This document shows, piece after piece, positions 1 to 43,865 of a DNA stretch of 43,865 nucleotides. Below the pieces are notes generated by a model, which was not told the DNA's origin, did not search any database, and was given only the letters and a program-made list of their open reading frames with translations. The DNA lies in sequence record MN384978.1; one strand, written 5' to 3'. Both the position numbers and the translations under genes were made by a program. The DNA comes from Escherichia phage vB_EcolP_P433.1. The first letter of the stretch is position 1. Every line of letters starts with the position of its first letter.

Positions 1-885
1 TTACTTAGTTAATTCTTCTACTGCCTCAGAGATTAAAGGCCATGCCTCGTGTCCTTCACCGTAACCCAGTTTAACCAGTTCGCGGCGTGCCTTGTTAACT
101 GCTGTTTTCTTCGTTGCCTCTTCAGCGCTCAAACCCAAGCGGGCGTAGAAGCAAGAAGATTTGAACTGCGGAAGCATAGGCGCGGCTGCCTTCTTGCTTT
201 CGCGTGCACTGGTTAGCGCGGCGATGCGGTCATTAGCTGCCTGTAATTGCTCAGTAAGTGCCTTAATCTGTGCCAGTAGGCCAGCCATAGCGGCGTGCTC
301 AGTGTTAGCCGTGTTATCAAGTGGGGCGGCTTTTGGCGCTTCAGGCTTGCTTTCCTCTTCCCAAGGTGCTGATTCGTCGTTGTCCGGCTCGCTCACGGGT
401 GGCACTGCCTGCGGCTCTTGCGTTTCCTGTGATTCTGCGGCATCAGCCGCGTTCTCCTGCGGTTTTACTGTCTCTGCCTTAGATTGTACCATCTCGGCCT
501 TCGGCTCTTTCTTAGGCTCAATCAGGACGTTTACGGCGTTAGTATCCAGCTTGCCACCTGCGGCGAGTTCTGCGGCCTTCTCCATGATAATATCCTCATC
601 AGCGAAAGGAACAAGCGCCAACATTACACGCATCGCCACGCCTTTGAAGCGGTCATCACCCTCAAAGACACGCGCTACGCTCATCAGCTTGTAACATTGT
701 GCCTTCTTGATGCCGAATTCTGATTCTACATAAGCTAAAAAGTCTTTTTGACCTTCAAAGTCACCGCGTAGCTCATTCAGACAAGATCCAACCCGAAGAT
801 AAGAAGTGCCGATATTGTCTAAGTGTTGTTTGATCTCAGCGGTTGCAGCTTCACGAACAGAAACGAGGATGTTTTCAGTAGTCAT
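1..885 (-). CDS. hypothetical early protein (294 aa)
   Basis: Minus-strand ORF whose stop codon is window positions 1-3; ATG at 885 preceded by AGGTGA RBS; acidic and Pro/Glu-rich central region; no recognisable domain. Sits directly upstream of the RNA polymerase if the window is circular. Confidence 0.55.
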   Translation of the reverse strand: MTTENILVSVREAATAEIKQHLDNIGTSYLRVGSCLNELRGDFEGQKDFLAYVESEFGIKKAQCYKLMSVARVFEGDDRFKGVAMRVMLALVPFADEDIIMEKAAELAAGGKLDTNAVNVLIEPKKEPKAEMVQSKAETVKPQENAADAAESQETQEPQAVPPVSEPDNDESAPWEEESKPEAPKAAPLDNTANTEHAAMAGLLAQIKALTEQLQAANDRIAALTSARESKKAAAPMLPQFKSSCFYARLGLSAEEATKKTAVNKARRELVKLGYGEGHEAWPLISEAVEELTK

Positions 886-952
886 ATAGTCACCTATTGG
901 TTTATTGAGATAAAACTTAATCGGGCGCTAACAAGTAACGCCCTGTTAAGTC

Positions 953-975
953 TTCTCTTATAGTGTCAGATGAGT
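953..975 (-). promoter_or_regulatory. degenerate phage-promoter-like sequence (ACTCATCTGACACTATAAGAGAA)
   Basis: Keeps the GACACTATA core but has A at +1 and TCT at -12 to -10; probably weak or non-functional. Confidence 0.2.
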
Positions 976-1078
976 AGCTTGTATGTAGTTCCTAGCACTT
1001 CCTCACGAATCTGGGCAAATCGCAAGGAACACTTCAGGGTTACACCATCGGAAAAGATGAAGTTATATTGCTTTTCCA

Positions 1079-1414
1079 TCACTCTTCTTCCTCTTCTTCG
1101 TCTTCATACCAAACCACATCACTGTCATTTGGTACATCATTATAAAGCGCCTCATAAATGCGAGCCTGTAGGATCTTGGTTACATCCTTGGTGTCAGGGA
1201 TCAAGCCGGCATCATCGAATTCAATATCAATCCCGTCGGCCGCCATCACAGTAAAGATTTCATGATAATAGTGCGGTACGTTGTCATCTACAACCTCATG
1301 CAGCGCATCAGAATAATCATCATCTTCACGGATATGATCATACTGAATGCGCTCGTTGAACGCTTCAACAGTTGCAGCCAAAAGGTTGTAGTAAGCGTTA
1401 GCATTGCGTTCCAT
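1079..1414 (-). CDS. ocr: Ocr-like DNA-mimic anti-restriction protein (T7 gene 0.3 homolog, 111 aa)
   Basis: Very acidic protein ending in a poly-Glu run; the segment [44 protein letters not shown] closely matches T7 Ocr as remembered ([45 protein letters not shown]); GAGGA RBS before the ATG at 1414. Confidence 0.8.
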   Translation of the reverse strand: [111 protein letters not shown]

Positions 1415-1458
1415 GATTTAATCCTCATTAGTCAGTTAGTTGGGTTGCATTTAACAGT

Positions 1459-1488
1459 AGGTTACTACCTTGACGCATGACTGTCAAC
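1459..1488 (-). promoter_or_regulatory. possible host sigma70 promoter (TTGACA-N18-TAACCT)
   Basis: -35 hexamer TTGACA (reverse complement of 1483-1488) and a weak -10 about 18 bp downstream, upstream of ocr. Confidence 0.3.
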
Positions 1489-1558
1489 ACCGTATCTAGT
1501 ATCGCCCGATAAAGGCTAGGCAACGTGTTTATAGCGTTCTGCCTCTCGCTTGATGCTT

Positions 1559-1587
1559 AATGTAACCTTGTATGCCGTGGCTGTCAA
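1559..1587 (-). promoter_or_regulatory. host sigma70-type early promoter (TTGACA-N17-TACATT)
   Basis: Consensus -35 TTGACA (rc of 1582-1587), 17-bp spacer, -10 TACATT (rc of 1559-1564); minus strand, upstream of ocr. Confidence 0.5.
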
Positions 1588-1595
1588 TAGTTAAT

Positions 1596-1820
1596 TTAGA
1601 GATTTGTTGTGATTACTTCATCGTAATCATAATCTTCACTACCTAGATACTCGGTAATCACCTGATTGTCATACTCAGTTACTAAGGTAACGCGGTAATA
1701 ATCTCTGTCATAGTCCAGAAGAAAGGTTGTGAGGTCAGCGGTTACGCCAGCCTGTTCCATGTCTTCTAGTAGTCGGCGTGCTTCACTTCCTGAATTAAGA
1801 AAGATTTCGTGCTTATGCAT
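1596..1820 (-). CDS. hypothetical acidic early protein (74 aa)
   Basis: ORF with ATG at 1820 overlapping the stop of the upstream small ORF (ATGCATAA); acidic, Tyr/Asp-rich C-terminus. Confidence 0.5.
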   Translation of the reverse strand: MHKHEIFLNSGSEARRLLEDMEQAGVTADLTTFLLDYDRDYYRVTLVTEYDNQVITEYLGSEDYDYDEVITTNL

Positions 1821-1987
1821 TGGTTAGCTCCTTCATCAAGTCACGTTTCTGGTTAACTGTATCGGTCCAACCTTCGTTAAGAAATCGGTGATACAAGGCT
1901 AACTCATCATTCGTAAGTAATTCGTTGTTACGAATCATATAGCATAACAGAGTGAAGAGAACGGACAGTTCCCGGTTATTTAATGTC
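1813..1987 (-). CDS. small hypothetical early protein (57 aa, MTLNNRELSVLFTLLCYMIRNNELL...)
   Basis: Not in the ORF track (below its length cutoff); ATG at 1987 preceded by GAGG RBS; stop overlaps the start of the next gene; lies downstream of the sigma70-type promoter at 2108-2136. Confidence 0.35.
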
Positions 1988-2107
1988 ATGGTGATACCTC
2001 ATTTAATAAGTAATACCACGGCATACACAGGTTACACTAAGCAAATTGTTAAAGAGCAAGGTAACTTAGTTACCTACCGTTTGGCTATGTTGCCTCCCGA
2101 TGGCTGT

Positions 2108-2136
2108 AATGTACTGCGAGTTATTGCCTGTGTCAA
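2108..2136 (-). promoter_or_regulatory. host sigma70-type early promoter (TTGACA-N17-TACATT)
   Basis: -35 TTGACA (rc of 2131-2136), 17-bp spacer, -10 TACATT (rc of 2108-2113); same hexamers as the promoter at 1559-1587. Confidence 0.5.
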
Positions 2137-2202
2137 CACTAAATTTCACTAAGATAGATTATTTATGTGATACCTGTCACAACTGCTAGATAATCCTAGG
2201 TT

Positions 2203-2218
2203 GTCTAACATGTTAGAC
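2203..2218. repeat. perfect 16-bp palindrome GTCTAACATGTTAGAC
   Basis: Read directly; A-for-C variant of the GTCTCAC-NN-GTGAGAC palindrome family found at six other sites. Confidence 0.5.
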
Positions 2219-2359
2219 TAAGGAAAAGCAATAGATACAAGGCTAGGATAGGTTAGGCGGGCTAGGCTTCTGGTGTCCCTCCTACTGCATCTTATTACTA
2301 TTCTCTTTCTTTAGCGGTCTACCGACCGCGACCTATTCGCATCTTATAGCGTAGCTATG

Positions 2360-2650
2360 CAATCACTAAGATAAGGCACTAAGGCTTACTAAGGCACACT
2401 ACTAAGTCACTACTAAGGTAAGAACTAAGGCTTTAACTAAGGCAACCCACTAAGGTTAGCATAAGCTATCCCTCAGGTTTATACCAAGGATATACGAGCG
2501 CGGTGAGTGTAGCGTAACGTAGTGTAGCGAAACGAACAGATATCCCACCAACGTCCACCCTGTCAATACCTCATAAACGCCCTGAATGGCCTCAGGAGTG
2601 CACTAAGAGGCTTCACTAAGGCAATCACCTTGTCCATCACTAAGCCAACC
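2360..2650. repeat. array of at least 11 ACTAAG(G) heptamer repeats (CCTTAGT on the coding strand) in two clusters
   Basis: Copies read at about 2365, 2377, 2389, 2402, 2413, 2424, 2438, 2452, 2601, 2616 and 2640 in a non-coding region; resembles the CCTAAAG heptamer arrays next to T7 terminal repeats. Confidence 0.6.
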
Positions 2651-2844
2651 CTAGGCCTTCCTAGGCCGCCTACCGCGTTCCACCTTGCTAGTACATAGGA
2701 AAGCCTGGGCCTGTACCAGTTCACTAGTACACTCCCAAGGCCACCCTATGGGGGACATCCCGGCGAGGGCGAGGGCGAGACACCTCACACACGCCTATAT
2801 CAAAATTTTGACTTTGGTTAATCCTTGTACAACACTAAGGTTTC

Positions 2845-2940
2845 CTACACTTCAGTCTTAAGTGCACAAGCTATTGCTACAGGAAGAATACAGAAACCTA
2901 CACATACACCTAAGAGGAAACTAATCAATTCTACTAACAT
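2845..2940 (-). CDS. possible small hydrophobic peptide (31 aa, MLVELISFLLGVCVGFCILPVAIACALKTEV)
   Basis: ATG at 2940 preceded by AGGAGG at 5-nt spacing; single predicted transmembrane helix; starts 14 nt after the upstream small ORF. Confidence 0.3.
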   Translation of the reverse strand: MLVELISFLLGVCVGFCILPVAIACALKTEV

Positions 2941-2954
2941 GTTACCTCCTTTGA

Positions 2955-3110
2955 TTACACTAAGTCGAATCCCTTGGGTTGCTTCAGGTAAGCCTGTACA
3001 GTTCCACCAAGAACCTTCTGGCTAGCCAGTGCAGACTCTTCAGTGTCATGTATCTTCCTGAGTACCTTACGTTTGAATGGGCCGACTCCATAAGTATGAA
3101 TCCAAATCAT
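2955..3110 (-). CDS. possible small protein (51 aa, MIWIHTYGVGPFKRKVLRK...)
   Basis: ATG at 3110 preceded by AGGAGG at 4-nt spacing; just downstream of the last tailspike gene. Confidence 0.3.
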   Translation of the reverse strand: MIWIHTYGVGPFKRKVLRKIHDTEESALASQKVLGGTVQAYLKQPKGFDLV

Positions 3111-3134
3111 CAAACCTCCTTAGTACTACATCAA

Positions 3135-3152
3135 GGCAGACCGAAGCCTGCC
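3135..3152 (-). terminator. stem-loop GGCAGGC-UUCG-GUCUGCC 10 nt after the tailspike stop
   Basis: 7-bp stem with UUCG tetraloop on the minus-strand transcript; no strong U-tract, so terminator function is uncertain. Confidence 0.3.
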
Positions 3153-3161
3153 ATTTGTGTA

Positions 3162-4619
3162 TTAGTAAACCAACTTAACCCTGTACGCCACAGCCCTGTT
3201 ACCAGAAGTGCCGACACGAGAAATACGAAGTGTACCCTCAGGGTTTATCTTTGTGCTCACTGGCTCAGCCGCAGTACCATCGATTGATGCAATGGCAACA
3301 ATAGTTGCAGCAGCGAGTGCCTTGGTTCTCAAGCCTACATCGACAAACGTAAGACCATCAGGGATGATAGCAACACCTTCCTGTAAGTCAGGGTGGGTAG
3401 GGCTGTCAACACTTGTTAGCTTACACTGTGGCGTAGTCAGGGTTACGCCTACTACATGAGAGCAGCCACGCAAATGCAGTGAGCTATTCCCCATGTTGCT
3501 AATTAGCATCACGTTATTTGTACGAGTACCCAAGAAGTCACAGTCAGTCGCAGTGATACCCTCCACAGAATCGATAAGGAGATCACCCTGCTGGGCTGAG
3601 TCAATATCATTGAACTGGAATGTTACATTGGTCAGACGCATGTTCTTAGGTGCATTAGCCCCACGCTTAGTGACATACAAACCAAAGTAGCGGCTGTCAG
3701 AGATACAAGTACCATTGATACGCAGGTTGTCACAAGCGCCAACCACTTCGATGCACGCTTCACTGCCAGAGTGGTTTGAAGAGTAGTAACCGAAGTCAAT
3801 CTTCACATCTTTGGCATCCTCCAGATACAGCGCCTGTCCACCTGCAAGGTCACTCATGCAGGAGTTGAACCACGTCCAGCGAGTCCCTATGATCTCAATA
3901 GCCTTACGATTCTTGGCGCTGTTGCCACATGAGTAGACTAGCTCATTTGTGAACATCAAACCCTCTGTGACACTAGAAACACCTGCAGACACGTCTTCAC
4001 TTGCATGGATAGCAGTATAACAATCAGAGTACGTGTTGTTGAAGAAGTGAGAGTTGATCTGTCCACCACCAGAGAATACCGCATAGTTGCTTGCTGCAAA
4101 GCGGTTATTCTGGATAGTAAGCTCAGCTGATGATTTACCTTTCTCACAGAAGACGCACGCATCGTAGAATGCAAACGAGTTGTCGCGCACAGTGATTAGC
4201 GGGCCTTCGATACGGATTGCCATAGTGTTGTTGCTATCCTTTCCGCCACCTACGAAGTTCAGACCTTCGATAACAGTGAATGCCGCACGAGGTATCAGAG
4301 TGGAGCCATTGTGTGTCTTCAATGTTGCACCGTACTTACCATCACTATATAGCCGGATGGCAGATGTAATTATAAGGTCAGTTACAATGTATGGCGTGTC
4401 TTTAGGCGGAACATAGACACCAGCACCCATACCTCCTGCGCGATATGCTGCTTTGATAGCTGCACGGAACGCAGGTGTGTCATCGGTAACACCATCACCC
4501 TTTGCACCAAAATCGGTGACACTAATCTGCTCACTAAGCTTCTCAGGGAGCAGTCTCAGAATAGCTGCATCGTATAGCGCCTTGTATTTCACGAAGGCAG
4601 CACCTAGCTTTTGAATCAT
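3162..4619 (-). CDS. tailspike, probable depolymerase with pectate-lyase-like right-handed beta-helix (485 aa)
   Basis: N-terminal motif ISVTDFGAKGDGVTDDTPAFRAAIKAA typical of beta-helix glycanases; AGGAGGG RBS before the ATG at 4619; position at the genome right end as in SP6/K1-5-type phages. Confidence 0.75.
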   Translation of the reverse strand: MIQKLGAAFVKYKALYDAAILRLLPEKLSEQISVTDFGAKGDGVTDDTPAFRAAIKAAYRAGGMGAGVYVPPKDTPYIVTDLIITSAIRLYSDGKYGATLKTHNGSTLIPRAAFTVIEGLNFVGGGKDSNNTMAIRIEGPLITVRDNSFAFYDACVFCEKGKSSAELTIQNNRFAASNYAVFSGGGQINSHFFNNTYSDCYTAIHASEDVSAGVSSVTEGLMFTNELVYSCGNSAKNRKAIEIIGTRWTWFNSCMSDLAGGQALYLEDAKDVKIDFGYYSSNHSGSEACIEVVGACDNLRINGTCISDSRYFGLYVTKRGANAPKNMRLTNVTFQFNDIDSAQQGDLLIDSVEGITATDCDFLGTRTNNVMLISNMGNSSLHLRGCSHVVGVTLTTPQCKLTSVDSPTHPDLQEGVAIIPDGLTFVDVGLRTKALAAATIVAIASIDGTAAEPVSTKINPEGTLRISRVGTSGNRAVAYRVKLVY

Positions 4620-4703
4620 GTACCCTCCTTTTCTGAAAGGCTACCACCATGATAACCTTTAAGAAAAGTTGCGTATAAGCGCGGCGTAAGCCGCGACTGT
4701 CTA

Positions 4704-6758
4704 TTATAACCATTCAGGCACAATAACCTCTCCCATTGAGAAGTTTGCTGCCTCACCTTCTCTACTGCACAAACGATACTTCTTATCTACTACTTCCCGT
4801 GTGTCTGTAGAAACTATGTTGTAGCAGATGTTATTAGCTGCTCTATGAACATAAGAATTTACTACTGGCTTACTTCCATCACCTTTTGCACGCGTACCAT
4901 CAATGAAGCAAGATTCTACAAGTAACAGGCCAGCAACTAAGTTGTTGCCTGTATCCCAGTCCAATATAGTCTCATTAAACTCTACACGACCTTGTGCATA
5001 AGTGGTTCCACCAGAGTAGCCTGCAAATCGACGAACGATACCACCTTTATTCTTGATGTAACTACGAGTATTGAAAGTGACAAGGTTCTTGTATTCAATA
5101 TCCATATTACATTCAAAACCTATAATACAACTTGCATATTCGTTACGATAACCTATATAAGCATCAACCTTACAACCTTTAGAGTAAGCAGGTGTAAGTT
5201 TTACAATAGGAACTTCACGAGTTGTTGCATCATGATATGATAGCGCGTATTCATAGCGGGCATTCTTTCCATGGAATACACTCCCTGTGAAGTCTATCAG
5301 TGTAGGCATCACAAAGTCACGCAATATAGGTGACACACTAGTCTTGAAGTTATTCTTGTAAGATACAATATTCAAGGTAACAGCATCAGGCCAGTGGATC
5401 TCTGATTCCACTATAATCTTACGAGGAAGATGCAATGCGCGAGGTTGAACCGGATTACCAGATGATAACACATTATCAGAACGGCACAGAATAAGGTCAA
5501 CAATACCTGTCTTTCCTTCTGGTACTCGTATGCTACCACCTTTGACAATAATGTCACCTTTGTGCTCACCATAATCAGTACGAACACCAAAGGACATAAT
5601 GTTGGAGTTAATGATACGAGTCTGCTCATCGAAGGCACCAGTGCCAACTAAGACACCTTCTTTTACAGTAGAATTATCTACTAGAACTCCAGAGGAGCCG
5701 TAGTGTAAGTGAAAGCTAGGGACAACAGAGTCACGAAGTACCACATCACGGCAGTAGTTACCATCAGCGAAACGCCATCCAGAACCACATGTGCAACCTA
5801 AGAAGGAATGCTTCAATGTATATTCCATAAGGATGGAATAACGAGAGTTATTATCAGGCTGAGGCCCGCCACTCATATTAACATGCCAGTTGACACCATA
5901 TGTATCTCCGCTTGATAATATGCTACGATCAACAGGTACTGAAATGTTACTATCAACCACGCCGTACACATTTACCTTAGAGCGAGTAATGTTGAATGCC
6001 CACTTTGTAACTGCGCCTTTGAACTTAGGAAGCACAACAGTGATGTACGATGCAGGCAACTTATACAAGGTGCAAGTAACACCGCTATTATATGTGTTCT
6101 TGAATGTATAAGCCAGATTACCTGACTTAGTCATCAAGTTAACCTCACATTTCATTCTGGCATCATATCTACCATTAAGGTAGCGATAAAGATCAACCTC
6201 TTGGCTGGTGATCTTAACCAAACTATTATCCCAGCCATCAAGACTTTCTGACACATTAAGTTGATTACTTAACTCTGTCAAAGGGTAGTTAATTACAGTG
6301 AAAGACTTAGACACATCAGTTCGCTCATCTGCCAATGTAACATTGCCACCTGTTAGGTTAAATGTCAAATTACTCAAGTCCATGTCACCATATAGTGTCA
6401 CGTCCTTGTTGATATTAATCTCGGTAGGTACAGAAGCGTAAACCTTGATACCATAACCTCTCAGTTGAGAAAATACCGTATTTAGGCCATCTGCATCTTT
6501 GGTAGGTAAGAGGGTAAGAAGATCAACACCTTTGGATGTGTCAATAATTGAAGTCCACTTACCTTCACCAATACCTTCTGTGAAGGGACTTGAACCGGGA
6601 TTCACAGTATGAGGGTAATCACCAGACCATACATAAATGTCTCTATTAAACAGGAACATATCAGCCATGCCTTGTGCCACACCACCACCCTCAAAGGTGT
6701 TTAATGTTGGTACATTAAGACTGAGTACATTACGTCCTGCACGTGTTAATCCAGCCAT
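4704..6758 (-). CDS. tailspike / receptor-binding protein (about 684 aa)
   Basis: Large Ser/Thr/Asn/Gly-rich ORF; the track start at 6818 is TTG, so the start is placed at the ATG at 6758 with TAGGAG RBS; directly downstream of the phage promoter at 6838-6860. Confidence 0.7.
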   Translation of the reverse strand: MAGLTRAGRNVLSLNVPTLNTFEGGGVAQGMADMFLFNRDIYVWSGDYPHTVNPGSSPFTEGIGEGKWTSIIDTSKGVDLLTLLPTKDADGLNTVFSQLRGYGIKVYASVPTEININKDVTLYGDMDLSNLTFNLTGGNVTLADERTDVSKSFTVINYPLTELSNQLNVSESLDGWDNSLVKITSQEVDLYRYLNGRYDARMKCEVNLMTKSGNLAYTFKNTYNSGVTCTLYKLPASYITVVLPKFKGAVTKWAFNITRSKVNVYGVVDSNISVPVDRSILSSGDTYGVNWHVNMSGGPQPDNNSRYSILMEYTLKHSFLGCTCGSGWRFADGNYCRDVVLRDSVVPSFHLHYGSSGVLVDNSTVKEGVLVGTGAFDEQTRIINSNIMSFGVRTDYGEHKGDIIVKGGSIRVPEGKTGIVDLILCRSDNVLSSGNPVQPRALHLPRKIIVESEIHWPDAVTLNIVSYKNNFKTSVSPILRDFVMPTLIDFTGSVFHGKNARYEYALSYHDATTREVPIVKLTPAYSKGCKVDAYIGYRNEYASCIIGFECNMDIEYKNLVTFNTRSYIKNKGGIVRRFAGYSGGTTYAQGRVEFNETILDWDTGNNLVAGLLLVESCFIDGTRAKGDGSKPVVNSYVHRAANNICYNIVSTDTREVVDKKYRLCSREGEAANFSMGEVIVPEWL

Positions 6759-6837
6759 ATAATCTCCTATTACTTCCCAACCCTCACCATGAAGATTGGC
6801 TAGTAATAGGCCGCTCAAAAGAACGGCACTATCTTAT

Positions 6838-6860
6838 CCCTCCTATAGTGTCCAGTAAAT
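6838..6860 (-). promoter_or_regulatory. phage RNAP promoter ATTTACTGGACACTATAGGAGGG
   Basis: Read as reverse complement on the plus strand; 23-nt match to the SP6-type core GACACTATAG; upstream of the first tailspike gene. Confidence 0.75.
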
Positions 6861-6889
6861 TATAAGACACTGATACATAAAGCTATGTA

Positions 6890-7087
6890 TTAATTGTATC
6901 CGCGTTCTAGCGAAAGAATGTACAAACCTAATTTTGTAGCGTCAGGCTTACTGAAGCAGACCTTATCGTCCACCTCGTAAACTGCCGTCAGCGTCGGCTT
7001 CAGTGGCCTTACCTTTGGAGTCTCTGGTAACTCCGTCTGACACCCTGAAGTGATCAGCGAACCAATCAGCAGGGTTGTCGCTAGCAT
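6890..7087 (-). CDS. small lipoprotein, candidate o-spanin (65 aa from the internal ATG)
   Basis: MLATTLLIGSLITSGC is a signal peptide plus lipobox-like Cys, followed by a Pro-rich stretch (LPETPKVRPLKPT); GAGG RBS before the ATG at 7087; lies in a different frame overlapping ORF 6963-7184. Confidence 0.4.
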   Translation of the reverse strand: MLATTLLIGSLITSGCQTELPETPKVRPLKPTLTAVYEVDDKVCFSKPDATKLGLYILSLERGYN

Positions 7088-7176
7088 GATTCGCCTCACT
7101 CTGTGCCTCCTTCTCTTCCTTCTTCTTCTTAGCGGCAAGCAGCAGACCAATAAGGCCTGCCAATAACTCAAGCACC

Positions 7177-7326
7177 TTATTCACAAGTGATTACTTGGCA
7201 TACCACGTCAGTGACGGAACCTTCCGTACCTTCACCAAGGTCTACACCAAGACCTACAGAGACAAGTGCAATCACCAGTGCAATCAATGCACCTACCACC
7301 TTCTTAGACTTAAACAGCTTTTTCAT
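7177..7326 (-). CDS. small membrane protein (49 aa, MKKLFKSKKVVGALIALVIALVSVGLGVDL...), possible holin/antiholin or spanin N-terminal part
   Basis: Not in the ORF track; ATG at 7326 preceded by AGGGAG RBS; one clear transmembrane helix; immediately downstream of the endolysin gene. Confidence 0.4.
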   Translation of the reverse strand: MKKLFKSKKVVGALIALVIALVSVGLGVDLGEGTEGSVTDVVCQVITCE

Positions 7327-7434
7327 TGCATCTCCCTTTCCATTGAGCTAGCAAATCCGAGTAGTTCTGCCAATCCTCATAGTTACCTGCCTCGGCAGCT
7401 TGAGCAACCATGCGCTCGCACCATTCAATACATC

Positions 7435-7797
7435 TTACCATCGTGCACACCCATCACGTACATCAATATGGGTGAAGGAATTATACTTACCAATACCATA
7501 CTTGCCTTGGTATTTACTAGTAAGATACTTATGCACTTCAGATGGTGAGATGCCAGACACTTTAATATCAGCAGCCTTACCAGTAAGATGCATAGAGTTC
7601 TTGGCCCCGCCCACCTTAGCATTGTGCTTGGCACAGCGATGACCAGAGGTAATAACCACAGGAGCACCAAAGTGCTCACGAACATCTGTGACTACCTGTA
7701 GTAACTCAGCATCAACAGTGGATGTACCGCACCCACAACGGCAAGCGAACTCTTTACGCTTGAAGTATTTGTTAAGCACTATACTACTCCTAGGCAT
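7435..7797 (-). CDS. endolysin, peptidase M15 (zinc D-Ala-D-Ala carboxypeptidase-like) family
   Basis: FKRKEFACRCGCG...ITSGHRCAKHNAKVGGAKNSMHLTGKAADI matches the Peptidase_M15_3 signature. Confidence 0.8.
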   Translation of the reverse strand: MPRSSIVLNKYFKRKEFACRCGCGTSTVDAELLQVVTDVREHFGAPVVITSGHRCAKHNAKVGGAKNSMHLTGKAADIKVSGISPSEVHKYLTSKYQGKYGIGKYNSFTHIDVRDGCARW

Positions 7798-7830
7798 TGC
7801 CCGTCTAATTACTAACGAGAGATTATATTA

Positions 7831-8118
7831 TCACTCAGCGGGGGTAACAGCAGTTACTTCCATGGTAGTGGCATCCCATGGTGACTCAGGCAGTGCATCT
7901 CGTGCTACAGCGATATACAGCGAACCCTCTGCTTTCTTCACAGCAACCATGGCACCTTTTTGTTTACCAGAAAGGTGGTGGATGTTAATCGGGTGCGCTT
8001 TAGATTTAAGGTCTGCCTCTGCTACCACCGGTAATGGCAGTGCAGTTGCAATAGTTTGAACATCCTTAACACGGAAGGATTGCCCGGTTACAGTGTTTGC
8101 ATCTCCATACTTAGCCAT
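7831..8118 (-). CDS. hypothetical protein (96 aa)
   Basis: Start placed at the internal ATG at 8118 (MAKYGDANTV) because of the AAGAGGAG RBS; track ORF extended to 8199. Confidence 0.45.
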   Translation of the reverse strand: MAKYGDANTVTGQSFRVKDVQTIATALPLPVVAEADLKSKAHPINIHHLSGKQKGAMVAVKKAEGSLYIAVARDALPESPWDATTMEVTAVTPAE

Positions 8119-8134
8119 ATCTATTCTCCTCTTA

Positions 8135-8416
8135 TTATACTGGAACAATACTTTCTGCTGTCTTTGTCTGATCCCACTCACTTGTAGGTCCACTTCCACG
8201 AGACAACATCAGCACTCCCTCTTCTGTTACAATCATAGCTCCAATTTGCTTACCAGACTTTGTTGTGTCATTAATAACACTAGCTTGCTTTGCTGGATTA
8301 TATAAGGCATTATCAGTGTTAACACTTGGAACCATTAAGTGTTCACTAACTGGTTGTACCTGTTTTCTGTCATATCGGCCTGTAAGTGGCTGATTACTGT
8401 ATTCGTTAGCCATCAT
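8135..8416 (-). CDS. hypothetical protein (93 aa)
   Basis: ATG at 8416 with TAGGAG RBS; first gene downstream of the promoter at 8548-8570. Confidence 0.45.
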   Translation of the reverse strand: MMANEYSNQPLTGRYDRKQVQPVSEHLMVPSVNTDNALYNPAKQASVINDTTKSGKQIGAMIVTEEGVLMLSRGSGPTSEWDQTKTAESIVPV

Positions 8417-8547
8417 ATCTCCTATTATAGTTAACTATAGTAAGGAAGTAAGGAATAGGGTGTACAGGAGTACACCCATACTAAGGCATACCTATATAAC
8501 CTAGGTTAACCTATATTATCCTTGTTATTCTCTTATTCTCTGGGCCT

Positions 8548-8570
8548 TCCTTCTATAGTGTCCAGTAATT
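8548..8570 (-). promoter_or_regulatory. phage RNAP promoter AATTACTGGACACTATAGAAGGA
   Basis: Read as reverse complement; overlaps the terL stop codon; followed by a 130-nt AT-rich leader. Confidence 0.7.
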
Positions 8571-9300
8571 AATAAGTCCTTGAAATCCTTGCAGAAATGG
8601 TGTTTCGATTGGAAGACTTACTCCGGTAATTTTGCCCATACACTCGCCGCTGCATCGCCACAGAAGTGTTGGTTACTTTTCGCTCAGTCCCGTAATCTCC
8701 ATAGAGCATGGCCCTGCGGAGGTGAGGTGTGTTCATAGCTTGGATGTAATCGCGCATCTCTTGCGCTCTGAGGCGATTAATCCGTGTAACCTCATCATAG
8801 TCTATCTGAGAAGTTAATTGCCGTATAGCGCCGTACAGAGCGTCTAAGCGGTCATCGTGCCGGAGGCTGTTCTTCTCGATCGTGATGTTCGACATTTGAT
8901 TGAAAAGGCTATAGGACATGCGTAGCTCAAGCGGATAGTTCTGTACTGACTCAAAGTCAGACTTGACCATCTCAGCATTGAAGATGAGCCTGTGGGCCGC
9001 CATGAGTGGCTCCAGTGTCTCAATGATACGCAACTCTTTCTGTCCTGTGGCGTAATCCTCTTCCAGCGTTACAGGCCACTCTCGTTCAAAGTACGGCTTA
9101 ATTACGGCCTCAAACGCGCCATGACCGAAGTTTTTCTCTATGAATACCTCTTTAACACCCGCCTGCTTTGCGGACTGCACAATGCGATTCAGGGACGATT
9201 CGCGGTATCCACCCGGTACACCGAAGCACTGATACACGTAAATGAATGTGCCGTGCAGGAAGACAATCGCTACACCCGTTTCGTCCCCGTTCTTACCTCC
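8569..9300 (-). CDS. terL: terminase large subunit, exon 2 (nuclease domain, 243 aa)
   Basis: Frame begins GGKNGDETGVAIVFLHG, i.e. mid-way through the conserved nuclease motif, with no ATG or RBS of its own; in frame with exon 1 if the 9301-10046 insert is spliced out. Confidence 0.7.
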   Translation of the reverse strand, partial: GGKNGDETGVAIVFLHGTFIYVYQCFGVPGGYRESSLNRIVQSAKQAGVKEVFIEKNFGHGAFEAVIKPYFEREWPVTLEEDYATGQKELRIIETLEPLMAAHRLIFNAEMVKSDFESVQNYPLELRMSYSLFNQMSNITIEKNSLRHDDRLDALYGAIRQLTSQIDYDEVTRINRLRAQEMRDYIQAMNTPHLRRAMLYGDYGTERKVTNTSVAMQRRVYGQNYRSKSSNRNTISARISRTY

Positions 9301-9826
9301 CGGTTTGAACGTGACGTGCGAGCCAACCCTTGTGGTGTTTACGCAAACCACGTGCCACCTTACGCATATTCTGAGGTGTTAGGTTGTGCTCTTTACAGAA
9401 GTCAGTAATGCAAGTTACAAGAAACTCTTCACCATCTGGAGAAGTGAATATGTAATCTTTGCCAGTACCTTTGTTGTAAGGTGTCATGCCTTTCTTGAAC
9501 TCAGTAGCAACAGACAAGTGCTGTCCTTTCTTTATTTCAGTGGCAATACTTATGCGTTCACCTTTCTCGATGTTACCTGCTTTGCGATAACCACCTTTAC
9601 CCTTATTCCAACCAATGTTGTCATGTGGGCGTAGCTTTTCTTCTAGTGCATAACACTCTTCTTTGCTACCAGTGAATAAGATAACGTACTCGCGGCCATC
9701 ACAAAGACGGCCTGCGCACTTGTGCTCTCTCATACGCTTCTTAATATCGGAGGTTACACCAATATAACCTTGCATTACATCAGTTTCACCAACAACACGA
9801 ATATGATAAACTTTATGCTCTGTCAT
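9293..9826 (-). CDS. GIY-YIG homing endonuclease (177 aa) encoded inside the terL intron
   Basis: KVYHIRVV...GYIGVT...RMREH GIY-YIG module at the N-terminus; NUMOD3-like repeats (ISIATEIKKGQHLSVATEFKKG); AGGGAG RBS before the ATG at 9826; stop codon lies 8 nt inside terL exon 2. Confidence 0.8.
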   Translation of the reverse strand: MTEHKVYHIRVVGETDVMQGYIGVTSDIKKRMREHKCAGRLCDGREYVILFTGSKEECYALEEKLRPHDNIGWNKGKGGYRKAGNIEKGERISIATEIKKGQHLSVATEFKKGMTPYNKGTGKDYIFTSPDGEEFLVTCITDFCKEHNLTPQNMRKVARGLRKHHKGWLARHVQTGR

Positions 9827-10046
9827 ATTTAACTCCCTTCAATTGTTACGTTAATTCGCTACTTTAACTTCCACTAGTCACCTAGTGGGTCGGACTATAT
9901 CTTAGGCTTGCGCCTCCCTCTGTTTCAGACCGCTTGGCCTTACAGTTAGTCTCTACACGTTCCTATCATTGCAACAGGCTTCGCTCGGTATTGTCTCAGT
10001 GAGAGTTCCACCGAATTAAGAGGGTTTTACGCTGGCAGAGGTGTTT
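9301..10046 (-). mobile_element. putative group I intron (746 nt) interrupting terL
   Basis: P1 pairing between exon end GCUGGU and internal guide GCCAGC; P10 pairing between exon-2 start GGAGG and CCUCU; terminal G at 9301; R-like AGAGACUAACUG (rc of 9943-9954) and S-like AAGAUAUAGUCC (rc of 9891-9902) core elements; splicing restores one 632-aa terminase frame. Confidence 0.65.
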
Positions 10047-11213
10047 ACCAGCAGGGTCAATATACATAATCTTACGGGTAACAGCACCCCATTCATACGG
10101 TCGGGCCACAGGCCGATACATGACATCTGTAGGCTTATTGCCATACTTCGGTGCGTCGCCAATGATGTTAATAGAATCATTGCTCCACGTAGGCATCACA
10201 GGAACTTCCTCTGTACCGAATGAAGTGAAGATGAGGTTGTTCAAGCGAAGTGGGTAGCGGTCAGCGTCCATCATGCGAGTGTTAAGCATAAACTGAAGCT
10301 GGAACTTAGCCGCACCCTGCGATATTTCCTTCTCGATCAGGACATCATCATCATACATTTCAGGTGCACAAGGAGCACCACTGTTACCGTCTAACCCATA
10401 ACCAGAGCGAAGTGCTGGGTTATCCTTCATATCCTGCACAATCATAGGCGCAAGGAAGTCACCATAGCATTGCTCCTGCTCCACTGAAGGGTAACGTGCA
10501 GTCCAGATACGAACAGAGTAACCACGAGCAGGTAAGTTATTGTAGATAGAGTTTACGTTCTGAGGTGTACCAAGGTAGATAATATCACCAAACTGGTTGA
10601 TAGATTCAAACTCTTTGGTCAATTCCTCAAGTAAGGCACGGCCTGCTGCTGTACGAGCATTCTGCATCGACTCAACGTCATCTGCAAGGATGATATCTGC
10701 ACGAGCACCCTGCATGCCTGCTTCGATTGAATAGCAGGATACAGAAGGTGACTTATCGCTACCACGTAAAGTGTAGTGAATCTCGAATGCCTTAACGGAT
10801 GCACGGTCTCCTGCGTAAATATCCGGTAACATAAACTCAAGGAAGTCTAAGCCACGAAAGATTTTAACTACCCAACCTGCGATTTCCTCTGCTCGCTTGG
10901 CGTTTTGGGATACAACCATTATACGCTTATGCGGTTCATGGATAATACGGAATACCGTATAGATTGCTGATAGTGTTGTCTTAGCGATACCACGAGGCGC
11001 TTCGATGAGTCGATACTTGTGTCCGTAGAATAGGAACTTCAAGATATCAGCCTGCATACGAATCAGATGAGGGTTGCCTGCAATCAAGTTATGAATAACT
11101 GTGTCTGCAAAGAGAAGCAAACCTTCCGCTGTATAGGGAAAGGTCTGCTGTAGTTCCTGTAGCATCTCCCATCTGGCAAGAGCCTCCGCTTGTGATTCTC
11201 TTGCCTTAGCCAT
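10047..11213 (-). CDS. terL: terminase large subunit, exon 1 (ATPase domain, 389 aa)
   Basis: Walker A PRGIAKTT and Walker B DIILADDVE; ends ...KIMYIDPAG at the proposed 5' splice site; the track ORF continues 16 codons into the intron before a stop at 9996. Confidence 0.75.
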
Positions 11214-11515
11214 TAATTATCCTCTTTTGTAAACTGAATGATCTTGCCACTAGATGCCTCTCGGATAGCCTTGAGACGCTTAGATAGCTTGGACTCTTCC
11301 TGCTGTGCAGCAGGTGTAGCTGTAATTCCATTATCAAGAACCCACTTACACATGGCACCAATGTCCTTACCGGATACTAAGTGTAGTGCTGCATCTGGGT
11401 CTTCTTCTATAGTGTCCAGTATTGCCTGTGCTTTCTTATTAAAGATCTTGGTAATAGCACCATGCAGAATGCCAACCTCATCTTCTGTAGCTGCATGTTT
11501 ATTGTGTACGCTCAC
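11213..11515 (-). CDS. terS: putative terminase small subunit (100 aa)
   Basis: Assigned by position between holin and terL as in T7 (gene 18); GTG start with AGGAGA RBS; no motif-level support. Confidence 0.5.
   Translation of the reverse strand: MSVHNKHAATEDEVGILHGAITKIFNKKAQAILDTIEEDPDAALHLVSGKDIGAMCKWVLDNGITATPAAQQEESKLSKRLKAIREASSGKIIQFTKEDN
11402..11424 (-). promoter_or_regulatory. weak phage-promoter-like sequence CAATACTGGACACTATAGAAGAA inside terS
   Basis: Matches the consensus from -13 to +6 but diverges at -17 to -15; lies inside the coding sequence. Confidence 0.4.
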
Positions 11516-11693
11516 GTTTATCTCTCCTAGCTTTGTATTTTACATAAAACCAATCGCCAATTTGTAATACAGTATAAATGAATGTAGCTATAAGAACCCA
11601 ATCATTCCAACTGATACCGAGGAAGTACCCACCTGAGACTAATGCAGGTGGCGCAAGCTTCACACCACTATCTACCAGTTCGGAGTTAATCAT
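11499..11693 (-). CDS. holin, T7 gp17.5-like (64 aa)
   Basis: GISWNDWVLIATFIYTVLQIG resembles T7 gp17.5 (GLSLNEWFYVAAIAYTVVQIG as remembered); single transmembrane helix with a basic C-terminus; same position as T7 gene 17.5. Confidence 0.7.
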   Translation of the reverse strand: MINSELVDSGVKLAPPALVSGGYFLGISWNDWVLIATFIYTVLQIGDWFYVKYKARRDKRERTQ

Positions 11694-11701
11694 TGCACCT
11701 C

Positions 11702-12664
11702 CTATGCAGTAATCACGTTAACAGACATGTGGCAAGCAGGTACACCCTCAGAGAAAGTAATTACACTACCATTAATTTGATATGTAGACATAGGTTGGAA
11801 TAACCCATCTAAGTACACATCAATGTGCTTGAATGCCACTCCTAAGTTCACTTCAGTAGTGCCTTCCTCTAAATCTTTATTGAACTCGATGAAGGCATTA
11901 GGTGCTGAGGTTGCAGTGCGACTACCAATAAGTACGTAGACTTCTGTGCCTCGCATAAGTGGTTCAGCAAAAGTAATAGTGCTATTAGCCACAGTAACAG
12001 CCTTGGCTAGTTCATGCTGCAAAACACCATTCAGGTACACTAAGGCATCATCAAAAATATAAGGTGGGCGAATTACAGTCTCGCCACCTGCCGCAGTAGT
12101 AAACCAAGGTACGGTTCGGTGTGCAATACCAGAGGTCATGCCTGCTTTCAATCCAGCAATAGCCAAATCTTGCTGGTTGTTCCAGTCTGTATGCTTCTTG
12201 TCAATGGCATCAAGTTGTCCCAAGTTGACTGCATCACCCGGCTCTGTGCCATCTGCAAGGTTTGTAATCTTATTACCACCCCATGACACGTTCTGCTTAA
12301 CGAAGTAGCCTTCTGGGTAAAACCCATCTAGAATCTCTTGGGTTATCTCTAGGATATGAATAAAGGAGCCATTTAAGGACTTCATATCCAGAGCAACACC
12401 GCGGTCAAACTCTGCATATGGGTACTCCTTTTGCACCACCCTTCGAATGCGGAACTTCAAACCCTCAACTGGTGCTACATCAAAAGTAATCTGGTGTGTG
12501 CCAGATAATTGCCAACCAGATGTGATCTCTTCCCAAGATCCAGCTTGGAAAAATTCTACTGTCACATCTGAGGCACGAAGATAACCTTTCTCCCTACCAG
12601 CAAAGCTAAAGGGATAGGTGACTTGCGTACCATCTGCTGTGTGTTCTGTGAAAGTATAACTCAT
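11702..12664 (-). CDS. tail-fibre adaptor protein with T7 gp17 N-terminal-like domain (320 aa)
   Basis: Motif GGNKITNLADGTEPGDAVNLGQL typical of podophage fibre N-terminal domains; follows the internal virion proteins; too short to be a full fibre, so probably anchors the two tailspikes. Confidence 0.7.
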   Translation of the reverse strand: MSYTFTEHTADGTQVTYPFSFAGREKGYLRASDVTVEFFQAGSWEEITSGWQLSGTHQITFDVAPVEGLKFRIRRVVQKEYPYAEFDRGVALDMKSLNGSFIHILEITQEILDGFYPEGYFVKQNVSWGGNKITNLADGTEPGDAVNLGQLDAIDKKHTDWNNQQDLAIAGLKAGMTSGIAHRTVPWFTTAAGGETVIRPPYIFDDALVYLNGVLQHELAKAVTVANSTITFAEPLMRGTEVYVLIGSRTATSAPNAFIEFNKDLEEGTTEVNLGVAFKHIDVYLDGLFQPMSTYQINGSVITFSEGVPACHMSVNVITA

Positions 12665-15600
12665 CAGTCCTCCAATAAGTCTACACTGGCTTTAGTCATC
12701 TGACCTACACCAATAGTATTTGCCAAAGGAACAAGGCGACGCACCTTGTCCACCAATTGCCTCGTAGATACATCATCATCACCACTGGCATACTTAACCA
12801 GTGCTTGTGACAAATTAAATGTATCACCGATTACGCCAGCACCCGCTACCAAATCGCCGAATCCTTGCTGACGGAAACCCATACGTCCAGGTGCTTGCAT
12901 CATAGCGTCAGGCATTAACCCAAAGGTGGCCAAAGCATCACCAGCAAGACCAAAACCTGCAACTTGTGGTAGTTTATTAAAGACACCCATAGCGATGTTC
13001 TGTGTCTCAAACTTGTCCCTCAAGAACTTGTCTCTGTCTTCCCGACCTATTGCTTGCATCTGCATCTGTAATGCATAAGATGCATAACCTAGCAAGGTGG
13101 ACCATGCAAGTATCTGTGCAGCCTTAATCTTATCACCTCGTAAATCATGGATTAACTGTTTCTCAATAGAGACAATAGAGAATGACTTAAACTGTGTTAA
13201 TGCCTTTCCCCACCATTTATTCATCCAGATACCTTCGTCGCCGATGAAGTTACGTTGAATAAGACGACCTGACATTCTTCGCACAGCAACACCCACTATC
13301 TCTCTCAGGTCTGGCTCCATAGCATCAAAGTTCATCATACGAACCTTTTCTCCATTGTACTCAGCGTACAGTGGGTTATCATCAAAGTGACGTTTAAGTC
13401 TCTTCATGACATCTTCGCTCAGGCCTACCTCTTCAAGGTCTGCTTTAGGTAATTGTCGCTCACCCATCAAGTGTTGCTTTAGTCTCTTGTTGATAGAGCG
13501 AGCTACAATTTTCTCTGAGCCACCTTGTACTGCTTTAAACCCAGAGAGAACCGTGTTGATTCGACTACCCATAGATAACCCATTATCTATAATAGCAGAC
13601 AGCTTACCTAGGTTATCTGCAGTTTCTCCAAACTCATCATGACGAACGTTCCATCCTGTGAGCCAGTTATCCTCTCCTATATAACCTAAGAGTTCCTCCA
13701 TTTCTCGCAGTTCAGGTTCAAGCAATTCACCTTGAGCCGTGCCACCCTTACGGGCCGCTCTTGAACGTAAGAACTTCGTGGCAGGTACAGACTTCAGCAC
13801 AGTGCCTAACCCCATCTTAGAGATTGCACGTGCCAGTTCTGGTATCTGAGCGAAGCCCATCTGCCCTAATCGTAACAATCCTGTAATCTCACGGACACGT
13901 CGAGTGCCCCTGACAATCCCAGAGTTAGGGTCGGCGTCAATAGTGTTACCGTAAATTAGTTTAACGGAATCTCTGAGCATCTCTGCTTCAGCCCTAAGCT
14001 GTTTGATTGCCTTAGCATTTGACCCAGCCATATTGCGACCTGCGCGTTCTGCGGCATCTATTGCATTCAGCACAGATTGGCGAGTAGGGAAACCCATGGC
14101 AGCCAATGCAGCGCCACCTGCCGCCTCTTTGCCGTAGTTCTCAGCCAACTCTCCTACGTTGGTGTTAAGTAAATCCTGCACCTTCAAACCACCGTATTCG
14201 GCTTGCGTATTAATACCCATGCTAGCTTTAGCTCGATTCGATACTGATTCAGCCATTTCTGCTAATTCCGTGCCTTCAATGAAATTATCAATGATGTGGT
14301 CCGGTACTCCTGCTTTCTTCAGATCCTCAATTAGTTGAGCCTGTTGCTGCTGAGACACCACTCTATCGAATGCAACACGGCTAGAGAGAGTAGAGTCAGA
14401 TGCGCGAATATACTGTACCTTGGCTAGTGCATCCGCAGCTTTCTTACCAAGTTTGTACTTGCCTGTCTGATAACCTTTAGATAGCAAGTGAATGACAGCT
14501 TCACTGCTACCTAACTTGTTAACTGCCTCCGTAACCTTGATACCATCATAGATAACTGGAATATAATCTTTAGCTGATTGCACATTCTCGAATCCATGCT
14601 CACCTGCTTGCTTACGAAGCTCTAGTGCTTTCTTGAGCTTATCTGCGATACCTTCGGCTGCAAGTTTAACACCACGAGGTGTATCTTCTGGTATGCCACG
14701 AACAATTGCGGTATAAATCTGATTATTGAAATCTCGTGTAGTTGCAGGGTTAAGATAGTCTACCGCACGTAGGTTGTTATCTTTGATGTATTGAGAGAAG
14801 CCATCATTGTACCTATTACGTTCGGCATGACGGATAAGGTTGCCATACACATCTGATAAGATAGAAGCTGTCTTACCTTGATATGCACCACCTTGAGCAT
14901 TTTCAAGCAAACGAAGACCCAGACCTCTGAACACAGGGTTTTCTGAGTTAAGAATTACAGAAGACACTGAACCTAGGCCTTTAAGATTAATAGGCCGCAC
15001 CTCTGACTGGTATGCTTCTCGTGCCAAGTCATCCATAAGTTCTTCCAGATTTTTAGATAAGTCAAACTGTTCACCTGCAATATCTGAACCTTCAACACGT
15101 TTAGCACCAACAGAGTCGTCTGCTCGTTGCTTAATTGCATCTTCTGCAACTTGTTCAGCATGTGTTTCAGTAGGTGTTTTCTTACGTTCGGCACGGAGTG
15201 CATCTACTACATCGCGCACTGCACGTGACATCTCCACCTTACGTGCTGGTGCGTCTAAACCCAGTTCCTTTATTTGAGCCTCACGAGACAGTGAAGAGAA
15301 CCTTTTAAGTTCCTCCTTGGCCTTGCCTACGTTATTTATACGAGACAACTTAGCATTCAACTCATCAAGGCGAGCTTGTAAATCTGCCAGTGGTTCATCA
15401 AACCTACGTGCTAATGCTTTCTTCTGAACATCCAAATCCAATCTGTCAGCAGCAGATTTAGGCGCACCCTTAGCAGCGGCAGCTTCTGCTACAGCATCTA
15501 TTTTCTTCCCTTTGAGTGTTGCTGCTTCTGCTTCAAGTTGACGTATCTGCTTCTTCAGTTGCCCTTTCTCACTAGCACTCATTCTTACCGACGCATTGGC

Positions 15601-16467
15601 CTTCAAGTTGTCTGTATGAGAGAGAATTGCCATGTCTGCATCTACCTCTCTCGCACGAAGTGGTTCGTAATTACGAGCAGCCATATAAGCATCATACTCC
15701 ATAGCCTCCCGTACAGCACGAGCAGCAGATGAGTCAAATTCATCAGCACCTTTTACTACAGTATCTAAGTCATCAATTACAGTATCTGCTTGTTCTGTAG
15801 CTGCACGAGATCCAGCACTGGATATGCGCTCCCTAGTTAAAGCACCAATAGTGCCACCCATGATCATACCAAAACCAGCGGCAGCTAACACATCGTCTAT
15901 CCCTCGCTGGTAATCACCCTGTGCCAGTACCGCCTCTAGTGCGGCATTTTCAGCACCTGACAGAGCAGCAGTCTTGATAATTCTACCCAGACGCCCTACT
16001 TTGACAGCACCAGCTACAGGCGCAGCCACGAGAGAGGCAGCCCAACCTACAGGGTCAAGGATGCCAGCAGCAATCTGCGCACTGAAGCCTGTGAAACCAT
16101 TACGTGCTAAGATGTCTGCCCTGTCTTTATCAGCAGCAGCATTAGACATACGGAATTGCAACTCTTCTGGAGACTTCACATCCTTAACTATGTCTTTAGC
16201 TATTTCATACCCATACAACTTAGATAGTTCATCTTTAGTTGACTCAGGTACTTCATAACCTTCTTGTTCAGCAAACTCTGTAGTGTGACGCTCATAGGCA
16301 CGTTGTCCACCATACAACGCCCACTCACTTTCTAGTGCTGTTTGAAATACTTTATCCTTGGACCTCTGCGCTTCAGCCTTGCGCTCGGCCTCAGCAACTT
16401 GAGAGAAGGTAGGCGGTAACTTGCGTTGAGTCACCGCCACCCAGTTTTGGTTAATACTATCAACCAT
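12664..16467 (-). CDS. large internal virion / ejection protein, gp16-like (1267 aa)
   Basis: Size and position match T7 gp16; Ala-rich with long predicted helical segments. Confidence 0.7.
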   Translation of the reverse strand: MVDSINQNWVAVTQRKLPPTFSQVAEAERKAEAQRSKDKVFQTALESEWALYGGQRAYERHTTEFAEQEGYEVPESTKDELSKLYGYEIAKDIVKDVKSPEELQFRMSNAAADKDRADILARNGFTGFSAQIAAGILDPVGWAASLVAAPVAGAVKVGRLGRIIKTAALSGAENAALEAVLAQGDYQRGIDDVLAAAGFGMIMGGTIGALTRERISSAGSRAATEQADTVIDDLDTVVKGADEFDSSAARAVREAMEYDAYMAARNYEPLRAREVDADMAILSHTDNLKANASVRMSASEKGQLKKQIRQLEAEAATLKGKKIDAVAEAAAAKGAPKSAADRLDLDVQKKALARRFDEPLADLQARLDELNAKLSRINNVGKAKEELKRFSSLSREAQIKELGLDAPARKVEMSRAVRDVVDALRAERKKTPTETHAEQVAEDAIKQRADDSVGAKRVEGSDIAGEQFDLSKNLEELMDDLAREAYQSEVRPINLKGLGSVSSVILNSENPVFRGLGLRLLENAQGGAYQGKTASILSDVYGNLIRHAERNRYNDGFSQYIKDNNLRAVDYLNPATTRDFNNQIYTAIVRGIPEDTPRGVKLAAEGIADKLKKALELRKQAGEHGFENVQSAKDYIPVIYDGIKVTEAVNKLGSSEAVIHLLSKGYQTGKYKLGKKAADALAKVQYIRASDSTLSSRVAFDRVVSQQQQAQLIEDLKKAGVPDHIIDNFIEGTELAEMAESVSNRAKASMGINTQAEYGGLKVQDLLNTNVGELAENYGKEAAGGAALAAMGFPTRQSVLNAIDAAERAGRNMAGSNAKAIKQLRAEAEMLRDSVKLIYGNTIDADPNSGIVRGTRRVREITGLLRLGQMGFAQIPELARAISKMGLGTVLKSVPATKFLRSRAARKGGTAQGELLEPELREMEELLGYIGEDNWLTGWNVRHDEFGETADNLGKLSAIIDNGLSMGSRINTVLSGFKAVQGGSEKIVARSINKRLKQHLMGERQLPKADLEEVGLSEDVMKRLKRHFDDNPLYAEYNGEKVRMMNFDAMEPDLREIVGVAVRRMSGRLIQRNFIGDEGIWMNKWWGKALTQFKSFSIVSIEKQLIHDLRGDKIKAAQILAWSTLLGYASYALQMQMQAIGREDRDKFLRDKFETQNIAMGVFNKLPQVAGFGLAGDALATFGLMPDAMMQAPGRMGFRQQGFGDLVAGAGVIGDTFNLSQALVKYASGDDDVSTRQLVDKVRRLVPLANTIGVGQMTKASVDLLED

Positions 16468-16501
16468 GGTACCTCCTAGTTAATGTCATTCATAAAGGCA
16501 T

Positions 16502-16517
16502 GTCTCACATGTGAGAC
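16502..16517. repeat. palindrome GTCTCAC-AT-GTGAGAC (18-bp perfect with flanks)
   Basis: Read directly; lies between the stop of the 981-aa gene and the RBS of the 1267-aa gene, flanked by the conserved GTTATACTCAAGG and CCTTTATGAAT boxes. Confidence 0.6.
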
Positions 16518-16534
16518 AAACCTTGAGTATAACA

Positions 16535-19480
16535 CTAGCTCAGTTTAATCCTACCAATCTGAGCATTAGGCACTAATGCGCCTTTCTTTGGAGGATACAC
16601 TTGCATCCATCCATCTTTACCAATCTGGTTGTAGATAGACTTATTAACGAATGCCTCTGACATTTGACCAGAGAACTTGACATACATAGAGCCATCCTCT
16701 CGTGTTTCCACTTCACTAATCTTAGGGACTGCACCACCGCTCTGTGCTAGGTTGTAGGCCTCTGCTCTGCGTACTAAAAGGGCCGGACTACGTTTACCTT
16801 CTGTGGATGCAGTAGATAGCATTTCGATGAACCCATCTGTAAACTTTCCAGCCTTGAATGCGGCGTAAGCCTTAGGTGCATTTTGGATACCACCTTTGCC
16901 TAAGTTATAAGATAAATCCATCAACCCACGTTGCACACCTGGATGCATGTCTTCAAAAGACACAGCCCAGCCTGCGGTACTAGGCACGTGGCTTTTCAAG
17001 TCTTGTTGCAGTAAGCGCATAGCGCGTTCAGGGGTTAACTGCGACTGTCCCGGATTGAATGGAACTTTGTCTGTACCAATCATAATGTACCCGTTCTTCT
17101 TCTCTTCGTCCGTAAGGAAATGACCATACCCTACAGATTGACCGTGTGCATCTTTGTAAGGTGTATAAACACCAGCTACTCTGTCAAAACCCACATTGGC
17201 ACTGTTCTCAGCTTTGGCTACATAATTATAGAAGTCCATATTATTCCTCTTATACCCAAACTCAAAGTTTGCTGGTAGGTTCTCACCTGATGCAAAGGCT
17301 GGTGACATTAAGAAGTCAGCAATCCCACGTGATCCTACAGTTTTGGCTGTAGTCTTTGCAGGCGGTTGTGCTTGGTATCCACCTGCACCCCACATCCTCA
17401 TTTGCTGTGCTTCAAAATTCTTACGCCCCTCATCCCGTGATTTAACTTCTGCATCATACCGTTGCTTAAGTAAGGATTGCCCTTTGATTTCAGACAAGGG
17501 CATTGCCTGTGTAACAGGTACACGACCAGAGCCTGCACGTATGGTAAAGAGTCCACGCTGCGCATCTACATCAAAATACAAATCCCCTTCTTCTAAGCCG
17601 CCTGATGCATCAAGAAGTGCTTGCTTGTTGTTATCCATATATTGACGTAGTGCCAGAGGCAGGTCGTTCTGGTTTACTCCTATAGTGTCACCTAATGTGC
17701 GAACATCACCTTTCACCAGAACACCTTGGGTAAAGAAACCCTCAGATAGCTGTGTATACTGGCTAGTCAAGTAGGATTTAAGATGACGTTTAATCGTGTC
17801 ATTATTATGGCCTGCAACCTTCATTGCTCTCGCAATTGTACTGGCTTCCTCCAGCATAATGTCACGACCCATCTCGCTCATGTTATCTCCACGAGTAAGC
17901 CAACTACCCCCTGCCACATCACTGACAACCCCATCTACATCCTCATTCAGTTCTTTAAGTACAGAACCTTGTAGTCTCTCTCCGCGAGAGGCATTCTGTG
18001 CAAACTCGATAGCTTGACCTGCATTATACCCCATGCGAGTTGCTAAGTCGTAGTTCTCTACAAAGGCATACTCCTTATCTCCCATGACAGCACGACGTGC
18101 ATCTTCTGGGATAGAGTCACGCGCTCGCATAATAGTCTGTAATGCTTCAGGCTCAACCTTCATATCTTTAAGGTTGGCAGAGGATAACTGCATAAGCGAC
18201 GAATATCTTTCCTTAATGATTGGGTCTTCAATAAGTTGTTGCCCCAGTTTAAGATAACGCATCTGCTCGTACCTACCACGAATAGCTTCAGCTTGTTCTC
18301 CGGTTGCACCAGTGCGGGCAATTTCATCTTCTGCCAACTTAGTATAAGTGGTAACTAATGCCTCTGCGTAAGCCTTCCTGTCATCTTTGCTAATGTCCTG
18401 CAAACCTAGAGGGGAGTCAGATTCTCCTCGTTTAATGAGGTCTTCCAGTTTTGCTGCCTCTGCATTAACCTTAGCTTGCCTATCGAAGATAGCTTTGATT
18501 TCACTATCAGACCAAGCAGTACCCCCGGTCAACTCATTGTGATTCTGCATTACCTGAAGTAACTCTTCACGAGTAAGTTGCCCTGCATCGAATGCCTTTA
18601 TAGCAGCATCCTTCTTCTCGAAGAGGGCGACCTGATTCTGTGCAGCCCAAGTCCTATTAGCTTGAATTTCTCCAGTTTGCAAAGCACCAACACGGTCGTA
18701 CAAAGAGACACCCTTATCATCCACCAGTGCTTTGGTGCCCTGAATAAGACTATCATCTCCTACTGCCGCCCTATCAGATGCAATCTTAGCAACCATTTGA
18801 TCAAACTCAGGTTTACTAAGACCCATTGCCAGTGCTTCTTTTTGTAGCTGAATGAGTGCTGCACCAGTGGCATCAGGTGCTACATCCTTTGTAGCCATGA
18901 TAATACGAGCCTGCATAGATTGCATACGCGCTTCTTCTTCTTGACGAAGTTTAGCCTCTGCTCTCGTAGCGGTGATTCGAGGTTGCTGCTCCATGAACGC
19001 GTTAGTGACAATCCTCATAGAATCCTTGTCACCACGAAGCTCTGGATAGCTTTGCCACAATCTATTTTGTACCTCATTACGAGATTGAACTACATAGTTT
19101 TCCCAATCTTCGTCACTGCCTTGAAATCGCTGTGCTTCTGCCTGTAGAGCAGCTGTCTGTGCGATTACATCATTTTGCAAACTAACCAGCATATGAGCAC
19201 GAGCACCACCTACTGTTGCATCCTCAGATGGCACCATACCAGATAATGCCCTGTCCATCTGGCGTACCTTATCTTCCTCAACCTTCTGATTAAGGATTCC
19301 AGTAGTAACATCAGCTACACTACTAGCTGCTTGAATAAGGTCTTCGATAAATCTACTACCGGAGTTAGAAGCCACGCCAGCATCAACACCACCCACTTGC
19401 TGGGGTGCAAAAGTCATGACATTAGGGGAAGTAGCCCGCACTTGTGGCAGTCCTTGTACTGCTTGTCTCTCAATTGCCAT
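16535..19480 (-). CDS. internal virion protein with C-terminal lysozyme-like (T4-lysozyme/GH24-type) domain (981 aa)
   Basis: Around aa 750-910 (about 16750-17235) the segment AENSANVGFDRVAGVYTPYKDAHGQSVGYGHFL matches the T4 lysozyme catalytic region (E...YKDTEGYYTIGIGHLL); position corresponds to T7 gp15. Confidence 0.7.
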   Translation of the reverse strand: MAIERQAVQGLPQVRATSPNVMTFAPQQVGGVDAGVASNSGSRFIEDLIQAASSVADVTTGILNQKVEEDKVRQMDRALSGMVPSEDATVGGARAHMLVSLQNDVIAQTAALQAEAQRFQGSDEDWENYVVQSRNEVQNRLWQSYPELRGDKDSMRIVTNAFMEQQPRITATRAEAKLRQEEEARMQSMQARIIMATKDVAPDATGAALIQLQKEALAMGLSKPEFDQMVAKIASDRAAVGDDSLIQGTKALVDDKGVSLYDRVGALQTGEIQANRTWAAQNQVALFEKKDAAIKAFDAGQLTREELLQVMQNHNELTGGTAWSDSEIKAIFDRQAKVNAEAAKLEDLIKRGESDSPLGLQDISKDDRKAYAEALVTTYTKLAEDEIARTGATGEQAEAIRGRYEQMRYLKLGQQLIEDPIIKERYSSLMQLSSANLKDMKVEPEALQTIMRARDSIPEDARRAVMGDKEYAFVENYDLATRMGYNAGQAIEFAQNASRGERLQGSVLKELNEDVDGVVSDVAGGSWLTRGDNMSEMGRDIMLEEASTIARAMKVAGHNNDTIKRHLKSYLTSQYTQLSEGFFTQGVLVKGDVRTLGDTIGVNQNDLPLALRQYMDNNKQALLDASGGLEEGDLYFDVDAQRGLFTIRAGSGRVPVTQAMPLSEIKGQSLLKQRYDAEVKSRDEGRKNFEAQQMRMWGAGGYQAQPPAKTTAKTVGSRGIADFLMSPAFASGENLPANFEFGYKRNNMDFYNYVAKAENSANVGFDRVAGVYTPYKDAHGQSVGYGHFLTDEEKKNGYIMIGTDKVPFNPGQSQLTPERAMRLLQQDLKSHVPSTAGWAVSFEDMHPGVQRGLMDLSYNLGKGGIQNAPKAYAAFKAGKFTDGFIEMLSTASTEGKRSPALLVRRAEAYNLAQSGGAVPKISEVETREDGSMYVKFSGQMSEAFVNKSIYNQIGKDGWMQVYPPKKGALVPNAQIGRIKLS
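17675..17697 (-). promoter_or_regulatory. SP6-type promoter CATTAGGTGACACTATAGGAGTA inside the internal-virion-protein gene
   Basis: Identical to the SP6 consensus from -15 to +1 (TTAGGTGACACTATAG), unlike the other promoters here which carry CTG or CCG at -12 to -10. Confidence 0.5.
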
Positions 19481-20205
19481 TAAACACCTCTTGTTCCAGA
19501 TGAATATGTACGAGAATCTGTTAAGGCTTTACCTAAAGCCATACCTGATTTACTACCTGTTACATAGGCAGATGCAAGACTTGGAATACCTTGAACCAAA
19601 GTACTTACGGCAGAAGGTTTCTTAAACTCACGCATCTGCATCTGTCCTCCGCGTTGGATAGCCTTAAGCTGATTAGTGAAATTAATCTTCTGATTCTCAT
19701 AGTTATCAATAATTGTACTCTGGTTTCTCCCTCCCTCTGCTGCCAAGTCATTCAGCATAGAAGCTACAGAGTTACCACCAGTACCAGTTGCACCTGCAAG
19801 TAATGCAACCTGTGCTCGCTGCTGTAGCAGTGAAGCCTGATTGCTTATTGCATCTGAGTGATACTGTTTAACAGCAGAGCGTTCTGCATCTGCCACTGTC
19901 TTATATGCTTCTTGTGTAGCAATTAACTGCTGCCGCCATTGCTCCTCCTGAGCTTTCTTCATGGCTTTGGCTTCATCGCTTCCACTAAAAAGATTGCCCA
20001 GAAGACCAAGACCTTGCATACCTGCACTAAGCAAGCCTGCATTGGAGAAGCCACCAGTGGAACCACTTAGGAAACCTCCCACGGAACCTAGTAAACCTCC
20101 ACCACCTGCTGCGGCAGAACCTCCAGCAGCGGCTGCTGCACCGCTACCTGCAAACATACTACCTAGAGAAGACATACCAGACATAACGGCTGAACCTATA
20201 GCCAT
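19480..20205 (-). CDS. internal virion protein, Gly/Ala/Ser-rich (241 aa)
   Basis: Start at the ATG overlapping the upstream stop (TAATG) with AGGAGG RBS; low-complexity Gly-rich N-terminal half; gp13/gp14-like by position. Confidence 0.5.
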   Translation of the reverse strand: MAIGSAVMSGMSSLGSMFAGSGAAAAAGGSAAAGGGGLLGSVGGFLSGSTGGFSNAGLLSAGMQGLGLLGNLFSGSDEAKAMKKAQEEQWRQQLIATQEAYKTVADAERSAVKQYHSDAISNQASLLQQRAQVALLAGATGTGGNSVASMLNDLAAEGGRNQSTIIDNYENQKINFTNQLKAIQRGGQMQMREFKKPSAVSTLVQGIPSLASAYVTGSKSGMALGKALTDSRTYSSGTRGV

Positions 20206-22607
20206 TAGACCCTCCTTTTGGTTGGATTGTAGCTTCCTTCCCACTCAATATCACGAAGCTGGAATGTGTGAGGTGACTCTACAATAATACGATAAACAAC
20301 ATCCGTGCTCTTAGCTCTCAGTGGGAATCTGAAGACACCCTCTCTTGGTTCAACATAACCTACTGTATTGTTGAGAGCGCCACCTATGCGGTTTGATGCT
20401 AACACCCTGCGTACTTTACCACTCTTCACATTCTTAACTTCCAATGAGAAGTCTGGATACATATCTAGGTTAAGGTGAACCAACCCCACAACTGGCACAT
20501 CAATATAAGATACGCGGTCTTGATTATCTCTAATAACCACAGGTGTAGGTTCAAACTCTTGAGGATAAATCTGACCAACAATGACTTTTGCCTTTACGTG
20601 GTTATCATCGTACATATCAAAAGTTGTAGATAAAGTGTTATCACCGGGGTTGTATTTGAATAAGAAAGAGCCGCCAATATATGAATCCCAGCCTTCTATT
20701 AAGATGCAATCCAAGAGTTCTGGGTTAGTAGGGACCCAAGGGAGTGGTTCAGATACCCATTCGTCTTCTGCTTTGAAATGCTGGAAGATTAACTCTGCCT
20801 GCCTGTCCATTCGGATGCGGTCATTCAAACCATAGGTCAAGGCATCACCCATATCCATCTTCTCCAGATAGACACCATTACCTCTCTCAAGGAGCAGGTA
20901 AAGTAATTCACCAGAATAAAACATACCTCGCACCTTTGTACCCAAAGGCCACTCCCACACATGCCAAGCTGATTGAACACGGTCTGTGCCCTGCCATAAC
21001 CAATCATAACAGTAAATTATATTATGATACTTATCTGTAGTGACAAGCAGTCTGTTGACATTGGTGCTTGCTGCCATGTTAGTAATGTTACCTTCGATGA
21101 GCTTGTTCACATGGCTTGTGATTGCCTGTGCTTTCTTAGTGTCACTATAAGAGTCTGTATAGAACTCTCGTACACCAGAGTAGGCTCCATCATTTGTAGC
21201 GAACATTACGGATTCACCAGTGGCAACTGGCTTAACTTTGTTGTTCACCTCAAATGTAGTTACAGGTTTGAGTAAGGCATTAGACTTCTCCAGCGGTTTA
21301 TCTCCCGGCAAGATAAATTGAGATTTATCAGAGAACAGCACAGTCGCACCATCTAAGGTCACTGCATGTTTCAACTGGTAAACTTCACTCGCATCTGAGA
21401 AGATATCGAATGGATCGGTAGCCAAAGCCGAGATAACCGTGTAACGGAAGAAATCAAAGAAGTAGGAAGTGCGTGATGCAATGACAGCTTCACCTGCTGT
21501 AAAGCATAAACGATTCTGCACCATGAACATCCCGCCAATTGTCTGGGGAACTTCTTCATCAATGAAAGATGGCATAGGGTTAGTGAGGTCATCGCCTACC
21601 TTGCGGTCTTCCCAATCTCCTTGCCTAATCTTAAATTGAGCAATACCATCAATAATGCCAGTACGCTCAATGATATAAGGCATAGTGCCTTTATCAAAAC
21701 CAAGCAATACGTCAGCAGCAACTGTCTCTTGCCAAGATACTAAATTGCCCTCTTTTGGCTCTGCTTCCAACCAATAACGTGACTCGGGTTTGCTTCCAGT
21801 GGGCCACACCTGTACTTTATACCCTTCAGGTGCACGAGAAGGAAGGAGATCAGTAGAGCTGACCTTATTCTTGATAGCCACTAGATCTTTTCCCTTTGCA
21901 CCATCGGTGGTTGTTACTGTAAAACTTGCACCATCACGTCTTTCTATAAATATACTTGTACCATCTCTTTGTATTTCATAATCACCAACACCACTCCATT
22001 GCTGCAACTTAGAGTACAATTCAGAAGTGATATGTTCCGTTCGAATTTGTTCAACCTGCTCTGCGCTTCCACCATCCGGTGTTTTAAAACTAGCAGCGTT
22101 GGCACCATTAATTATAATGGAATAAGATGTACCGTATTGACCATATGCACAAAACACAATGGCTTTGTTTCCAACTTTGGATGACTTTCTGTTACTGGCT
22201 TTAACTACCTTCCTGCGGTTAAGCATGAAAGTAACATCAGCTATCGTCATAAATTGCACATCTTCTCTTGGGTTTATCACCTCAGCCAAGTAAGTCATAG
22301 GTGCATCTTGTGAGGTCACATTGCATTTGCGCCCATACTTATCGAATATCTCAGGGACTTGTCCTTTCTTCAATGTGAAGAAATACTCTTCATCACCATC
22401 ACCTCTGCGATAATGGTGTGTGGCCATATCATCAGTACCCGCATCAAGTATCTTTGCAATATGAGTTGTACCCATGCGTGATTGCGTGCCATTCACCACA
22501 TCAGGTATCATATTAATCATAGCCGTACACTGACCATCCAAGCGTACCGCTGGAGGTTGCTGGCTAATCCCTTGGATTTGTCTGCCTAATGAACCTTGTA
22601 CTTCCAT
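20205..22607 (-). CDS. tail tubular protein B, gp12-like (800 aa)
   Basis: Size and position match T7 gp12 (794 aa); start at the ATG overlapping the upstream stop (TAATG). Confidence 0.7.
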   Translation of the reverse strand: MEVQGSLGRQIQGISQQPPAVRLDGQCTAMINMIPDVVNGTQSRMGTTHIAKILDAGTDDMATHHYRRGDGDEEYFFTLKKGQVPEIFDKYGRKCNVTSQDAPMTYLAEVINPREDVQFMTIADVTFMLNRRKVVKASNRKSSKVGNKAIVFCAYGQYGTSYSIIINGANAASFKTPDGGSAEQVEQIRTEHITSELYSKLQQWSGVGDYEIQRDGTSIFIERRDGASFTVTTTDGAKGKDLVAIKNKVSSTDLLPSRAPEGYKVQVWPTGSKPESRYWLEAEPKEGNLVSWQETVAADVLLGFDKGTMPYIIERTGIIDGIAQFKIRQGDWEDRKVGDDLTNPMPSFIDEEVPQTIGGMFMVQNRLCFTAGEAVIASRTSYFFDFFRYTVISALATDPFDIFSDASEVYQLKHAVTLDGATVLFSDKSQFILPGDKPLEKSNALLKPVTTFEVNNKVKPVATGESVMFATNDGAYSGVREFYTDSYSDTKKAQAITSHVNKLIEGNITNMAASTNVNRLLVTTDKYHNIIYCYDWLWQGTDRVQSAWHVWEWPLGTKVRGMFYSGELLYLLLERGNGVYLEKMDMGDALTYGLNDRIRMDRQAELIFQHFKAEDEWVSEPLPWVPTNPELLDCILIEGWDSYIGGSFLFKYNPGDNTLSTTFDMYDDNHVKAKVIVGQIYPQEFEPTPVVIRDNQDRVSYIDVPVVGLVHLNLDMYPDFSLEVKNVKSGKVRRVLASNRIGGALNNTVGYVEPREGVFRFPLRAKSTDVVYRIIVESPHTFQLRDIEWEGSYNPTKRRV

Positions 22608-23344
22608 TAACGATCCTCCCATGGACGAAGTGTCCAATTGTCATAAGGTGAATGAGAGTAAGCAGGTACATTCTGAGAGCCACCAGCCATGATGCCAAAC
22701 TGACGCTGAGTAGGGTTATGTACTAACATGTTCAACCTCTTCTGCGACATTTGTTCAGACTGCACATCCATAAGAAGCTGGGTAGCAATCTGCTGTGCTG
22801 TAGCCAGTTTAGTTTTGTCTGCATCCTTAGATACAATAAACTCTGCCGCAGCTTGATATGCAATTGCTTGCATTACACTTGTAGGGAGGTGCTCATAAGG
22901 GAGCAGTGTAAGTAAGGTAAGTCGCAGCATACCATTTGCATTAACATGCTTGCGCATATCAAAGGTGTGACTCCAAGTAGAGTACAATTTACCCGCGCGC
23001 ATAGTCATCGGGACTTTCTTCTCACCCAAAGCATAACATTGCAACACAGCAAGGCAATTATTGGGTAGGTTAACCTCACCATTTGCGTCTGGTGCAATTT
23101 GCCAGTTAGGTTCACGGTTGAACCACCAGCCACCGCCTTTGTTATACTGGAAGCGCTGAGACACAATATCAATCATCTTGCTTGCATCTTCTGCATCCAA
23201 GTCACCAGAGTCGAGAGAATCCACACCCTCACGACCAATGGCTCGCATACACAAGTTGACCGCTTCAAGTTTACTATCAATAATCTGGAAGGCCACATCT
23301 TCCATCATGTGTCCTACTTTACTGGTTTGTTTAATTACAGGCAT
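22607..23344 (-). CDS. tail tubular protein A, gp11-like (245 aa)
   Basis: Follows the capsid gene and terminator; start placed at ATG 23344 with AGGAGG RBS (track start at 23359 is not ATG). Confidence 0.65.
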   Translation of the reverse strand: MPVIKQTSKVGHMMEDVAFQIIDSKLEAVNLCMRAIGREGVDSLDSGDLDAEDASKMIDIVSQRFQYNKGGGWWFNREPNWQIAPDANGEVNLPNNCLAVLQCYALGEKKVPMTMRAGKLYSTWSHTFDMRKHVNANGMLRLTLLTLLPYEHLPTSVMQAIAYQAAAEFIVSKDADKTKLATAQQIATQLLMDVQSEQMSQKRLNMLVHNPTQRQFGIMAGGSQNVPAYSHSPYDNWTLRPWEDR

Positions 23345-23354
23345 GAACCCTCCT

Positions 23355-23391
23355 AACAAAAAGAGCCCTACCTACGCAAGGTAGATAGGGC
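23355..23391 (-). terminator. hairpin plus U-tract terminator after the major capsid gene
   Basis: 11-bp stem (GCCCUAUCUAC / GUAGGUAGGGC, one G.U) with a 5-nt loop followed by UCUUUUUGUU on the transcript; same place as T7 T-phi. Confidence 0.6.
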
Positions 23392-23398
23392 ATAGGTA

Positions 23399-24604
23399 TT
23401 ACTCAGCAGGTTTCATTGCAGTCGGCTTAATGTCATTAGCCATTACAGCACGAACAGCAGCAACCAAGTCTTCAGCAGACAAGCTAGAAGCAGCGGCAGC
23501 AACCTGAGCAGCATTCTTGACATACACTGCTTTACGCTGTGCACGGTTCAGAACCTGAGTATGCTGTGCGGCCTGAGTTGCAGTAGTGGTAGGCGTGCCA
23601 TTTGTCTCTCGCTTGGTGGTAACTACAGACACTGCCTCCCAACGGTCAGGGATTGCACCTTCAGACATAAAGGTGTCAATGTAATAGGTCTTCTCTTTCT
23701 TCTCATAGAAGATATCACCGGTTACATCAATGGAACGACCAACAAGCAGAGCGTCAGCTGTGAACAGTACAGCGATAGCGCCATTCATTTCTGCAGTCGG
23801 GTCATAACGATAACCGTTGTCTTCATTTGACAGCAGGTGATGTTTCTGACCCTCAGAGAATTTAGGGAAGCGGTTAGACGGGATAACAGGGCAGTTGTAA
23901 GAAGACAGAACAAAACCCTGAATGGTTGCACCAGACTGGCTAATGGTATAGCTCTTGTCAACGATACGGTCTGCATCACGCAGTACGTTGAAGTAGCGCC
24001 ACGGCATCAGGATGGCTACATCGGAGATGTCTACTTCCTGCTCAAGCTGCTGCTCCAGAGCAAACTCTACAGCCGCCATTACATACTGCGGGTTGACCAG
24101 TGCTTCACTTTCTGCAACTTCTACGTTGACAGAGAAGCCATGACCTTTAACACGCGGGTTGGTACGCTTAGCCTGAGTGTTAGCAATACCGCCCAGCAGC
24201 ATCTGCTGAATCAACATTTCATCTTCCATCTTCTTCAGCTGCTTAGCTTGGTTAGTAGCCAGCTTCGGCTTCAGGCTATCAATGTCACCCTGTACGTCAT
24301 GCAGGTGTGCAACAGTGTTACGAGCGATAACAGTGGCATCAATTACCAGTTGGTTTTTATCGGCCTGAGTAGAGGTTGCAGCCGGAGACTGGCCCGGTGC
24401 CAGAACCTGCAACTCGGTTTCACCCAAGTATTTGTTGCTTACAGTATTAGTACCAGTAACAGTCTGAACATCAAAGTATGACATGATGTTCTCACCCTTC
24501 AGGTACTGCTCATTTACCTTACCATTGAATTTCTCAATGAGAAGGCTGTCTACCTCACCGGAAGCGGAGACTGCAACGTTGGTCAGGTTATTCGGCGTAG
24601 ACAT
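23399..24604 (-). CDS. major capsid protein (401 aa)
   Basis: Strong AAGGAGG RBS; directly downstream of a consensus phage promoter and followed by a terminator; follows the scaffold gene as in T7 gene 10. Confidence 0.85.
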   Translation of the reverse strand: MSTPNNLTNVAVSASGEVDSLLIEKFNGKVNEQYLKGENIMSYFDVQTVTGTNTVSNKYLGETELQVLAPGQSPAATSTQADKNQLVIDATVIARNTVAHLHDVQGDIDSLKPKLATNQAKQLKKMEDEMLIQQMLLGGIANTQAKRTNPRVKGHGFSVNVEVAESEALVNPQYVMAAVEFALEQQLEQEVDISDVAILMPWRYFNVLRDADRIVDKSYTISQSGATIQGFVLSSYNCPVIPSNRFPKFSEGQKHHLLSNEDNGYRYDPTAEMNGAIAVLFTADALLVGRSIDVTGDIFYEKKEKTYYIDTFMSEGAIPDRWEAVSVVTTKRETNGTPTTTATQAAQHTQVLNRAQRKAVYVKNAAQVAAAASSLSAEDLVAAVRAVMANDIKPTAMKPAE

Positions 24605-24652
24605 TAATAAACCTCCTTATAAATCAAATTGATAATTTAGGGAGACATTTCT

Positions 24653-24675
24653 CCCTTCTATAGTGTCCAGTAAAT
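24653..24675 (-). promoter_or_regulatory. phage RNAP promoter ATTTACTGGACACTATAGAAGGG (capsid promoter)
   Basis: Read as reverse complement; lies between the scaffold and capsid genes. Confidence 0.8.
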
Positions 24676-24680
24676 ACTGA

Positions 24681-25601
24681 TTAGAGTCCGCGAGCCATCC
24701 CCGCACGGCGTCGAGCATCCAGTTTAGCCTGATACTCAGCAGCAGCTTTCTTGTCTGTACCGAAGCGAGAGCTAAGAGTCATCATCTCACGCAGGTACTG
24801 CTCACGCGAGAGTGGGCCATTATCTTCAGATGCAGCAGCAGGTGCAGATGGTTCAATCAGGTTTGGCTTGTCATCACCCTGTGCAGCCTTGCGGCGACTC
24901 TCCAGTTCACGCACAGCGTACTGCTGGAGGTACTGGTTGCCAGATTCCATCACCGCATTGAATGCTGTGAGTTCGTCATCAGATAGTGCTTCAAGTGCCC
25001 ACACCTCAAGACGTGACCACCCTTCTTCACCACCAACTTCCTTAGAAACATCAGAGAATCTCTGGGTGTTAGCTGCTTCCAGTTCTTTAGCTGCGTTGGC
25101 TTCCTTCAGGAAGAAAGCCTCATTCTGTGCCTTAAGGCCTGACAGGTATGCATCTACTGCAAACTTACCAAAGGCATCATACAGCTTCTGCTTGGTCGCA
25201 TCGGACAGTTCAAACTTGCCATCTTTGGAATAGAGTTCCTTGGCAACCTGCTTAGCATCAATGCCTTTCTCTTTAAGGCTGTCAGTTACATCCTGTGGGA
25301 TGTCTACTGTTACTTCATGTTCTCCGAAGAAGTATTGCACTTCCTCAGTGTCGGTCGCGGTATCATCTGGCTTAGGTTCACCATTCTCTCCGCCATTGTC
25401 TCCTTCTTCTGAAGGCTGTCCAGAAGCTTCTCCTCCGGCGTCTTCAGTAGATTGTGCACCAGCATTGTCATCTTGTACAGCAGTGCCAGCGTCAGCAGGA
25501 GCATCAGTAGTAGCAGCATCAGTTGTTACCTCCTTGGTTTCTACCGGATTTTCTTCAGCAGTAGGATGGGTGGTTGACGGTTCAGTAAATGAGAAAGACA
25601 T
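24681..25601 (-). CDS. scaffolding protein, gp9-like (306 aa)
   Basis: Highly acidic, low-complexity N-terminal third; sits between portal and capsid; start overlaps the portal stop (TAATG) with GGAGG RBS. Confidence 0.7.
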   Translation of the reverse strand: MSFSFTEPSTTHPTAEENPVETKEVTTDAATTDAPADAGTAVQDDNAGAQSTEDAGGEASGQPSEEGDNGGENGEPKPDDTATDTEEVQYFFGEHEVTVDIPQDVTDSLKEKGIDAKQVAKELYSKDGKFELSDATKQKLYDAFGKFAVDAYLSGLKAQNEAFFLKEANAAKELEAANTQRFSDVSKEVGGEEGWSRLEVWALEALSDDELTAFNAVMESGNQYLQQYAVRELESRRKAAQGDDKPNLIEPSAPAAASEDNGPLSREQYLREMMTLSSRFGTDKKAAAEYQAKLDARRRAGMARGL

Positions 25602-27151
25602 TACGCCTCCTTAAGTTCTTGTTGAATTATACCCGGCACGGCCTTAGCCACACCTTCTTCAAGCATCTGTGCTTGCTGTGCTTGCATCTGCGCTTCCTGT
25701 TCTTGTGCCATCTCTTCAGCTGATTTAAGGAACGGCAGTTCAGCAGAGATTTGACCACGTACCCAATCCATATAGTCAGGCCATTTCACAGCAGCTATGA
25801 CAGGCTCAGGCCATTGTAATGGCAGTGACATATACTGCGCGAAGTTAGCCAGTTTATCCAGCTCAGCCATTCGTCCTAAAGCTTCAATACCTGTGATAAT
25901 CACAGGGTCCACTAAGTCACTAGTGAAGGACTCTCCTGCCTCCAGCAGACCCCACATCGCTACTGGCGATTGCATAGTAGTAGCAAAGAGGGAATACACA
26001 CCACCCATGTTCTGCTCAATCTCTAACGCATCTCGCTGGATTTCTACAGCAGTAACACGTTCGGCGTCACGGCGTGTCATTGTCTCCATCATGAAGACGA
26101 CACCGATACGGCGAGTGTATACCTCTAGAACCGCGCTAATAGGTGTGAGGTCTGCATACTTACCTAACTGTACAATATGGATATCTTCTTCTACACCAGT
26201 GACAACCTCACCAGTACCAGAGTTAACAAAGTGGTCAACATCAGTCTGAGCACCCGGACGAATCAGGTACTTAATGTCTGCCATCAGTGCAGCACCACGG
26301 GCAACTGCTTCAGATAGGAATTGGATAACGAATAAATCGCCGGAGTAATCCTCTGCAAGAGGGCGACCCCAATCCTCACCATAGCTTCGCTTCCAAGTTA
26401 ATGGGATGAATGGTAACTTTTCTGATTTGATTTTACTCACCTCACCCACAGGAATATCGTCCGCAGATTGCTTGAGTTCCCAAAATCCATCACCAAGATA
26501 CTTAGCGTGTGTGTACAGCTTGACGCTGTCATCTTCCTTGCACTTCTTACCTTTCAAGCCAACCTCTACTACAGCACGTGTAGCTGGGTCAAAGGTACGT
26601 AAGGCTTTCTCTTGCAGTAAGATAATGTCTAACAGGTCGCCATTGGTATCACGGTTAACAACATAGTGATGCATTGGGATAGCACTGATTGCACCTTTAC
26701 TCGGCTTGTATAGCATACAGCTACCAGCAACAATAAGATGCTTGAATGCTTCTACCACAGCAGGCCGGAATTGACGTTGCTCTAACTCTTTCATTGCCCG
26801 TGTTTCTACTTGAGCAAAGATAGTAGCTAGTTCTGTCTTCTTCAGGCCACGCTGGTTAAGAACCTTCTCACCTTGTGCAGTTAAGTCTACACGGAAGAAG
26901 GAACGCTGTGCAGGGAATAGCACTTGCGCTAGCTTGTTGGCTAGATGGTTAGTTGCCTGAGCACCTACACCTTGCCATCCATTCTGCGAAGTCTCATTAT
27001 CACCTTTGTCATTCATCAGATAGGGCAAGGTTAATCTGGAGTAGTGCTTCGCCCTATCAAGGAAAGAGCTACGTTTAGTGGAGAATTTCTCCCATAGCTT
27101 AGGTATCTTAGATCGCTTACCTCCATACTCCAAATCTGTGCTCTGTTTCAT
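25601..27151 (-). CDS. portal (head-to-tail connector) protein, gp8-like (516 aa)
   Basis: Size and position match T7 gp8 (536 aa); acidic Gln/Glu-rich C-terminal tail. Confidence 0.85.
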   Translation of the reverse strand: MKQSTDLEYGGKRSKIPKLWEKFSTKRSSFLDRAKHYSRLTLPYLMNDKGDNETSQNGWQGVGAQATNHLANKLAQVLFPAQRSFFRVDLTAQGEKVLNQRGLKKTELATIFAQVETRAMKELEQRQFRPAVVEAFKHLIVAGSCMLYKPSKGAISAIPMHHYVVNRDTNGDLLDIILLQEKALRTFDPATRAVVEVGLKGKKCKEDDSVKLYTHAKYLGDGFWELKQSADDIPVGEVSKIKSEKLPFIPLTWKRSYGEDWGRPLAEDYSGDLFVIQFLSEAVARGAALMADIKYLIRPGAQTDVDHFVNSGTGEVVTGVEEDIHIVQLGKYADLTPISAVLEVYTRRIGVVFMMETMTRRDAERVTAVEIQRDALEIEQNMGGVYSLFATTMQSPVAMWGLLEAGESFTSDLVDPVIITGIEALGRMAELDKLANFAQYMSLPLQWPEPVIAAVKWPDYMDWVRGQISAELPFLKSAEEMAQEQEAQMQAQQAQMLEEGVAKAVPGIIQQELKEA

Positions 27152-27152
27152 A

Positions 27153-27362
27153 TCACACCTTCAAGCTAGAAGCTACCGGACGGACAAGGCCGCGCTTACC
27201 TTTTGCAGATGCAGTGGCGTCATCATCTCCTGCACCAATCTGGATATCTTCAGCTTCAGTCTCTGGCTTACGCTCAAGCTGCTGTGCTGGCACTTTCGCT
27301 TCAATACGTGGTGCATCTTGAGCAAGACCGATAGCCTTAAATGCTTTCTTTACAACACCCAT
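27153..27362 (-). CDS. small hypothetical protein (69 aa), possibly gp6.7-like virion protein
   Basis: Position immediately upstream of the portal gene; no motif evidence. Confidence 0.4.
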   Translation of the reverse strand: MGVVKKAFKAIGLAQDAPRIEAKVPAQQLERKPETEAEDIQIGAGDDDATASAKGKRGLVRPVASSLKV

Positions 27363-27371
27363 GTTGTCTCC

Positions 27372-27860
27372 TTAGAACTTCAGGTTATACACAGTGCCAA
27401 ACGGTTCAAAGCCAAGTCGCTTATACATTCGTCCGACACGTTCTTCATTAATACCAGAGGCGATAGATAGACGAACCTCAGAGCATTCGTTATCACTAGC
27501 CCATTGCTTTAGGGCTTTGATGAGACGCATACCAAGTAGTGTCCCTCTCTTCTCTGGTATAATATAAAAGAGAATGTCAGAGGCAACTCTTACAGGTGTC
27601 CAAGGTGCTAACTCGTGATAGCCAGCCCACAGAAAACCTACAATCTGCCCTTCATCTACAGCTACCCATAGGAATAAATCTTCTCTACTAAGAGATGCGC
27701 AAAGATTATGTGCGCTTTGTTCTGCATTCCATGAGGCTGAGTGGTGGGCCACTACCTTGACTTCCTCTTCTACATACTTATTCCCAAGGTTTATAATCTC
27801 AGGGATATCTAGGAATGAAGCGGGACGTATCATTGGACCACCAGTTGTGCTCTGACGCAA
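27372..27860 (-). CDS. GNAT-family N-acetyltransferase (162 aa)
   Basis: C-terminal region KRGTLLGMRLIKALKQWASD...RLGF resembles the acetyl-CoA-binding motif A of GNAT enzymes. Confidence 0.6.
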   Translation of the reverse strand: MRQSTTGGPMIRPASFLDIPEIINLGNKYVEEEVKVVAHHSASWNAEQSAHNLCASLSREDLFLWVAVDEGQIVGFLWAGYHELAPWTPVRVASDILFYIIPEKRGTLLGMRLIKALKQWASDNECSEVRLSIASGINEERVGRMYKRLGFEPFGTVYNLKF

Positions 27861-28012
27861 TCCATGATGTAACGCTTCACTTCATCAACGATTAACTCTT
27901 CATGAGTCTTAGTTACCTTTGGAGAAGATGGCTTGAGAATCATCTCAAGCATCTCCATCCCCTCAAATGAAATCGTCGGTTTCTTCTTCATCTGTACCAT
28001 AGAGTTCCTCAA
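27830..28012 (-). CDS. hypothetical protein (60 aa; start uncertain)
   Basis: ORF between the ligase-side small gene and the GNAT gene; no motif support. Confidence 0.3.
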   Translation of the reverse strand: MRNSMVQMKKKPTISFEGMEMLEMILKPSSPKVTKTHEELIVDEVKRYIMDCVRAQLVVQ

Positions 28013-28178
28013 CTTTTTCTTTGATGGCTTCTACAGAAAGACCTAGTTCTTCTGCATCAGCCAGTAAGTTATACGGCACTTCCATGCCACAGGATAAAGT
28101 TTCAAAGATAGCCTCTGCTACCTCAACTGCACGAGTTGCCTTCATGCTATCAAAAGAAATCTGGTTCATCTTTGTCAT
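27963..28178 (-). CDS. hypothetical small acidic protein (71 aa)
   Basis: ORF in the replication/accessory block with an acidic C-terminus. Confidence 0.35.
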   Translation of the reverse strand: MTKMNQISFDSMKATRAVEVAEAIFETLSCGMEVPYNLLADAEELGLSVEAIKEKVEELYGTDEEETDDFI

Positions 28179-29115
28179 GTCTTAATTCTCCCGCTTTGGG
28201 CAGACGAATGTTGCCCTTGCTTGAATCCTGAAGACCTTTGACTTCAAAGATTTTACCAATGACATTCAATCGCCCGCCATGTTTAATATCGTGGAACATC
28301 TGTTCTGCATCTGCATGAGTCCACCCTTTACCTAACATAGCTTTGATTGTCTTGCCTCCTTTCCATTTGAAAATGAGGTTAGCTACCTTACCTTTGTACT
28401 TACCTTTGCCCTCTTCAAAGCCAATACAAGTAAGGTCATAAGTTACCTTACGTACTTCTTTAGTCTGACGATAACCTTTATGGCCTGCTTCATAGTCGCA
28501 GTCTAGTTTAAACACAGCACCCTCTCGGCCTGCGTCTATTTGCTCTTGCGCAAACGCTTCAACTTCTCGCTCATTATGGCAAGGAGTAATAGGAAGGATA
28601 GCGTTGCACCCGCTAAGATGAGCGCCGATGCGACGATGTAAAGCATCGTAACGTTTGAGATAAGAAACATCAGTGAATCCATCATGGAATGCCTTAATAG
28701 TTAACATATCGAAGAAGTCGATATACAGGTTGTCTTTAATCTGCTGGCCTATGAAATCAAGTGGCTCTGTGCGATTAGGGTTTACCACTCCTGATAGAGC
28801 TTCAAGATAAATATCAACAGCCATAGATTGCAACTCACCAAGATACAGCCCGACAGGAAATACACTAAATGTCTTTTCCAAGGCTTCAACATTTGCGAGC
28901 TTCTTACCAGTACGACCAAAGATGGCAACAACACCATCACTACGGACCACAACAGCACTGAATATTCCATCACGTTTCACCTGTGCATAACATGGAAATG
29001 TAAGTTTCTTCTCAGGTACTTCACCGCGATGTTTCACCAGCATGAATGGGTGATTGCGGTGGTCTTCTGGAAGACCTAAGAACTCAAAGATATTCATATC
29101 AAATATCCTCATCAA
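28150..29115 (-). CDS. ATP-dependent DNA ligase (321 aa)
   Basis: Adenylation motif I KxDG present as VKRDGIF; size comparable to T7 gene 1.3 ligase. Confidence 0.8.
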   Translation of the reverse strand: MMRIFDMNIFEFLGLPEDHRNHPFMLVKHRGEVPEKKLTFPCYAQVKRDGIFSAVVVRSDGVVAIFGRTGKKLANVEALEKTFSVFPVGLYLGELQSMAVDIYLEALSGVVNPNRTEPLDFIGQQIKDNLYIDFFDMLTIKAFHDGFTDVSYLKRYDALHRRIGAHLSGCNAILPITPCHNEREVEAFAQEQIDAGREGAVFKLDCDYEAGHKGYRQTKEVRKVTYDLTCIGFEEGKGKYKGKVANLIFKWKGGKTIKAMLGKGWTHADAEQMFHDIKHGGRLNVIGKIFEVKGLQDSSKGNIRLPKAGELRHDKDEPDFF

Positions 29116-29437
29116 TACATTCGTGACGATGCTTCTGGAACAACTCTTTATAGTAGTCTGCTTTCTTCAGGTCTTCTTCAGTATTGAACTTATTACCTGC
29201 ACGCAGACGATACTTCAAAGCGTTACCCATGCAATAGCCTGCGAATTGCTTCTCTGTCATGCTACGGGCAATGATAGTGATTGCTTCTACACCATCGAAG
29301 AACTCATAGTGCTTCGGCTTCGTAACCATATTGTTGTCCAACACGTTGGACTTAACCTTGGCTTTGCAAGTGTGAGGGTATCTATCGTCCTTCTCTAAGC
29401 AGGCAATGCAGGTATTATCATAATGATGTTGTAACAT
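29099..29437 (-). CDS. hypothetical protein (112 aa), possibly DUF3310-type
   Basis: Start placed at ATG 29437 with GGAGGA RBS (track start 29455 is GTG); Cys/His-rich N-terminus; the KPKHYEF...GNALKYRLRAG motif recalls DUF3310 phage proteins, a tentative match. Confidence 0.4.
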   Translation of the reverse strand: MLQHHYDNTCIACLEKDDRYPHTCKAKVKSNVLDNNMVTKPKHYEFFDGVEAITIIARSMTEKQFAGYCMGNALKYRLRAGNKFNTEEDLKKADYYKELFQKHRHECIDEDI

Positions 29438-29487
29438 ACTAATTCCTCCATTCACTATACAATCAAGGGCAAGCTAATACCTACCCT

Positions 29488-29510
29488 TTGTTCTATAGTG
29501 TCAACTAAAT
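29488..29510 (-). promoter_or_regulatory. phage RNAP promoter variant ATTTAGTTGACACTATAGAACAA
   Basis: GTT at -12 to -10; overlaps the stop of the phosphoesterase gene. Confidence 0.6.
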
Positions 29511-30536
29511 CTTACCAATCCAACGATTGTCACTATTGGTTTGCATCGGGACGATATGAGGTACACCCTCCAGAATAACAACACAACCTAATGCTGGCTT
29601 GTACTTAGATTCGCGCCCATAGGCAAATGCACGAGATGATTCGTCAATTAGACAGCCGCCCTGCACAGCCCAATATTGCTCATGAGTATTACGTGCATAC
29701 TCCACAGACATCTTACCATGCAAGTGACCACACACTAGATTCATACGCTCATGCGCTGCATCTGCTAGGACAGCGCCAGCAGGTTGATGCTTGAATGCTA
29801 CCTGTTCGCCATTCGGCAACTCAAGTACATGCGTATGCTGCCAATCCCACTGATCACCACCTCCCTGCGGGAAGAACACTTCTCGGTATGTACGCAGATA
29901 CTGCACAGGGATGCCTTTGGCGCTTGCCTTACGGAAGTGCATAGAGCCGTGATTAGAATGACACAGGCGCATTACAGGGAACATCTTGTGCAGCTTATGC
30001 ATGAAGACACGGGCCTTCTCTAATTCCATACCAGCGCTATCCAGATTGGGATCCGAGTCATGGAATGACAGGGCATGTTTATCTGCCTCATCACCTAGAT
30101 GAACTACAGTATCTGGACGATAACGTGCTGCCACTGCTGCAAGGAACTCTAAGGTGTCTGGATGCTCATAGGGTGCATGAGTGTCAGGGATTACCAGTAC
30201 ACTTCGATGAGGCGAGTCAGGCAATGGTACAATAGCCAAATCCTCATAGCGGTCAGGAGTCCTGAGCTTACGCTTTTCTTTGATACGCTTATCTTCTTGC
30301 AGAAGGGTCTGGTAATAATCACCATTCTTCTTGGTCTTCTTGAATTGACCATGCCAGTATCGAGCCAGCTGGCGGGTGATCTTCTTACCCACAGGGTGAC
30401 ACGATAATACTCGTGCCATCTCATTATAGTTAACATTACCTTTCTCGTCGGTAGCTTGCTCGATTGCATCAAGTACCTCGGAGTCTTTGTACAAGCTGCG
30501 AAGCTTACCCAACTTTAACCTCCTTCTTTCTTGCAT
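29505..30536 (-). CDS. calcineurin-like metallophosphoesterase (start uncertain)
   Basis: Motifs VIPDTHAPY, HLGDEAD, SNHG and GHLHG fit the D-x-H / GD-x-x-D / GNH signature; the track ORF reaches 30644 and overlaps endonuclease VII, so the start is tentatively placed at ATG 30536. Confidence 0.6.
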   Translation of the reverse strand: MQERRRLKLGKLRSLYKDSEVLDAIEQATDEKGNVNYNEMARVLSCHPVGKKITRQLARYWHGQFKKTKKNGDYYQTLLQEDKRIKEKRKLRTPDRYEDLAIVPLPDSPHRSVLVIPDTHAPYEHPDTLEFLAAVAARYRPDTVVHLGDEADKHALSFHDSDPNLDSAGMELEKARVFMHKLHKMFPVMRLCHSNHGSMHFRKASAKGIPVQYLRTYREVFFPQGGGDQWDWQHTHVLELPNGEQVAFKHQPAGAVLADAAHERMNLVCGHLHGKMSVEYARNTHEQYWAVQGGCLIDESSRAFAYGRESKYKPALGCVVILEGVPHIVPMQTNSDNRWIGKI

Positions 30537-30915
30537 AAGCAAGGCGTGCCTTACGGTTCTTAGCCTCGCGCTTCTCTGCCTCCGTTTGATGTTTGTGATA
30601 TAACTTATCTGTCTGAGGCGTACTATGTAACTTCCAGTATTCATACAGTCGCTCTAACCATTGAAGCTGGAAGTAACGGTTATTACCCGCCTTACCATAA
30701 CCAGAGATAACACCCTTAATCTTTCCTTCTGCACCATTGCAGCCTCGGCATACAACAGCACGGCAGAATCCTGTCTCATGGTCATGGTCAAGTACACGGT
30801 TTACAGGAGTAACAGCCTTGAGACTACCACCGCAGAGTGGACACTTCCACCCTTGCTTTTCTAGTAACTCTTTCTTATAAGCTGCTACCTCCGATGCTTT
30901 CAATTTGCTAACCAT
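30505..30915 (-). CDS. endonuclease VII-type Holliday-junction resolvase (136 aa)
   Basis: CPLCGGSL...LDHDHETGFCRAVVCRGCNGAEGKIK matches the T4 endonuclease VII zinc and catalytic motif (LDHDHE...CNxCN..EG as remembered). Confidence 0.75.
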   Translation of the reverse strand: MVSKLKASEVAAYKKELLEKQGWKCPLCGGSLKAVTPVNRVLDHDHETGFCRAVVCRGCNGAEGKIKGVISGYGKAGNNRYFQLQWLERLYEYWKLHSTPQTDKLYHKHQTEAEKREAKNRKARLAYARKKEVKVG

Positions 30916-31937
30916 TCCGCATCATCTCCCCACAAGATTGGGTTCTTATCGGCTCGCCATATATCTCCTTTGAATCTTGCCATGTGAGCCAAGCGACCAC
31001 ACTCAAGCATCAGGTCAAAGGCTTTACCGATACGATAACCCCCTCGGTAGTTTCTAATCTTAACTTGTCCATGCCCGAACTTAGCCTTGTAAGCACCAAG
31101 CACTGCCATGTACAACTCTTTCTCTGTCTTACAACCTTTGAGAAGATCATAGGCATACTTAGCACCACGACCCGGTATGCCAGAGTAATTATCGATATCA
31201 TCGCCAATAATCATCTGTGCATAATGGAACATGAGGCCAGCACCTTTTAGGTCTTTGACTTGACCATTAGCCTTACGGCGTAACTCGAGCCAACCCATAG
31301 GTTCTACCCACTTCTTCTCTTGACCCGGCTGAAGATGCCAACCGGGAACAATCATTAAATCCTTATCTAAGGAAACGATGCAAGTGTCAGAGAATGCTTT
31401 ATGCTCTGGACTACCGATAGGGAACTCGTTACCTGTATCTTGCTGGAAGCGGCGGTGGCTGTCCCATTGTGCAATGCTCATGAGGTCATCAGCTTCCTCG
31501 CCATCTGCCAAGATTGCACCATGAACCTCTAAGAGGTGCTCTCGCAATTCATAGAAGAAGGGAGGCTTCTCGGTCTTACGTTGACCCTTATAAGGTTTGG
31601 TGAAGGCTAGGCGAACACGGAAGTTAGCTTCTGATTTCGTCATGAATAACTTAGCTGCATCACACTCTGCTGCATACACCCAAGAGTTGAGCAAGGAGTT
31701 CACACGGTCACATGCTTGCTTACACTCAGGTGTATCTTTGATTGATGGGACTTGTCCTGACTTAACACGAGTTGTAGCTCGTACATAAGTCATGTCACTG
31801 ATTGTATAACCTACGATGTAGGGTAGCATATCAGCATCTATTAAAGCGATTCTATTACCTTCAGTTGGCCACAGGATGAGATTATTGTCTTCCGATACTG
31901 TAGCTCCGAAGTTGAAGTTTGGTCGCATGTAGGCCAC
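30900..31937 (-). CDS. 5'-3' exonuclease, T7 gp6-like FEN family (345 aa)
   Basis: GDDIDNYSGIPG matches T7 gp6 GDITDGYSGIAG as remembered; acidic cluster IALIDADML near the N-terminus. Confidence 0.8.
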   Translation of the reverse strand: MAYMRPNFNFGATVSEDNNLILWPTEGNRIALIDADMLPYIVGYTISDMTYVRATTRVKSGQVPSIKDTPECKQACDRVNSLLNSWVYAAECDAAKLFMTKSEANFRVRLAFTKPYKGQRKTEKPPFFYELREHLLEVHGAILADGEEADDLMSIAQWDSHRRFQQDTGNEFPIGSPEHKAFSDTCIVSLDKDLMIVPGWHLQPGQEKKWVEPMGWLELRRKANGQVKDLKGAGLMFHYAQMIIGDDIDNYSGIPGRGAKYAYDLLKGCKTEKELYMAVLGAYKAKFGHGQVKIRNYRGGYRIGKAFDLMLECGRLAHMARFKGDIWRADKNPILWGDDAEWLAN

Positions 31938-32137
31938 TCCTTCAAGATGTGCTCTACAACAGACTGAGCCACCTGAAGTGGGCTGAGGTCATAGTGATCA
32001 TCTGTATCGTGCAAATAATCATACTTTAAGAAAACCTCATCATCTAGCCACACTATAACACGAGTTATATAATCTCTGTGTAAGGCACTAAATCGTCTAT
32101 CGTAGTCAGCGCGTAAACGAGATTCAATAGTCGGCAT
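31841..32137 (-). CDS. hypothetical protein (98 aa)
   Basis: ORF overlapping the 5' end of the exonuclease ORF; the real boundaries are uncertain. Confidence 0.35.
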   Translation of the reverse strand: MPTIESRLRADYDRRFSALHRDYITRVIVWLDDEVFLKYDYLHDTDDHYDLSPLQVAQSVVEHILKEWPTCDQTSTSELQYRKTIISSCGQLKVIESL

Positions 32138-32256
32138 AATTCATTCTCCAATAACTATTACGCAAAAGACCCTGCCTACACTAAGGCAGACAGGGCATTA
32201 GATGAGGTGAGCGTGATAGCCACAACTAGGACTAACAGAGGCAACACCTGCTATTA

Positions 32257-32625
32257 TCAAAATTCTTCTTCTTCGCTTACCGGTACTTCCTGTGCAGCTA
32301 CGTCTTCTACTGCTTCAGCTTCTTCGGCAGCCTTAACTTCTTTCACTGGTTTACCAGCAGCAACCCAGTCCAGATATTCAGCTACGATATTAGCCTTACC
32401 AATCTGAGCTTTGTCAGCCTGCTCAGGGAAGCAAGCACGAGCGAACTCCAGACCAGCAGCGAAGTTACCCATGCTGTCAATTTTAGCTTGAGCATCTTCA
32501 CGTGTATCATAAGCCTTAGTGCCAGCTACCAGTTTGTTGGCTTCATCGACGATAACGAAAGACTCAACGGATACCAGATCAGCACCTTTAACAACACGGT
32601 TTACGATAGTTTCAATCTTGAACAT
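32257..32625 (-). CDS. hypothetical protein with acidic C-terminal tail ending in Phe (122 aa)
   Basis: Downstream of the promoter at 32676-32698; C-terminus ...EVPVSEEEEF resembles the polymerase-binding tails of T7 gp2.5 and gp4. Confidence 0.5.
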   Translation of the reverse strand: MFKIETIVNRVVKGADLVSVESFVIVDEANKLVAGTKAYDTREDAQAKIDSMGNFAAGLEFARACFPEQADKAQIGKANIVAEYLDWVAAGKPVKEVKAAEEAEAVEDVAAQEVPVSEEEEF

Positions 32626-32675
32626 ATTAAATTCTCCTTTTGTTTGTTATGGCATTATCGCCGATTAAAATTCTT

Positions 32676-32698
32676 CTCTTCTATAGTGTCCAGTAAAT
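32676..32698 (-). promoter_or_regulatory. phage RNAP promoter ATTTACTGGACACTATAGAAGAG
   Basis: Read as reverse complement; preceded 16 bp upstream by the palindrome at 32714-32729. Confidence 0.75.
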
Positions 32699-32713
32699 AC
32701 CGGACACCGATTT

Positions 32714-32729
32714 GTCTCACACGTGAGAC
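32714..32729. repeat. inverted repeat GTCTCAC-AC-GTGAGAC
   Basis: Read directly; begins 1 nt after the stop of the 72-aa gene and ends 16 bp before the promoter. Confidence 0.6.
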
Positions 32730-32730
32730 T

Positions 32731-32949
32731 TTATAAAACTGTGTTCACCTGAGCAATGTCGTGCGCCGGAAGCGATACGCCGTGGCGTTTCCCCGTAGCC
32801 GGGTCACTGTAGTTCACCACGTGCTGTCCATCGCGCCAGATGTAGTGCAGGTCGGCGTATGTCTCCCCTTCAGAGAAGGAGTGGAAAGTGCCACCTCCGA
32901 GCGTTGTGATACCTTTCTTGCAGTGCAGGGTTACGATTTGTACTTTCAT
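32731..32949 (-). CDS. hypothetical protein (72 aa)
   Basis: ORF immediately after the SSB-like gene; no motif support. Confidence 0.4.
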   Translation of the reverse strand: MKVQIVTLHCKKGITTLGGGTFHSFSEGETYADLHYIWRDGQHVVNYSDPATGKRHGVSLPAHDIAQVNTVL

Positions 32950-32958
32950 CCTTTCTCC

Positions 32959-33765
32959 TTAATATTCCGCGTCCTCATCCATCTCCGGTGCAGGAGTATC
33001 TTCTGCTTCAGGTACTTCCTGTGGAACAGACTCACCAGTATCCAGAGATTTACGATTAGCTGGAGTAGCATCCTCGTCATCTTTCTTCTTGGCTTTCTTC
33101 CACTCTGGGTCTTCTTCACGAGCAGCTTTAATGATTGCTTCTACGTGAGAACCAGCAACAGACAGGTTCTTACCACGAGGTGTTTCATTAAGGAAGTATT
33201 GACGCACCAAGTTAGCTGGGATGTCATCAAGGATTTCTTTGGTCAGCTTGTCGAAGGTGATATGACCTGTCATAGACAGACCTTCTTCTTCAACCTGAGC
33301 AATGACAAGTTTCTTCAGCTTGTCTGGCATACCACCAAAACCTTTCCAGTTAACATACTTGAATGACCCATCGTCATTCTTATCACCGGAGCCAACCATA
33401 GTTGCAGTCAGGCATTCACCAATGAAGTCATCGAAGCCACCAAGCAATTCTTTAGGGTCAACTGCATTCAGGAACTTAGTCAAGGTTGCCTTGTCCCCAG
33501 ACTTCAGAGGCACAGCCATCCACTGTTCCATGCGAGAATCATCTTCATTCTTGTCATCGTCACCCATCAGGACAATCTTAACAAGAACAAAGTTTGCTGG
33601 CTTCTTAACTTCAGTGGTATTACCTTTCTTAAAGATATCTTGGAAGGAACCCACATGAATGATGCCAGAGATTACTGCTTCGTGATCACCAACTTCAGGG
33701 TTCTTAAATACTTTACCTTCAGATTTAGTAACCTGAGCACCAAAATCAAAATCACCACGTGCCAT
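32959..33765 (-). CDS. putative single-stranded DNA-binding protein (268 aa)
   Basis: Extremely acidic C-terminal tail ending in an aromatic residue (...PEMDEDAEY) like T7 gp2.5; assignment otherwise positional. Confidence 0.45.
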   Translation of the reverse strand: MARGDFDFGAQVTKSEGKVFKNPEVGDHEAVISGIIHVGSFQDIFKKGNTTEVKKPANFVLVKIVLMGDDDKNEDDSRMEQWMAVPLKSGDKATLTKFLNAVDPKELLGGFDDFIGECLTATMVGSGDKNDDGSFKYVNWKGFGGMPDKLKKLVIAQVEEEGLSMTGHITFDKLTKEILDDIPANLVRQYFLNETPRGKNLSVAGSHVEAIIKAAREEDPEWKKAKKKDDEDATPANRKSLDTGESVPQEVPEAEDTPAPEMDEDAEY

Positions 33766-33950
33766 TTATTTAGTCTCCTATTGTCAGTTAGCTTTGTACT
33801 GAGCACAAGCATGTACTCACTAGAAAGCCCGATATAGTATCGGGTTGTGCAAGATGCACAATAAGGTTCAACGCTTTACAATCATAGGACGTGCTTAGGC
33901 TTACGCTCACTGAGCACCTTGGATTTACTGTCTCTGACAAACCCACCCTA

Positions 33951-33973
33951 TTGTTCTATAGTGTCCAGTAATT
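33951..33973 (-). promoter_or_regulatory. phage RNAP promoter AATTACTGGACACTATAGAACAA
   Basis: Read as reverse complement; overlaps the 3' end of the 125-aa ORF, upstream of the SSB-like gene. Confidence 0.65.
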
Positions 33974-34349
33974 ATTTGATCAGATTGTCTAACTCAATTT
34001 CCAGCATAACAATCTCTTTCTTCAGACTGTCAGATGCAGCCTGATGTACAAGAGCAACGGAGGCCTTGTTCTCTTCGAAATCAGCTTTCAGGTTGTCACG
34101 CTCTTGCTGGTGACGTGCCAGCATCTCTTCCACCTCTTTGACTTGACGTGCATTCAGGTCATCACGAGATGCATAGTAGCGGTTATGGCAGTCAATCATT
34201 TGAGAACTACGATGTTCTTCTACATCTACTTGTTCTTCTTCAATTTTGTTGATACGCTCTTGAATTGCAAAGATGGCCTTCTGCTTAAACTTATTAGATA
34301 AGCCACGAAAGTATTGGGCTACGAATACCAGAGTAGTTACCATAGACAT
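33972..34349 (-). CDS. hypothetical protein with hydrophobic N-terminus and coiled-coil-like remainder (125 aa)
   Basis: First gene after the promoter at 34414-34436; MSMVTTLVFVAQYF hydrophobic start. Confidence 0.45.
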   Translation of the reverse strand: MSMVTTLVFVAQYFRGLSNKFKQKAIFAIQERINKIEEEQVDVEEHRSSQMIDCHNRYYASRDDLNARQVKEVEEMLARHQQERDNLKADFEENKASVALVHQAASDSLKKEIVMLEIELDNLIK

Positions 34350-34413
34350 ATTTATATCTCCTATATTTACTTAATTACCTATACTACCTTATAAACCTAG
34401 ATTACCTAGGCTT

Positions 34414-34436
34414 TCCTTCTATAGTGTCCAGTAAAT
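34414..34436 (-). promoter_or_regulatory. phage RNAP promoter ATTTACTGGACACTATAGAAGGA
   Basis: Read as reverse complement; about 70 nt downstream of the DNA polymerase stop. Confidence 0.75.
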
Positions 34437-34504
34437 CATGTTAGACAAAATAAGTGGGAATAAGTTATTCATAAAGGCCACCCGTAAGTGACCTTGAGTA
34501 TAAC

Positions 34505-37051
34505 TCAGTGTGTTTCTTTCCAGCTTGCACCTATCTTATACTCGCCTGCCATCGGGCAACGCATCTTCAGATACTGCCCTGCCCAAGTCATGGCGTCGGC
34601 AATGATATGCCCTGCACGGTGATAACGCCGCTGGCAATGAAGTACACCAGCAGTAGCATCAACACTAACGAGATTTGCAGCAGACCACATACGTCCCTCA
34701 GAATCCACATGAACACGTTTCTCCTCTGCATCGAACACTGCTTTCACAGCGGCCTTCTCTGTTTCAAAACCCTCTAAGGTGAAAGGCAGGTCGTAGTTAA
34801 GATACAAGACCTCTTCTTCAGGAACCTCCATCTGGATTTCATCATGCACGTTAGCTACACCACAAGGGTTTCCCATACTATCTAAGGCCACACCTTCCTT
34901 GCGCATAACTGCAAATGCCTTGACTAATGCGTATTTCATACACAAAGAACCTGTCATCTGGAGTAATACGTTAAGCATAGTGTGCTCTTTAAGTTCACCA
35001 CCAGACATACGGATGCGACCCCAATGCCCATCAGGTGCTTGTAGGTAGCCAAACTTGTTACCTTGTGCAATAACATTCTCGCGAAGACGTGCAAGGGATG
35101 GTAGTTCAATCTCAAATCTTGCCACAACTTCCTTCATTTCTTCCTCAGTAACACCACACACTGCTGCAAGGTTTGCTATACCAGAACCATAGAGGAAAGC
35201 ATATATAAATGTTTTCGCCATATCACGCTTAGGAAGCCCAGCCTTCATCTGGTTATGCGTATGTATATCACCATGCAGTACAATATCTTGGTATTCAGGG
35301 TCATTCATGAAGTGAGACAGCACACGTAGTTCAAGACCTGCACCATCACAACCTAGGATTAGCTTACCTTTACCTGCTATGAATAAATCACGTAAAGGAT
35401 ACAAGCCACGGGCAGGAATATTAACCACGTTACGATGACGCATACGGAACGTAGAAGTGCCAATACTAATAGCAACAGCTGGAACACGCCACTCTCCATC
35501 ATCCTTATCTGACGTAGGCCAGTGTCCATACCTTTCGTAGTATTGCTGCGCATTGACTCCTAGCTCCTTGTTAAATGCTACAGGTACAAGGCCACGACAC
35601 TTTCGTACACCAGCCTGCGAGGGCCACGTTCCTTTCTCGTTGAAGGCTTCAACGTCACCACGGTTGAGTATCTGACCACGACGGGATACGAGTATGTACC
35701 ATGCAGCGATACCCAAGCACCAATCAGGGACTGTTTTACCTTCACGTGCGGCTCTTTCTTGCCATAAAGTAAGGGACTTCTCATTTATCTTACCACTCCA
35801 AGGCTTAGGTAGGACACCATTTTCATCAAGGTATGCTTGCTCTGTGTCGTTGAACTCCACACCTTTCCATCCATAGTCATAGAGCACTTGCTTAACGGTG
35901 TCACGGTTTCCCAAGGGAATCTCTTCAAACGTAACGGGACTGTAAGCGCCAACCCACTTGATGCTTGGCGTGTCATTACGGTTTCCTCTAAGGTGAGGGA
36001 AATCTTTCTTGACAGAAGCACTCCAATCTCCAGACTTAGTTGTGACAGACCATACAGTCTTCCTATCTCCACGGCGCTCCGCATGTAGAAAGTGTGAGGG
36101 GTCGAGTACAGTTGGGATATTATTGTTTCTTCCATACTCATTTGCTTTTTGGCAGGTTTCATTCTTTTCTTCCGGTTTAAAAGGTTTAGACTTGATACGC
36201 ATAGGCATGTGCGGACGGAACGCTGCGACTGTCTCATCAATCTTAGCGTCCAGTTCTTCGCATCGCGCTAATGCCTTGTCGATATCCAGACGGAAGCCAC
36301 GCTCGGCCTGACGGCTCATCTCCAGCGCTACAATGGACTCCATGTGGAAGGCTGTCTCAATGCCTAGGCCAGTACGTTTATTCACGCCACGGCGTTTGTG
36401 CTCCGTCCATTCCCCATTAAATAGCCAGAGGAATAGGTCACGACCAATCGCCACGTCCTCACGTACGCGATGCACCATGTGGTCGGTCAGTTTAGACCAA
36501 TCTTCGTTCTCCGGCTTATAGCGGCCTATACGGATGCCGTGCGCCTCAATTGAGTGAGGGGCAACGTTACCCATACCTTTGGCATAAGCCTGAGGAGGGA
36601 GGCGTCTATCGGGGTTTAACAGGCGGCTCATGACCAGCGTATCCATGACGCGTACCGGACACAGGTCAGCACGGAGTCTGCCCTTGCCGCGCTTCTCGGT
36701 ATAGTTAAAGCCTTTCCAGATATCAGGGAATGCTTTCTCAAAGAGAAGCCCGTCATACCCTAGGAAGTTCTGTGACACGATAGCTTCACAGTGCTTCAGG
36801 AAGTTAACGCCGTCAACTAAGTCACCATCTTGATGCCCTTCCCACTCCTTCAGGCGTTCTCTTGCTTCAGGGTCACGCATCTCATATGGGTCAAAGAAGA
36901 GGAATTCCTCAGTGGTGAGCAAGTCCATGCAGCAAATGATGTGCACATCTTCGCGGTGTCCATATCGGATAGCATCAAGAAGACCCTTAGCCTCCGCATC
37001 CATTACTAGGATGCGGCCTTCTGCTTCCTTCTTCCAATCAATAATCTTCAT
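34505..37051 (-). CDS. DNA polymerase, family A with 3'-5' exonuclease domain (848 aa)
   Basis: Exo motif VMDAEAKGL; polymerase motif A GCDGAGLELRVL, motif B KTFIYAFLYGSG, motif C VHDEIQMEV, all close to the T7 gp5 equivalents. Confidence 0.9.
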   Translation of the reverse strand: MKIIDWKKEAEGRILVMDAEAKGLLDAIRYGHREDVHIICCMDLLTTEEFLFFDPYEMRDPEARERLKEWEGHQDGDLVDGVNFLKHCEAIVSQNFLGYDGLLFEKAFPDIWKGFNYTEKRGKGRLRADLCPVRVMDTLVMSRLLNPDRRLPPQAYAKGMGNVAPHSIEAHGIRIGRYKPENEDWSKLTDHMVHRVREDVAIGRDLFLWLFNGEWTEHKRRGVNKRTGLGIETAFHMESIVALEMSRQAERGFRLDIDKALARCEELDAKIDETVAAFRPHMPMRIKSKPFKPEEKNETCQKANEYGRNNNIPTVLDPSHFLHAERRGDRKTVWSVTTKSGDWSASVKKDFPHLRGNRNDTPSIKWVGAYSPVTFEEIPLGNRDTVKQVLYDYGWKGVEFNDTEQAYLDENGVLPKPWSGKINEKSLTLWQERAAREGKTVPDWCLGIAAWYILVSRRGQILNRGDVEAFNEKGTWPSQAGVRKCRGLVPVAFNKELGVNAQQYYERYGHWPTSDKDDGEWRVPAVAISIGTSTFRMRHRNVVNIPARGLYPLRDLFIAGKGKLILGCDGAGLELRVLSHFMNDPEYQDIVLHGDIHTHNQMKAGLPKRDMAKTFIYAFLYGSGIANLAAVCGVTEEEMKEVVARFEIELPSLARLRENVIAQGNKFGYLQAPDGHWGRIRMSGGELKEHTMLNVLLQMTGSLCMKYALVKAFAVMRKEGVALDSMGNPCGVANVHDEIQMEVPEEEVLYLNYDLPFTLEGFETEKAAVKAVFDAEEKRVHVDSEGRMWSAANLVSVDATAGVLHCQRRYHRAGHIIADAMTWAGQYLKMRCPMAGEYKIGASWKETH

Positions 37052-37190
37052 ACATTAACTCCGTTTCAATTTGGTAATCAGGGATTTCACGATTATCTCG
37101 CGGGTCAATGTAATGAAATTCTGTGTTAACTTCCCGCGATTCAATTTCATCACGTAGTTTAATGAGGTCTTGCATAGTAAATTTAGTCAT
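37038..37190 (-). CDS. possible small protein (48 aa, MTKFTMQDLIKLRDEIESREV...) overlapping the DNA polymerase start
   Basis: Not in the ORF track; ATG at 37190 preceded by GGAGGT RBS; overlaps the polymerase start by 14 nt. Confidence 0.35.
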   Translation of the reverse strand: MTKFTMQDLIKLRDEIESREVNTEFHYIDPRDNREIPDYQIETELMYEDY

Positions 37191-37221
37191 TTGATACCTC
37201 CAATCAATATGATGAAAGGCT

Positions 37222-37237
37222 GTCTCACGTGTGAGAC
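37222..37237. repeat. inverted repeat GTCTCAC-GT-GTGAGAC (18-bp perfect palindrome 37221-37238)
   Basis: Read directly; starts about 10 nt after the stop of the 68-aa gene, preceded by GTCAAGG and followed by GCCTTTCAT. Confidence 0.6.
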
Positions 37238-37247
37238 AACCCTTGAC

Positions 37248-37454
37248 TTATCGACTGCGTGTTACAGTTAATTTCTGGCCCATGTATTTACCTTGGTGTG
37301 GCTCCCAAGTTGCCTCCTTGATAACCTGTTCACGCGTCAGGCTATTCTTCTTTGCTTCAGCCATAGTTAACTGTGCAAACAGGAAGGCTTGGTTGGTAAT
37401 TTGCGCTTGCAGGTCTTCGTGACCATCAAACATCTTAAGGCTGTGTTTAGACAT
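37248..37454 (-). CDS. hypothetical protein (68 aa)
   Basis: ATG start at 37454 overlapping the end of the upstream ORF; no motif support. Confidence 0.4.
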   Translation of the reverse strand: MSKHSLKMFDGHEDLQAQITNQAFLFAQLTMAEAKKNSLTREQVIKEATWEPHQGKYMGQKLTVTRSR

Positions 37455-37701
37455 AAGAGATTGCTACCTCTACTTTACTACCTTCCCAATGACCGTGACC
37501 ACCATCATTGCTTAGTGTAGTGCCTACACCCCAGCCAATACCATTATCGTTCACATAAATAGTTCGACCTTCTTGATAAGATACAACAAAGACCATGCCT
37601 TTAGCGTTAAAACTTACAATACGCATACGGCCTTTAAATGTGCCACGACGTAACTGCTTCTGAGCACGCTTGATACAGCGTTTGATTGCACGTTGTTTCA
37701 T
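37447..37701 (-). CDS. hypothetical basic protein (84 aa)
   Basis: AAGGAG RBS before the ATG at 37701; Arg/Lys-rich N-terminus. Confidence 0.45.
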   Translation of the reverse strand: MKQRAIKRCIKRAQKQLRRGTFKGRMRIVSFNAKGMVFVVSYQEGRTIYVNDNGIGWGVGTTLSNDGGHGHWEGSKVEVAISYV

Positions 37702-37711
37702 GATTAACTCC

Positions 37712-38377
37712 TTAAATATTCACGTAGGTTTCTTCAGTAACGATAGGGCAATAGACTAGGTGAGCTTCATTGACAATGAAGCCAAGTAAACCCTGCTTCT
37801 TGATAATGTGATTAACTATAGCTGCAAAGTTCTTATTAGCTACATTACGAGGCGCACCCTGTTCTGTGATTGCATGGTCAATATCCATGATTCGCACAGG
37901 CACATTCGGATGCATCATAGCTTCGCCAATCTTCACCATAGCTTGCCCTGTGGATTTACCTAATGCACGAGTATTAAACTGTGTAACACCTAATGCAGTG
38001 CCACATAGCTTAATCATTTCACTTTGAGTCTTACCAGTGACTACATTGCGTCGCTCTTTCTTGAGTGTGGTGCGTGTACTACTCATAGGGTTATTGGAAG
38101 AGTTAAATACTTTCAACATCTGACTAGTGCAACGCGCACACACATGAGATTCGTTGACACTGTGTGTACAGGTGCATTGATGTGTTGGGTCTTCCACCTT
38201 CTCAAGGTATTTATGGACACAGGATTTAATGTAACCCTCTTCTACTTGGCTTTGTTGGTAACGAATATAGTATAAGTCCTTTGTTTTACTAATGACTACA
38301 CCTATCTCACGTTTGTGGTTGGAATATTTGTTTATGTTACGAACTTTGTCACCTACATTCAATACTAATTTATACAT
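37712..38377 (-). CDS. hypothetical protein with Cys/His zinc-ribbon-like motif (about 221 aa)
   Basis: HQCTCTHSVNESHVCARC cluster; start placed at ATG 38377 with GGAG RBS (track start is TTG). Confidence 0.5.
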   Translation of the reverse strand: MYKLVLNVGDKVRNINKYSNHKREIGVVISKTKDLYYIRYQQSQVEEGYIKSCVHKYLEKVEDPTHQCTCTHSVNESHVCARCTSQMLKVFNSSNNPMSSTRTTLKKERRNVVTGKTQSEMIKLCGTALGVTQFNTRALGKSTGQAMVKIGEAMMHPNVPVRIMDIDHAITEQGAPRNVANKNFAAIVNHIIKKQGLLGFIVNEAHLVYCPIVTEETYVNI

Positions 38378-38416
38378 AATCAATCTCCAGTTATTTAATG
38401 TACTTAATAAGAGCCT

Positions 38417-38432
38417 GTCTCACGTGTGAGAC
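38417..38432. repeat. inverted repeat GTCTCAC-GT-GTGAGAC with extended arms
   Basis: Read directly; about 20 nt after the primase-helicase stop; the transcript could form a stem of about 11 bp. Confidence 0.6.
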
Positions 38433-38453
38433 AAGCCCTGATAAATACACTAA

Positions 38454-40442
38454 TCAGAACTCACTTTCTTCATCGAAGCCGGTCTCTTCTATAGTGTCCG
38501 GTAAATCCGGTACTTCTTGTTGCCTTGCTTCCCCTGTATCAAATGACTTAGTACGGGCTTGTGGTTCCATTAAACGTCCGGTTTGAATGTCACCCTTAAG
38601 CATGACCTTGGTTCCAGTGTAGATACCTTGGTCGCGGTCTTTGACACATGAGATGTACGTGGTAGTCCTTTCATCAAGCGTTTCAGCTCTTGTATTACGC
38701 TCAATCCCCAAGGCGTAAGATGCCCAGAATCCGATAGCACCTGAGCCTCGGAAGTCAGAAAGGATAACTTCGCCACCTTCTTCGTGCTGGACTCGGTTTC
38801 CCGCAGGGCGAGTAAGGTGCGAGACAAGGAATATAGTAACTGGGTGTCTGTCTTTGATAGTACCAATCCGCTTGACGCATTCATCAAGTGCACCAACCTT
38901 CCCACCAAAAGCACGCTCATCTAATTTAATCCCCGTTAAGTTATCAATGATGATATTAGAAATACCCATAGCCTCAAACTCAAGGCAAGTCTGCTCTACC
39001 TTCTCCATTGAGTAGTCACCTTCTAGGTCAGCTACGAAGAGCTTCCCTGTATCAGCGACATAGTCAATGGCAGCATTAGCTTCTTCCTCAGTATAGTCGA
39101 ACACCTCGCGGTATCCATCTTCTTTCGGGTCGTTGGTTGGCGGTAGTTCAATACGCTTATCAATCCACTTGCCGATAAAAGCACGAGACACTTTGACCAT
39201 CGGGTCTTCTGTAGAAATAATGCCTACGGATTCACCGTGTTCTTCGATGAGGTGCTTAACCACTTCACGGAGGAACTCAGTCTTACCTACACCAGAGCCT
39301 GCGCCTACAATGATAAGCTGGTTCTTACGGATACCTAGCGTTACTTTGTTCAGCTTAGGCCAAGGCCATGACAGCCCTTGCTCTGGTCGTGCGGCCTTAA
39401 GTTTATCCCTTTGAGATGCAATAGATTTAATCTGGCTACCAAAGACTTCATCAGACGACTTGGCATTAAACCACGCATCTACAAATTCTTTAGCCTTGCC
39501 AGCCATCAATGCCTTATTGGCATCTTTGCACCCAGAAGGGTACTCAAGAATATAGGATTTGCCGGGAAAGAGGCGAGCCGCTTGTTGGTTCTGCTTCTGC
39601 CCTACTTCATCCCCATCGAAGCCCCAAATAATCTTCTTGAATTGGGCGATGTGTTCACGGTTCTGCACAATCTCTTCAAGGCAAGATTCACCCTTATTAA
39701 CAGACCATACGTGGTAGGGCTGGCCTTCCCACTTAGTGCCTTTGGCAGAATCAAGGAGCATCTGTTGTGCTGCTAGTGCATCAAGCTCTCCGCCTACAAT
39801 AAGCAAGCAATCCTTCCGTCTTCCCTTGTCTAACACGTGAGACAAAGTATTCATACCGAAAAGATCTTGCATACCAAAGAGCTTACCTAGGTGACCAAAC
39901 TTAAAGTCTTTAGGTAAGGTACGGCACTTAGCGCCTACTAGCTCACCTCTCTCGAAGCGTGGATAGTAATGCCGTGAGACTCTACCCTCTTCATCGTGTC
40001 CGACACGTACATCATACAATGCGCAAATGTCGCCGCGAATGTGTCGGGAAACAAGATTCTTACGCTTAAGCGTGAGGAACCATTCAACATCAAGTTTCCA
40101 CTCTGCTTCTTGGTCTGCCCTTTCTTGCTCATTCATGACCTCCCAACGGTCTTTCATACGCATACCACCAAGTGCGATGGCTCGCAGCTTAGGGTCGCTT
40201 ATCTTCCCTTCCCTCTCCATCTCTTTGAATTGAGAAGGTGTGTATTTTATGTTGCCAGTAATAGGCAACTCGGTGATCTCGATACCGCCGTCTGGCTTGT
40301 GGTAGTATGGCTTGCCATTATCATGGAAGTGACCACGGTTACAATAGCCAGCACCATCATCAAATATCATGAGATGGTTGCCGGATTTATCGTGTCCATT
40401 CTTCTGGCAAGCAGGGCACGGGATGTTATTAATAATAGCCAT
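38454..40442 (-). CDS. DNA primase-helicase, T7 gp4-like (662 aa)
   Basis: N-terminal zinc ribbon CPACQ...YCNRGHF; helicase Walker A GAGSGVGKTEF; acidic C-terminal tail ending in Phe (...TGFDEESEF) as in T7 gp4. Confidence 0.9.
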   Translation of the reverse strand: MAIINNIPCPACQKNGHDKSGNHLMIFDDGAGYCNRGHFHDNGKPYYHKPDGGIEITELPITGNIKYTPSQFKEMEREGKISDPKLRAIALGGMRMKDRWEVMNEQERADQEAEWKLDVEWFLTLKRKNLVSRHIRGDICALYDVRVGHDEEGRVSRHYYPRFERGELVGAKCRTLPKDFKFGHLGKLFGMQDLFGMNTLSHVLDKGRRKDCLLIVGGELDALAAQQMLLDSAKGTKWEGQPYHVWSVNKGESCLEEIVQNREHIAQFKKIIWGFDGDEVGQKQNQQAARLFPGKSYILEYPSGCKDANKALMAGKAKEFVDAWFNAKSSDEVFGSQIKSIASQRDKLKAARPEQGLSWPWPKLNKVTLGIRKNQLIIVGAGSGVGKTEFLREVVKHLIEEHGESVGIISTEDPMVKVSRAFIGKWIDKRIELPPTNDPKEDGYREVFDYTEEEANAAIDYVADTGKLFVADLEGDYSMEKVEQTCLEFEAMGISNIIIDNLTGIKLDERAFGGKVGALDECVKRIGTIKDRHPVTIFLVSHLTRPAGNRVQHEEGGEVILSDFRGSGAIGFWASYALGIERNTRAETLDERTTTYISCVKDRDQGIYTGTKVMLKGDIQTGRLMEPQARTKSFDTGEARQQEVPDLPDTIEETGFDEESEF
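38484..38506 (-). promoter_or_regulatory. phage RNAP promoter ATTTACCGGACACTATAGAAGAG inside the 3' end of the primase-helicase gene
   Basis: CCG sub-class at -12 to -10; lies within the last codons of the helicase ORF. Confidence 0.6.
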
Positions 40443-40660
40443 TAGTTCACCTTAATAGTTCTGGGTTGGTACGAGTCAGCTTTTCTACGCTTAGAGATAA
40501 ACTGCTTTGCATCACTTTCGGTGCAGAAGATAGCCTCTGTATCAGTATATCCAATAGGCATCATACATGTGACCCATATTAAGCCTAATACTTTACGTTG
40601 CACTATGTAACACTCTTGCCCGTGACTATTTAAACAGGTCTTGATTCTGTATTTAGCCAT
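40442..40660 (-). CDS. hypothetical protein (72 aa)
   Basis: ATG at 40660; its stop overlaps the primase-helicase start (TAATG). Confidence 0.45.
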   Translation of the reverse strand: MAKYRIKTCLNSHGQECYIVQRKVLGLIWVTCMMPIGYTDTEAIFCTESDAKQFISKRRKADSYQPRTIKVN

Positions 40661-40663
40661 AAC

Positions 40664-40792
40664 TTAGAACTCCCACGCTGCGCGTTTAGATGCACGGTCA
40701 CGGACAGGTTTATTCAGCTTCTTGCCTTTCTTCTGCCCTTCTTCCATGTCAAAACGGTTAGCTTTACGGGTCATCTTCTCAAAGTTACGCAT
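40664..40792 (-). CDS. gp1.1-like small basic protein (42 aa, MRNFEKMTRKANRF...)
   Basis: Not in the ORF track; GGAGA RBS before the ATG at 40792; the N-terminus MRNFEKMT and the length match T7 gene 1.1 product as remembered. Confidence 0.55.
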   Translation of the reverse strand: MRNFEKMTRKANRFDMEEGQKKGKKLNKPVRDRASKRAAWEF

Positions 40793-40817
40793 GGTTAAAT
40801 CTCCAAAGTGAGTTAGT

Positions 40818-40840
40818 CTTATCTATACTGTCCGGTAAAT
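40818..40840 (-). promoter_or_regulatory. phage RNAP promoter variant ATTTACCGGACAGTATAGATAAG
   Basis: G instead of C at -5 and a divergent initiation region; preceded 5 bp upstream by the palindrome at 40846-40861. Confidence 0.55.
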
Positions 40841-40845
40841 ACGAA

Positions 40846-40861
40846 GTCTCACATGTGAGAC
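40846..40861. repeat. inverted repeat GTCTCAC-AT-GTGAGAC
   Basis: Read directly; abuts the upstream edge of the promoter at 40818-40840. Confidence 0.6.
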
Positions 40862-41004
40862 AACCTAGGTCTGCCCTTCCTCTAAGTAGTAATAATAGGA
40901 AGGAAGAAGGTAATAGGTATTCCTAGGTAAACCTATATAACCTTTAATACCTATTATTTCCTTTTATATCCTTATCTTCCCTCCTCTTTCCCATCTCCGA
41001 TGGT

Positions 41005-41027
41005 TTCTCCTATAGTGTCCGGTAAAT
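41005..41027 (-). promoter_or_regulatory. phage RNAP promoter ATTTACCGGACACTATAGGAGAA
   Basis: First phage promoter downstream of the polymerase gene; CCG sub-class. Confidence 0.7.
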
Positions 41028-41031
41028 ATGA

Positions 41032-41047
41032 GTCTCACATGTGAGAC
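41032..41047. repeat. inverted repeat GTCTCAC-AT-GTGAGAC
   Basis: Read directly; about 75 nt after the polymerase stop and 4 bp upstream of the promoter at 41005-41027. Confidence 0.6.
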
Positions 41048-41119
41048 ACTTTATGTTAATGAAATGTTACAGGTAGTGGGTAAAGAAAAGGCCACTCCCG
41101 AAGGAATGGCCTATCAATA

Positions 41120-43802
41120 TTATGCAAAGCAATAGTCAGAAACTAAGATCTCTTCAAGGTTAAACTCCCCTTGCTCCGGCACTTGGATACCAGTATCCAC
41201 TAACCAGCGCTCTTCGTGCTCATCTAACAGGCTTTGCAGGGCATTACGTCCTTGGTACATTTTCACCATTTCTGCCCTTAAGCTATCCCGCAGGTCTGCG
41301 GTGCGGCCTGCATGAGTGCCAAAAGAGTCATGAATAACTGCAATGGATGTTATACCTTTATCCACGAGGTCACATACAGTCAGGATAAGGTGGCTAGCAT
41401 CATGACCATGAACAAAATTAGGAGCCGCTGCACCCATCATCGCCGTTTCATCAACTACGTCTGTTTCAATCTGGAGACTCATCTTGATTTCACCCATCAA
41501 GCAAGTTGATACGCGAAGCATATCGGTTGCCATTATCTTTTGTTGCAAGATGAAGCCAGTAGGCAAGGTGTATTCTAACCCTTCATTTCTTTTAGCTGCG
41601 AATCGTGCTAGTTGGCGAATCATTCTCATCGCCACTATAGGTGCTTTAACAACCTCAGAGATTGAAGGCCAGATTAAAGCCGTCATATAATTATAGGCCG
41701 CACCAGTAGTTAAGTAGTCTTTGCGGTCATTATCAAAAGGGTGCACAGGATTCGCCGTCCGCCCTTCTGCAATAGCTCTTTGCGCCTCTTTTTCTTCCAA
41801 ATCAACGATATAATCAATCACAGACTCACGGCAGGTTAAGCGGGTGGAACCATAAGGCAAGGTCATTACGGGCTTTTTGGTTAAGCCACGAGTGATACCT
41901 ATCATATCCCATGCGCTAGCCATGCTACGCAGTTCTGCTCCTGTAAGTGTCACGCTTCCAGAGGTGAAAGTCTCTGCATCATCTGCATTCATGTAAGCGT
42001 AATTCTTCTGGATAACCACTTGCGCCACCGCCCCATAAATATCTTGCGGTGAGTCTGACGGCTTAAGGTTTACCGCCTTAGCGCCTACTTCATCACGTAG
42101 CATCGCACTATAATGCTGAATACCAGAACAACTACCGTCTTGGTGTACTGGTAAGTGCGTCATGAATTGGTCTTGTGTACCTTCATCCAAAGCATCAAGG
42201 TAACGAGCATACTCAAAGCACCACGCAAGGAATCCATAAGGAGAATCAGCATTTACCCATTGAGTAAAAGTCAGCGGGTCGGCTGCAATATCGCGGCACA
42301 TATCTTGAAATTCGCCATCCAGCACATTAGCGGTGCGCACGTCAAAAGTTTTCTTATCCCAACCCCAGTTATTCGCCCCGTTCACCAAAAACCACTTAAG
42401 CGCCTCAGCGCTGTTTATAGTCTGCCCTTCGGTAAACCGTAGTAGCGCCTTGCCTAAGTCATTTGATTGCGGCGAGAGTGTGCTAGATTGCGCGTATACA
42501 CGGCTGCGGCTGTCCAGTGCATATACGAAGTAAATAGCGTTGAAGTGGCTGTATTTACGGGCCTGCCCGACCATGCGAACGGTTGCCGCCGATTTACTGC
42601 CGCGCTTAGTCTCTGCGGTGTACAGCTTGGTGCATTCACCTTTCCAGTTGATAAATGCGTGCCATTGTTCTGGGGTTAGCATTTCTTTTAGTTCACGACC
42701 GCGCAGGTGTTGGAACTCAAGAGGAACAGGATTAGCGGGCTTGTTCTCCCGGTCGATGAGTGGTTTAAAGGAGGGCACACCATAACCAAGATCGAGGCGG
42801 ATAACATCTTCAACAACCTGCAACACTTCCTTATTAACCTGCCACTTGGTCGCCTGCAAAGCGTTAACAGCCTTGTAAACCGCTGGCATTTGCTTTTTGG
42901 TTAGCTTGCGGACGTGCTCGCGGTTGCCTTTAACCAGACGGATACGGCTTGCCACTTTCTCAGTGTGAAAACCTCCATTAAAAGGGGACACCCAAGGGCG
43001 CGGAGGGATAACGCAAGGTGCATAGGCTGGACTAAGCTGCGCTACGTGCTCTTTGAAGGCCGTTATCCACTCCCCAACGTGTTCACTAGTCTGTAAGTAG
43101 TAAACGCCATGTTTGCCGCCGTTAGTGCGCAAGGTGCGGAGGAAAACAGGCTGCCCGTTGAAGAATACACTATTTTCCAAGATTTCTAGCAAGGTCATGC
43201 CTATTTGCAGCAAGGTATCCTTAGGCCATGCCTCCCAGCGGGAGAAATCAGCGTCACGGTCAGATACAGACTTCTCAGCCACAACTGCTACGTTGTGCGC
43301 ATGGCGATAGGATTTAGTCTTGCTTGCCTTAAGTGACTTCTTAACCTTCTCGAAGTATTTGGCGGCGTGACCTTCCAGCTTGCTAAATCGCACTTGGTCT
43401 TCAATGCGGTCAGCTACATTCATGGCTATGGCTTGCAAGGTTACATCTGTGTTCAACATATCCATGACAATCTTCATCGTGATATAGGCTGCCACTTCAT
43501 TTTCTACGCAGTTAATGAAAGCTAATGCACGAGGTGCACGGCCTCTTTTACCTTCATACTCTTCCTTGTATGCCTGAATACCTTCAGCCATTGGCGCGAT
43601 TAACTCGGATAATAAGCGGCGATTCCAAGCCGTATCCGATTCGTTACCGGATGCAATTTGGCGCTGTTGGTCTGCTTCAAAGCGACGAATACCGCCGTTA
43701 AACATTTCTTCTTCAAGCTGAAGCTGGATAGCGTGTAGGTCTAATACCGCCGTTAAACATTTCTTCTTCAAGCTGAAGCTGGATAGCGTGTAGGTCTTGC
43801 AT
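41120..43802 (-). CDS. single-subunit DNA-dependent RNA polymerase, SP6-type; 5' end disrupted by a 55-bp tandem duplication
   Basis: Near-identity over long stretches to SP6 RNA polymerase as remembered (e.g. [49 protein letters not shown]-terminus ...DYCFA). The RBS-preceded ATG at 43802 encodes [20 protein letters not shown] and then frameshifts; the intact frame 41120-43771 begins only at a TTG. Confidence 0.85.
43688..43797. repeat. perfect direct tandem duplication, 2 x 55 bp (43688-43742 and 43743-43797)
   Basis: Both units read AATACCGCCGTTAAACATTTCTTCTTCAAGCTGAAGCTGGATAGCGTGTAGGTCT; the bases flanking each unit differ, so the repeat is exactly 55 bp. Confidence 0.9.
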
Positions 43803-43865
43803 CTTGTTTACTCCTAGTGAAAGAAAACTTAATAGGTGACACCTAAGAAGATGCCACCGATAAGG

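Follow-up and report, generated by a model that had tools for sequence, protein, structure and literature searches.

Does a small orphan protein encoded in the replication module of an SP6-like phage carry the same C-terminal tail as the phage's own helicase and SSB-like protein, and if so, on what might that tail dock? The window, by which I mean the whole stretch of DNA that was analysed, comprises 43,865 nt of Escherichia phage vB_EcolP_P433.1 (MN384978.1), a Vectrevirus (K1-5/SP6-like) in the family Autographiviridae. A first-pass annotation had claimed that three replication-module proteins end in an acidic tail capped by an aromatic residue, and the open reading frames and their C-termini are as it described: the primase-helicase ends in ...ETGFDEESEF, a 268-aa protein in ...APEMDEDAEY and a 122-aa protein in ...EVPVSEEEEF. 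The relevant features are as follows.

38454-40442 (-): primase-helicase, 662 aa, with Toprim and DnaB_C domains (Pfam and PHROG matches)
38457-38477 (-): tail tip of the primase-helicase, F-D-E-E-S-E-F662
34505-37051 (-): family-A DNA polymerase, 848 aa (Pfam DNA_pol_A), a candidate tail acceptor by analogy with T7 gp5
32959-33765 (-): 268-aa OB-fold protein, probable phage SSB (phrog_862)
32962-32982 (-): tail tip of the 268-aa protein, M-D-E-D-A-E-Y268
32257-32625 (-): gene of the 122-aa orphan protein (SP6 gp18/gp20, K1-5 gp18; phrog_4429)
32278-32355 (-): linker of the 122-aa protein, acidic and hypervariable (about residues 91-116)
32260-32277 (-): tail tip of the 122-aa protein, S117-E-E-E-E-F122, followed by the stop codon at 32257-32259

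Among some 40-50 plausible genes, only these three encode a last stretch of 10 residues with at least five D/E, no K/R and a terminal aromatic. The same pattern occurs in 4 of 11,964 ten-residue windows of the proteome, three of the four being the C-termini in question, and the number of C-terminal matches expected by chance is 0.013 (P for three or more, about 4e-7).

The annotation was also correct in recalling that gp4 and gp2.5 of phage T7 have acidic tails ending in Phe (...NDTDF and ...DEDGDF, respectively). According to the literature, these tails bind basic patches of the DNA polymerase gp5, as well as the helicase and gp6. The likeness to the tails described here is one of form, [DE]-x-[DE]-F-COOH (DTDF and DGDF in T7; ESEF, DAEY and EEEF here), and of carrier, given that two of the three proteins are again a primase-helicase and an SSB, in a phage of the same family. 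The two helicase tails further share an upstream aromatic residue (...TDWSNDTDF in T7; GFD...SEF here). There are also differences. Within the T7 region examined, no further protein has a tail like those of gp2.5 and gp4, and the 122-aa protein has no T7 homologue. With just two tails of this kind in T7, the 122-aa protein adds a carrier, as the annotation had proposed: a third protein with a real and conserved T7-type tail, putatively for docking.

The 268-aa protein is probably the phage SSB, although not one of the gp2.5 family, a classification that I rejected as similarity to gp2.5 is undetectable by sequence or profile (hhalign probability 0.1%). It also has no match to a Pfam or NCBIfam family above cut-off and no sequence match in the PDB; PrgE of plasmid pCF10 (PDB 8s4s), an atypical OB-fold SSB, is among the closest known systems. 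Its tail is disordered from about residue 228 (AF2 pLDDT below 50 for residues 228-254), and in the helicase the Pfam domain ends at residue 604 of 662. The presence of the same tail on the helicase and on a non-homologous SSB-like protein in the SP6/K1-5 lineage shows the tail to be an ancient, transferable module.

Conservation and variation of the tails

The relatives compared, taken from annotated phage records, are represented by 12 complete or near-complete genomes at 30-50% identity, drawn from two subfamilies, Molineuxvirinae and Colwellvirinae, and from unclassified phages; the helicase gene of one relative lies outside the stretch examined. The gene order helicase, polymerase, SSB-like protein, 122-aa protein, exonuclease is kept among them, and every orthologue of the three proteins recovered from 11 divergent phage genomes retains a motif of the type [DE]x[DE][FY].

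Each tail has its own variant of this motif. The helicases of all 11 relatives (11/11) end in [DE]x[DE/Q][FY], one of them with an extra residue, and most have P[FW]D upstream, so that the helicase tail falls into two parts, an aromatic plus Asp further upstream and the acidic-Phe element at the very end. The 29 aligned homologues of the 268-aa protein, which reach down to 34% identity, all end in [DE][YF] except for one that ends in VY and two with one extra residue, and the consensus Φ(L/M)-x-x-[DE]-x-E-[YF] is retained over the same range. The variant of the 122-aa family is simpler and lacks both the upstream aromatic of the helicase and the Leu/Met found at -7 of the SSB-like tail.

The annotation had named absence of the tail from homologues of the 122-aa protein as a finding that would speak against its proposal. 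For the most part the tail is present: [DE]x[DE]F is found in 12/12 genomes (with 1-2 residues beyond the Phe in 4/12), EEEF is the C-terminus of all 120 close homologues, and at the level of 50%-identity clusters 18 of the 24 distant representatives have an aromatic within their last three positions. One relative, however, belongs to a lineage whose 122-aa homologue has no tail, a loss that affects this protein only. The linker behaves quite differently from the tip, varying in length and sequence even between homologues at 85-95% identity and containing only two aromatics in the 416 linker residues of the representatives. A variable, nearly aromatic-free linker before a fixed tip is the signature of a short linear motif. 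Judged by sequence, then, the comparison supports the view that all three tails are T7-type, with [DE]x[DE]F-COOH ending a disordered linker, and under selection.

Within genomes, the helicase and SSB-like tails co-vary (p = 0.00025; 11 genomes). No significant co-variation of the 122-aa tail with either was found across 11 genomes; three Pseudomonas phages have 1-2 residues beyond the Phe in the SSB-like tail as well as in the 122-aa tail.

A second known system invites comparison. The tip of bacterial SSB, ...DDDIPF, acts as a hub to which over a dozen genome-maintenance proteins bind, their pockets reading both the carboxylate and the side chain of the Phe. The architecture is shared, namely an OB or otherwise folded core, a disordered linker and an acidic, Phe-ended tip, with one motif serving many clients. 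The phage tails differ in that no Ile-Pro precedes the Phe in 12/12 genomes and in that the motif sits on at least three proteins rather than on one hub. Mimicry of the bacterial tip by the 122-aa protein was rejected on the same count: 0/12 tails have Pro at -2, and E, D, S, T or A precedes the Phe.

Architecture and expression of the 122-aa protein

The core of the protein, which is folded, takes up about residues 1-90, and a disordered linker of Ala, Glu, Val and Pro then leads to the tip SEEEEF. The AF2 model gives residues 1-50 a pLDDT of about 88 and residues 91-119 one of less than 50. Conservation of the core across the family equals or exceeds that of the tail, K37, A45, K77, N79, A82, W87 and G91 being invariant. 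Homologues occur in 215 phage records, and the family is an orphan confined to this phage group. Therapeutic K1 and Klebsiella phages are among the more than 200 sequenced phages that encode the protein, which is annotated everywhere as hypothetical. No match was found in Pfam, NCBIfam or the PDB, its PHROG is of unknown function, and structure comparison of the core fold gave no informative match. For the N-terminal part, a DUF1508/UPF0339 (YegP-like) domain is a tentative candidate. Three large repeat proteins from the search with representatives (P0191, P0193 and P0196) proved to be spurious, repeat-inflated matches. In the literature searched, neither these tails nor the 122-aa protein are described for SP6-like phages, although an earlier remark in the SP6/K1-5 genome papers is possible.

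Several identities suggested themselves for the protein and were rejected. It is not a homologue of T7 gp5.5 or gp5.3, sequence similarity being absent, nor by homology a DNA mimic of the Ocr/gp5.9 type, as Pfam, PHROG and PDB gave no such match. The genuine Ocr of the window lies at 1079-1414 and is detected by Pfam (E = 2e-32); its poly-Glu tail was accordingly set aside as a further candidate tail.

Two expression signals flank the 122-aa gene.

32678-32698 (-): SP6-type phage RNA-polymerase promoter, ATTTACTGGACACTATAGAAG, immediately 5' of the gene
32163-32196 (-): terminator-like hairpin with an 11-bp stem, followed by CTTTTG, 60 nt past the stop codon

Promoter matches number six in the window against 0.01 expected, and the very same 21-mer precedes the major capsid gene (24655-24675). 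The hairpin (z = -3.3) has only one counterpart of its class within positions 1-40000, and this follows the capsid gene (23365-23391). Among relatives, a GC hairpin plus TT[AC]TTTTG follows the 122-aa homologue in 11/11 genomes and in L015. Codon usage also resembles that of the capsid gene: the 122-aa gene has the highest fraction of optimal codons of 31 genes and ranks first by capsid-derived CAI in 8/9 genomes. The gene's own promoter, its conserved terminator hairpin and its capsid-like codon usage are new here, and together they indicate that the protein is probably produced in very large amounts.

Candidate acceptors and alternative explanations

What might such an abundant, tailed protein do? 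The best explanation of the observations as a whole, to which I would give a probability of about 0.5, is that these are docking tails of the T7 type and that the 122-aa protein docks on the replication or repair machinery. The three C-termini would be conserved short linear docking motifs, in each of which a disordered acidic linker leads to [DE]-x-[DE]-Phe/Tyr with its carboxylate free. In the T7 precedent, electrostatic attraction through the tails holds the helicase and the SSB to basic patches of the polymerase and also to each other, and the helicase and OB-fold SSB-like protein of the present phage may carry the equivalents. The 122-aa protein would resemble a small SSB in build, its folded core joined through a flexible acidic linker to a tip, and the tip would dock on some part of the phage's DNA-replication or repair apparatus. 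Since it shares the conserved acidic, Phe/Tyr-capped tail with the helicase and the SSB-like protein, the 122-aa protein qualifies as a good candidate for a replisome-associated factor not described before. The likeliest acceptor would be whatever receives the helicase and SSB tails, that is, by analogy, the polymerase, and the second candidate would be the DNA-binding cleft of the SSB-like protein. The existence of a tail-less lineage suggests that the core has a function of its own, and the tail may serve to concentrate the core at the fork.

The T7 replisome is the textbook minimal replisome, in which tail-to-patch tethers explain polymerase loading, polymerase exchange and SSB displacement. 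Whether the same patches could receive the tails in SP6-like phages can be judged in part from the polymerase, which is 35% identical to T7 gp5 in the palm and fingers. The T7 patches that receive tails are mostly not conserved in the SP6/K1-5-like polymerase. The front basic patch (K587/K589/R590/R591) is absent from the family, K587 falling in a gap, R590 being replaced by F/Y and R591 by G, although the K589 position is basic in 6/10 polymerases. The TBD patch is only partly kept, and R278 is basic in 10/10 and K304 in 8/10. A conserved 'GRIR' basic cluster was rejected as an alternative patch, as it is not a lineage-specific surface but the general family-A 'GRRR' motif. The interpretation offered by the first-pass annotation thus stands in part, in that the tails exist, are under selection and are of the T7 type, while docking on the polymerase is an analogy only. 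That the tail has been kept though the patches known from T7 have not makes the acceptor site a testable question in a large group of phages. Identification of the partner of the 122-aa protein would give a minimal replisome one more component or bring to light a new strategy of regulation or host takeover.

If present in very large amounts, a free tail directed at the same site would be a competitor of the helicase and the SSB, which argues for a regulatory role or for a different partner. The first of the alternatives, which I consider rather unlikely, is that the 122-aa protein acts in abundance as a decoy or regulator, its free tail filling acceptor sites in trans, and is not a working subunit of the replisome. 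It could tune polymerase exchange, shield the cleft of the SSB-like protein until ssDNA is present, or time the switch from replication to repair or packaging. Expression signals comparable to or above those of the capsid and SSB-like genes would suit such a role, as would a tail that is monopartite, generic and without genome-specific co-variation. Moreover, the T7 gp2.5 tail is reported in the literature to interact with the polymerase, the helicase and gp6; with several partners come several acceptor sites, where a free tail could act as a competitor. The gp2.5 tail also reportedly competes with ssDNA for the DNA-binding cleft of gp2.5 itself. However, a folded core that is at least as conserved as the tail, and that persists in the tail-less lineage, indicates that the protein is more than a tail carrier.

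Turning from the phage's own machinery to the host, the 122-aa protein may instead be made in quantity as an acidic inhibitor of some host factor, which might be a protein that reads the C-terminus of host SSB, a nuclease (RecBCD, for instance) or a nucleoid protein, and this I regard as unlikely. The analogy is with T7 gp5.5, gp5.7 and gp5.9, small proteins encoded in the same genomic slot, whose targets are the host H-NS, sigma-S and RecBCD. The 122-aa gene occupies the syntenic position of T7 genes 5.3-5.9, between polymerase and exonuclease, and its product is strongly acidic in net charge, encoded with very high expression signals and an orphan restricted to a phage group. Nevertheless, it has no homology to gp5.5 or gp5.3 and no Pfam match to Ocr-type mimics, even though the real Ocr was recognised, and the T7 proteins of this slot, to which it has no sequence similarity, lack an acidic linker and a capped tail. 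Its own tail, without a penultimate Pro in any of the 12 genomes, matches those of the phage's own helicase and SSB. Furthermore, the motif keeps to the phage pattern although the hosts are as varied as Escherichia, Vibrio, Pseudomonas, Marinomonas and Shewanella.

Finally, it is very improbable that the tail is a partnerless, generic acidic extension that enhances solubility or repels DNA and resembles the other tails by incidental convergence, for although some members of the family are tail-less and co-variation with the other tails went undetected, a purely electrostatic tail would not need an aromatic cap, and here the Phe stays terminal or nearly so at 27-50% identity (and EEEF without exception in the 120 close homologues) while the linker, essentially devoid of aromatics, is free to vary.

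Other possible tail carriers

A broader and decidedly tentative extension of the docking explanation is that SP6-like phages organise replication and repair by a shared C-terminal 'acid-aromatic' code, whose carriers compete for one or a few acceptor sites. Besides the helicase, the SSB-like protein and the 122-aa protein, the carriers could possibly include the ligase (...D[FY]), the exonuclease (...[DE]xW...) and a small protein encoded after the ligase. Under such a code, the 122-aa protein could be a highly expressed, trans-acting client, either a processivity or exchange factor that replaces the host thioredoxin used by T7 or a master competitor that sets the occupancy of the hub. SP6-like phages are not known to have a sliding clamp.

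A 50-aa ORF before the polymerase (...ELMYEDY, 37038-37190) was dropped as a fourth tail for lack of conservation: the position is occupied by a different protein, of 72 aa, in CrRp3 and by no protein in distant relatives. Two other features are listed below.

28150-29115 (-): ATP-dependent DNA ligase (Pfam ligase and OB_2), whose C-terminus consists of motif VI (RHDK) and DEPDFF; a possible further tail carrier
27963-28178 (-): 71-aa ORF after the ligase, with the acidic tail ...DEEETDDFI

The ligase ends in D[FY]-COOH in 10/11 relatives, an end that T7 ligase does not have, and a small acidic-tailed ORF after the ligase recurs in relatives.

Three acidic C-termini capped by an aromatic residue

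Re-reading the ORFs confirmed, exactly as the first-pass annotation gave them, three proteins with acidic, aromatic-capped C-termini:

38454-40442 (-), primase-helicase, C-terminus …FDEESEF
32959-33765 (-), 268-aa SSB-like protein, C-terminus …MDEDAEY
32257-32625 (-), 122-aa protein, C-terminus …SEEEEF

With a tail defined as a last ten residues that include five or more acidic ones, lack any basic one and finish with an aromatic, just these three proteins qualify among the ~40-50 plausible genes of the window. When all of the phage proteome was sampled, the pattern appeared in 4 of 11,964 ten-residue windows, three of them these termini, against 0.013 expected C-terminal matches (P(>=3) ~4e-7). 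The T7 tails named at first pass are likewise present in the T7 record (gp2.5 …DEDGDF, gp4 …NDTDF, and no other protein in the T7 region examined with such a tail), and published work confirms their binding to T7 DNA polymerase, whose basic patches they touch. The helicase is reported as another interaction partner of the gp2.5 tail, which is also required for gp2.5 to stimulate gp6 exonuclease (data not shown in the source paper).

At 43.9 kb the window amounts to essentially the whole genome of a podovirus of the K1-5/SP6 type (Vectrevirus, Molineuxvirinae, Autographiviridae), with its genes on the minus strand. Many Escherichia K1 phages match the stretch 32000-34000 at ~95% identity. Annotated relatives, CrRp3 among them, share its gene order (RNA polymerase, primase-helicase, DNA polymerase, small genes, exonuclease, endonuclease VII, phosphoesterase, ligase, structural genes). 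The order helicase, polymerase, SSB-like gene, (small genes), 122-aa homologue, exonuclease is retained in 11 divergent genomes from phages of Erwinia, Vibrio, Pseudomonas, Aeromonas, Marinomonas, Klebsiella and Shewanella, which span Molineuxvirinae, Colwellvirinae and unclassified relatives. All orthologues of the three proteins recovered there end in [DE]x[DE/Q][FY], a few with one or two trailing residues, and an unbiased scan of 339 ORFs from relatives' loci returned 34 acidic-aromatic termini, 26 of which belong to these three orthogroups. Homologues of the 268-aa protein end in [DE][YF] down to 34% identity (the exceptions are one VY and two with one additional residue).

By tblastn, 215 phage records (42-48 kb) carry a member of the 122-aa family. 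EEEF closes all 120 close homologues, among which the preceding ~25-residue Ala/Glu/Val/Pro linker differs in length and sequence. Searching 1.8 billion cluster representatives exhaustively with a profile yielded ~25 credible relatives (27-75% identity). The first-pass annotation had named absence of the tail from homologues as evidence against its idea: an aromatic lies within the last three positions in 18 of 24 aligned relatives, but a metagenomic relative (L015, Logan SRR25395025) encodes a clear homologue (E = 5e-29) that is tail-less, ending …EEERKAKLAA, while its helicase, SSB and ligase retain their tails. In one lineage at least, then, the core functions with no tail attached.

Two side observations concern these loci. 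In Klebsiella phage RCIP0089 (4215-6477 and 7729-10975), the annotation splits both the primase-helicase and the DNA polymerase into two ORFs apiece, near an HNH/HmuI-type endonuclease gene. Mobile elements have likely interrupted both genes; …DTDGEF still closes the helicase piece. L015 has a ThyX gene between polymerase and SSB-like gene, and its 355-nt gap from the SSB-like gene to the tail-less homologue (8751-9104) holds a tRNA-like sequence.

Identity of the carriers and expression of the 122-aa gene

The helicase is a T7-gp4-like fusion of Toprim and DnaB_C. For the 268-aa protein I found no sequence relative of known function, no sequence match in the PDB and an hhalign probability of 0.1% against T7 gp2.5, so that 'probable SSB' is a reasonable inference rather than a demonstration. 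Its N-terminus (residues 1-20; 33700-33765 (-)) carries a conserved M-A-R-x-F-D-F-G-A-(E/D)-V, with F6, G9 and A10 invariant to 34% identity; because this stretch is disordered in the AF2 model, the protein may have a second linear motif here. The 122-aa protein falls in orphan family phrog_4429, with no Pfam or NCBIfam match. In its model (pLDDT 66) the N-terminal beta-hairpin and helix are confident, the helices that follow as far as ~residue 90 are less so, and the tail is disordered. Both proteins are annotated as hypothetical in all records, and the literature searched, which did not extend to the first reports of the SP6 and K1-5 genomes, describes these tails in no SP6-like phage. The helicase and SSB tails add to a kind already known; the third, abundant carrier is a novel variation on it.

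The 122-aa gene forms a transcription unit of its own, with a strong Shine-Dalgarno sequence ahead of its start codon:

32678-32698 (-), SP6-type promoter, 21 nt, before the 122-aa gene
24655-24675 (-), promoter of the major capsid gene, the identical 21 nt
32163-32196 (-), terminator-like hairpin, 11-bp stem then CTTTTG, 60 nt past the 122-aa stop codon
23365-23391 (-), second hairpin of that class, near-identical, directly after the capsid gene

These are the only two hairpins of the 11-bp-stem class within positions 1-40000 (GCCCT[GA]TCT[GA]CC…GG[CT]AGGG[TC] plus (T)CTTTT(T)G), and only the 122-aa and major capsid genes are flanked by both the same promoter and a near-identical hairpin. A GC-rich hairpin with TT[AC]TTTTG follows the homologue's stop codon by at most ~50 nt in 11 of 11 relatives and in the metagenomic one. 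Such a terminator inside the DNA-metabolism cluster would attenuate the downstream exonuclease, endonuclease, ligase and other genes. The fraction of E. coli-preferred codons is highest, among 31 genes, in the 122-aa gene (0.76; capsid 0.69, SSB-like 0.62). Ranked with weights from each phage's own capsid gene, the homologue is first of 22-38 genes in eight of nine genomes and third in the remaining one, with the SSB-like gene usually 2-3 (5-9 in three genomes). Its own promoter and terminator, together with this codon usage, make the 122-aa protein very probably one of the most abundant phage products.

Separately, 33828-33844 (-) and 34416-34436 (-) mark a 7-bp hairpin just upstream of the SSB-like gene (CCCGATA…TATCGGG) and a further phage promoter copy downstream of the polymerase gene; the hairpin may serve to process or stabilise the highly expressed SSB-like transcript.

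Proposed acceptor and role of the 122-aa tail

The three tails have the T7 form, and the helicase shares an upstream aromatic with gp4 (T7 …TDWSNDTDF, this phage …GFDEESEF; most relatives have P[FW]D). The acceptor residues of T7 polymerase are mostly not kept. The front basic patch falls within a T7-specific insertion absent here (K587 gap, R590 to F/Y, R591 to G), and the thioredoxin-binding-domain patch retains only R278 (10/10) and K304 (8/10). Helicase and SSB-like tips are more alike within than across genomes (p = 0.00025 by permutation, a crude test on 11 partly related genomes), a resemblance of sequence that fits a shared acceptor; the same test gave no such signal for the 122-aa tip (p ~0.2). 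The sub-motifs differ: bipartite in the helicase, Leu/Met at position -7 in the SSB-like protein, plain acidic plus Phe in the 122-aa protein.

The best-supported reading is that the 122-aa tail is a true docking motif bringing an abundant small domain, which would function independently, to the phage replication/repair machinery. By analogy with T7 the acceptor would be the polymerase, as first proposed; the cleft of the SSB-like protein, or some other protein of the module, is about as plausible. Its high abundance points to a role that is stoichiometric or competitive. That the protein is itself an abundant tail decoy or regulator I consider unlikely. Slightly less probable again is that it acts in host takeover, from the position that genes 5.5 to 5.9 occupy in T7. 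The linkers of the aligned relatives contain 2 aromatics among 416 residues, and a generic acidic extension is a very improbable account of the tail. In host SSB, Ile-Pro precedes the terminal Phe; mimicry of bacterial SSB is disfavoured because this Ile-Pro is missing from all 122-aa-family tails examined.

Other acidic ends

Two candidates were set aside. The 111-aa product of 1079-1414 (-), …YEDEEEEEE, owes its very acidic end to being an Ocr DNA mimic (Pfam PF08684, E = 2e-32). The 50-aa ORF at 37038-37190 (-), …ELMYEDY, which overlaps the polymerase start, is not conserved; its slot in CrRp3 holds an unrelated 72-aa protein, …AIYEIY.

DNA ligase (28150-29115 (-)) ends in motif VI (R-H-D-K) and then a short x-E-x-D-[FY], here DEPDFF, found in 10 of 11 relatives and also in L015 and lacking in T7 ligase. 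This ending might make the ligase one more client of the docking system, or might be no more than a piece of the OB-domain fold. The 71-aa ORF right after it (27963-28178 (-)) ends …DEEETDDFI, and acidic tails, many of them with a near-terminal aromatic, likewise close the small ORFs at the same position in Era103, VEN, uligo, BUCT553, CB5A and BD1. Finally, the exonuclease (30900-31937 (-), here …GDDAEWLAN) has acidic-x-Trp 1-8 residues from its C-terminus in 11 of 12 genomes; T7 gp6 ends …LWRP.

Follow-up and report, generated by a model that had tools for sequence, protein, structure and literature searches.

A perfect 55-nt tandem repeat interrupts the start of the RNA polymerase (RNAP) gene in the deposited genome of Escherichia phage vB_EcolP_P433.1, and we propose that the duplication is very probably not phage DNA, being instead an untrimmed end overlap left by the assembler. 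The sequence analysed here, referred to as the window, is the complete 43,865-bp GenBank record (proteins QFR58596-QFR58646), in which all large open reading frames (ORFs) lie on the minus strand. P433.1 is a K1-5/SP6-like podovirus and a cultured isolate, placed by the NCBI taxonomy in the Molineuxvirinae, genus Rodentiumvirus, species Rodentiumvirus PP433, alongside CrRp3 and LL11. Its name matches that of the therapy phage P433/1 of Smith and Huggins, which has been called highly virulent, the match being by name only (PMC4548693, PMC12846699). The biological weight of the repeat is small because the polymerase gene is most likely intact. The record is, however, the exemplar of the ICTV species Rodentiumvirus PP433, which gives a correction practical value: the stated genome length would be 55 bp too long, and the sequence deposited as a 'complete genome' is in permuted order, with one terminal-repeat copy missing.

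The tandem repeat and the polymerase reading frames

As originally predicted, two identical 55-nt units lie head to tail near the end of the window (Table 1). Their identity and extent were exact in a direct string test and in Tandem Repeats Finder (43688-43797; period 55, 2.0 copies, 100% matches, no indels, score 220), and a second repeat search (family D6) returned the same two copies. The run of period-55 identity covers exactly 110 nt and is bounded by a mismatch directly outside on either flank, with no partial third copy and no extension past either edge. Read along the minus strand of 43400-43865, the region runs ...TAGGAGTAAACAAGATGCA, then AGACCTACACGCTATCCAGCTTCAGCTTGAAGAAGAAATGTTTAACGGCGGTATT twice, then CGTCGC...; the copies meet at a novel joint between 43742 and 43743, where ...AACGGCGGTATT passes directly into AGACCTACACGC.... 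Chance is not an issue for a perfect repeat of this kind, which is the sole perfect tandem duplication of period 15-400 in the whole window and sits 68 nt from the record end at 43865. Boundary microhomology is common in real tandem duplications, although not obligatory. None was present at the boundaries of the 55-nt duplication, as the period-55 identity breaks off at the first base outside the 110-nt run on either side.

Table 1. Features bearing on the duplication and on the ends of the record, in window coordinates
Feature	Position	Strand	Remarks
Homologue of K1-5 gp6 / SP6 gp7	1..885	-	294 aa, same length as K1-5 gp6; stop codon at bases 1-3
Junction of physical genome ends	2545..2831	-	Terminal repeat (234 bp in K1-5) collapsed to one copy
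Long RNAP frame as deposited	41120..43771	-	883 aa from TTG 43771; corresponds to QFR58646.1
55-nt unit, second on the gene strand	43688..43742	-	Identical to the first; putative last 55 nt of the original contig
Met15-equivalent ATG	43703..43705	-	In the long frame; 7 nt past the TGA of the 29-codon ORF
29-codon ORF created by the frameshift	43713..43802	-	Stop TGA at 43713-43715
55-nt unit, first on the gene strand	43743..43797	-	RNAP codons 2 (part) to 20; putative first 55 nt of the original contig
Authentic RNAP start ATG	43800..43802	-	Aligns with the annotated start in K1-5, K1E, ACG-C91, LL11 and UTI89UKE2
Spacer between gp6-like gene and RNAP	43803..43865	-	63 nt; 62/63 positions invariant in 7 genomes

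The duplication shifts the RNAP frame after codon 20. Translation from the authentic ATG, which has a Shine-Dalgarno sequence (AGGAG) upstream at 43811-43815, ends after 29 codons, as had been claimed from the sequence alone. An intact frame from this conserved start is absent from the record as deposited and is present only after one copy is deleted. The two internal openings that had been put forward for the long frame were likewise borne out: it opens at TTG 43771 to give 883 aa, with the N-terminus MKKKCLTAV, and the ATG equivalent to Met15 (43705) is in frame. The 883-aa ORF keeps RNAP residues 3-875, and it is this TTG-start ORF that the depositors named 'DNA-directed RNA polymerase' (QFR58646.1, UniRef100_A0AAE6P0A0). 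We rejected TTG 43771 as the true start, given that no Shine-Dalgarno sequence was found upstream of it, that it falls within the translated 29-codon ORF, and that no relative uses it. The N-terminus of QFR58646.1 is most likely spurious. ATG 43705 is preceded by the purine-rich GAAGAAGAA and would be the only plausible reinitiation site, with an 861-aa product starting MFNGGIRRF, if the duplication were real.

Removal of one copy yields an RNAP gene of 2628 nt encoding 875 aa, the length that the original prediction had given for the gene without the duplication. This product is 97.9% identical to the K1-5 RNAP over 875 aa with 0 gaps. In the 90%-identity protein cluster, which has 382 members and is named DNA-directed RNA polymerase, the other members listed are all 875 aa long. 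The one-copy gene shares its start codon, Shine-Dalgarno sequence and 63-nt upstream spacer with the RNAP genes of SP6 and K1-5, whereas the deposited gene departs from them in losing the frame beyond codon 20 and in its annotated TTG start. The true RNAP is most likely an 875-aa protein that is translated from ATG 43802 and starts MQDLHAIQ. Programmed frameshifting was also considered and was rejected, the frame being plain and uninterrupted in the relatives.

A single copy in related phages

Comparison with related genomes had been suggested as a check on the original prediction, and it gave a uniform answer. A 566-nt query from the 5' region of the RNAP gene, run against phage records with BLAST, matched 75 records of K1-5/K1E-like podoviruses at 80-95% identity. 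All 73 records that span the query do so within 511 nt of their own sequence, 55 nt fewer than the 566 nt of the query, and match it in two BLAST pieces, as expected of a single copy. An alignment with K1-5, UTI89UKE2, ACG-C91, K1E, CrRp3 and LL11 places a 55-column insertion in the window and a single copy in each of the six relatives. Conservation across the same seven-genome alignment extends to the ATG, its Shine-Dalgarno sequence and the 63-nt spacer, and the N-terminal 14 residues of RNAP are conserved in 6/6 relatives. Because the DNA differences inside the 55-nt unit among these six are mostly synonymous (ATC/ATT, CAG/CAA), the N-terminal peptide is under purifying selection.

The joint created by the duplication was equally confined to this record. 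Its 24-mer, AACGGCGGTATTAGACCTACACGC, had 0 exact matches in IMG/VR viral contigs, in JGI metagenome contigs and in 100,044 prokaryotic genomes (GTDB). Neither terminal k-mer overlaps nor perfect tandem duplications (period 15-400) were found in the complete records of 6948, LI10P5, Sem1 and CrRp3, and such repeats are therefore not a natural feature of the group. Exact-protein look-ups with the gp6-like protein and with the rebuilt 875-aa RNAP found no independent assembly of the same phage.

Errors of other kinds occur among the relatives. The record ends of CrRp3 (MG775042.2) cut its RNAP gene into 1-2095 and 43754-44320, and only a 189-aa fragment is annotated. In Sem1 (PV717788.1, 20557-23183), RNAP and the primase/helicase are each split in two coding sequences, and both splits are probably due to sequencing errors. 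A separate look-up with the major capsid protein found an identical protein encoded by Logan contigs from SRR33881050, SRR31323900, SRR33880926 and SRR33881017. The DNA of these four contigs is ~89-97% identical to the window in the main aligned blocks, which lie in the structural and replication region. The contigs are closer to P433.1 there than any phage record searched (~84% over the structural half of the window).

The record as a rotated circular assembly

The arrangement of the record itself bears on the origin of the repeat. K1-5 (AY370674) has a genome flanked by exact direct repeats of 234 bp. Bases 1-1231 of that genome, the left end, match window positions 2778-1549, and bases 44099-44370, the right end, match 2831-2556; a repeat search over the whole window found no second long repeat. 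Since the window thus joins the counterparts of both K1-5 ends across just one copy of the repeat, the record is an assembly that has been circularised and permuted, and an assembly that was circularised must have had an end overlap. The ends of the record fall between gp6 and RNAP, away from the physical ends. We therefore rejected the notion that the 55-mer is the terminal repeat of the phage: the terminal repeat measures ~234 bp in K1-5, and the physical ends that it marks are at ~2545-2831, a distance of ~3.2 kb upstream of RNAP.

The position at which the record is cut is just as precise. The stop codon of the gp6-like gene has its last base at position 1 of the window, so that the deposited record begins exactly at the left coordinate of that gene, and the record end at 43865 is equivalent to K1-5 position 3238, immediately past gp6. 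That the cut coincides with a gene boundary points to a deliberate rotation after assembly. Transferring the last 123 nt of the record to its front produces a contig, again of 43,865 nt, that begins and ends with the same 55 nt; at 56 nt the two ends differ. In this re-cut contig no complete gene precedes the gp6-like gene, which lies at offset 124.

The protein encoded by this first gene, QFR58596.1, is named 'endolysin' in GenBank. It has no Pfam match, and every relative examined lists the homologue as a 'hypothetical protein'. The GenBank name is probably an annotation error.

Origin of the duplication

When a path through a de Bruijn graph is cyclic, assemblers of this type output a linear contig with the same k bases at its start and at its end. 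For metaSPAdes the highest default k is 55, as it is for SPAdes with reads shorter than 150 nt, and the k series used by Shovill is 31, 55, 79, 103 and 127. Overlaps of this kind have been documented: one study described a circular contig whose ends overlapped by 55 bp in the assembly graph (PMC8851603), and a phage annotation guide treats circularisation as an assembly artefact and cautions that redundancies may land inside the contig (PMC8785237). Among short-read assemblies of T7-like phages (przondoviruses) made with Shovill/SPAdes, internal repeats of ~79 bp were found in 7/10 genomes; they did not correlate with raised read coverage and were confirmed by Sanger sequencing as artefacts in most of the phages (PMC10438801).

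We infer that the P433.1 repeat arose in a comparable way. Observed directly are the layout of the sequence, the presence of only one copy in relatives and the recovery of the gene once a copy is taken out. A phage with direct terminal repeats would assemble as a cycle, which an assembler of the SPAdes type would write out linearly with the k = 55 end overlap kept. The contig would have happened to open within the first codons of the RNAP gene, and a person or script would then have rotated it so as to start with its first complete gene, the gp6-like gene, whose left coordinate was 123 nt into the contig. With the 55-nt overlap left untrimmed, the two copies would come to lie head to tail in the RNAP gene, 68 nt from the new end, and annotation software would then have picked the longest ORF, that of 883 aa with a TTG start. 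One rotation step would thus account at once for a unit of 55 nt, for copies without a mismatch, for flanks into which the identity does not extend, and for the position 68 nt from the end. The rotation rule, by which the record starts at the first complete gene, is our reconstruction and corresponds to no documented pipeline step for this record. A search for a paper, or for sibling genomes from the same submitter, that names the assembler returned only one passing taxonomic mention in the literature. The true genome would then consist of 43,810 bp of unique sequence and a second terminal repeat.

The repeat resembles the k-mer end overlaps of circular contigs from SPAdes, metaSPAdes and Shovill in being perfect and of default-k length, in accompanying a collapsed terminal repeat, and in giving identical termini when the record is re-cut. 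Unlike the usual overlap, which stands at both contig ends, it is internal and 68 nt from one end, which is why an additional rotation has to be invoked. The przondovirus repeats offer a parallel in an unexpected short internal repeat in phages of the same order, Autographivirales, but those are of ~79 bp and lie near or within the terminal-repeat region, whereas that of P433.1 is of 55 bp and lies inside RNAP, ~3.2 kb from the physical end (PMC10438801). The original prediction had offered three readings: an artefact, a slippage duplication rescued by reinitiation, and a defective genome. Our results favour the first and disfavour the other two. A unit length equal to a default k, a circular assembly that was rotated, and a repeat 68 nt from the end together turn an artefact that could be into one that very probably is. 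These three observations do not carry equal weight. A real duplication of at least 55 nt would also form a loop in a k = 55 graph and might end a contig there, and the exact length therefore counts for more than closeness to the record end.

A real and recent duplication, in which reinitiation at ATG 43705 supplies an 861-aa RNAP that lacks residues 1-14 and nevertheless sustains growth, appears unlikely to us. P433.1 is an isolate and evidently grows, and two identical copies are what a very recent event would leave, but the length of the unit would then match a default assembler k by coincidence. The arrangement is like that of slippage duplications with translational reinitiation or coupling in that an ATG in the long frame follows 7 nt after the stop of a short upstream ORF; with this ATG just past the TGA and behind GAAGAAGAA, the 861-aa polymerase could be made. 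It is unlike such duplications in having no microhomology at its boundaries and no independent occurrence, neither the second copy nor the joint having been seen in 73 relatives and three large collections, and the truncated protein is only hypothetical here. The 14 residues that would be lost are kept in the six aligned relatives, in which the DNA differences are mostly synonymous, and perfect tandem duplications of at least 15 nt were found neither in four relatives nor elsewhere in the window. The 883-aa form is a less plausible means of rescue: it retains residues 3-875, but its TTG has no Shine-Dalgarno sequence and stands inside the translated 29-codon ORF. If rescue by reinitiation did occur, an SP6-type polymerase without its conserved first 14 residues would still support a full infection cycle, and P433.1 would be a natural experiment on N-terminal truncation of such polymerases and on reinitiation in a phage early gene.

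It is far less probable still that the duplication is real and inactivating, so that the record describes a defective genome or a dominant defective variant that wild-type helper phage carried along in the lysate. Translation from the authentic RNAP start does run out of frame, but an RNAP-null phage of the T7/SP6 type (Autographiviridae) cannot express its middle and late genes, and the window holds at least 11 promoters for the phage RNAP. A cultured, named isolate needs a working RNAP, which makes a defective genome unlikely. Moreover, a consensus assembly represents the majority haplotype, the coincidence with k = 55 would be needed here too, and the name matches, by name only, that of a phage called highly virulent (PMC12846699). 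We assign a similarly slight probability to an artefact of another origin, in which a scaffolder or manual editing placed end to end two graph edges or contigs with a k = 55 overlap, or in which a long-read circularisation overlap was retained. Neighbouring SPAdes edges overlap by exactly k, a naive join would leave the same signature, and the re-cut geometry fits a cycle opened at this point and two edges joined at this point alike. A join of two contigs would, however, leave the 123-nt distance of the joint from the record start unexplained, and a long-read overlap is rarely exactly 55 nt and free of errors. The consequence of such an artefact is the same, in that the duplication is not biological.

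With an untrimmed k-mer overlap as the preferred explanation, the features of this record suggest a simple screen for similar errors, which would flag any record that is cut at a gene boundary and has, a short way inside that end, perfect tandem copies of a unit as long as a default assembler k.

Other features of the genome

Several further features of the window deserve mention. The 63-nt spacer upstream of RNAP is near-invariant though the seven genomes differ by 6-10% elsewhere, and it is predicted to fold into a 10-bp hairpin (GGUGGCAUCU/AGGUGUCACC; dG -18.1 kcal/mol, z -3.5). Like the elements between T7 early genes, this structure may act as an attenuator or as a site of RNase III processing. 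A family of phage-RNAP promoters, ATTTACTGGACACTATAGAAG, occupies 11 minus-strand sites in 6832-41029 (for example 24647-24677, 32670-32700 and 40999-41029). The promoters nearest the RNAP and replication genes (38478, 40812 and 40999) have CCGG in place of CCAG, which suggests two promoter classes. The perfect palindrome TGTCTCAC(G/A)TGTGAGACA is present in four intergenic copies (16492-16526, 37212-37246, 38407-38441 and 40836-40870), which likely form transcript hairpins that serve as terminators or processing sites.

The window also encodes two tailspikes on the minus strand, of 485 aa (3162-4619) and 704 aa (4704-6818), a receptor-binding module that is unusual for the genus. The 485-aa protein carries a pectate-lyase-like domain (Pfam PF12708, E 7e-12). 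For the 704-aa protein, the best match among 50,697 phage records, from the myovirus ECO1230-10, is only 55% identical.
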